Shown piece by piece: positions 1-44,404 of a stretch of 44,404 nucleotides of DNA. Source of the stretch: an uncultured virus (IMG/VR IMGVR_UViG_2061766007_002618) (taxonomy: Duplodnaviria > Heunggongvirae > Uroviricota > Caudoviricetes). The stretch is taken from the IMG/VR virus record IMGVR_UViG_2061766007_002618, one strand, 5' to 3'. A program made the position numbers and the translations under genes. Numbering within the stretch: the stretch's first letter is position 1; the number at the start of each line of letters is the position of its first letter. The notes beneath the pieces were generated by a model. It was given only the letters and a program-made list of their open reading frames with translations. It searched no databases and had not been told where the DNA came from.

Positions 1-3000
1 GTGAACGCGCGCAGCGCGCTCGTCTTGTCCTTCGCGTCGCGGACGTGGTTCATCTGGCGCTCGACTTCCGCGAGGGCGTCAGCCGTCCCGTCCTTGTCCT
101 TNNNNNNNNNNTATCTGGCGCTCGACTTCCGCGAGGGCGTCAGCCGTCCCGTCCTTGTCCTTCCATAGCACGTCGAAGAGCGCCGGCGCGCGGCTCCGCA
201 GCGCGTTAACCTCGGCTTCGCTCGCCTTGCCGCTCATCGCCTCGGCGGAGGCGCGGATAATCTTCTCCAGGCTCGGCGCTTCCTCGGAGGCGAACAAAAC
301 CTCTTGGTCCGCCTCACCGACGGCCTTCTCGACGCGCGTCGCAACGTCCGTGAGGAATGCGCTTATCTTCTGCGGCGCGTTCGCGTTTTCGGCGATTGTC
401 TGCGCGAGCAGCTTCCCTTCCTCGGAAAGCGCCTGCTTGTCGCCGAAGTTAAATCCCTCCTGCGCGAGAAACGCCTTCATGGACTTGCCGCCGCTCTGCT
501 TGAAATCGACAATCGCGCGCAGCGCTTCCGAGAGATTCCGCCCGAAGTCGAGGTCGGTGCCCTTCGCCGCCTCCGTCGCGGAGAGNNNNNNNNNNACGCT
601 TCCGAGAGGTTCCGCCCGAAGTCGAGGTCGGTGCCCTTCGCCGCCTCCGTCGCGGAGAGGACAGGAGCCGCCGCACTGGTCACGCCGTCGATGATGTTTT
701 GCAGACCGAGGGATTCCGCCTTCTCCGCGAACACCTGGGTCAATGTCGTCGCCGCGTCCTCGTCCGTCGCGGACAGTACCGAGGCGACGAGCGCGAGGCG
801 NNNNNNNNNNCATCGTCACGCCGTCGATGATGTTTTGCAGACCTAGGGATTCCGCCTTCTCCGCGAACACCTGGGCCAATGTCGTAGCCGCGTCCTCGTC
901 CGTCGCGGACAGTACCGAGGCGACGAGCGCGAGGCGGACCCGCCGATATGCCTTGTCATTCGGCGTCAGGTCGGAGTTGCGCAGGGATTCATCCTTGAAT
1001 TCCTTTAGCAGCGCCTCCACGAAGTCGATGTTGTCGCGGCTTTNNNNNNNNNNTCCTTCACGGCCTTTTCGCCGTCGCGATGCTCCTGCGTGGCCCGCTG
1101 ATTCGACTTGTCGGCGAACTCGACGAGCTGTTCCCTCGTCATGCCGTCGATAATCCGAATCGGGATGAAGTTTCCATCCGGGACCTTGACGCCGCGACGC
1201 TCCATATCGGCTCGCGCGTCGGCCTCGAACTGGCCGCCCTTGCCGCGTTCAAAGGAAAGCTGGATGCCGCGCGTGTGATGATTGCCCGCGACAATGTAGC
1301 AAAGCCCGTCGTGCCAGACGCCGAAGGCCGCGCCCGTGTCGCTAATCTCGCTGTTGCCCGCCATGCGGTAAAGCGGCCCGTTGGCATACTTCTCGACCTT
1401 CTGCTCGTTCGTCTTGCCCGTCGTAATGCGGTTCTGCATGTGCTTCTCGAACTGCTTGTAGCGCGGGTCGAAAGAGGTAACGATTTTGTCGGCGGGAACG
1501 GCCTCCCATTTACCCTCGACGGTCATTTCGCCGTCGGGCGTGATAACGCTGAACGTGTCGGAGGTGGTCGCGGGCTTTTCTCCNNNNNNNNNNCTCGGCC
1601 TTGGGCGTGGGCGCTTGCGACTTCTCTTCGGTCGCGGGCTCGCTTTCCGTCGCGGCGGGCTTGCCTGTTTCGTCCGTGTACTTCTCAAGGAGGTTGTCAA
1701 GCAGCGTCGCGTCAGTTGACTTGTCTGTGACGCGGAAGCCCATGCCCTTTAGCTTCTCGATTAGCGACTTGCGCGTCGCCGGCGAGAGCGCGGGCGCGTT
1801 CTGCGGCATTATGCGGCGGGACAGTACGCCCTCGACCGTTTCGCGGTCCTGTGACGGGACGCGCTGATTGGAAGCCGCGTCAAAAGAAGCCTTGCGAATC
1901 TTAATCCCCTTCTCGGAGAGCCATTCCGCAGGCGTTTTCGCGGATTCCTCGGCGGGGGCCGCTTCATCGGCCTTGGGTATGGGCTTCAATTCATACTCGC
2001 CGTTCCTAGTGATATTCTCGACTTCCCAGATACCGCTATCGTTTTTTTGATTGTCGAAGTGAACTCTGGCGGGAACCCTCTCTTCTTCATAGTCCTCGTC
2101 TGTGAATCGGTCGCCAATCTTTAGCCCGTCGTACCATGTTCGGCCTCCGTCATGTGTCCAACGCGGGCCTTGCGTGACTTTCCAGCGTTTTTTTCCGCTT
2201 GAACTTAACGTAATGACGCCCTTCTGTCCATTTTCAAGTTCGATCTCGTCGCCTACGTTTCCAATCGGCACATTATTATCGTTAACTGGAAACTCTTTAG
2301 GCTTTTGGGAGGTTTCCGCCTCCGTTTCTTCGCCATTGGATGTTTTCGGCGCTGACACCTTTTCGGGAGCACCGGATTCCTTTTGGCTTGTCTTGCCGGC
2401 GAACTCTCGTTTTGCCTTTCGGTATTCACNNNNNNNNNNNNNNNNNNNNNNNNNNNNNNTGGCCAAAGCCGCTGCGTCTTCTAGTTCGTGAAACTCCCTC
2501 GCGCTACCACCGTTGCTATAAGTCACACGTTTCGAGCCGTCGCCGTTGTCGGTTTCCTGCCGGGGATGCGCCTTTAGCCATGCGGACACCTTTGACTCCG
2601 CGTCCACTTGCGCTTCCCTTGCTCGGTCTGCGCGTTCTCTCGCCTTCTCTACTGCGGACTGTTCCGCAGTTTCAGTTTCGGTTTTCGGCGTCGGCTCGGC
2701 CTTTGGCGTTTCGGCCTTTTTGTCGGCCTGCGGTGTCTNNNNNNNNNNNNNNNNNNNNNNNNNNNNNNNNNNNNNNNNNNNNNNNNNNNNNNNNNNNNNN
2801 NNNNNNNNNNNNNNNNNNNNNNNNNNNNNNNNNNNNNNNNNNNNNNNNNNNNNNNNNNNNNNNNNNNNNNNNNNNNNNNNNNNNNNNNNNNNNNNNNNNN
2901 NNNNNNNNNNNNNNNNNNNNNNNNNNNNNNNNNNNNNNNNNNNNNNNNNNNNNNNNNNNNNNNNNNNNNNNNNNNNNNNNNNNNNNNNNNNNNNNNNNNN

Positions 3001-5472
3001 NNNNNNNNNNNNNNNNNNNNNNNNNNNNNNNNNNNNNNNNNNNNNNNNNNNNNNNNNNNNNNNNNNNNNNNNNNNNNNNNNNNNNNNNNNNNNNNNNNNN
3101 NNNNNNNNNNNNNNNNNNNNNNNNNNNNNNNNNNNNNNNNNNNNNNNNNNNNNNNNNNNNNNNNNNNNNNNNNNNNNNNNNNNNNNNNNNNNNNNNNNNN
3201 NNNNNNNNNNNNNNNNAAGGGCGCTTTCGTCCAGGCCTGCGGCCTTCCTGAACCTGTCCGCGAAGGCCTTGTGTTCATTTTCGTGGAGAAGTGTCTCCAT
3301 TATCCCGAACGCGGAGCGATTCGCATTGATGTTGACGTAGATTGTGTTCCCCGTCGGCGACGGTGCCGTCATGCCGCGCGGGTCGAACTGCCCAGCGCGA
3401 ATGAGTTTCTCGCGCACGTCCTGCGGGAGGTTCTTGTCCTGCAATCCGTCGAACACGACGACGCCCTCCACGGTGTCGAGGCCGAGCTGCGCCGCGAGGT
3501 TTTCCGTGAACTTGCGCTGGACGGCGTTCCGCGTGTCGATAACGTCGGCTATCTTGTTGAACTTGCGCGCCTGCGCCAGTGCGTCGCGCACGTTGTCGAA
3601 CGTGTTGCGCTCAAGCGGAATCCGGCTGCCGCGCGGCGTCTGCAACTGGAAGAAGCGCTTGCCGTCCTTGTCCTCCAGCGCGAGGATTCGCATTCCCGTC
3701 GCGGGGTCGGTAAAGACCTTCTGCCGCCCTTCTTCGCTCGCGAGCAGATTGTTCACGTCAATGTCGGTCGCGGGCGCGTCCTTGAGGCCCTTGCGGATTT
3801 CGCCCGTCTCGTCGAAAAGGAAAAGGCCCTTGTAGGCGTTGACGACGTTGCGCGCCGCCTCGTTGTCCGCGAGAATCGCCTCCGTCTCGTCAATGACCTT
3901 CTGCCATTGCCGCTGGTTCGTGCCGTTGGGCTTGCCTTCCTGGGACAAGTCGAGCTGACGCGCCGCGCCAATCTGCGTCTCGGCGACGAGGCGACGGTAC
4001 ACCATGAGCTGGTCGAACGGGTCGAGCTTCTTGAAGTCGGACTCGTTGCGCATGAAGTTNNNNNNNNNNNNNNNNNNNNNNNNNNNNNNNNNNNNNNNNN
4101 NNNNNNNNNNNNNNNNNNNNNNNNNNNNNNNNNNNNCCGACGCGCTGCTGCGCCGTGCGCACCTGCGAGCGGTTCTGCGCCGTGGACACGGCCCCGCCAA
4201 CGCCGCCGAAGAGAAACGACGTGAACGCAGCCGATACGGCCTCGTTCGCAAGGGACATGAGGTAGTCCGGCACGGACTGCTCTGTCCCGTCTTCGTTCAA
4301 CTCGCGCCAATGCCCGCTCTGCTTCTTCTGGAAGGCCGCGCCGATGAGGTCCTGCACGACTTCCTGCGCACCCTCGGACGCCGCGTCAAGCGCGAGGTCC
4401 TTCGCAAACTTCTTCCAGCTCGCGGTGAATGCCTCGCGCGCCAGCGTCCGCATGGTGAATTCGGTCGCGGCCTTCCGCGTCATTCCCGCGCCCATAGCCT
4501 GCATGACTTGACGCGCCTGACGGCCCGCGCCCCAAAGTGCGCCGATGGAGTCAATGGCCGAATACGCGATTGCGGAGGCGTGTGCCGCGCCAACGTCGTA
4601 CTCCTTGCCCGTCTCGCGCGCGATCTTCACCTGGCGCTCGGCGTTTTCCTCGAAGTTCATCGGGTACGAGACGACGCCCGCCGCNNNNNNNNNNNNNNNN
4701 NNNNNNNNNNNNNNNNNNNNNNNNNNNNNNNNNNNNNNNNNNNNNNNNNNNNNNNNNNNNNNNNNNNNNNNNNNNCGCTTGTTCGCCCGCCGCCTCGATG
4801 CCCCAATTAAAGAAGTCACCGACGCCGTGAATATCCTCGATGCCGGCGACGGAGCGCGGGTTCTGCTTCCGCATGTACTCCATCGTGTCGGCGTTCTGCT
4901 CCGCATGGTCAGAATTGAACATGGTGTCGAAGCCCGCCGCGAGGGACGTGGCGCTCGTCTGCATCTGGTCCCAGCCTTTGCGAAGCCACGAACGCCCCTT
5001 GTTTTTCGCGTCGTACATGTCATAAATGTCGTTCGCGATGAGTTGCGCGCGCCGGTTGTCAAGCCATGTAAACTGCGAGCTGTTTATGGCGTTCTTGTAG
5101 AGCGCGACCTTCTCCTTGTCCTCCGGCGTGTCGGCCTCGTCCTCTACAAACTTGAGGCATTGATTCAAGTCGGACCACAGTTCATTTCGCCGCGTGGTTT
5201 CACCTTTGAGCCATTCGCGATATTTCTTTTCCGTTTCGGGGTCCAATGTTGACGCAGGCGCAGTCGCGGGCGCTGGCGCAGATTCTGGTTGCGCCTCTGG
5301 CGCGGGAGCGGGTGNNNNNNNNNNNNNNNNNNNNNNNNNNNNNNNNNNCCGTTCCGAGCGACGCGCTCATGGAATGCGTCGGGTCCGCCAGGTCGCGACG
5401 CCGAGCTTCCTCGCGCCGTTCCTTGTCCTGGTTAATCAAGTCCGCAGCTTCGGGATTTCCGTACCTGTCCAT
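1..5472 (-). CDS. Giant polyvalent / internal virion (ejected) protein, DarB/DdrB-like; gapped, runs off window
   Basis: Start MDRYGNPEAA at 5472 after RBS GGAGG. Consecutive minus-strand frames across gaps (5472-5349, 5314-4776, 4684-4137, 4058-3217, 2738-1594, 1583-1054, 1043-1). Contains HENEH (3271-3285) and a ddrB-ParB-like block (1054-1583: V.TPDG...W..V....I.TS.D..Y....Q.R...DTGA...GN). It is the last gene of the virion operon. Confidence 0.75.
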
Positions 5473-5488
5473 AAAACCTCCAAGAAAA

Positions 5489-6909
5489 TCAATGTCCAGC
5501 CTTTACTCTTCGAGCTTTTCGTATCTCTTCTCTCAGCTTGCTGATTTCTTCCATTTCACCAGGTGACGCGCCGGCGGAACCGGCCTTTTCCTTTAACAAT
5601 TCGAGACGCCTTTCCGCCGCGTCAATATCAAAGCCTCCTAACCTTTCTGCCTCTGCTTCTGCCTTTTTCTTGGCCTCATTTCTACGGGCATCTCGAATCT
5701 GCTGCCGCAACTCATTAACCTTTTCCGCGTCGCCAGGTGCCGCAGCAGAAGAACGCGCCTTTTCCTGCAATATTTCAAGTTGTCTCTCTGCCGCGTCAAT
5801 GTCAATATCGCTTACAGGGGCGGGTTCCGTCCCCGTATCATTATTATTTGAAGGTGGCGAAGCGGATTCTGGTTTTTCGTCATTCTTCTTACCAGTCGCA
5901 GCGGTTTCTGCGTTTACTTCGGAGGGTGCGACATCGGCTTTTGGCGCAGAAGCCTCGGATTGAGCCTTCGTGGCACCATCCGTAATTTGAACCGAGCCGA
6001 CGGGAAGGTCGTCAAGTCGTCCTGTCGTCGTCTCACCGTTCTTCGTTTCCGTGAAGGTGTCGCCCTCGCCCTCGATTACATAGCTGCCGTCAGCCTTGGC
6101 GATGCGGAACTTACCTTTACGGGCCGGTGCCGCAGCAGGAGCGCCAGCTTCCATGGTAGCGGGCGCAGTCGTGCCGGTTTTGCCGCCTTGAGGCGTCGCG
6201 CCGACGGACTGCAAGTATTCGTCAAGCCGTGGCGTGTTCCCGCGCGTCCCTTGTGCGCCGGTGATTTCCTTCGCGACGCTCGCGCCGTTCTCGAAGCCGT
6301 ACCTCCTGCCCCATTCGGCCTGCATCTGGCCTTCAAGCCACTTCGCCTGTTCCTGCCAGCCTTCCTTGATGTTGCCGTCCGCGTCGCGAAGGAATGCCGC
6401 CGCCTCCATCCAACGCGCCATCGGGTCCACGGGCGCGGCCTCGGCGGGCGTGCCACCTCCCGTGAACGTCACCGAGCCTTTCTNNNNNNNNNNNNNNNGC
6501 TGGAGGGAAGCCCCATCGACGCGCGGGCGCGCTCCGCGCCTCTACGGACATTTCCGAACATGGCGTCAACTTCGCCTTGCGTTGGCATCCGCCCGCCACC
6601 TGCGCCGCCTAGCGCGCCAACGTCAATCGGCGTGTTCAGCGACCGGCGCATGTCCGCCTCAAGCGCCATCTGCCCGCGACGCTCGTCCGAGAGCCGCGCG
6701 TTCTGGTTGGCGAGCGCGACCGTACCGCGTTCCCATTGATTCGTCTGGGGATTCCAAACAGAGCGGTCGTCGGGCTGCGCGTCTGGATCGTCGCCGGTGA
6801 CGCGGAATTGTTCGAGAGGCGGCGCGGACGCCTGGATGAGCGGCGCGTTCGGCGCGTGGCCGGGGCTTACAATATGCGAATCGTTGTGGGCTTGAATGAG
6901 TTGTGCCAT
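5489..6909 (-). CDS. Putative internal virion/ejection protein with C-terminal helical tandem repeat (gap 6484-6498)
   Basis: Joins ORFs 6469..6909 and 5489..6472 across a short gap; Ala/Gly/Glu-rich; two copies of DIDAAERxLExLxEKAxSxxAxPGxxE; immediately upstream of the giant protein. Confidence 0.6.
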
Positions 6910-6910
6910 G

Positions 6911-7957
6911 TTATGCCTCCTCTTGTTCCTTAAGATATGCGAGCGGGTCCATGTCGAGGTCCTCCGCCGGCGCGACGCTGTTCAGCTGGAGCTTGTTGAA
7001 TTTGAGCTTCGCCGTGCTGGAGTGAAGCCTGTTTTTGTTAGAGAAATGTTCGAGAACCGGGGAAACATCGATGCAGACGTATCGCCACGTGCCAAGCCGC
7101 CGATCCATGTAGCGCCAGCACGTAATAGTGTAGACGAGGGATTCGAACACGTCGTCGAGGCCGTAAGTGTCATAGAACTCGCACGTGTACCAGTCGGGTG
7201 CCTTAGTCTTGCGATTGTCATAATAATCTTCCCAGAAATACCCGCCGGGCCAAACAGAGCCGAGGCGCGCCCTTTGGGAAAAAGACGGATTCAATGTGCC
7301 GGTATATGGAGCGCCGGTGACATGTGCAGAGCCATATTGGGCGACGCCGCCCCGGAAGACAAAAACCTTGGGCTGGCCATTTTCGTCAAGATCGAAACGA
7401 ATCGACTCGTTATTGTAAGCATCATCCGTCTCGGGTTCGAGATCCTTGAGACGGAATTGGTTTTGAATGCGGACGGAGCCGCCCAACTTTGCCAGCCCTT
7501 TGTCAACTTGACTCTCCCTAAAATCGGGGATGCCACGATTCATGGTAATGGAAGACGGGAGCCCGTCAATCTTTTGCACCCAGGCGGGAACGGGAATGGT
7601 TTCGCCACCGACCGCGCCCCAATCATGCCCATGCTCGACGCCATCGAAGTTAAAGGTCCAATTCTTGCCCTGCTCCTGCGGGGTCTTTCGGTCGTAATAC
7701 CAAATGAAATGAGTTTCCTCGATAAACTCCTCCGCGCCCAGATACGGTATGAGAGTGTCGTTTCCGTCCTTGAGCTTACAGGCCAAGCACGAGTCATTCG
7801 TCATGCTCGGGTATTTGCACATCAAAAAGCCTTCCGCTTGAAGGCCGAGAAGCGTGGAAAGCAGGCTGGGGTCGTCCTTTTCGATGAAGATACAAAGGGC
7901 GCCCCGCTGGTCAACTTGTAGGAAGTTGTCGGCAACTATGTCTTCAATGAACTCCAT
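6911..7957 (-). CDS. Hypothetical virion-operon protein (348 aa, aromatic-rich)
   Basis: Clean ORF, TAATG-coupled to the upstream gene. Confidence 0.7.
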   Translation of the reverse strand: MEFIEDIVADNFLQVDQRGALCIFIEKDDPSLLSTLLGLQAEGFLMCKYPSMTNDSCLACKLKDGNDTLIPYLGAEEFIEETHFIWYYDRKTPQEQGKNWTFNFDGVEHGHDWGAVGGETIPVPAWVQKIDGLPSSITMNRGIPDFRESQVDKGLAKLGGSVRIQNQFRLKDLEPETDDAYNNESIRFDLDENGQPKVFVFRGGVAQYGSAHVTGAPYTGTLNPSFSQRARLGSVWPGGYFWEDYYDNRKTKAPDWYTCEFYDTYGLDDVFESLVYTITCWRYMDRRLGTWRYVCIDVSPVLEHFSNKNRLHSSTAKLKFNKLQLNSVAPAEDLDMDPLAYLKEQEEA

Positions 7958-8811
7958 TACTCTTCCGTATCAACGGCGTAGCCAAATGTGTAGTTGGGGC
8001 AGGTGTTCGTCCTGACCGTGAAAGTGGCCTTCGCGGGAATGTCGCTCGCACCGAGGCCGACGCCTCCAGGGAACTTTCCATCGCGTTTTTGTTTTGAAAG
8101 AACTTCCTGCGGGCCAAACTGAAGCGCAAGTAAAACCCTCGCCCCCTCGGAAAGTCCCTGGCGGATAATGGGACGCACGGCAATGTTGTCCGGGTCGTGT
8201 AGCAGGAAGTTTCCAATGAACTGCCGCTGTTCCGGCCCGATGCCGATAACGCGCCCGCCTGCGCTGACCTGGACCTCGCGAAGGAAGGCGTACACGGTTT
8301 CCATGTTGCAGGTGTCGTCAATCTGCGTCGCGATACGCGATATGGCGTAAAAGCTGAAAGCCGTATTATTGTCCGTGCCGACGGATGAGGATTCGGCATC
8401 AACTGAATTTGTGCCGAACGCGGGGCCGACGATCTTGCCTGGGTTGGGCGGGTCAATGTCGCGCAGCGTCCACCAGCGGCGAACGCCGTTTATCATGGAA
8501 TAAATGCGGTTGATAAATCCACCCGCGCCGCTGCCTGAATCGGCGTCGCCTTTAAGACGCAGGCCGTTCGCCCCGTTCTCAATGGAACCCGCGTTGTCGA
8601 TTTTGTTTTCAAAGTAGTCTGGCGGGTCGCCGGCGCGCATAGAAACTTTGCCCGCCTCTTCGTCCGTCTTTTTGTTTTGCGGCGCGCGTTGATCGTTCGC
8701 GCCGTTTTGCGTACCGAGAAAGTCCGCGAGGCGCGAGGCATTGGAGGCCACCTCGAAGTCGAAGGCCTTGCTTTGCCCGTCCGAGCCTGAATATGACGCC
8801 TGGATTCCCAT
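7957..8811 (-). CDS. Putative tail-associated protein (284 aa)
   Basis: ORF with RBS GGAGG; GDPPDYFENKI resembles D.xxYL..KI motifs of phage tail proteins; synteny. Confidence 0.6.
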   Translation of the reverse strand: MGIQASYSGSDGQSKAFDFEVASNASRLADFLGTQNGANDQRAPQNKKTDEEAGKVSMRAGDPPDYFENKIDNAGSIENGANGLRLKGDADSGSGAGGFINRIYSMINGVRRWWTLRDIDPPNPGKIVGPAFGTNSVDAESSSVGTDNNTAFSFYAISRIATQIDDTCNMETVYAFLREVQVSAGGRVIGIGPEQRQFIGNFLLHDPDNIAVRPIIRQGLSEGARVLLALQFGPQEVLSKQKRDGKFPGGVGLGASDIPAKATFTVRTNTCPNYTFGYAVDTEE

Positions 8812-8820
8812 TCGCGCCTC

Positions 8821-10179
8821 CTAGTAAGTGGCCCCGGTTTGAAGCGCGAGCTTGGAGACGCCCGCGCCGATTGTCTCCGCACCAGGATAGGAATCCTCGC
8901 GCTTCTCCATGAAGGTGCACATCTTGACAAAAATGTCGTTGCGAACCTCGGTGAGCTTGATGAACATGGCGATAAGGTCCTTGAACTTGCCGAGAACGTC
9001 AATAACCTTGCCGCCAATGTCGCAGGTGAGCGTCGCGATCTTCCCGTAGGCGTCGATGCGAAGCTGTACCAACTCGTCCATGAGGTCGTTAAGGGCGATT
9101 TGACGGTCGCGCTCGATTCCGCTTTCCGTCGTCGGCCAAACCGTGCCGTTGTAAAGTCCCTGGGTAATCATCCGCGACCGCGTTTCCTCCATGAGCTTGT
9201 CGAATTTGCGGTTGATTTCGGCGATGCGCGAATCTCCGAATGTGTCGGGAATCTCACCTACTTTGTCGCGGAAGAGGTCGAGCGCGTTCTTGCAATCCGC
9301 CACGATGCCGTCAATAAGGTCGCGCAGGTCCTCGGGCGCAATCGGGCGAATGTTGTTCATTTCGTCCTCGGTGCGAGACACGACAGCCGCGTAGAGCCTC
9401 ACAAGCTCTTCGTAGCGGGCCACATTGATTTTCTTCCCGTCGTTGTGCGCGGCAACAAATGACGTGGCGAGGGCATCGACGGCTTTTTGACTGTCAAGAA
9501 TCCAACGCTCTAGCGTCACGACGGCCTTCGAGCAATAATACGGGTCGTTCTTGTCCGTCGTCTCGATTTTAACAGTATGTCCATGTTCCGTGGTGTCCGT
9601 CTTGTCATGATGAATTTTGTAGTTGTTATAGGTGTCCTTGGACGAACTTTTCGCCTTGGCGTTGGACTTCCCCCATGCGCTATATGTCTCTGAATCGCCC
9701 TTGGACTTTCCGCGAGAACCCGCATAATTGGAACCATCCACATTGGAACCCGCTTCAGAACTGGATTCAGATTCTGACTCATACTTGTTTTTCGACCCGC
9801 TTTTGGAGCCTGATTCATTAGAGGCTTCGCCTTTGGTCTCTATGTTTCCAGTTGTAGTGTCGTCGCCTTTCGTTGTCACCGCGTCTTTTCCGCCATGCGT
9901 TTCCGTGCGGACGACTTTCTTCTCCCCTGGATTTGCTATTCGCGTGTTGTCCGTCGCACTGATGATACGCCACCCTTGCGCGAACATGGGATTCAGGACC
10001 GAAGCGCGCAACGCGCCGACGGTGCCGTATGACCCCGTGTATTCGCCGAAGTTAATTGTGCAAGTTTCGTACTTGAACCAATCCTCGGTGTTAAGCTCGA
10101 ATTTGGCAGGCTTGTGCTGACTAACGTATGTTGAAAACGGCGTTTCTACAATTGGGATTTTCTTAAGTGTGTCTGACAT
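8821..10179 (-). CDS. Putative tail/ejection protein with central Ser/Thr/Gly/Lys-rich segment and helical C-terminus (452 aa)
   Basis: ORF with RBS AAGGAGG; composition; synteny. Confidence 0.65.
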   Translation of the reverse strand: MSDTLKKIPIVETPFSTYVSQHKPAKFELNTEDWFKYETCTINFGEYTGSYGTVGALRASVLNPMFAQGWRIISATDNTRIANPGEKKVVRTETHGGKDAVTTKGDDTTTGNIETKGEASNESGSKSGSKNKYESESESSSEAGSNVDGSNYAGSRGKSKGDSETYSAWGKSNAKAKSSSKDTYNNYKIHHDKTDTTEHGHTVKIETTDKNDPYYCSKAVVTLERWILDSQKAVDALATSFVAAHNDGKKINVARYEELVRLYAAVVSRTEDEMNNIRPIAPEDLRDLIDGIVADCKNALDLFRDKVGEIPDTFGDSRIAEINRKFDKLMEETRSRMITQGLYNGTVWPTTESGIERDRQIALNDLMDELVQLRIDAYGKIATLTCDIGGKVIDVLGKFKDLIAMFIKLTEVRNDIFVKMCTFMEKREDSYPGAETIGAGVSKLALQTGATY

Positions 10180-10188
10180 AGAACCTCC

Positions 10189-11103
10189 TTATGCGGAAAG
10201 TGCGTACTGCAAGATGGTCGTGGAACGGGCGATGTAGAGGTTCTGCCCAGCGCGGTCGATGGCGAAGCCGTGGACGTAATTAGTCCCTAAGTCCCATACG
10301 TGATCAAAAGACATAGTGGAAATGTTAAATGGCGCGGAAAGTTTAAACACAAAGAATACGCCCGTATCGTAAGCATCTTTACTCCACAATAAAGTTAAAA
10401 TAAAACCATCAGGTGAAAACTGCCAGTCACGAAAATGATTGGGGTCTGACGCAACATTAGAAATGCCACAGTTTGAAGTGAAGCGGGAAAATGACACTTG
10501 GGTATAAACAAGAGAGGCGGAAGAAACGTCAAAAGGAACGGAAAGATAATATGAGCGCATTGAGGCAGTGCTAAGAACTAAAAGAAATAAACCATCTGAA
10601 GAAAATGCCAAACCTTCCACCATTTCAGTATATTCATAAAAAGCACTCATATCTGACCATGCTTGGATTGATGATATGTCAAACGCCGAATCAAGAGGAC
10701 ATGAATACACGTCGTGCTGATTCCCCTGGCTTGGCACGCGTCCCTGTCTGACAAAGTGCAGGCCGTCAGCCGAAAAGGCAATTGGACGAACGACGCTGTT
10801 AAGCACGCTATTCGTTGTATGAGAAATAGAATAAGGCGCATTCTGGAGGTAATATATATCTCCATAGTGCCCTGCGGGGAAATTGTAACGCCTGGTTATA
10901 GAACTCTCTTGCTCAAGTAAAAAAGAAGAATCTGCGGGAAGAAAAAGACGCCGTGGAGAAACAGCGGAGCCATTAACCGCAGGGGCTTGGGAATTCAAGA
11001 GTGTTGCGGAATTGACATATTCGGATTTTGTCAAATCGAAATTCCAACCTATCGCGGAGACGCCCTGCCTGAACGCCGCGCGTCTGTGAAGTGCGTATGC
11101 CAT
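10189..11103 (-). CDS. Beta-propeller-like tail/receptor-binding protein
   Basis: ATG at 11103 overlaps the fibre stop (TAATG). Repeated blade motifs FSADG/FSSDG/FSPDG, each followed by LDSAFDISS/LSVPFDVSS/LSAPFNIST. Confidence 0.65.
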   Translation of the reverse strand: MAYALHRRAAFRQGVSAIGWNFDLTKSEYVNSATLLNSQAPAVNGSAVSPRRLFLPADSSFLLEQESSITRRYNFPAGHYGDIYYLQNAPYSISHTTNSVLNSVVRPIAFSADGLHFVRQGRVPSQGNQHDVYSCPLDSAFDISSIQAWSDMSAFYEYTEMVEGLAFSSDGLFLLVLSTASMRSYYLSVPFDVSSASLVYTQVSFSRFTSNCGISNVASDPNHFRDWQFSPDGFILTLLWSKDAYDTGVFFVFKLSAPFNISTMSFDHVWDLGTNYVHGFAIDRAGQNLYIARSTTILQYALSA

Positions 11104-13796
11104 TACCAAGCCTCCATGTTCCCGGAGCGGACAAACTGAATTGCGACGCCAAGTAGAGACACCTGTTCGGTGAGCGTGTCCGCACTACTCGTCGCCTCGC
11201 GCTTGAGCCAGAAGTGGACGCGCTTGCCGGCAAGGTAGGTGCCGTCAACGGTGATCGGAAGCGCGGCGGTCACATGCTCCTGGTTGTAGCTTGCCACGGT
11301 GTCGTCGATGTAGGCGTATGTGGCCGGGGCGATGTCAATAGGCGAGTGGTTTGTCATGAAGCTTGCCTTGACGCCGAAGCGGACGACTTGACTGGAGCCG
11401 AAGCCGGAATTGTAAGGAGTCCAATGAAGCTTGAGCTTTATCGCGCCGCCGTTCCAGTCGTCGGGGAAAACAATGTCGAAATCAGCAAAGGAATCCCGCT
11501 CGTTCGTGAAGCGAATCGTATCAAAGGCGGAGAGGCCCGTGCTGCGACTCAAGGTCTCCGCGACAGCGCTATTCGTTAGGTTGGGCGTGATTGCGCCGGC
11601 CGGAACCCACAGCACGTCGCGATGCTCGAAAGCCTGGGCATGGGCGGCAATTTGCGCGGCCGTCACCTTATGGAACGCGCCATTGTGATAGACGAGCAGT
11701 TCGTCTGCATCCACAAGCGGGTCATTGCTTGCAAGCTCGGCTTGGTCATGAATGCTGACATGCTCGGAGCCGGTTTGAATCGGAGGCTCGCCCCACGTGC
11801 CATCGCCAAAGAGAATCTTTGTCGCGTCACCGGCCGCCGGCGCGGGGACAAGTCCCGTCGTGCCACCGGCGCCCGTGTCGGGCGTAAAGGCCTGCGAGCC
11901 GGGAGGCGTCCCCCATGTGCCGTCGCCCTGAAGATACTTCGAAGCAGCCCCATCCAGCTTGGGCAGCAAGCCCGGCGCTTCCGTGGTGGCGTTGGAGGTG
12001 GTGACGTCGGCGCCAACCGTGAGCGCCGTGAGCGGCGTCTCGTGAAGCAGGTTGAGAATGTAGTCCCAGATGCGGGAAATCTTGCTCTTCTTGACAGCTT
12101 GTACGGAAACATCCGAAACAAGAAAGGTGTCGTTGTCGGTGAGGGCGGCATTTATCTCGCTCGCGCCGTTGTGGTCAACAAGTCCTTCTAGCTTGGCCTT
12201 GTCGGCGGCGGACATCAGGCCGTGGCGACTGGTGGAGGCGTCAAGGTCCGTTCCTTCGTCAGGTGCGGCGAGCTTGTCGAGCTTCTTGTTGTCGAGCGCA
12301 GTTTGGACAATGTTGACGGCAACGCGAACGGCCTTTTCGGTCGCGACAGCGGCATTGCTCGCATTTGTGGCGTCGCGCACCTCCGTGACGAGCGACGTGC
12401 CGCCCTTGAGAAGTGCGCCCGTACTGCCGTCATAAAGCGGAATCTCGCCGTCGGCGTGGAGGCCCGTCTTGACCACGGTGTCCAACGCCTCGGCCACGGC
12501 AAGCTCCGTCGGCACATGATCGTCGTCGGCACCGGCTGGCGGGNNNNNNNNNNNNNNNNNNNNNTTAGCCGCGACGCCTTGCGACATGGCACCAGTTATT
12601 GCGGCGCGGACGGCCTTTTCAGTTGGAATCCTGGAGTCGGACGTGGCGGAATCCGTTTCGTTCACCTCCGTCGTCACGGTTGGCCCCGCTTCCAAGTTGC
12701 GGCCATTTGAACCAAATTTCGCCAAATCTCCTTGCGCATGGGTGCCGACGGTGAATTTCACATCATCGTCAACATACCCCTTCACGGCGTCAATACCTGT
12801 GCGGACGGCCTTCTCCGTCGGGATGTTGTCGTCGCTTGCTGTCATGGCAATGGCAACGCTCGTCACAATGCCCTTGCCTGTTCCAAGAACGCCGGTCGTG
12901 TTCGCATAGACGGGGAGATTGCCCGTCGTGGTGGACTCGGGAACCATCGCGGCGACTTTGTTATCGGCATAGTTCCTCGCAGCTGCCGCAGTCGGGAGCT
13001 GCGCATTCGTTGAGTTGCTATCAAGCGCAGTCGAAACAGTCAACCCGTCCTGAAGCGTTTTCGCATCCGAACCCCATTGAGGCACTTTGTTTGCTGTCGT
13101 CGTGCTAGGCCCATGAACAACATTGGCCAGAGCCAGCATGTCTTTCATTTGCCACTTGCGGAGCACCGTGCCGTTATGGGAGAAAACATATTCCGTTGTC
13201 GCAGGCTGTGAGGTTTCCGTGGCAATCTGATTTAGATACGCGCCAAGGCCATTAAGAATAAAACTGCGGACGGTTGAAAGCGGTACTTTCTTATTCGTTA
13301 ATGTCTCGTCCTCAAGTTGAGCGACAAGCATCAAGTTGCCGTCGCTCAAAGACTCGGCGGAGGTCATTCCACTTAGTTCGATTGTGGCCACGATTTGAGT
13401 GCGAAGGTACGCCGTCAGCTGCGTGAGCGTCATTGTGAACTCATCATTGCCCTTTTTGACAACGAAAGTGTCCGTGGCGGCGACGGTTTGGACGCCCGCC
13501 TTGGCAAAGGCGTAAGCGATGATGGTATTGGCGAACTGCGCGCCGGACGCGAATTTCAACGCACCTGCGGCATTCTTCCAGGTCACGCTACCTGTGGAGG
13601 CGTCAAATGCGTCCGTGCCGCTGCCTGTTGCGAAAGCAGCCGCCTCCTGAATAACCGAAAGAACGTATTTGGCAATGTTGGCCGTCGAAATGCTTCGCGG
13701 CTGATAGCTTCCAGAGATTTCCTCCACGGCGGGGATGCGCTCCGCTCCGCCTATGGTGGCATCATCTGTAGCTTCCTGGATTTTCATGTTTGCCAT
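11103..13796 (-). CDS. Tail fibre protein (897 aa)
   Basis: Five ~60-aa repeats ending in PTEKAVR-like motifs; GLMSAADKAKL and GLVPAPAAGD...GDGTW fibre motifs. Confidence 0.8.
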   Translation of the reverse strand: MANMKIQEATDDATIGGAERIPAVEEISGSYQPRSISTANIAKYVLSVIQEAAAFATGSGTDAFDASTGSVTWKNAAGALKFASGAQFANTIIAYAFAKAGVQTVAATDTFVVKKGNDEFTMTLTQLTAYLRTQIVATIELSGMTSAESLSDGNLMLVAQLEDETLTNKKVPLSTVRSFILNGLGAYLNQIATETSQPATTEYVFSHNGTVLRKWQMKDMLALANVVHGPSTTTANKVPQWGSDAKTLQDGLTVSTALDSNSTNAQLPTAAAARNYADNKVAAMVPESTTTGNLPVYANTTGVLGTGKGIVTSVAIAMTASDDNIPTEKAVRTGIDAVKGYVDDDVKFTVGTHAQGDLAKFGSNGRNLEAGPTVTTEVNETDSATSDSRIPTEKAVRAAITGAMSQGVAAXXXXXXXXPPAGADDDHVPTELAVAEALDTVVKTGLHADGEIPLYDGSTGALLKGGTSLVTEVRDATNASNAAVATEKAVRVAVNIVQTALDNKKLDKLAAPDEGTDLDASTSRHGLMSAADKAKLEGLVDHNGASEINAALTDNDTFLVSDVSVQAVKKSKISRIWDYILNLLHETPLTALTVGADVTTSNATTEAPGLLPKLDGAASKYLQGDGTWGTPPGSQAFTPDTGAGGTTGLVPAPAAGDATKILFGDGTWGEPPIQTGSEHVSIHDQAELASNDPLVDADELLVYHNGAFHKVTAAQIAAHAQAFEHRDVLWVPAGAITPNLTNSAVAETLSRSTGLSAFDTIRFTNERDSFADFDIVFPDDWNGGAIKLKLHWTPYNSGFGSSQVVRFGVKASFMTNHSPIDIAPATYAYIDDTVASYNQEHVTAALPITVDGTYLAGKRVHFWLKREATSSADTLTEQVSLLGVAIQFVRSGNMEAW

Positions 13797-15130
13797 TATC
13801 TGTACCTCCTGAAAGTCGCTCCGCGCAGGCCGATTGACTCATACGCCCACCGCCCGACGCTCGCCAGCTCGATGGAACACCACGCCCCGCGCAGCCGGCA
13901 TCTGTTCTTCTGCTGCCAGCCCGCCGTGAAAGTGAAAGCCTCGCCCGTCCCGTCAAGGCACGTCTCGGCGCTGTCCGCCGTGCGGACCGTCACCGTGACG
14001 TTCGCGGAGTTCTTGGCGAAAATCGCCGTGATGAAATTCGTGACCGCCGCGAGTGAATCGTGGCGCGACAGCCGCACCGGGCCAAGCACGACGCGGGACG
14101 AAATCGCCGAGCCGCTGTCATTCACCTCGCGCTTGAAGTGCCGCAGCCCGTTGTCAGCGCAGCGGAACACGACCTTGCGGACGCCGCGATTCTCGACGCG
14201 GACGCAAGACTTCGGGACAAGTCCGGCCACCGCGAACGTCTCCGGCCATATCGCCCCGCTCGTCTCCATGAAGTATGTCTTGCCGTCGCCGACGTTGAGG
14301 ATGTGGACTCCCTCGAATTCGGGGTCGAAGCACAGGACCGTCTGCGCCGAGGCATTCCGCAGCCCGTCGGGAAGCTGCGTCGAAACCGCCGCCAGCTCCT
14401 GCCCCGGCGTCAGCCGGTAGATGCCGCGCGGGGAAAGGAAGAAGAGCGAATTGCCGTTCCACGTCCAGGCGGACGGCCCGACAATGCCAACCTCGGGCGA
14501 AATGCAGACGCGCTCGCCCGTCGTCAGCTCGCCGTTGTACACCCAGAGGCCGTTCTGCGTCGCGACGTAGAGCCGCGTGTCCTCGACGGAGGCGATGCAC
14601 GTTATCTCGTCGCCCGTGCGGTTGGCGAGGCCGACGTTGCCCGCGACCGCGCGGCCCGCGTTCTCGTAGTCCCCGCCGTAGTCGAAGTTGCCGTAGTCGT
14701 CGTTCGCGGAGGCGTACCACGTCGAGCCGGACGAAATGACGAGCCGCGCGCGGTAGTAGCTCGTGCATTTGGACTCCGACGGAATGTCGCCCTTCGTCGC
14801 CGTCGCGTCGATGTGCTGGTGCGGGTCAACGACGTGGATGCCGTCGAACATGGTGTCGAACGCGAGGCCGTGCGGGATTGTGCCGCCATCCGGCCAGAGT
14901 ATCGCCTCGCCGTTCGGCCAGCACCACACCCCGCCGAGGTCGTCCGTGAACGGCGTAAGGCCCGGACGCGAGCCGCCGCGCGCGCGGTTGAGGAATGTGT
15001 CGCGCCCCCAGACGTTTACGCAGTCGGGCGTGAACGGCGCGGAGCCGTCAGCGGGTTCGTAGGCACGGAAGCCTCCGGCCTTGCCTAGCCCGTTCATCGG
15101 GAATCTGACTTCTTTGGCGAACTGGTTCAT
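13796..15130 (-). CDS. Tail nozzle / tail tubular protein B-like (beta-propeller)
   Basis: 444 aa, N-terminal FPxxG...DCVNV...RPG pattern, beta-rich, podovirus-type synteny. Confidence 0.6.
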   Translation of the reverse strand: MNQFAKEVRFPMNGLGKAGGFRAYEPADGSAPFTPDCVNVWGRDTFLNRARGGSRPGLTPFTDDLGGVWCWPNGEAILWPDGGTIPHGLAFDTMFDGIHVVDPHQHIDATATKGDIPSESKCTSYYRARLVISSGSTWYASANDDYGNFDYGGDYENAGRAVAGNVGLANRTGDEITCIASVEDTRLYVATQNGLWVYNGELTTGERVCISPEVGIVGPSAWTWNGNSLFFLSPRGIYRLTPGQELAAVSTQLPDGLRNASAQTVLCFDPEFEGVHILNVGDGKTYFMETSGAIWPETFAVAGLVPKSCVRVENRGVRKVVFRCADNGLRHFKREVNDSGSAISSRVVLGPVRLSRHDSLAAVTNFITAIFAKNSANVTVTVRTADSAETCLDGTGEAFTFTAGWQQKNRCRLRGAWCSIELASVGRWAYESIGLRGATFRRYR

Positions 15131-15498
15131 TACTTTGTACAGATGTGTTCAATGACTGCGGCTATCTGCGGCCTGAGTATCAGCGTCACGGAGACAATGC
15201 CCGTGATTGTGACGATTTGCCAAGAGCACCGCTCTATCATGCGGAAGAGCAAAGGCCAAAAACCATTCGCGGTGGAGCCGGACTCGATCTTGTCGCGGAT
15301 GAAGAGGTAGCAGAGGTTGAAAAGGTTCTGTGCGTTGGCCTGCGTTTTTTCCTCAAGTGTCAACCCGTTCGTCCCTTCCGCCGCCTCGGAAATGAACTCG
15401 ATATAGTCGTCGCGGTTGCCGGGACTGATGTGCTTCGCGACCTTCAAGTCGGCGATGGTCCCCTCAAGGCGGTTCTTTGTCTTCTGCGTCATTGCCAT
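15130..15498 (-). CDS. Small membrane protein (possible holin)
   Basis: C-terminal hydrophobic segment WQIVTITGIVSVTLIL; late operon position. Confidence 0.45.
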   Translation of the reverse strand: MAMTQKTKNRLEGTIADLKVAKHISPGNRDDYIEFISEAAEGTNGLTLEEKTQANAQNLFNLCYLFIRDKIESGSTANGFWPLLFRMIERCSWQIVTITGIVSVTLILRPQIAAVIEHICTK

Positions 15499-15513
15499 CT
15501 TTGCAAAATCCCC

Positions 15514-17421
15514 CTATTTTGAAAACAGCACGACGTTAGAACGGTGCTTACCATCCTTTGAGCAAATTACAAATGCGTAGGCGTCGGCGGCCTCTATCGC
15601 ATCCTTGCGCCAGCCGTTGTAGCCGTCGCGAACATTCTCAAAGCTGCGCGTGGTCCTGGACGTGCTGATCCAGTCAACTTTGCCGCCCTGCCATTTGCCG
15701 CCAATGCGCACGAACAAGCAGGCGAGGCAAGAGGCATCCGTCGCGGACGACGCGCCGAGCTTTTCGCAACCGCCTTTCACCCATTTGTAGGAAAGGCCGC
15801 TTGACGAAATCTTCAAGCTCCCGATTTGAACGCCGTCCACGAGCGCCGCCTTTTTGCCGGAGAACCCACCCCAGCACCAGTCGAGCGCGCTAAAATCCAC
15901 ATCGTCAGCGGATTGCGTTATTTGCTGGTCATTTGCCGGCGCAGGTGGCACGGATGGCACGGATGGCGCGACAACCGGGCCGCTGCCCTTCCAGTTGCCG
16001 CAGGCGAAAGCCCCCGCGTCGAGCGCGGCCTGCGCCTTGGACTTGTCCGGGCCGCGCGAATACTCAAAGCCGTTGACTTCATACCCTTTGCCCTTGAGAG
16101 CCTTCACGGACTTGGCAATGTCAGCCGTCGTGCAAGACGGGTCAAGCTGGTCCATCACAATGGAGCCGAGCGAGGCATGTGTGCTTTTGCCGGAGGTGTG
16201 ATGCGTCGCGAATGGCCCCGTCCAGCCGGCGGCCTTGATTGCGTCGCGGAGGGACTTCCATTTCGCGGATGAACCTTCGCCTTCGTTCATTTCGAGGCCG
16301 AGAACTATGTAGCTCAAGTACGGCATGAAATCCTTTAATCCGGCGGCATACTTCGCGGGATCGGCGAAAATCTTTTGACGGTAGCCGTCGCTATCGTCGG
16401 CCACGACCCAGGCGACGACGCCGAGGCCGCGCGCGCGAATCTGCTGAATGCGCTTCAACGCCGTCTTGTGCGCGGAGGAATCGGCCAGCGCGTCATAGCC
16501 CGCGCCCTCACCGTCCGCCTCGTTGACGAGCAGGAGGTGAACGTGATCGCACCCGATGCTCACCTGCCAATCCAAGTATTCCTTAACTTTGGAATCGCTG
16601 AACTTCGGGCTGACAAGGTTCATCATGCGCTTGCTCGCGTCGCTGCCATTCCAGTTGGACGAATACTTGCAATCCTTCCACGCCTTCGCGGAGGCAGCGA
16701 CGTAGACGACCTCGGACTCGACTCCGCCCGCGCCCGTCTCGGCCACGGCCTCGATGCGCTGCTCCTTGCCCATCGCGCGGAGGACGGCATTCGTCCCCTC
16801 GATTTCCGCGACGGTCCAGTTCGGCGGCGTCCCGCAGCCGGCGGCGAACATGAGCGCGGCGAGGATGCTGTGAAGCCCCAGGAGCTCTTTCACGTCGTGA
16901 TACCAACCCTTCGAGAACTCGCACACCTCCCACGCGAGACGCGCCTCGATGCGCCCGACAAGGGAGTCGGAACTGGCATACATCCAGAGAGCGTAGAGAA
17001 TCCCGTTGCCCCACCCGAGGACGGCCTTCTCCGAGACATGCCAAGCCTTCGCAAGCTCCTCCCGGTGCTCCCATATCAGATCATGAAAGAGGCTCGCCAG
17101 CATTGAGCGGTACTTGTCATTTTTCAACAGGTCCGGCCCGTTCCAAAGATGGCTTGACGCGGGAAACGGATTCGCGGTCACGCGGACGCCCCAATCCAGC
17201 CCGTTCTCGATGGGCGTGATTGAAAGGGAACCGTCCGCCGTCGTGATCTCTTCAACGCAACCACCGCCCTGGAAGAGTGTGACATCATCGCCAAAGAGCG
17301 CGACGGAAACCTTCTCGTCAAGGCCGAAGGAGGCCTCGTTGTCCTCGCGGATATACTTGATAACCTTGTTTGCCACTTTCGTCACCTTCCTTGCCGTCGC
17401 AATCGCCGCCGCCGTGTCCAT
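15514..17421 (-). CDS. Multidomain protein: DUF1353-like N-terminus, internal lipoprotein signal, glycoside-hydrolase-like TIM barrel, Pro linker, C-terminal domain
   Basis: ASLFHDLIW motif; LAALMFAAG-C lipobox (Cys codon 16834-16836); YIVLGLEMNEG, FATHHT and VNGFEYS resemble clan GH-A strand ends; PSVPSVPPAP linker. Confidence 0.5.
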   Translation of the reverse strand: MDTAAAIATARKVTKVANKVIKYIREDNEASFGLDEKVSVALFGDDVTLFQGGGCVEEITTADGSLSITPIENGLDWGVRVTANPFPASSHLWNGPDLLKNDKYRSMLASLFHDLIWEHREELAKAWHVSEKAVLGWGNGILYALWMYASSDSLVGRIEARLAWEVCEFSKGWYHDVKELLGLHSILAALMFAAGCGTPPNWTVAEIEGTNAVLRAMGKEQRIEAVAETGAGGVESEVVYVAASAKAWKDCKYSSNWNGSDASKRMMNLVSPKFSDSKVKEYLDWQVSIGCDHVHLLLVNEADGEGAGYDALADSSAHKTALKRIQQIRARGLGVVAWVVADDSDGYRQKIFADPAKYAAGLKDFMPYLSYIVLGLEMNEGEGSSAKWKSLRDAIKAAGWTGPFATHHTSGKSTHASLGSIVMDQLDPSCTTADIAKSVKALKGKGYEVNGFEYSRGPDKSKAQAALDAGAFACGNWKGSGPVVAPSVPSVPPAPANDQQITQSADDVDFSALDWCWGGFSGKKAALVDGVQIGSLKISSSGLSYKWVKGGCEKLGASSATDASCLACLFVRIGGKWQGGKVDWISTSRTTRSFENVRDGYNGWRKDAIEAADAYAFVICSKDGKHRSNVVLFSK

Positions 17422-17430
17422 GAAACCGTC

Positions 17431-17721
17431 CTACTCAACAATCATCCAGTCTTCCAGAAGCATGTCTGACTGCGACGCAAGCCAACCCGTGAGAATAGCC
17501 TTGCGCCCGGTTGAATCGTGCGTGTACATGCAGATAGTGCCGAGCGCGAGAAGCTCGCCGCCATTCTCGTCAACGAGCTTCTTAAGCTCCGGGTCGTGGC
17601 ACCACTCGGACTTTACGACCGTGGCCGGCTTGAGCCAGAGATACATGCCCTTGCCATTCCACCCCTTGCGGGAAACCTTCTTGCCCTGCTTGAGAGCTTC
17701 TATTGCTTGTCCAAAGTTCAT
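17431..17721 (-). CDS. DUF2829 family protein (Tad2-like anti-defence signal sponge)
   Basis: MNFGQAIEALKQGKKVSRKGWNGKGMYLWL...GWLASQSDMLLEDW is the DUF2829 signature. Confidence 0.85.
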   Translation of the reverse strand: MNFGQAIEALKQGKKVSRKGWNGKGMYLWLKPATVVKSEWCHDPELKKLVDENGGELLALGTICMYTHDSTGRKAILTGWLASQSDMLLEDWMIVE

Positions 17722-17882
17722 CTAGTTGTCCTCCAAGAGTTTCCCCTCTCGGGCTCGGCGTTGAAGTTTGTGCCTCGGCTTACCTCGCACACCCGTGCTG
17801 CTCGCCTCGGCGGTACTTGCTTTGCCTTATTTGCCCTTTTCAACAAACTCAACCATCTCTGGTGCCTCGCCTTCGAGGGAAA

Positions 17883-18607
17883 TCAATCAAACATCCACGA
17901 AACCGTCTGATACGCCATGCCGGTCAACTTTCGTGGCCGAAAGTCTTTTGACAGGCGAAAAACATCAACGGGTTCGTACTCGTCAAAAAGCGCGTTGTAT
18001 TCGTCACGGACGGTTATCCACGTTTTCGCGCCCTCCAGCAATTCGTCATGGAGTTTCTTGTCGGACTGCTCCAAAGCGTCAAACTCGGCCTTGATTTCCG
18101 CCGATTCTTTCCGCCATTCTTCAAGTGACTCGTCGAATCCATCGGCGCCATAAATAAGACACGCGGCGCAATCGACGATGTACCCGTCACCAGAAATGCC
18201 CGTGTACTTTGACTTGCCCGATGAAAGCAATTTGAGAACATTGGCGCGGGCGAATTCTGCAAATTCACGCGACCGCTCCTCTCGTCCAACTTGAAAGAAC
18301 CGTTGCGTCACAGCGTTTATTTGCGCCCATTTCGACAAGAGGATGCCGCGATTCTTTGAGCAATAATAAGCGAACTTGGAAATTGCCTCTCGATCATCCT
18401 CCGGCGTTGTCTCAACTTTGAGGCGGCCGAGGTAATTGGCAAATGGAAGGAGTGCGCGATTGTTGAAAAGAACGTGACCGTCCGCAATCTTGAAGCGAAG
18501 CGGCAGGTCNNNNNNNNNNNNNNNNNNNNNNNNNNNNNNNNNNNNNNNNNNNNNNNNATGCGGCGTTGAGGGACGCTGACAATGACGTTGTGCGGGCGAT
18601 ACTTCAT
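17883..18607 (-). CDS. Hypothetical protein (gap 18510-18557)
   Basis: MKYRPHNVIVSVPQRR start (ATGA overlap with the upstream stop); after the gap DLPLRFKIADGHVLFNN reads in frame into ORF 17883..18338. Confidence 0.6.
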
Positions 18608-19176
18608 TGTCTCACCTCGATTTCCGTCACAGAATTTGTAAGCACGGCCTCGATGGCCTCGTCTGGCAGCATCTGCCGGAGTGCACGGAATGCGCCCTGC
18701 ACGACGGGGTTCTGCTCGTCCAACACAACGCTGTCGTTCCAATCCTGCAAGACTTCTGCATCGGCAGAAATGAAAGTCCAAATGTCATTCCATGCGTCAT
18801 ACGCGCGGAGCTGCTGTTTTAGCCGCATCTTGCTCAACTGGAGATTGCGCGGCGGCAGCGCGCGCCAAGCGAATATCGGCACGATGGCATTATTGGACAC
18901 GCACCAGAGGCCGGAAGCCTCGGCCACGAATCCGGCGCGAACGGGCGCGTTCGTCACTATAGGTAACCAACCTTGCACGGAGTATTGCGTCGCAGACGGA
19001 TTGAGAACGGTGACGGGGTGTGAAAACGCGCGCCCGTTGACGATGTTGCCGAGGTTAAGGGAGATGGGAGCATACTCAACCGTGTTGGAGGCCGTGACGC
19101 GCCCGTAATCACGATTGACGGGAGCGCTGAGAACTGGCAGCGCGGCAAGCAAGGCTATAAGAAGAAATCTCATCAC
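18604..19176 (-). CDS. Signal-peptide-bearing protein with tail-fibre-assembly-chaperone-like C-terminus
   Basis: MMRFLLIALLAALPVLSA signal; C-terminal LSKMRLK..L...W......I.....W.......P.V resembles fibre chaperones. Confidence 0.55.
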   Translation of the reverse strand: MMRFLLIALLAALPVLSAPVNRDYGRVTASNTVEYAPISLNLGNIVNGRAFSHPVTVLNPSATQYSVQGWLPIVTNAPVRAGFVAEASGLWCVSNNAIVPIFAWRALPPRNLQLSKMRLKQQLRAYDAWNDIWTFISADAEVLQDWNDSVVLDEQNPVVQGAFRALRQMLPDEAIEAVLTNSVTEIEVRQ

Positions 19177-20195
19177 ATTGCACCTCCTACGGGATGGCAG
19201 GAAACGAACCAGTTGTATCGGTCAATCTGGCGCAAATCCCAGTAATACATGCCGGTGTTTGACCAGAAGTATGAAGTCGAAAGATAATCGTCGTACCAGA
19301 CCGTCGCCTCGGTCGAGAAGTAGAAGGATGGCGTGCTGTTTTGCCAGTCCCCGGCGTTGCTGAACCAGATGGCGCAGCGGGCGGGCGTCCCGTTCCACGT
19401 CGGGAGTGTGATGTAGTACGATGACCCCGAGTAGGAGCATGTCATCACGACATGGTCGACGAGCTCGAAGTCGGAGCTTTCCGTCGAGTCCGAAGTCCAA
19501 GAGGAGCNNNNNNNNNNNNNNNNNNNNNNNNNNNNNNNNNNNNNNNNNNNNNNNNNNNNNNNNATGACCGCGTTCGTGGCGTTTATCTCGTCGCGGACGG
19601 CCTGCACCTGCGACGGGATGTTCGTCACGGAGTTGTAGGTCTGCAAATCGTCCGCGAGTGTCGACGGCAGATTGTTGATTGTGGCGATCTGCGCCCACAT
19701 TGCGCGGNNNNNNNNNNNNNNNNNNNNNNNNNAGAAGGTCGTGAGCTTCCAGTCGAGGAACGGGTCCGTAACGAGGTTCCCCAGTCCCGCAAGGCCGGTC
19801 GGGTCGTCCGGAATCTGCCTGTTGTACCAGAAGTCGCACCCGTCGAGGTCTATGCGGCCTTTCGGCGAGGAGGGCGCGCCGTAGATGGTGTCGCCGACAA
19901 AGAGGACGCCGGGCACGTGCGCCTGCTCCACCTCGACGATGTTCGAGACGGCGACGACCCAGCCGNNNNNNNNNNNNNNNNNNNNNNNNNNNNNNNNNNN
20001 NNNNNNNNNNNNNNNNNNNNNNNNNNNNNNNNNNNNNNNNNNNNNNNNNNNNNNNNNNNNNNNNNNNNNNNNNNNNNNNNNNNNNNNNNNNNNNGCGTTA
20101 AGGAGGTCGGCGATGCGTAGGTCGCGGACGGTCTGGCTAGACGCCGTTAAGCAAATCGTCGCGACTAACGCGGATATTGCGAGGCTTTTTCTCAT
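19173..20195 (-). CDS. Signal-peptide-bearing tail fibre/adhesin-like protein (gapped)
   Basis: MRKSLAISALVATICLTASS signal; aromatic/Ser-rich C-terminal domain; three internal gaps. Confidence 0.55.
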   Translation of the reverse strand: MRKSLAISALVATICLTASSQTVRDLRIADLLNXXXXXXXXXXXXXXXXXXXXXXXXXXXXXXXXXXXXXXXXXXXXGWVVAVSNIVEVEQAHVPGVLFVGDTIYGAPSSPKGRIDLDGCDFWYNRQIPDDPTGLAGLGNLVTDPFLDWKLTTFXXXXXXXXXRAMWAQIATINNLPSTLADDLQTYNSVTNIPSQVQAVRDEINATNAVXXXXXXXXXXXXXXXXXXXXSSWTSDSTESSDFELVDHVVMTCSYSGSSYYITLPTWNGTPARCAIWFSNAGDWQNSTPSFYFSTEATVWYDDYLSTSYFWSNTGMYYWDLRQIDRYNWFVSCHPVGGAM

Positions 20196-21171
20196 AGGGC
20201 AATTTCTCCGGGAGAAGGCGCTTAATTGTAAGGTTCAACTCGTCCGGGCCCGAAAGCCGGAACAGAAGATAGCCGTCGAAGCCCGCGCGAACACGAATGA
20301 AAGTCTCTGGATAATTAAGCGGGAGGAGTTCGAGGATGTCGGCGTAGGGCAGATTGACAGTCACGGACGCGGGGACGCCGAAGCGACAGGGCAAATCGTT
20401 GGAGTAGGTGATCGGCGGGNNNNNNNNNNNNNNNNNNNNNNNNNNNNNNNGCCAAGCACCGTGAAGGACGTGTAGACGTACCGCTGATTCCCATTGTCAT
20501 TCGCGCAAACCTCCGCGAAGTGATTGGTCTGCCAAGCAATTGTCGCGGGGTTGTTTGTCCATGACATTGGATCTGGCACAGGATATATTTGCTCTGTGGC
20601 ATAGAAGAAATATGAATAAGCCTTGCGCTCTGCACCGATGCTGTTATTCTGGTGTTTGGAATAATAATCGTAATCCACGCGCCAAAGCACGTTTGTGATT
20701 TCCTCGNNNNNNNNNNNNNNNNNNNNNNNNNNNNNNNNNNNNNNNNNNNNNNNNNNNNNNNNNNNNNNNNNNNNNNNNNNNNNNNNNNNNNNNNNNNNNN
20801 NNNNNNNNNNNNNNNNNNNNNNNNNNNNNNNNNNNNNNNNNNNNNNNNNNNNNNNNNNNNNNNNNNNNNNNNGTTCCCGCCGGCGCTCCTGGAATGGAAC
20901 CGGCGATGCGGATGTACCAGTCACCCGGCCACATATAGGGAGCCACGGACTTTTCAAGGGAACGGACAATGTTTGTGACGGCCTCGCCGTCCGTGCCGCC
21001 ACCACCGCCTTGCGCCGTCACGACGATCTCGCCGTTGGTCAGCATCAGCCCTTCGCCGATAACCGTGTCGCCGGAAACGTCCTGCCACTCCGTCGCGGAC
21101 GCGGCGAGCGCGAGGAACGCCACGAGGCAAAGCCCGAACTCCTGCAACGTCTTCACGACGCGCCCAAGCGC
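20137..21171 (-). CDS. Fragments of variant tail protein(s), including an alternative allele of the C-terminal part of 21302..22450
   Basis: 21171-20873 reads VKTLQEFGLCLVAFLALAASATEWQDVSGDTVIGEG (homologous to 21784 onward) and then diverges; further open fragments at 20706-20451 and 20419-20137. Confidence 0.45.
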
Positions 21172-21181
21172 NNNNNNNNNN

Positions 21182-21302
21182 GTTCCTTGCTCACACGGAC
21201 AACAGCCTCATACGCGCCGTGATTCCGCAGCCACATGAAGATGCGACCTTCGGCAAACACGGAGAGAGAAAGGAGTGTAAAAAGTAATGCAAGGCGTTTC
21301 AT
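21182..21302 (-). CDS. 5' fragment of a signal-peptide-bearing protein (missed by the ORF track)
   Basis: TAATG coupling at 21302; translates MKRLALLFTLLSLSVFA-EGRIFMWLRNHGAYEAVVRVSKE up to the gap. Confidence 0.7.
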
Positions 21303-22450
21303 TAGTCCTCCTTTTTCAAAGCATTCACGATGGCGTTCAAGGCATCCACGAGGTCGCCCACGGTCGAAGAGGCCGTGAGCGGCGGAAGGTTGGTGCGGAC
21401 ATCGATGGCGGAGAGGTCGCCCTTAACTGCCAGTTCCCGGTCCGGGTTGCCGAAAGCATCTTTGTAAAACACAGCGTCACCTTCGGGGTCGGTCGCATCG
21501 CAGCCTTTGCGAAGAAGTGCATCGCCGAAAGAAAAGGCATCTGCCTGTATTTCTGTGACGCGAACAACCTCATACTGGTCTGGCTTAATGTAGCCCTCAT
21601 CCGCTACGATAGCCTGCACGTCGTTGGTCGAAAGGCTATCGCCTTTTACGCTTATCGTGCCATTGGTGAGGGAAATCCCTTCGCCGATAACCGTTTCGCT
21701 CGGAACGTCATGCCACTCCATCGCGGACGCGGTAAGCGCAAACGCCGCGACGAGGCAAAGCCCGAACTCCTGCAACGTCTTCACGACGCGCCCAAGCGCC
21801 GTGCCAATCGCGCGCTGGCTTGAGTAGGTCGTCGGCACGTCGGCGAACGCCTCGCGAATGTCGGACATGGAAACGCCCGCAGGCCCAGGAGGCCCCGTCA
21901 GGTCGTCACTCTCCCACGTCGAGCCGTCGCCGAACGTGAAAATGATTCTGCCGCCGGATTGCTCCACGGAGTCAATCACCTTCGTCTCGACAAGCCTTTT
22001 CAGCTCGGCGATTTCGGCAAGCTCGCTTTCGATTGTCACGGGGTCCTGCATGTCCCCGTCGCCGATCCAGTTCATGACCGTCACGCGTCCACGGGCGACG
22101 AGACAATTCTGCGTGTCGTTCTCCACCGCGACGAGGAAAGTCATTTTGCCGTTTTCGGGAATGAAGCGGAAACTCTTGATGAGCGCGTCCGTGTTGCAGT
22201 TGAGCGTCGCCGTGAGGACGGTGTTTCCAGCATCGTCGGGCGTCGCCGTCCATTCGTCCGCGTCGTCGAACGGGAACTTCGCCACGTCGCCGAGCTTGCC
22301 GCGAATGCGGACATGAATATCGTCGCCGGACTCCATCGAACCGGGTGGCATGACCACCGTCAGGGCGACGGCCTCGCGCACGGCGATGATTCCCTCGCAG
22401 ACGAGGCTTTTCGTCTCAATCTCCGGCAAAATTCTCAATGTGCTAGCCAT
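21302..22450 (-). CDS. Tail protein, BppU-like N-terminal domain, short collagen-like linker, internal signal-like segment
   Basis: Beta-rich N-terminus, LTGPPGPAG, internal KTLQEFGLCLVAAFALTASA. Confidence 0.55.
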   Translation of the reverse strand: MASTLRILPEIETKSLVCEGIIAVREAVALTVVMPPGSMESGDDIHVRIRGKLGDVAKFPFDDADEWTATPDDAGNTVLTATLNCNTDALIKSFRFIPENGKMTFLVAVENDTQNCLVARGRVTVMNWIGDGDMQDPVTIESELAEIAELKRLVETKVIDSVEQSGGRIIFTFGDGSTWESDDLTGPPGPAGVSMSDIREAFADVPTTYSSQRAIGTALGRVVKTLQEFGLCLVAAFALTASAMEWHDVPSETVIGEGISLTNGTISVKGDSLSTNDVQAIVADEGYIKPDQYEVVRVTEIQADAFSFGDALLRKGCDATDPEGDAVFYKDAFGNPDRELAVKGDLSAIDVRTNLPPLTASSTVGDLVDALNAIVNALKKED

Positions 22451-23124
22451 TACGCCCAGCCTCCGTAGTTGACCGCATCCGTGCCGCGCGGGCCAATCGC
22501 CTGGAATGCGGCCTCGTTGACGGCCTTTTCAAAAGTGATTTTCTCGCTCGCCGCCTGCGCCGCGTCGGTCCACGGGCGGTTCTGCATGGCAAAAAGCCTT
22601 GAAAGTGCGCCGGCGACAATCGCCTCGCCGAACTGGTCCACGAACGGCCCTGGCAAATCCTCGCTGTTCATGCTCGGAACGCAGTCAACCTCGGCGATGA
22701 AGCCCGTGCAGGACGAAATGAATTCCTCGGTAATCGCGCCCGTGAACACCACGACGGGGCCAGGTTCAACGGTCCACTTGCGATTCGCGGGCGTGAACAC
22801 CTTGTGCGTCACCTCCACGCCATCAACCGTCTCAACCCACAAATGGAAGAACTTCACTTCGCGGACGGCCTTCACGCGGCAGTCGCACGGCGCGACGACG
22901 GGGTACGACCGACGCCCAACGTCGAAAGTGACGGGAATGTGGAAGCGGAGCGCGCTTGTCCGTTCGCAGAAATCGCGGCAGGCCGCCTGCAAGGTCTTGC
23001 GGACCATTACGTCGTCGCAGCCGGGGAGACGATAAACCATGTCGTCGGCGAGGCTTCCGAGGTTGCGGAGGTTGGCCGCTACCGCGTTCTCTTCCAGGGC
23101 GTTCTTGTACTCAAGGATTCCCAT
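22450..23124 (-). CDS. Head-tail adaptor (tail tubular A-like)
   Basis: Likely start MGILEY at 23124 after GGAGG; LPGC.......L..A..DFCERT and AIVAGAL.RL..M..RPW motifs typical of podovirus adaptors. Confidence 0.7.
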   Translation of the reverse strand: MGILEYKNALEENAVAANLRNLGSLADDMVYRLPGCDDVMVRKTLQAACRDFCERTSALRFHIPVTFDVGRRSYPVVAPCDCRVKAVREVKFFHLWVETVDGVEVTHKVFTPANRKWTVEPGPVVVFTGAITEEFISSCTGFIAEVDCVPSMNSEDLPGPFVDQFGEAIVAGALSRLFAMQNRPWTDAAQAASEKITFEKAVNEAAFQAIGPRGTDAVNYGGWA

Positions 23125-23132
23125 TCTGCCTC

Positions 23133-23510
23133 CTACGCATGGGCCAGCGCGTTGAACTCGGCGAGGTACGCCTGCGCGCGCTGCAAGGTAAAGTCGTCGG
23201 CGGCGTCCATGTCGAGGCACTTCGACACGGCGAAGCAGCGCACGGCGCGTTCCCAGCGCGGATCGCACGGAAAGTCCATTGACTCCGCGCTGGTCACGTC
23301 GCTCGCGGCGCTGTTTTTCGTCAAAAACGGGAATTCGATATCCCGCACGAGCTTTATGCCGCGATACCGCGACTGCGGGCAGACCGAATTCAACATGCGG
23401 ATTCCGTCGAAGATGTTGGAGACGATGAAGGACGCCGGATAGGTGCCGTCCGGCGTGTGTTCCGCAAGCAGCGTCTCGCGGACCTTCGTTTCAATGTCCC
23501 CAATCGTCAC
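23133..23510 (-). CDS. Head completion/adaptor-type protein
   Basis: GTG start after GGAGG; MTIxDI..KVRxxL pattern; synteny. Confidence 0.55.
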   Translation of the reverse strand: MTIGDIETKVRETLLAEHTPDGTYPASFIVSNIFDGIRMLNSVCPQSRYRGIKLVRDIEFPFLTKNSAASDVTSAESMDFPCDPRWERAVRCFAVSKCLDMDAADDFTLQRAQAYLAEFNALAHA

Positions 23511-23522
23511 GGCGGAACCCTC

Positions 23523-23927
23523 CTACTTCGTGGCGATGCCGCCGAAAATGTCGCCGTCGGTCGTCGCGTCCTTCGCGGACTTCCCACGCTTCTTCGCGGC
23601 GGGAGCGGGCGCAGGGGCGGGCGGCTCGTCGGTCGGGATTGTCACGGTTTCCACCGGGGCCTCCGCAGGGGCTTCCGCAGGGACTTCCAGCGGAGCGGGA
23701 GGCGCGGAAGGCGGAGCGGGAGGCGCGGGCGGATTCAGGAGCATTTCGGGGTTGCCGTTGCGCTGGACGCAGACAATCACGTCCTCCATGCGCAGCTTGT
23801 GCGCGAAAACCGCCTCGGCAACCTTGTCGGAAATCAGAACCTCGTCTTTGTCGAGGGGAATCTCTTCCAGGTTGCGGCTGACCGCGAGCGGGAAAATGGC
23901 AAAATGACTGGTGGAAAGAATCTGCAT
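23523..23927 (-). CDS. Hypothetical protein with Pro/Ala-rich tail
   Basis: ORF with RBS AGGAG downstream of the capsid genes. Confidence 0.7.
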   Translation of the reverse strand: MQILSTSHFAIFPLAVSRNLEEIPLDKDEVLISDKVAEAVFAHKLRMEDVIVCVQRNGNPEMLLNPPAPPAPPSAPPAPLEVPAEAPAEAPVETVTIPTDEPPAPAPAPAAKKRGKSAKDATTDGDIFGGIATK

Positions 23928-24024
23928 GGTTATCTCCTGTTGGGGGATGAGGGACTCCCCGCGGAGCCTGCCACGGGGAAAGTTTGTTTTAAGCCTTTAA
24001 CAGGTAGGCTCCCCAACAAGGAAG

Positions 24025-24534
24025 TTAATCCATGAAGGGACAATCGCCGTACAGCGTGACTACAAAGCGACCGTCGGAAACGGCGGCACTAGGCACGATG
24101 TACAGGTACTGCGGATTGCCCTTCGGGACGAGGTAGGGCGTCGCGAGGTTCTGGATGCTCGGCGTGTTCGTCACGGTGGCTGTCCATTGCGTGAACGCCT
24201 GAGCTGCGGCAACGGCACCGTTCGTGCCGATGTTGGCCGTGTAGGACGCGGCGCTCGTGCAAGTGCCGCCCTTGTAGTCCTTTTCGGGCTTGATGGCCGC
24301 ACCACGGACGAGGAAGCCAGCCGGAACCTTCGCGAGAAGGACCTTGTTGGTGACGCCGGCGGGGACGCGGGCGAAGTCAACGACCGCGACAACCTTGCCG
24401 TTGACAAGGTGCGCGTCGCCGACGTAGCCATTCGGCGCGAGATAGCCTGCCACCGTCGCCGGAGCGGCGATGGCGAAGCTGATGGAGAGAGCCGCGACGA
24501 GCGCGGCGGCGAACAGTTTGTGGCACTTCTTCAT
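24025..24534 (-). CDS. Capsid decoration/cement-like protein with N-terminal Sec signal peptide
   Basis: ATG at 24534 after GGGAGG, directly after the capsid gene; MKKCHKLFAAALVAALSISFAIA signal; beta-rich mature part (VVDF...LAKVPAGFLV...GRFVVTLY). Confidence 0.65.
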   Translation of the reverse strand: MKKCHKLFAAALVAALSISFAIAAPATVAGYLAPNGYVGDAHLVNGKVVAVVDFARVPAGVTNKVLLAKVPAGFLVRGAAIKPEKDYKGGTCTSAASYTANIGTNGAVAAAQAFTQWTATVTNTPSIQNLATPYLVPKGNPQYLYIVPSAAVSDGRFVVTLYGDCPFMD

Positions 24535-24548
24535 TGTCTTTCCCTCCC

Positions 24549-25610
24549 TTAGAACCGAAGAACAGCGTAGCCGACGCGCTCGGGGTAGACCGGAATCCAG
24601 TCGTAGGCAACCATTGCGCGGTGGTAGTCGCCGAAGGTCTTCTCGAAGCGGCCGGCCTCGATCTTGGAAACCTCCAGGTCGTAGCAGATGCCGGAGCGGT
24701 CGCCGAACAGGCAGATATAGTTGCCGTTGGCGTCCTTCGGGCAGCGGTTCGACTTGTAGACGCGGATTCCGCTGATCATGCCGCAATCCACAATGTCCTT
24801 GCGGATGAGCGAAACGGCGTCCCCGGAGAGGGAGGCGTCCTTCAGCTCGCCACGGGCAATGCGGTTGAGGCCGATCGGAGGCAGGACAATCCACTTCTCG
24901 CCGCCAGCGTCGTTGCCGGACTCGGGCTCTTCCGCGAGAACGGTGTCGATGTTGGCGATGAAGTCCGTCATCGGTATCTTGTCGCCGAAATTGCCGGCGG
25001 AGGTGCCAATGACAGAACCCGTGTCCGCATCCGCCTTCTCCTGCGTGAGGTAGATCTTGACGGGGTTCACGGAGTTGCCGAGCGCGAAACCGCCGGTGAG
25101 ACGGCCCGCGTGGTTGCCCGTGTTGCCGCCTTCGCCGTTCACGCCGGTGTAGCAGAGCTGCGGCGCGGTGGCGAAGAATTCGTCCTCGATATCCGTGTCC
25201 ATCTGGAGGGTGCACTGGCGAATCCAGTCTTCGCTCCAGCGCTTGACGTCCGAGAACGCCTTGGCGAGGTCGAGAACGCGGAACGCCCAATAACGCGAGC
25301 GCTTGATGGCGTACTCTTCTTCGCTGGACTTCGGGTCTTCGTAAACGAGGTCCTGCCCGTCAACGTAGGGGCGGGTGTGGAACAGGGGCTTGTGGCGGAC
25401 CTTGATCTTGTCGCCGACGCCCTTGAACGCGCCTTCGTACTTGGAGTTCGTGAGGCTCTTCATGATGTTGTTATCACGGAGAGACTCTTTGAGGTCGGGG
25501 GCGTACACTTCGGGATGGTACCCGGCGAGGTCGCCCCAGTTGGACGGGCGGAACTGGAGGGATGGCCCCGTTCCGGACCCGGTGATGATGGGTGAGCTCA
25601 TGGAGTTCAT
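24549..25610 (-). CDS. Major capsid protein (HK97 fold, P22/T7-like)
   Basis: TNSKYEGAFKGVGDKIKVR motif, C-terminal RFEKTFGD..R....YD.....PE; follows the scaffold gene; strong codon bias. Confidence 0.85.
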   Translation of the reverse strand: MNSMSSPIITGSGTGPSLQFRPSNWGDLAGYHPEVYAPDLKESLRDNNIMKSLTNSKYEGAFKGVGDKIKVRHKPLFHTRPYVDGQDLVYEDPKSSEEEYAIKRSRYWAFRVLDLAKAFSDVKRWSEDWIRQCTLQMDTDIEDEFFATAPQLCYTGVNGEGGNTGNHAGRLTGGFALGNSVNPVKIYLTQEKADADTGSVIGTSAGNFGDKIPMTDFIANIDTVLAEEPESGNDAGGEKWIVLPPIGLNRIARGELKDASLSGDAVSLIRKDIVDCGMISGIRVYKSNRCPKDANGNYICLFGDRSGICYDLEVSKIEAGRFEKTFGDYHRAMVAYDWIPVYPERVGYAVLRF

Positions 25611-25648
25611 GGTTGATTCCCTTCCATGGCCGGCCAGCGCCACTTACA

Positions 25649-25771
25649 CTACTTGCGCAGCGAATCAAATGTGAACTGGTCGGCGAGTTTCTTCATCTCG
25701 TCGCGGATGGCATCGTACTTCTTGCGGTCGATCCGTCCGTCGCGGAGGTCGCGCCATGCCTCGTCGAGGAT
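25649..25771 (-). CDS. Scaffolding protein, C-terminal fragment
   Basis: ILDEAWRDLRDGRIDRKKYDAIRDEMKK overlaps the sequence at 26986-27035. Confidence 0.7.
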   Translation of the reverse strand: MLDEAWRDLRDGRIDRKKYDAIRDEMKKLADQFTFDSLRK

Positions 25772-26508
25772 NNNNNNNNNNNNNNNNNNNNNNNNNNNNN
25801 NNNNNNNNNNNNNNNNNNNNNNNNNNNNNNNNNNNNNNNNNNNNNNNNNNNNNNNNNNNNNNNNNNNNNNNNNNNNNNNNNNNNNNNNNNNNNNNNNNNN
25901 NNNNNNNNNNNNNNNNNNNNNNNNNNNNNNNNNNNNNNNNNNNNNNNNNNNNNNNNNNNNNNNNNNNNNNNNNNNNNNNNNNNNNNNNNNNNNNNNNNNN
26001 NNNNNNNNNNNNNNNNNNNNNNNNNNNNNNNNNNNNNNNNNNNNNNNNNNNNNNNNNNNNNNNNNNNNNNNNNNNNNNNNNNNNNNNNNNNNNNNNNNNN
26101 NNNNNNNNNNNNNNNNNNNNNNNNNNNNNNNNNNNNNNNNNNNNNNNNNNNNNNNNNNNNNNNNNNNNNNNNNNNNNNNNNNNNNNNNNNNNNNNNNNNN
26201 NNNNNNNNNNNNNNNNNNNNNNNNNNNNNNNNNNNNNNNNNNNNNNNNNNNNNNNNNNNNNNNNNNNNNNNNNNNNNNNNNNNNNNNNNNNNNNNNNNNN
26301 NNNNNNNNNNNNNNNNNNNNNNNNNNNNNNNNNNNNNNNNNNNNNNNNNNNNNNNNNNNNNNNNNNNNNNNNNNNNNNNNNNNNNNNNNNNNNNNNNNNN
26401 NNNNNNNNNNNNNNNNNNNNNNNNNNNNNNNNNNNNNNNNNNNNNNNNNNNNNNNNNNNNNNNNNNNNNNNNNNNNNNNNNNNNNNNNNNNNNNNNNNNN
26501 NNNNNNNN

Positions 26509-26974
26509 GAGGGTGCGGGTTGAGATAGAGCTGATTTTCTACGGGTGCGACCAGCCGGACTTCGAGGAAAAGTTGAAGTCGCTTGAGATAACGGGCGTGT
26601 GGGCGAACGAGGCCTGCCAGATACGGTGGAACACGTTGCAGCAGGCGTACTCGCGGTGCGGGCGGTATCCGAGCAAGGAGGACGACCTTTCGTTTTTCTC
26701 GTGGGGATTGCTCATGGACACGAACAGCCCGAGCGACGCGAACTGGTGGTATCGGAAGGAGTGCGTCGAGAGGCCGGACGACATGGCGTTTTTCGTGCAG
26801 CCGCCGGCGCTGCTTGAGCACGTGAGGCCGGACGGGACGAAGTGGTACGAGCCGAATCGCGGACAGGACCCGGCGGACCCGAGGCCGGCGGAGAACGTCG
26901 AGCACCTGAACGAGGGCTTCGGGTACTACATGAAGCAGGTTTCGGTGCTGGACGACGACGAGATAAAGCGGCTG
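26509..26974 (+). CDS. terL: Terminase large subunit, ATPase fragment (mis-oriented contig)
   Basis: KSLEITGVWANEA (Walker B), MDTNSP coupling motif, AENVEHLNEG. Confidence 0.85.
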
Positions 26975-26984
26975 NNNNNNNNNN

Positions 26985-27716
26985 TTTGCGGTCGATCCGT
27001 CCGTCGCGGAGGTCGCGCCATGCCTCGTCGAGGATTTGCGCGCGTTCCTCCTGCGTGATGGACCGATTGTTGAGTCCGACGCCATATCCGCTTTCCGAAC
27101 GTGACGGGCTGGGCGTAGCGCCGCCGTTGCCCGTCGAAACACCGCCCTCGGAGTAGAACCGATTTATCAGGTCACACATTATGTCCGTGTTGAACGTGCG
27201 AATCGCAAATTCAGCCGTTTCGCGGTTCTTGCCAGACGAGAGGAAGTTGTACCAGGCGTTTACGTTCGGACCGTTTTCTGCGGTCGCCGCAAGGAAACCT
27301 GGGTATCGGGCTTCGACACCATCCAGGAAGGCTTTTTCCGCGCGCGCCCTGTCCTGCTGGTCAAAGCGCTCGGCTAGCTTCTGGAGGTCCTCTTCCTGTT
27401 TCTTGAAGCGCGGCGCGAACTCTTGTCCCACCACGCTGCAAGTCTCGTTCAGGGTGTCCGCATCGATCCTGTCTCTCATTTCCTGGGAAACGCGGTCGAT
27501 GGGTTTTAGCTGCGCGGTCTTGAGTTGTTCTATCTCGGCCCGCAGCTTTGCGTTCTCTTCGTCCTTGGCCTTCAACTGCGCGGAAAGCGCCTTGACGCGG
27601 CCCGCCTCGACGCGCTGGTTATTCGCCTCGCGCTCGACTTCCTCGGGTGTCCGCGTGTCGGCGGGTTCGCCGTCCGTCGGTCCAAGATTTATGTGCTTCT
27701 GGTCGTTCGTGTCCAT
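26985..27716 (-). CDS. Capsid scaffolding protein (main part)
   Basis: Acidic coiled-coil ORF between the portal and capsid genes. Confidence 0.7.
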
Positions 27717-27782
27717 AGTTCGGTGTCCTCATCAAGCCCGACATGCCGTATCGTCGGGAGTCAATGACGTGCTCGGCGAGCC

Positions 27783-28091
27783 TCAAACCGGAGGAATCGC
27801 TGCACTTAAATCGACCTGGTTTCCGAAGTCTCGGCGGCCAATCGGCAGCTTGGAGTCAGCTTCGGCATACTGAGCCTCGCGCTCCTTGGCTGTTTCGACT
27901 TCTTCAATCAGGTCGGAAAGGGTTCCCGCCTCGCCGATCAGCCGGTTTTGCTGAATCGGGTCGCTGGCTGTGCGAATCATCTTGCGCAGGTTGCGGAGCT
28001 TCCGCTCAATCTCCGGCTTCACAATCGTCCACTCGACGCTTTCGGAGATTATGCGCAAGGCTTTCAAATACTCTCTGTTCCCAATCGTCAT
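27783..28091 (-). CDS. Small protein downstream of portal
   Basis: ATGA overlap with the portal stop; conserved podovirus position. Confidence 0.65.
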   Translation of the reverse strand: MTIGNREYLKALRIISESVEWTIVKPEIERKLRNLRKMIRTASDPIQQNRLIGEAGTLSDLIEEVETAKEREAQYAEADSKLPIGRRDFGNQVDLSAAIPPV

Positions 28092-28990
28092 GCGGCACTC
28101 CTTCTCTCGGCCACAGACCCAGGCGCGGGTGGCATCCCGCCGTTCATGGCGNNNNNNNNNNAGCGGTTTGCGGGCCTTCCCTCGCGCGTGTGCGCGCGCT
28201 CATGCGAGCGAAGGGGCGGCTGATAGACTCTTAAGCGTGAACGACGAGGCGCCAAAACTTGGAATCAACCTCGGTCCCGCGAAGGGGCCTCCTGCGTTGG
28301 ATGAAATTCCTTCAACGCAGAGCATGGACCANNNNNNNNNNTTTGGGCCATGCGCGGGCTGCCGCCGATTTCAGGCTGCATCTGCGCGTCCATAGAAGCC
28401 TGTTCCGCCGTCATGCGCCCCATGGCGGCCTGGGCGATCATGTTCACCTTTTGGAGCAGCTTGATGTTGCTCACCTCTTCGTCGGAAAGCGTGTACTTGT
28501 CCGCGTTCGGAATGTCGGCTTCCTCGAAGAGGATGCGGAGCATGAGGTTTCCAAGCTCCGGGTCCTGCTGGCGAATCTGAAGAATCTGCGGGAGAATGTT
28601 TATCACTTGCAGGATGAACGAGCGCTTCTTCTCCTGGAGAATCTTGCCCATCGTGCCCGACGGGTTGATTTCGCAGTCGCCCTTGATGGCCATGTTCTTG
28701 CCGTACACCATTTCGTAGTCGAAGGTGAGCTGCACGGCATGGCGTATGACCTCGCGGTCCGTCACCATGACGACCATCTTCATCACGCGGTTCGTGGACT
28801 CCATCATCTGGGCGAGGCCCGACGACGTGCGGAGCGCGCCCGTCATGTTGGAGTTGTTGCCGTAGGTGTAGGCGGGGATGCCGGAATCATCGTCCGCCTG
28901 CTGCTTCATTGCCTGGAAGAGGTTTATCAGCTCGGCGACATGCGAAGAGAACTCAAGCGGCACAATCGGTATGTCCGTCTGGCCCATCGC
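28088..28990 (-). CDS. Portal protein, C-terminal part (interrupted by a foreign fragment at 28162-28332)
   Basis: ADDDSGIPAYTYG...ALRTSSGLAQMM...IKGDCEI; ends AMNGGMPPAPGSVAERRSAA at 28088. Confidence 0.8.
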
Positions 28991-29000
28991 NNNNNNNNNN

Positions 29001-29190
29001 CGAGCGGTATGCGGACACGCCGGACAAGACGAACCCGTTCTCGCATCCGCATGACGCGCTCCAGTACCTGTGCGTGGGGGCGATTTACGGGACGGAGGAC
29101 TATTCGATTCCGAACCGGCTGGTGAACAGCGCGATCATGGCGCGCGGGCTTTCGCTGGCGGGCGTGGACCTCGGCGGCTTCGGGGTATAG
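29001..29190 (+). CDS. terL: Terminase large subunit, C-terminal fragment (mis-oriented contig)
   Basis: PDKTNPFSHPHDALQY nuclease motif. Confidence 0.85.
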
Positions 29191-29316
29191 CGGGAGGCGG
29201 CGGGCGGCCTCACGCGGAAGTGGCGCAAAATGGCTTGCGCAAGCGGTTTGCGGCCATTCCCTCGCGCGTGTGCGCGCGCTCATGCGAGCAGAAGGGTGAC
29301 CGGTAAACTGTTAAGC

Positions 29317-29969
29317 GTGAACGACGAGGCGCCAAAACTTGGAATCAACCTCGGTCCCGCAAAGGGGCCTCCTGCGTTGGATGAAATTCCTTCAACGCAG
29401 AGCATGGACCATCTTTCGCGGCTGATTGACGACACCTACCGACGGAATGCGGACCACAGGATGCAGTCAGGCGTTGACGCGATGCTGCTCAAGTCGATGC
29501 TCATGGCGCGGTCGCAGTATTCGGCGGAGGAAATCAAGCAGTTCATCGAGCAGGGGATTCCGGGGAACATCTTCACGCCGCTTTGCCAGACGAAGATTCG
29601 CGCGGCCATGTCGCAGCTGGTGGAGATTTTCAATTCGCCGAGCGACAAGCCGTGGACGATTTCCGCGACGCCGGTGCCGGAGGTGCCGAATTTCGTCGCG
29701 AAGGAGCAGATGGAGGAAATCGCCCAGGCGTTCCTGGCGAAGGTGCAGGTCGAGGGGATGCCGACGCCGGAAGAGGCGGAGGCCTTCGGCGAGGAACAGA
29801 TGGGGATAATCCTCGACCGCGAGAAGAATTGGGCCGACGCGCGGGCCGCCCGCATGGAGAAGCAGATTCACGACTACATGGTCCAGGGCGGATGGGTGCA
29901 GGCTTTCAGCGAATACGCAAACTACATCGCCTACTACGGGACGGGCATCATCAAGGGGCCGATTCCGCG
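29317..29969 (+). CDS. Portal protein, N-terminal part (mis-oriented contig)
   Basis: Follows the terL C-terminus; ends YIAYYGTGIIKGPIP, matching the start of the minus-strand fragment at 30798. Confidence 0.8.
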
Positions 29970-29979
29970 NNNNNNNNNN

Positions 29980-30798
29980 GCCGGGATTGAGCGGCCAAAC
30001 CTTCCACGGCCTGATTTTCAGCGCGTTCGGCCCCTTGTCGGCGAGGCGTTCGATGTCCTTCACGACAACGCCGGGGCCGGAGGCCATAGCCATGTTGTTC
30101 ACGAGGTTCCGCAGCGCCGAGTTCATCACCCGTTGCGCCGATTCGCAGCGCATGGCGATTGAGTCGCCCCACCAGGAATCCGGCACCTCGTAGAACACGC
30201 CCTTGGAAATCGGGCGTCCGATGCACATGTTTATGACCTTGCAGTACACGACGTAGCCGGCAATCGAAATCGCGTGGACCTCGTAGTAGTTTTCCTCTTC
30301 GATTGACGAATCGTCGTCGTTCTTCCTGATTCCGAGGTCGAGAAGGTCGCTCCCCCTGACCTCGCCAAAGAACTCAATGCCCTCCATCTGGCACTTTTCA
30401 ACGTCGTTCGCGCCGTCGTTCTCAAGGTACGCCCGCGTCAGCTCGAAGCCGTCGTTCTCCAGCTTCACGCCGCCCTTGGGATAGCGGGCGAGCAGCGCCA
30501 TCACGGTGTCCTTGAACCAGCGGCCCTTGTCGTTCGCGTCCTTCGCCTTATGCGCGGCGAACTGCCAGAGGTCGTGCACGTTGAAGCGGACCTTGATGCA
30601 CAGCGGCCCGTCGTTGACGTTCTTCGCGCCGGGGGCCGGATAGCAGTCCCACGGGTTGACGGCCTCGTAGCACAGGACCTCGCGATCCGCGAGCGTGTAC
30701 TTCCACGTCCGCGTCTTCTGGGAAAGCTCGTGCGTCTTGCGCTTCATTGTGCGCGGAATCGGCCCCTTGATGATGCCCGTCCCGTAGTAGGCGATGTA
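29980..30798 (-). CDS. Portal protein, middle part
   Basis: GTGIIKGP...VNPWDCYPAPGA...WWGDSI...NNMAMASGP...IRPWKVW. Confidence 0.85.
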
Positions 30799-30898
30799 NN
30801 NNNNNNNNNNNNNNNNNNNNNNNNNNNNNNNNNNNNNNNNNNNNNNNNNNNNNNNNNNNNNNNNNNNNNNNNNNNNNNNNNNNNNNNNNNNNNNNNNN

Positions 30899-31242
30899 TC
30901 GTGTACACGCCGCGCTCGTTCATGCGCTGGATGCACGTCACGTCGTCAACCTGCGTCCCGCTGCTCCCCGACGGGTCCGCGAAGTTCACAACCCGCGTCC
31001 CCTCAAGCAGCCGGTATTTCCGCACCAGCAGCGGCCGCAGAAGCTCGTCCGTGAACTGCGTTATCCCCATCCCGTCGCTCACGACCTCTTCCAGAATCTG
31101 AATCTGCCCCGTGTTCGTCATTTGCCCGATGATCGTCGCCGGCGTCCGCCCGAAGTCCGTCCCGAGTATCAGCGTCATGCCCGCGTTGAACTTGAGCGGC
31201 GTCCGCGACACGTGAATCGAGTCCTTGAACTCCGGGTAGATC
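30899..31242 (-). CDS. terL: Terminase large subunit, nuclease fragment
   Basis: IYPEF...LILGTDFGRTPA...FADPSG. Confidence 0.85.
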
Positions 31243-31252
31243 NNNNNNNNNN

Positions 31253-31417
31253 GAATTCAGCCGTTTCGCGGTTCTTGCCGGACGAGAGGAAGTTGTACCA
31301 GGCGTTTACGTTCGGGCCGTTTTCGGCGGTCGCCGCAAGAAAACCTGGGTATCGGGCTTCGACACCTTCCAGGAAGGCTTTTTCCGCGCGCGCCCTGTCC
31401 TGCTGGTCAAAGCGCTC
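31253..31417 (-). other. Second-variant copy of a scaffold gene fragment
   Basis: Near-identical to 27208-27371 with several substitutions. Confidence 0.8.
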
Positions 31418-32193
31418 NNNNNNNNNNNNNNNNNNNNNNNNNNNNNNNNNNNNNNNNNNNNNNNNNNNNNNNNNNNNNNNNNNNNNNNNNNNNNNNNNNN
31501 NNNNNNNNNNNNNNNNNNNNNNNNNNNNNNNNNNNNNNNNNNNNNNNNNNNNNNNNNNNNNNNNNNNNNNNNNNNNNNNNNNNNNNNNNNNNNNNNNNNN
31601 NNNNNNNNNNNNNNNNNNNNNNNNNNNNNNNNNNNNNNNNNNNNNNNNNNNNNNNNNNNNNNNNNNNNNNNNNNNNNNNNNNNNNNNNNNNNNNNNNNNN
31701 NNNNNNNNNNNNNNNNNNNNNNNNNNNNNNNNNNNNNNNNNNNNNNNNNNNNNNNNNNNNNNNNNNNNNNNNNNNNNNNNNNNNNNNNNNNNNNNNNNNN
31801 NNNNNNNNNNNNNNNNNNNNNNNNNNNNNNNNNNNNNNNNNNNNNNNNNNNNNNNNNNNNNNNNNNNNNNNNNNNNNNNNNNNNNNNNNNNNNNNNNNNN
31901 NNNNNNNNNNNNNNNNNNNNNNNNNNNNNNNNNNNNNNNNNNNNNNNNNNNNNNNNNNNNNNNNNNNNNNNNNNNNNNNNNNNNNNNNNNNNNNNNNNNN
32001 NNNNNNNNNNNNNNNNNNNNNNNNNNNNNNNNNNNNNNNNNNNNNNNNNNNNNNNNNNNNNNNNNNNNNNNNNNNNNNNNNNNNNNNNNNNNNNNNNNNN
32101 NNNNNNNNNNNNNNNNNNNNNNNNNNNNNNNNNNNNNNNNNNNNNNNNNNNNNNNNNNNNNNNNNNNNNNNNNNNNNNNNNNNNNNNNNNNNN

Positions 32194-32499
32194 GTGCGGC
32201 ATCACCAGCCGCCCGTGGTACGGCGGCGTCCAGTTCATCTCCGTCATGGGGAACCAATGCAGCCACGTCTGCACCGTCGTGTCGCGCAGCTCCGGCAGCG
32301 TGTTGCGCAGCACCAGCCACCGATTCCGTATCACGCCGTCCTTGCACGGCTTCTGCTGCATGCTCTTGAGCCAGATGTAGAAGCAGCACCCAACGCTCTT
32401 GCCACTCCCCACACTTCCCCGAATCCCGTTGATGTTCTTCGGGCTGTTCCAAAGCGCCTGAATCGTCCTCGACGGCGTGTAGTTTATCTGCTTCCCCAT
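32194..32499 (-). CDS. terL: Terminase large subunit, N-terminus
   Basis: ATG at 32499 after GGAGG; Walker A GIRGSVGSGKS; RNTLPELRDTT. Confidence 0.9.
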
Positions 32500-32812
32500 C
32501 GCAAACCTCCTCCTCCGCGTCCAGTACCTTGTCCGCGCCTTTCCCCCCACACCCCGGAACGCCGGCGGGCCGGAACAAACATAGAGAGGGGGCCCCGTAT
32601 GGCTCCTNNNNNNNNNNNNNNNNNNNNNNNNNCCCCCCACACCCCGCCGGGGCGAGGCGTCCAGGCTCGCGGCTCACGCTTCCGGCGGCCGGCGAAAAAT
32701 TTTGGGGAAAGTCGCGGGGAAAGGGAAAGGCCGTGAAAAAATGGGAAAAAATTTGGCTTTTGGGTTTAGAACCCACGGCAAAAATTAAGGTAAAATGTTG
32801 GAGTGTAGGCAT

Positions 32813-33700
32813 TTACGCATAATTCCCACGTGGTACGGATGGCGCATCCGCACCGAATCCGCACGAATCCGGCCCGATTTCGATGGTTTCGGGCGCAGGC
32901 CCGGCAGCTGGCAAGGCGGGCGCAGACGAGGCAGGCGGCAGGGCGGCCACGTTGATGGCGCCGATGTTGTACGTCACGCCGCCGGCGGCAGCCGATCCGC
33001 CTTTGTCGGGCTCGCGGAAGCGGGCGTCGGTGGCCTTGAGAACGAGCTCCTGGGCGCGGACGTTGGCCCGATGCGCCTCCGAGACGACCTCGCCGTCGCG
33101 CATTTTGCGCACGGTGTCACCGTTGACCGCCGCGTCAACCAGGGAATCCACCACGTGCGGGCCGATTGCGGCCAGGTATCGCTCGTCGGCAGCCTGATAC
33201 ATGGCCCGATACGCCTTGTTGTGTGCCCGAAAAATGCCAATCGGCACCCAGGAACCGAGGCCGGACGCCAAAACCGCCTCTTTCGTGCGCATCCCATTTG
33301 ACCGCAAAATCAGGTATGCCAGGGCAACGTGCGCTCGCGATAAATCGAGATACACCTCCCCGTTTTTCTTCGTCGGCAGGACGGCGTCGGCCAGGATCGT
33401 CGCGGCATCGTCGGAAGGAGTGTCAGGCGGCACGACGCCGGCGTCGGTGGCGATGGCCAGAAGGACTTGCAGGTCGTCCGGCGGGAAGGAGGCGAGGCCG
33501 AGGCCGGCGATTAGGTCGGAACGGGAAGGAGGCGAAGGCTTTCCGGCAGCCGGAGCCGGAGCTGGCGCAGGAGGTGAACGCTTGACGTACTTCTGGATGA
33601 AGGGATTCGGCAGCTTCTTTGCGCCGGGATCGGGCGGAGAAGGCGGCATGTTGGCGAAGAGGTCGCGGAGGTCGGAGAAGGAGACGAGTTGGTCGGACAT
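32813..33700 (-). CDS. terS: Putative terminase small subunit
   Basis: First gene of the late operon, upstream of terL; HTH-like segment and C-terminal LKA...RF...VTYNI pattern. Confidence 0.6.
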   Translation of the reverse strand: MSDQLVSFSDLRDLFANMPPSPPDPGAKKLPNPFIQKYVKRSPPAPAPAPAAGKPSPPSRSDLIAGLGLASFPPDDLQVLLAIATDAGVVPPDTPSDDAATILADAVLPTKKNGEVYLDLSRAHVALAYLILRSNGMRTKEAVLASGLGSWVPIGIFRAHNKAYRAMYQAADERYLAAIGPHVVDSLVDAAVNGDTVRKMRDGEVVSEAHRANVRAQELVLKATDARFREPDKGGSAAAGGVTYNIGAINVAALPPASSAPALPAAGPAPETIEIGPDSCGFGADAPSVPRGNYA

Positions 33701-33923
33701 GGGTAAGGCTCCTGAGAGGTTGCGTCGTGTTGCGTGATGAGAAGAGGATACCAGGCGGGTTGAGCTACGCAGGAGCGTGCGCGCGCGCGTGGGCGGGCAC
33801 GGGGGCGCAAGGCGAAAGGTCGAGCGCAGGGCGCGAGGCGTGCGAAAGGCGCGAAGGCGGCGCGGACCGCATGAATAAAGGGCGAAACGGGCGCGAATGG
33901 CACGAAAGCCGCATGAATAGGCC

Positions 33924-34745
33924 GTGCAAAAAACGCCTCANNNNNNNNNNAGGGCGGGCACGGGAGCGCAAGGCGATTTGACAAAAAACGCCTTGAAAAA
34001 TCTTGTCAAGCTAGAATGCGCAACCGCAACGGGTTATAACAATTTGACAAAAAGCGATTTTGAGTTTTGTCAAATTTTTTGTCAAACTAGAATACTGCAA
34101 TCTAGGACTTTACAACAATTTGACAAGAAAAATAACGATACTCCTTAATACACGCGATAGACTGTACTCGATTACAGAGTGTAAAAGCGCTACAGTAGGG
34201 AACGCCCGCGAAAATAGCGGTCTGGCCTTCGTAAAATGTTGCGGTATAGTTATGTAGTTTGACAAAAAATTTTTTGTCAGATTTTTTGTCAAGAGTTTTG
34301 TCAAGCCGCTGGCGAAAGAATCGTGCCAATACCCAAAATAGGCTAAATTGGGATATTGTGTCACACCCGCGCCGACAGCGATTTGTCATAGAATTGCGGC
34401 ATTTGCGCGACTTACGGCAAATGTCACACCTATTTTTGAAGTGTGACACGGCTCGCAGAATACTGGAAGCNNNNNNNNNNGGCTTGTGCAAAAAGTGAAA
34501 AAGTTTTTTGCACGAAATTTTGCACAACTAGAATATTGCAACTACTAGATTCTGCGAGGCTTGTGCAAAAAATAATGCGATATCTCTTAGTATACGCGAT
34601 AGTATGTACTCGATTACAGAGTGTAAAGGCGCTGTAATGGGGAGTACCCCGAAAAATGGGGTTTTGCCATTCGCAGAATGTTTGAATTGAACGAAATCGT
34701 TGTGCAAAAAATTTCTTGCACGATTTTTTGCACGGAGTTTTGCAC
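33924..34745. repeat. Iteron-like array in two sequence variants (TGACAA/TTGTCA and GTGCAA/TTGCAC) around a shared core
   Basis: About 10 TGACAA/TTGTCA copies at 33979-34303 and about 9 GTGCAA/TTGCAC copies at 33924 and 34486-34745; both variants contain TGTACTCGATTACAGAGTGTAAA. Confidence 0.85.
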
Positions 34746-34758
34746 GGCTCACGGCGAA

Positions 34759-35062
34759 AACCTAACGGGAATGCTAGGTTTTGAGTGTCACAATGTCACA
34801 CCGCGCCGGAAAAATCTTTCGTAAAACCTAACAACGCCAATAGGTTATGAAAATGTCACACCGATTTTGAAGTGTGACACACCTCGTAAAATACTTGAAT
34901 TGCCGCATTTTGCGAAAGGTTAAAACCTAAGAACGCCGTTAGGTTGTGACATTTTGACGCTCGCCGCCGCGAGGCCCGCGCCCGCCGAAAAAACTTTTTT
35001 TCGTGCGTAGAATCCTGGCGCTTTCGCGTTTTGCGTTAATATCCCAATAGCGGTATTAGGTT
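34759..35062. promoter_or_regulatory. Four palindromic sites AACCTA-N10-TAGGTT
   Basis: 34759-34780, 34825-34846, 34924-34945, and degenerate ATCCCA-N10-TAGGTT at 35041-35062. Confidence 0.75.
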
Positions 35063-35079
35063 TTGGCACGGCACGTGCT
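35063..35079 (+). promoter_or_regulatory. Putative sigma-54 (-24/-12) promoter for the early operon
   Basis: TTGGCACGGCACGTGCT vs consensus YTGGCACGRNNNTTGCW: one mismatch, exact GG-N10-GC spacing, 63 bp before the first ATG. Confidence 0.65.
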
Positions 35080-35142
35080 ACAAAAGAGGCGAGGCCCGCC
35101 GCGTGGCGGCCAGACAAGAACCCACTTGAGAAGGACAAGACA

Positions 35143-35376
35143 ATGAACGCAGAACGCAGAAACCAGCTGGACAAAATCCACAGCAAGCTCCTTGAGGCCA
35201 TCCAGGAACTTGAGGAAGTCATGGAGGCGGAAGAGGAAGCCCGCGACAACATGCCCGAATCCCTCCAGGGAGGCGAGCGGTACGAGGCGAGCGAAGAGGC
35301 CAGCTACGCGATGGAAGAAGCCCGCGACGAGATCGAGAGCGCAGCCGACAAGATTCTGGAGCTTGTCGAAGGCTAA
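35143..35376 (+). CDS. Small acidic helical early protein
   Basis: RBS AAGGA; first ORF of the plus-strand operon. Confidence 0.8.
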   Translation: MNAERRNQLDKIHSKLLEAIQELEEVMEAEEEARDNMPESLQGGERYEASEEASYAMEEARDEIESAADKILELVEG

Positions 35377-35430
35377 ACAGGAATCCGGCGGCCGGCACCC
35401 ACCGGCCGCCAGCAACCAGGAGAACGGAAC

Positions 35431-35694
35431 ATGAGCAAATATCCACCACTTCAAGACCGGCAGCAGGCAGCCGAGCTTCTTATCGCCATGAACAAGATCG
35501 CCTGGGCGATCAACGACGAGGACGCGATGGAGCTTTGGCTCGTCGAGGGATTCGAGCAGGACGCGACCGACGAGGAAATCCGCGCAGCCGCAGCGGACAT
35601 GAACGACGAGGAAATCCAAGACATGTTCACGGCCTTCGCGATTTGCGCGAAGCGGGCGACCGCCGACGGCTGCAAACTGGCTTTTTGGGCATAG
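35431..35694 (+). CDS. Hypothetical early protein
   Basis: RBS AGGAG. Confidence 0.75.
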   Translation: MSKYPPLQDRQQAAELLIAMNKIAWAINDEDAMELWLVEGFEQDATDEEIRAAAADMNDEEIQDMFTAFAICAKRATADGCKLAFWA

Positions 35695-35703
35695 GAGGAC
35701 ATT

Positions 35704-35838
35704 ATGAGCTACGAAGACAGAGAAGACTATCAGGAACTCCACGACACCGGCCTCACCTGGCTGGAATGGGTTGGAGCTTTCGCGCTCGCCACCGTCGCGA
35801 TGGCCGGACTTATGGCCGTCGCCTTCATCATCGGCTAA
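35704..35838 (+). CDS. Small single-pass membrane protein (44 aa)
   Basis: RBS AGGAGG; MSYEDREDYQELHDTGLTWLEWVGAFALATVAMAGLMAVAFIIG. Confidence 0.65.
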   Translation: MSYEDREDYQELHDTGLTWLEWVGAFALATVAMAGLMAVAFIIG

Positions 35839-35858
35839 CCAACACGGAGAACTAGACC

Positions 35859-36193
35859 ATGAGAGACAGCAACGAAACCCGCCGCCACTATGCGGAAATC
35901 GCCGCCNNNNNNNNNNNNNNNNNNNNNNNNNNNNNGGCGCAACGCTACTTGAGCGGAAACGCCATACGCAGAACCCATGCGACGGCTGGACGCCATACTA
36001 CAATTGGGCGATCCGCACCGCAGATGGAGAACTGGCCGACATCGACGTTGGAAGATTCCTGACACTCCTGGGAATTGACGGCTACGGCATCGCCTTGTGC
36101 CAGAGTCTCAAGGCTGCCGGCATCACCTACTACGACCACGGCGCCGGCGGATTGACAATCATCGAGAAGCGCAACCCACTTTTGAACCACTAA
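35859..36193 (+). CDS. Hypothetical early protein (gap 35907-35935)
   Basis: RBS GGAG; joins frame 35771..36193 after the gap. Confidence 0.55.
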
Positions 36194-36223
36194 CCCACCA
36201 CCACCCCGAAGGAGACAACGAAC

Positions 36224-37150
36224 ATGAAAATCTACCTCACCACCTACCGCAACTACAACGAGGACCGACCAGCCGCCGGCTGGATCGACCTTGACACCTA
36301 CAAGGATTCGGAGGAATTCGGACGCGCACTCTATCGCATCGCCCGCGACACGCTCCGCGACCCCGACCCCGAATGGATGATCCAGGACACCGAGACGGAC
36401 GCCGGAGCCGACTGGCAGGCCGGACTTTGCAACGGTGACCACCTCCCGCTCGAATACTGGACACTCAAGGACGAGGCCGCGAAGGAGGCCGCGAAGCCGG
36501 AGAAGAAGTCTCACAAGGCGAAGCTGCTCAAGGCCGAGCAGGACGCACTTTGCCGCGCATGGATGACGCAACACGGCTACGACCCCGAACACAATGGGAT
36601 TTGCGACTTCGCTTTCTTCCGCAAGGAACACCGCTATGCGCTGCTCACCGGCGGGGAAGTTGTAGAGGTCCTTCGCGTACCTGGCATCCAGACCCGCTTT
36701 TGCTGTGGCGAAGACGACCGGGGCCAGGGAGGCGAAGAGTACGGCACGATGGCCTACGCCCTGAAGGAGAACGCCGCGAAGCGGACCGAGGCCGGATTCT
36801 GGGACGCGAACGTCGGCGAATTCCGCCAGAACATGGTCGCGCACGTCGGTCGCCACGCCTGGCGTCGCTCACAGGGACGCGAACACGCGAACGGCTACAC
36901 CTGGCAGGATAACTACACGCCGGCGCTCTTTGACGATTCTCGCGGCGGATACATCCTGGACGACCGGCACAACGGAGGCTACCACCGCACCGAGCAGGAC
37001 ATTGCCCGTCCGCTCACGGACGAGGATTTCCGCCGCCTCCGTGCCGTCTGGATGAACGAATACGAGAACTACAAGCGCCGTGTCCGCTCCTACCTCAAGC
37101 GGTTTGGCACCTCGAAGGTGCACACGTGGACCTTCTGGACCGAGGCTTAA
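36224..37150 (+). CDS. ArdA-like antirestriction N-terminal domain fused to an unknown domain
   Basis: MKIYLTTYRNYNE....GWIDL..Y.D.EEF...DPEWMIQDTE matches the ArdA N-terminal pattern. Confidence 0.65.
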   Translation: MKIYLTTYRNYNEDRPAAGWIDLDTYKDSEEFGRALYRIARDTLRDPDPEWMIQDTETDAGADWQAGLCNGDHLPLEYWTLKDEAAKEAAKPEKKSHKAKLLKAEQDALCRAWMTQHGYDPEHNGICDFAFFRKEHRYALLTGGEVVEVLRVPGIQTRFCCGEDDRGQGGEEYGTMAYALKENAAKRTEAGFWDANVGEFRQNMVAHVGRHAWRRSQGREHANGYTWQDNYTPALFDDSRGGYILDDRHNGGYHRTEQDIARPLTDEDFRRLRAVWMNEYENYKRRVRSYLKRFGTSKVHTWTFWTEA

Positions 37151-37196
37151 TCACGAACGCCCACCAAAAGGCGGCAATACACGAAAGGACAACACC

Positions 37197-37439
37197 ATGA
37201 CGAAGGACAAGAACAACGAACGGACGCACGGCCAGTATCGGGCCGAGGTTGATTGTGTAAACGCACTACGCCGGCTGCTCAAGGCCGTCACGGAACATCC
37301 CGATTGGGGCAGCATTTACGCGAACGAGCGAGGAACGGAAGAACGGGCCGCGCTTGAAGACGCCGAAGACCGCTTGTACTACTACGAGCAACACGGTGCA
37401 CTCAAGGATGAAATCGACTGGACCGACGACGAGAAATAG
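37197..37439 (+). CDS. Hypothetical early protein
   Basis: RBS AAGGA, ATG at 37197. Confidence 0.7.
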   Translation: MTKDKNNERTHGQYRAEVDCVNALRRLLKAVTEHPDWGSIYANERGTEERAALEDAEDRLYYYEQHGALKDEIDWTDDEK

Positions 37440-37513
37440 CCATGCTGCACCTTCTTTTTATCGAACCCGACACCACCACCGAACCCACCACCACCACGAA
37501 GGAGGACTAAATC

Positions 37514-37813
37514 ATGACAATCACCCAGAAGATGCTCGACGAACTCGCGGAAATGACGGACGCCAACGCCCACACCGAGGCGCGCGTACTCATCGCTCAA
37601 TGGGCAGTCAACCAGGCCGAGCCGGACACGACGTTTGCTCACATCGCCGGCCATGCCTACGAAGTCTTGAACGCAATTCAAGTCTTGCACAACGAAATCG
37701 GCTATCTGCCCGACGAGCTTTACCGCTTGCGTCACGATACGACAGCGAAACTTCTTGAGGCTGTTGGCGCAATCGACGCCGCCGCAGCCACCTGGATCAA
37801 TGCCGCACTTTAG
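37514..37813 (+). CDS. Hypothetical early protein
   Basis: RBS AAGGAGG. Confidence 0.75.
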   Translation: MTITQKMLDELAEMTDANAHTEARVLIAQWAVNQAEPDTTFAHIAGHAYEVLNAIQVLHNEIGYLPDELYRLRHDTTAKLLEAVGAIDAAAATWINAAL

Positions 37814-37825
37814 GAGGAACCCACC

Positions 37826-38047
37826 ATGACTATCTGCTCAAACTACAAGCTCGACCCCCGTTGCGCCGAAGACGTTGAAACGGGATTCATCGGCGAAGGC
37901 TGCATATCGTGCATCCATTGCAACTCCATCACCGGCTGCAACATCTCGCGCCGAGGCAAGGACGCCGGCGACGGACGGACCTACATTTCCGATTCAGGCG
38001 CGCGCGTCACGCTCGAAGACGAGACGGACATTTACGACGAGGACTAG
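37826..38047 (+). CDS. Small Cys-rich protein
   Basis: RBS AGGAGG; CISCIHC motif. Confidence 0.65.
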   Translation: MTICSNYKLDPRCAEDVETGFIGEGCISCIHCNSITGCNISRRGKDAGDGRTYISDSGARVTLEDETDIYDED

Positions 38048-38344
38048 ACCATGCTCCGCGTACTCATCATCATTCTTGCGCTCGCCGCCCTTAGAGTTTT
38101 CGAGGATTAAGCCATGACCGTACTACGCCACATCATCCGCTTCTTTGATCCGCGCCGCGACGACGAGGTTTTGAACGCCGGAGGCTTTCTTCCGCTTCCG
38201 TCCGTCCGGCTGCTCTTTCTCGTCTGCGGAATCGTCGTCGCCATTGTCGAAATCTTCGACCTCGGCTAGCAAAAACCCAAGCACCGCCGCCGCCCGGTGT
38301 GGTACAATAGACGGCGAAGGAATAAGAAAGGCAGTGTTGCCACC

Positions 38345-38983
38345 ATGATTTTTGAGACTATAAAGTTAATCGCAGGATCGACTGGCGGCTCTTTCGCGAT
38401 TGTCGCGGGATTCATATTGCTCATATTCTGGGCGTATGGAAAGTTTGTGCGGATATGCGCGCAGCACGACTCATTTGCGGAGACGTGCCGAGAGTTGAAA
38501 GACCACGGCGGACGTGTCGATGCGGACATTGCCATGATTCGCGGTGACATCCAGTACATGAAAAGCACTCTGAACACGCTTCTTGACAGTACGCAGCGAA
38601 GCACGGGCAAGAAGAGCGCGATTCAGGCGCACAGCCCGCTTTCCCTCACCGACTACGGACGCGAGATGGCGCAGGGATTGAAGGCCGAGCGCGCAATCGC
38701 CCTGAACTGGGAAGCAATCAAGGCGAAGATGGACGCCGAGCTTACGAGCCGCAACCCCTACGACATTCAGACCTATTGCCTTGAGAAGATTCCAGTTGCG
38801 CCGGAGACGTTCTTTAGCAAGGCGCTGGTCGATCACTTCAAGATGTATGCGTTCATGAATGGACTTACGCTCTTCGAATGCATGAAGGTTGTCGGCATCA
38901 TCGTCCGCGACAAGTATTTCAAGTGCGAAGGTATTTCGCTCGCCGAGCTTGACCCGAAGCCAGAGACTACGCAGCCCGCTTAA
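38345..38983 (+). CDS. Moron-like membrane-anchored protein
   Basis: Own extended -10 (TGTGGTACAAT near 38298); N-terminal TM, coiled coil, SPLSLT and NPYDIQ motifs. Confidence 0.7.
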   Translation: MIFETIKLIAGSTGGSFAIVAGFILLIFWAYGKFVRICAQHDSFAETCRELKDHGGRVDADIAMIRGDIQYMKSTLNTLLDSTQRSTGKKSAIQAHSPLSLTDYGREMAQGLKAERAIALNWEAIKAKMDAELTSRNPYDIQTYCLEKIPVAPETFFSKALVDHFKMYAFMNGLTLFECMKVVGIIVRDKYFKCEGISLAELDPKPETTQPA

Positions 38984-38996
38984 GGAGTTAAAGACC

Positions 38997-39179
38997 ATGC
39001 CCAAGAAGGAAAACCCTTTCGACGACGCCGACGCCGGCGACCATATGACCGGCGCGCGAAAGTACCTCACCGAAGAGGAATACCAGGAATTCCGCCGCCT
39101 TTCGGCCAAGATCATGGCCGGCGTAGCGAAGAGCGGAATCGGAGGCCGCGCCAAGACCGACGCGAAACAGGCAGCCTCA
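38997..39179 (+). CDS. Small hypothetical protein (ends in gap)
   Basis: RBS AAGGAG; MPKKENPFDD. Confidence 0.55.
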
Positions 39180-39254
39180 NNNNNNNNNNCAAGAGGCCGA
39201 GGCGGACGCCGAAGGTAAAGGCCGAGGCCGCGCCGGAGGCGTGTCTTTAGCCCG

Positions 39255-39461
39255 TCACAAGTCTGAATCGGTAAGGCCGATTTGTCGCATCAACGACCTT
39301 TGTAACCCCGGTCGCATGTCTTTGTTCGCATGAACTGGCACTATTATCATTGCGCCCGTTATGGGGTTTCGGAGTTTGACATGGCTACTGCGCCGCGAGA
39401 CTACAAGCCAACTCCGCTCTTGCGCCAGCGCGACAAGTCGCCTTCCTGAAATGGGCTTCAT
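39255..39461 (-). CDS. hicA: HicA family mRNA interferase toxin
   Basis: xSH motif (RRSSHVKL), IVPVH, MRPGL..L.RQIG. Confidence 0.85.
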   Translation of the reverse strand: MKPISGRRLVALAQERSWLVVSRRSSHVKLRNPITGAMIIVPVHANKDMRPGLQRSLMRQIGLTDSDL

Positions 39462-39568
39462 ATTGCAACTTGCATTAACATCGCGTCATCAGTTACTGGC
39501 GCAGAGTCTTCAAGATAAAGGTCTATGGCCTCTCGCAANNNNNNNNNNCCGCCGTCCTGAAATGGGCT

Positions 39569-39763
39569 TCATACCGCAACCTGCATCAGCATCGCGTCGT
39601 CAGTTACTGGCGCAGAGTCTTCAAGATAAAGGTCTATGGCCTCTCGCAAGTTTTCCTTTAATTCATCGAGGGTGTCGGCCTCGGTGTAGCATCCGGGCAA
39701 AGCCGGCACCTCGGCCCAATAACCACCGTTTTCCTCATGGACGATAACAGTGTACTTTTTCAT
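39569..39763 (-). CDS. hicB: HicB family antitoxin (short, no DNA-binding domain); 3' end duplicated across a gap
   Basis: YTVIVHEENGGYWAEVPALPGCYTEADTLDELKENLREAIDLYLE. Confidence 0.9.
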   Translation of the reverse strand: MKKYTVIVHEENGGYWAEVPALPGCYTEADTLDELKENLREAIDLYLEDSAPVTDDAMLMQVAV

Positions 39764-39792
39764 GATTGAGTTCCTTCCTCTCAACGCTTATT

Positions 39793-39821
39793 ATTATACC
39801 ACCGCAGCCACACCGCCGCAA
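39793..39821 (-). promoter_or_regulatory. Sigma-70 promoter for hicBA
   Basis: TTGCGG-N17-TATAAT with extended TG. Confidence 0.6.
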
Positions 39822-39872
39822 CCTCTTTCGCGCCGCTTGAATCCCATTTGAATACCATTTGTAATTTTTTCG

Positions 39873-39902
39873 TTGACAAGAGGCGTTTAACGCCTGTATA
39901 AT
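39873..39902 (+). promoter_or_regulatory. Sigma-70 promoter with a palindromic operator in the spacer
   Basis: TTGACA-N18-TATAAT; AGGCGTTTAACGCCT at 39881-39895. Confidence 0.8.
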
Positions 39903-39959
39903 TGATGCCGTACTTTTGGAACAGGCCTTGTGTAAGGCCGCAGAGGAAAGGAACCAACG

Positions 39960-40196
39960 ATGCACCAGGACAGCCCGAACATTCGGATGATTGGAGTAAA
40001 GCTCACGCAAGAGCTCTACCGTAAAACCGAGAAGCGTGTGGAGGAACGCAAGATGAAAGATGTCTCTCAACTTGTCCGTTTCCTCATCATGGAAGAGACG
40101 CTCAATACGCCCCTTACGGACGAAGACAAGCGAATCATTGAAGAGCGCAAGGCTAGTGCCAAAACCCCGCGTAAGACGAAGAAGGGAGCCAAGTAA
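39960..40196 (+). CDS. Ribbon-helix-helix regulator
   Basis: MIGVKLTQELY...DVSQLVRFLI. Confidence 0.65.
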   Translation: MHQDSPNIRMIGVKLTQELYRKTEKRVEERKMKDVSQLVRFLIMEETLNTPLTDEDKRIIEERKASAKTPRKTKKGAK

Positions 40197-40396
40197 TGAC
40201 AATCCAAGTCGCCATCCCCGTTGACCAGTATGATTACCTCGTCAGCAAGTCTCTCGTATTGGGAAAAAGTTTGCCAGACCTCATCAAGAATCTTTTGGCC
40301 TATGGGCGTTTAACGCCTTGCCGCTCCAAGCGCGTTTGTCACGCCGTTTCTTTTTTGCCCAAAGGCGTTAAACGCCTAAAGTCTGCCGCGAAGTAG
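40196..40396 (+). CDS. Second RHH-like small protein; coding sequence contains operator copies
   Basis: MTIQVAIPVDQYDYL...SLPDLIKNLL; TAATG coupling. Confidence 0.55.
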   Translation: MTIQVAIPVDQYDYLVSKSLVLGKSLPDLIKNLLAYGRLTPCRSKRVCHAVSFLPKGVKRLKSAAK

Positions 40397-40405
40397 GAGC
40401 ATGTT

Positions 40406-40881
40406 ATGTCCGAATGGGGAGACAGGTTTGCAATCGGCAAGAGGTATTACAGCCTCGTAATTATTGAGGCGCACATCCCTGCGGGTATTCCGCAGGGATA
40501 TCCTGAATACATCGTATCGGATTGCCGTTGCGATTGCGGACGCATTGTACGCATTCCCAATTATCGCCTTTTACTCGGAAAGGAGAAGTCTTGTCCCGAA
40601 TGTCGCAAACGGTGTCGGAGGCTTTACAAGACCTGGCATAACATGATCCGGCGTTGTCACACAATAAAGCCGACCACCTCCGAATCGTCGCGAAGGACTT
40701 ACCGCCTTTATCGCGGACGAGGCATTACCGTTTGCGACGAATGGCGCAACAGCTTTCCCGCGTTCCGTGATTGGGCTCTTTCTCACGGCTACGCCGACGA
40801 CCTGACAATCGACCGCATCGACGTTGACGGCAACTATTGCCCTGAGAATTGCCGCTGGGCGACGCGGCACGAGCAACAACT
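40406..40881 (+). CDS. HNH endonuclease (truncated by gap)
   Basis: CRCDCG, YRGRGITVCDEW, LTIDRIDVDGNYCPENCRWAT. Confidence 0.85.
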
Positions 40882-41306
40882 NNNNNNNNNNNNNNNNNNN
40901 NNNNNNNNNNNNNNNNNNNNNNNNNNNNNNNNNNNNNNNNNNNNNNNNNNNNNNNNNNNNNNNNNNNNNNNNNNNNNNNNNNNNNNNNNNNNNNNNNNNN
41001 NNNNNNNNNNNNNNNNNNNNNNNNNNNNNNNNNNNNNNNNNNNNNNNNNNNNNNNNNNNNNNNNNNNNNNNNNNNNNNNNNNNNNNNNNNNNNNNNNNNN
41101 NNNNNNNNNNNNNNNNNNNNNNNNNNNNNNNNNNNNNNNNNNNNNNNNNNNNNNNNNNNNNNNNNNNNNNNNNNNNNNNNNNNNNNNNNNNNNNNNNNNN
41201 NNNNNNNNNNNNNNNNNNNNNNNNNNNNNNNNNNNNNNNNNNNNNNNNNNNNNNNNNNNNNNNNNNNNACATGCGCAGAGGAGGCCGCGAAGTGAACGAG
41301 CAACAA

Positions 41307-42042
41307 CTAAACGCCGAATGGGCCGATGTCAAGGTCGGACTCGTTACGAGCTACATTCTCAGGCGGGATTTCACACGCTTCAAAAAAGTCATTGATGATT
41401 TTCGGCTCAACCATGACGGAGTATCCGCACGACGGGCAGCGCATCGTATGCGAATTCTCAAGATGTCCGCCAGGATGCATGACAGATTTTTCACCTTTCG
41501 CGCGGCACTGTGGGCATATCCAATGCGGTGGTTCCGTGCATCCGGGTATCTTGCGGAGCGCATATACAACGTATCCAGGGGCAACAGTCTTAAGTTCATA
41601 TCGCTCAAAGTCTCGATACGATTGTTCGAGTTGAGCCAATTCTGCTTTNNNNNNNNNNTCGGCACTGTGGGCATATCCAATGCGGTGGTTCCGTGCAGCC
41701 GGGTATCTTGCGGAGCGCATATACAACGTATCCAGGGGCAACAGCCTTAAGTTCGTATCGCTCAAAGTCTCGATACGATTGTTCGAGTTGAGCCAATTCT
41801 GCTTTAAGCGCTACAACCTTTTCTTCTGTTGCAGTCAAGGTGAGCTTGGTTTGCTCGTGTATTTTACGCTCGCGAAGTATTTCTTCACGGAGTACGCCGA
41901 GAACGAAAGTCAGGTCGTCGAAAACTCTGCCGTCTCTTCGTTTTTCGATGATGCCTTTGCAAAGATTTATGGCGTAGTCGATGATCTTGATCGCATCCTT
42001 AAGGGTGAGCAAGTATGTCATGAAGGGGCCGAAAGTGTCCAT
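41307..42042 (-). CDS. Antisense moron: coiled coil plus zinc ribbon (internal duplication across a gap)
   Basis: YELKxVAPGYVVY...EPPHWICPQC...CPSC; own extended -10 (TGTGGTAGAAT near 42050-42060). Confidence 0.7.
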
Positions 42043-42074
42043 ACAGACAATTCTACCACAAAGGAGGTCTTCTA

Positions 42075-42242
42075 ATGCTAATCGCCATCGTGATACTCGC
42101 CTTTGCTGCTTTCGTCCTCGGCTTTCTCGCCGGCTACGTCGTCGGCCAGGAGCGCACCGCGCGCCGCGCCGACCGCTACATCGAGAAGATGCACGACAAG
42201 CTGGGGCTTTTGCGCCTGCTCGTCGAAAAGGAGGCCAAGTAA
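42075..42242 (+). CDS. Small membrane protein
   Basis: RBS AAGGAGG; MLIAIVILAFAAFVLGFLAGYVVG. Confidence 0.65.
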   Translation: MLIAIVILAFAAFVLGFLAGYVVGQERTARRADRYIEKMHDKLGLLRLLVEKEAK

Positions 42243-42539
42243 ATGTCAGACAACGTGCAACTCAAGCGATGCCCCTTTTGCGGTTCCGAGGCGATTCTCG
42301 ACACCGACCTCGACGAGGCCTGGTGCTCGTGCCAGACGTGCTACGCCTCGGCGGACAGCAGCCGCGTCAGCTCGCGCGCCGTCGCCAACTGGAATCGCCG
42401 CGCCGTCTTTCGCAACTGCGACCGCTTCCAGGGCGAGAACGCGCTAGAAGAGGCGCTCGCCGCATATGCCGCCGAGGACGGTGGACGCACCATGACATTC
42501 GCCGAATGGCTCCTCGCGACCGTAAAGGAGGGCAAGTGA
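42243..42539 (+). CDS. Lar-family restriction alleviation protein (variant A)
   Basis: LKRCPFCGS...CxxC...AVANWNRR. Confidence 0.75.
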   Translation: MSDNVQLKRCPFCGSEAILDTDLDEAWCSCQTCYASADSSRVSSRAVANWNRRAVFRNCDRFQGENALEEALAAYAAEDGGRTMTFAEWLLATVKEGK

Positions 42540-43028
42540 TGGGCGTACTCCTCAAACGTGGCGACCTGATGCGCCTGATTCCCTTTTCCGCGCCGACGAC
42601 CTATCTTTACTTCCCGGCCACGAAATCCGGCCTCATTTCGTCCGACGCGATTCTCGCCACACTTCGCGACGCGGCCCGCAACGGCCAGCCCGTTGGCGAA
42701 TGGANNNNNNNNNNAGGCCCGTTTTTGATCGGGATGGTAGTTTCGAGCATCGTCATTAACGCCGAACGAGCCAAGAACCTCATGGCACGGCTTGACGGCC
42801 TTGCGGCCAGGATAGCCAGACTTGAGTCTGTAATGCTTTCAGACCGCGCCAATCAGGCAAGCGCAGAGGAGGCCGCGAAGTGAACGAGCAACAGCTAAAC
42901 GCCGAATGGGCCGATGTCAAGGTCGGGTTCGTTACGAGCTACATTCTCAGGCGGGATTTCACACGCTTCAAAAAAGTCNNNNNNNNNNGCTTTTGCGCCT
43001 GCTCGTCGAAAAGGAGGCAAAGTAAACC

Positions 43029-43220
43029 ATGAACGCACGACGCGCAACAGACAAGATGCTCGCTTTCGCCCGCGACATTGCCGAAACCCTCGACCTCGAC
43101 ATGCCGACAACAACGGACGCCGACGGCAACGAGGTTGCAGATGAATCATTCGACGCAATCCATGACTTCATAGAGGAAAACGCCGACGACTTCTATGAAT
43201 GGAAACGGAATTTTGCGTAA
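43029..43220 (+). CDS. Small acidic protein present only in variant B
   Basis: ATDKML.FA..IAETLDLDMP...FI; absent from the equivalent junction at 42240-42243. Confidence 0.7.
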   Translation: MNARRATDKMLAFARDIAETLDLDMPTTTDADGNEVADESFDAIHDFIEENADDFYEWKRNFA

Positions 43221-43230
43221 GGAGCAGCCA

Positions 43231-43527
43231 ATGTCAGACAAAGTACAACTTAAGCGATGCCCATTTTGCGGCTCCGAGGCGATACTCGACACCGACCTCG
43301 ACGAAGCCTGGTGCTCGTGCCAGACGTGCTACGCCTCGACGGACAGCAGCCACCTCGGCTCGCGCGCCGTCGCCAACTGGAATCGCCGCGCCATTTTTCG
43401 CAACTGCGACCGCTTCCAGGGCGAACGTGCGCTAGACGAGGCGCTCGCCGCATACGCCGCCGAAGGCGCAATCCGCCACTCATCATTCGCGGAATGGCTT
43501 CTTGCAGCCGTCACGGAGGCTAAGTAA
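43231..43527 (+). CDS. Lar-family restriction alleviation protein (variant B)
   Basis: Near-identical to 42243..42539. Confidence 0.75.
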   Translation: MSDKVQLKRCPFCGSEAILDTDLDEAWCSCQTCYASTDSSHLGSRAVANWNRRAIFRNCDRFQGERALDEALAAYAAEGAIRHSSFAEWLLAAVTEAK

Positions 43528-43881
43528 ATGGGCGTACTACTCAAACGTGGCGACCTCATGCGCCTGATTCCCTTTTCCGCGCCGACGACCTACGTCTATT
43601 TCCCCGCGACGAAATCCGGCCTCATCTCGTCGGATGCGATCCTCGCCACACTTCGCGACGCGGCCCGCAACGGCCAGCACGTCGGGGAATGGATTCCCAA
43701 ACTTTGCACCATCAAGCAGTTTGGCGAAGGCCTCCGCTACACCGCGAAGCGCCGTGCCGTCTCGGCAACGACCGTGCGGCGCATGATCCGGCGCGGGATG
43801 CCCCACTTCCGCCTCGGACAGAAAATCTTGCTCGACGACCTCACTTGCCGCGACTGGCTAGGGATTAAGGCCGCCGAATAA
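43528..43881 (+). CDS. Excisionase/HTH_17-like DNA-binding protein (partial copy at 42539-42703)
   Basis: VSATTVRRMIRRGMPHFRLGQKIL...WL. Confidence 0.65.
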   Translation: MGVLLKRGDLMRLIPFSAPTTYVYFPATKSGLISSDAILATLRDAARNGQHVGEWIPKLCTIKQFGEGLRYTAKRRAVSATTVRRMIRRGMPHFRLGQKILLDDLTCRDWLGIKAAE

Positions 43882-43910
43882 CACCAACCCCAAGAAGGAA
43901 AAACACAACC

Positions 43911-44404
43911 ATGAGTACCGCACTCGTACCAGCCGCGCAGGCGCAGACCGCCCTCGCGCCGCGAACCAATGGCGCCCTTTCGCTCACGTCGATTGACGAA
44001 CTGGAGCGCATGGGCAAGATTATAGCCGCCTCCAACCTCTTCGGGCTTGCCTCGAAGGGCGATTCCCCCGAAGCCGTCGCCGCGAAGGGCGTCGTCGTCG
44101 CCGGACTTTGCCAGCAGGAAGGCATCTCCTACATGGAATTCATGCGCAAGTACCACTTTGTCAATGGCAAGGTCGATATGCGCACGGACGCCATGCTCGC
44201 GGAGTTTCAGCACCTCGGCGGCACGTACACGATTCAGCAGAGCGACAGCGCCGGCAGCATCGCGACATTCAGTTTTCGCGGCACGACCTTCCAGGAGAAG
44301 GTGCTGTGGGACGAGCTTTGCAAGGAGCCGGAGCCACCTTTCTTCGAGCAGGTAGGCCCGAACAAGTGGGTAGTGACGAAAAACTACGCCTATCCGCGCA
44401 AGCG
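43911..44404 (+). CDS. RecT-like single-strand annealing protein, truncated at window end (missed by the ORF track)
   Basis: ATG at 43911 after AAGGA; MSTALV...ELERMGKIIAASNLF...EGISYM...HFVNGK.....AMLA...KNYAYPRK. Confidence 0.6.
   Translation, partial: MSTALVPAAQAQTALAPRTNGALSLTSIDELERMGKIIAASNLFGLASKGDSPEAVAAKGVVVAGLCQQEGISYMEFMRKYHFVNGKVDMRTDAMLAEFQHLGGTYTIQQSDSAGSIATFSFRGTTFQEKVLWDELCKEPEPPFFEQVGPNKWVVTKNYAYPRK

Follow-up and report, generated by a model that had tools for sequence, protein, structure and literature searches.

To our knowledge, the particles of tailed phages are taken to be completed in the cytoplasm. Virion proteins that are made with a cleavable signal peptide and processed by the host leader peptidase are known from filamentous phages (the procoat proteins Ff pVIII and pIII), which assemble at and through the membrane. 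Among tailed phages, the solved proteins most useful for comparison with the gene described here are the cement proteins of Ralstonia phage GP4 (gp1, PDB 8H89 chain J), cyanophage Pam1 (7EEL chain H) and Helicobacter phages KHP30/KHP40 (7DN2, 7DOU). These jelly-roll or Ig-like proteins of 124-157 aa are encoded beside the capsid gene with coupled expression, and have no signal peptide. The GP4 report (PMC9698820) gives 540 cement and 540 capsid copies, with cement trimers on the quasi-threefold axes. In BPP-1, the bbp16 gene (Pfam Bbp16, PF21190, E 3.3e-52) directly follows the capsid gene bbp17, as the earlier note on this DNA had stated, and the 140-aa product of bbp16 is described in PMC3863775 as a jelly-roll cement protein. 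The BPP-1 capsid protein belongs to a different family, Pfam GP7. Mycobacteriophage Che8, which has the solved capsid nearest to the one considered here, is stated by its authors to have no decoration protein (bioRxiv 10.1101/2022.09.09.507160), which shows that this capsid type can do without cement. In the full-text literature searched, which lies largely outside the subscription journals, no description was found of a Sec signal on the cement or decoration protein of a tailed phage, and the terms signal peptide, signal sequence, periplasm and secret- are absent from the main text of a 2020 review of decoration proteins (PMC7602432).

The window, the whole stretch of 44,404 nucleotides analysed here, is from an uncultured virus of the Caudoviricetes (IMG/VR record IMGVR_UViG_2061766007_002618). 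It encodes a protein of 169 aa on the minus strand at 24534..24025 (ATG 24534-24532, stop 24027-24025) immediately after the major capsid protein gene. The features of this region are listed in the direction of transcription.

24549..25610, minus strand: major capsid protein gene (353 aa, HK97 fold, Che8-gp6-like).
24535..24548, minus strand: 14-nt spacer, with a strong Shine-Dalgarno sequence GGGAGGG 7 nt before the ATG (read from the sequence).
24466..24534, minus strand: predicted signal peptide, residues 1-23 (MKKCHK, hydrophobic core, A-I-A; tripartite features in 11 of 11 homologues).
24028..24465, minus strand: mature domain, residues 24-169, a predicted eight-strand jelly-roll-type beta sandwich (AlphaFold2 model, fold searches, dN/dS).
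23928..24024, minus strand: intergenic region with two stem-loops and no U-tract (RNA folding).
23523..23927, minus strand: next gene, 134 aa with a Pro/Ala-rich middle (ORF list; no family match).
23133-23510, minus strand: adaptor-like gene (phrog_399, E 0.01 in the window and 7.1e-8 in contig L004).
22450-23127, minus strand: phrog_437 gene (E 1.9e-20).

The capsid ORF (25610..24549) matches phrog_267 (E 4.2e-14), and its profile matches Che8 gp6 (PDB 8E16 chain I, E 3.4e-31). A tblastn search with the capsid protein matched 8 phage records in all, among them four Rhizobium phages whose annotated capsid proteins are 26% identical to it over 95% of its length. The capsid stop codon, TAA, is followed by 14 nt (GGGAGGGAAAGACA) and then by the ATG of the 169-aa gene, and the start put 15 bp after the capsid stop in the earlier note was therefore right in position to within one base, the count being 14 nt. 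The two genes are adjacent in all five loci available (the window and the metagenome contigs L001-L004), each with a purine-rich GGAG-type site at the same place upstream of the second gene. In L004 the order is large terminase, portal, coiled-coil scaffold-like protein, capsid, 169-aa gene, a 125-aa protein, the adaptor-like protein (phrog_399) and the phrog_437 structural protein. The 134-aa protein that follows in the window (23523-23927, minus strand) has a long Pro/Ala-rich linker, PPAPPAPPSAPPAPLEVPAEAPAEAP. The protein is also conserved in L002, and may likewise belong to the head surface or the neck.

The window itself looks like a patchwork of joined contigs. It contains 38 N runs (for example 21172-21181, 25772-26508 and 26975-26984), many of them 10-N joins and others longer masked stretches. 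Three kinds of gene, scaffold-like, portal and terminase, are represented by repeated fragments lying on both strands; for example, the scaffold-like protein has its end encoded twice, at 25649.. and at 26985... The order of genes from one side of an N run to the other is accordingly untrustworthy, but the stretch 21182-25771 is free of N and the gene order around the capsid and 169-aa genes is therefore real. No second cement-like gene was found among 693 ORFs in the window and L001-L004, where masked stretches could hide one. Elsewhere in the window, a 306-aa ORF in the tail region (10189-11109, minus strand) looks compositionally foreign, with GC 0.46 and GC3 0.44 against about 0.6 and 0.7-0.88 in its neighbours.

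Composition, selection and transcription were considered for the 169-aa gene. Its codon bias is strong and shared with the capsid gene, as had been claimed, with GC3 of 0.81 and ENC of 37.5 (0.86 and 32.7 in the capsid gene) and a CAI relative to the capsid gene of 0.64, joint highest when compared with 14 other genes tested. These figures indicate that the gene is not a compositionally foreign insert. In the part encoding the mature protein, dN/dS lies between 0.11 and 0.48 in all 10 pairs formed by the five DNA copies, a sign of purifying selection, and on this basis the ORF is a real gene. Its tight coupling to the capsid gene fits the 540:540 ratio of the two proteins in GP4. No promoter of its own was found. 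The 97-nt intergenic spacer after the stop codon folds at -47.7 kcal/mol (z -4.26), and none of 200 shuffles folds as well. Two GC-rich stem-loops (approximately 23992-24010 and 23957-23978) were seen by eye at the same place in all five loci, with some paired changes, and this double stem-loop could be an attenuator or a transcript-end stabiliser bounding a capsid-plus-cement unit. A scan for canonical terminators returned 4 sites against a shuffle mean of 3.6, none of them in the intergenic region, and a terminator of this kind after the gene was rejected.

RNA runs from four libraries were selected with window positions 23000-25700. Contigs from the RNA libraries of two studies cover the gene (X15, 24129-24391 and 24359-24667; X17, 24039-24361), and the second X15 contig bridges the capsid stop and the start of the 169-aa gene; as such libraries can hold DNA, these contigs hint weakly at transcription. 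No truly fitting contig was found on 21182-24038 in X15, X17 and X20, and X18 gave two 151-nt contigs on 23010-23334; gaps of this kind are uninformative. Nine further studies contribute DNA runs, labelled as bovine gut or gut metagenome, that contain 0.44-0.61 of the words sampled from 23000-25700. Cattle-gut metagenomes from several studies contain the phage clade, which seems to be common in the cattle gut.

The mature part of the protein has 146 aa (15.0 kDa, pI 8.9), within the 124-157 aa spanned by the jelly-roll and Ig-like cement proteins of GP4, Pam1 and KHP30/KHP40. An AlphaFold2 model built from an 11-sequence alignment consists of an N-terminal helix followed by eight strands, but has a mean pLDDT of only 63.8. 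This modest model bears out the beta-rich domain of about 145 aa that had been proposed. Foldseek against the PDB gave two matches at E <=0.001, of which the best is the Pam1 cement protein (7eel_H, E 2.1e-4, TM 0.41/0.47) and the other a CBM4 module. Cement proteins from three more phages, KHP40, GP4 and KHP30, rank lower in the same search, and the best matches in BFVD are phage proteins of 143-153 aa. However, discoidin/CBM32 domains fit the model as well as cement proteins do. The check that had been proposed, AlphaFold and Foldseek against jelly-roll cement proteins, thus returned a fold compatible with them, Pam1 first, and a second class that fits equally well. As modelled, the mature domain is a jelly-roll-type sandwich that fits cement proteins without singling them out.

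The likeness to discoidin domains bears on the main rival to a cement function, namely that the protein is an exported accessory rather than part of the virion. It would be a beta sandwich resembling discoidin/CBM32 that binds glycans, is located in the periplasm or secreted, and is produced in large amounts in late infection. It would act on the envelope, for example by masking receptors on debris to spare progeny, by superinfection exclusion or as a lysis aid, and would occupy the cement slot by replacement or by descent. We regard this as a serious but rather unlikely account. Identity to discoidin, F5/8 type C or CBM32 modules in structural alignments is 4-16%, the likeness being one of fold only, and the genomic setting of such modules is an enzyme whereas that of the 169-aa gene is a phage head operon. 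No Pfam family matches the protein at E <=0.1, which includes F5_F8_type_C and CBM families as well as Bbp16 (PF21190) and Phage_cement_2 (PF09956, gpD-type).

Other searches with the protein or its family were equally empty. PHROGs gave no match, tblastn against 50,697 phage records gave a single match at E 8, and the best hits of the family profile among PDB sequences were unrelated peptidase fragments (best E 0.16). Against 1.84 billion representatives, the profile matched four proteins, the family's own representative and three of 628-3153 aa. The latter were treated as spurious as each contains 8-12 matched stretches; the one inspected (P0015) is a perfect tandem-repeat protein. Pattern matches to close relatives numbered 22 in the viral_contigs set and 109 in the genome_contigs set, and those to capsid relatives numbered 8 in viral_contigs, with none confirmed in any of these cases. 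Judged by sequence comparison, the protein family is an orphan. The cement proteins of the GP4/Pam1/KHP type likewise have no sequence similarity to it, although their genes, like this one, lie beside a capsid gene. Bbp16 shares its slot directly after the capsid gene and its similar length with the 169-aa protein, but the latter has no match to the Bbp16 family (gathering threshold 27.1 bits; Bbp16 itself 176 bits) and the hhalign probability between the two is 0.4%.

The slot after the capsid gene was then compared across related loci. A capsid-protein profile recovered 25 loci from contigs of bacteria and MAGs, in which the relatives of the capsid protein have 24-31% identity. A slot gene of 133-168 aa is present in 12 of them, its start falling in the interval from 38 nt upstream to 72 nt downstream of the capsid stop; two loci break off short of the slot, and the other 11 of the 23 with downstream DNA carry unrelated small ORFs. 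The 12 slot proteins align with one another (alignment A3), their model has a pLDDT of 82.6, and its four best PDB matches by Foldseek are all cement proteins (7dn2_1, 7eel_H, 8h89_J and 7dou_4). The slot in this capsid lineage hence often holds a protein of cement fold. The assertion that it usually does so is supported by these 12 of the 25 loci. Searching with A3 yielded 616 database proteins at E <=0.001, of which the 120 listed are 144-158 aa long.

This slot family (144-168 aa), found after Che8-like capsid genes in prophages and MAG contigs, has the same slot and strand order as the 169-aa protein, the size of its mature domain and the same nearest cluster in the ESM Atlas, but the sequence link between them is not significant. 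In hhalign, the 169-aa protein matched the slot family at E 0.067 and 0.059 over 39-40 columns, with P approximately 0.06. The local match (VVAVVDFARV...KVPAGFLV against V.V.LDFAKI...LPAG..V) is in a register that agrees with the strand order of both models. A HMMER profile of A3 gives the 11 members of the 169-aa family scores that do not improve on those of 231 decoys made by shuffling or reversal. Sequence homology to the slot family, convincing by eye, was therefore rejected as not significant by either method. In the Atlas, the mature domain and the slot protein of one related locus (L007) share their first cluster (151 aa, 62 members, all viral) with feature scores of 0.95 and 0.97, where shuffled proteins reach 0.95 about 1 time in 100 according to the tool, and they also share the same three nearest Pfam-bearing clusters. 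The score of the 169-aa protein to a Phage_cement_2 cluster is only 0.77. Its nearest clusters consist purely of viral proteins of 141-153 aa, as do those of the cement-fold slot family, which argues against an accessory of the discoidin type.

These indirect lines, from protein-language-model features and fold, place the 169-aa protein with the jelly-roll cement proteins of podoviruses, and it probably belongs to the cement class. The description of the gene in the earlier note as a capsid decoration protein is compatible with fold, slot and Atlas cluster, but finds no counterpart in any sequence relation to Bbp16, Phage_cement_2 or the slot family.

The N-terminus sets the protein apart from the cement proteins of GP4, Pam1 and KHP30/KHP40, as it carries a predicted Sec signal of 23 residues. 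It reads MKKCHK-LFAAALVAALSISF-AIA/AP, where the slash marks the predicted cut, with a hydrophobic core of 14 residues. Among 1357 candidates from 5.8 billion proteins, 10 relatives of the window protein were retained at 71-94% identity, forming a family of 11 sequences. In all 11, residues 1-6 are invariant with a net charge of +3, and there is an uncharged run of 17-18 residues, reaching 2.37-3.07 as its best 12-residue Kyte-Doolittle mean. Around the predicted cut, position -3 is A or S, -1 is A, +1 is A or D and +2 is Pro in every sequence. Retention of these features across sequences that differ to this extent rules out chance. In the signal region dN/dS is 0.47-0.98 where defined in the five DNA copies, the sequence shifting while its hydrophobic character is kept. 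By every feature that can be seen in the sequence, the segment is a predicted Sec/signal peptidase I signal, and this assignment is as firm as one from sequence can be. The cleavable signal peptide with an A-I-A motif claimed previously is in this way upheld, as a prediction, in 11 of 11 homologues. A lipoprotein signal was rejected because the N-terminal region has a single Cys, at position 4 ahead of the hydrophobic core, and no lipobox, and a Tat signal because there is no RR. An internal start giving a form without the signal was also rejected, as the frame has no further ATG upstream of residue 168 and L003 has GTC in place of the GTG at V28. Only one cysteine, C92, is widely kept (9 of 11 sequences), so formation of a periplasmic disulfide is not an obvious reason for export. 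The short signal of 23 residues and the strong Shine-Dalgarno sites only hint at the type of host.

The hydrophobic N-terminus could alternatively serve a purpose other than export, with the protein staying on the cytoplasmic side and decorating heads in the cytoplasm like ordinary cement. It might be parked at the membrane until heads mature, be trimmed by another protease, or contact the shell through its helix. As far as we know, cytoplasmic assembly holds for the heads of all tailed phages studied to date, as this explanation supposes, and 17-18 uncharged residues in a row come close to the upper length for a signal peptide, while invariance of residues 1-6 would be unusual for a mere targeting signal. 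Against this stands the full Sec pattern in all 11 sequences (n-region of +3, core, small residues at -3 and -1, helix-breaking Pro at +2), and the positive-inside rule would put the domain outside. Moreover, such a segment is absent from the solved cement proteins, from Bbp16, and from all 132 slot relatives examined (0 of the 12 slot proteins and 0 of the 120 A3 matches listed among the 616); the best 12-residue hydropathy does not exceed 1.88 in the slot proteins or 1.28 in the 120 A3 members, and is 1.13 in Bbp16. The 157-residue GP4 gp1 is traced from Ala2 onward (PMC9698820). Retention of the protein in the cytoplasm is accordingly considered improbable.

Signal-like segments were also observed elsewhere among the late genes. 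Four late ORFs beside the fibre gene begin with segments resembling signal peptides.

L002:4790-6175: signal-like ORF, 461 aa, beginning MKSLISILAALLALIFLLAFGTWA..
L002:6172-6870: signal-like ORF, 232 aa, beginning MMRKMLLPLLLLSALSVSA..
Window 18604-19176, minus strand: signal-like ORF, 190 aa, beginning MMRFLLIALLAALPVLSA..
Window 19173-20195, minus strand: signal-like ORF, 340 aa, beginning MRKSLAISALVATICLTAS..

The ORFs of 461, 232 and 190 aa were scanned against Pfam and no family was found. The fibre-like protein (792 aa, L002:2415-4793) has an internal segment, KTLQEFGLCLVAFLALAASA/TEW, that resembles a signal peptide or a membrane span. It corresponds to residues 224-250 of the ORF at window 21302-22450 (minus strand) and is repeated at window 20644-21156 (minus strand). 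The segment sits between an N-terminal part of 220 aa and a long distal part, and is preceded by a GTG with no clear ribosome-binding site. In a late protein of 635 aa (window 15514-17421, minus strand; L002:7332-8831), an internal hydrophobic stretch terminates in AAGC or FFAGC, which resembles a lipobox, and is followed by a conserved C-terminal domain with no Pfam match.

The presence of other late genes with signal-like starts in this clade, together with conservation of the predicted signal peptide throughout the family, would suit an exported accessory. So would the greater variability of the 169-aa protein relative to the capsid protein (71-94% against 91-94% identity) and the reported lack of any need for cement in the nearest solved capsid, Che8. 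However, all five loci have it next to the capsid gene as a fixed core gene, its codon bias is native and a separate promoter was not found, a combination not usually seen in sporadic morons.

The explanation that we consider best, though we put it at somewhat less than an even chance, is that the gene encodes an abundant late head-cement-type protein of a podovirus-like clade, which is made as a precursor with a Sec signal, exported, and able to reach heads only at lysis. The precursor would pass through SecYEG and be cut by signal peptidase I after A-I-A, so that the new N-terminus, APATVAGY..., would lie outside the cytoplasm. The mature domain would join the jelly-roll cement class of about 150 aa (GP4 gp1, Pam1, KHP30), the members of which form trimers on quasi-threefold axes at approximately 1:1 with the capsid protein. 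While DNA-filled heads are built in the cytoplasm, the mature 15-kDa protein would wait outside it. As heads and protein would be in different compartments, coating could occur only once holin action breaches the cytoplasmic membrane as infection ends, shortly before or just after the envelope bursts. Binding to finished capsids in vitro is known for lambda gpD, T4 Soc and phage L Dec, so such a late addition is physically plausible. The processing step would be analogous to that of the Ff procoat, another virion protein with a cleavable signal, except that this phage is tailed, having a terminase, a portal and an HK97-fold capsid, and heads of that kind are packaged in the cytoplasm rather than assembled at the membrane.

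Several points weigh against export followed by coating at lysis. Dilution at lysis would hinder coating after the cell has opened, no significant link to cement families is seen at the level of sequence, Che8 is reported without cement, and 11 of 23 slots hold something different. Reference to a periplasm or an 'inner membrane' also presupposes that the host is a diderm. A broader form of the explanation, which we consider doubtful, is a head made in two compartments, where the shell is filled in the cytoplasm and an outer cement layer, probably with fibre-associated proteins as well, is exported by Sec and added when the holin opens the membrane.

The protein is best filed as a probable cement-class head protein with a predicted export signal. 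This bears on annotation, as signal peptides in head operons are usually taken as signs of morons. The recurrence of the clade in the cattle gut means that material for particle proteomics exists. An exported cement protein, if true, would imply a maturation step at or after lysis, a cement protein given a new job at the envelope, or a step of head assembly linked to the membrane. Were the two-compartment head also true, lysis would be the last step of virion assembly.
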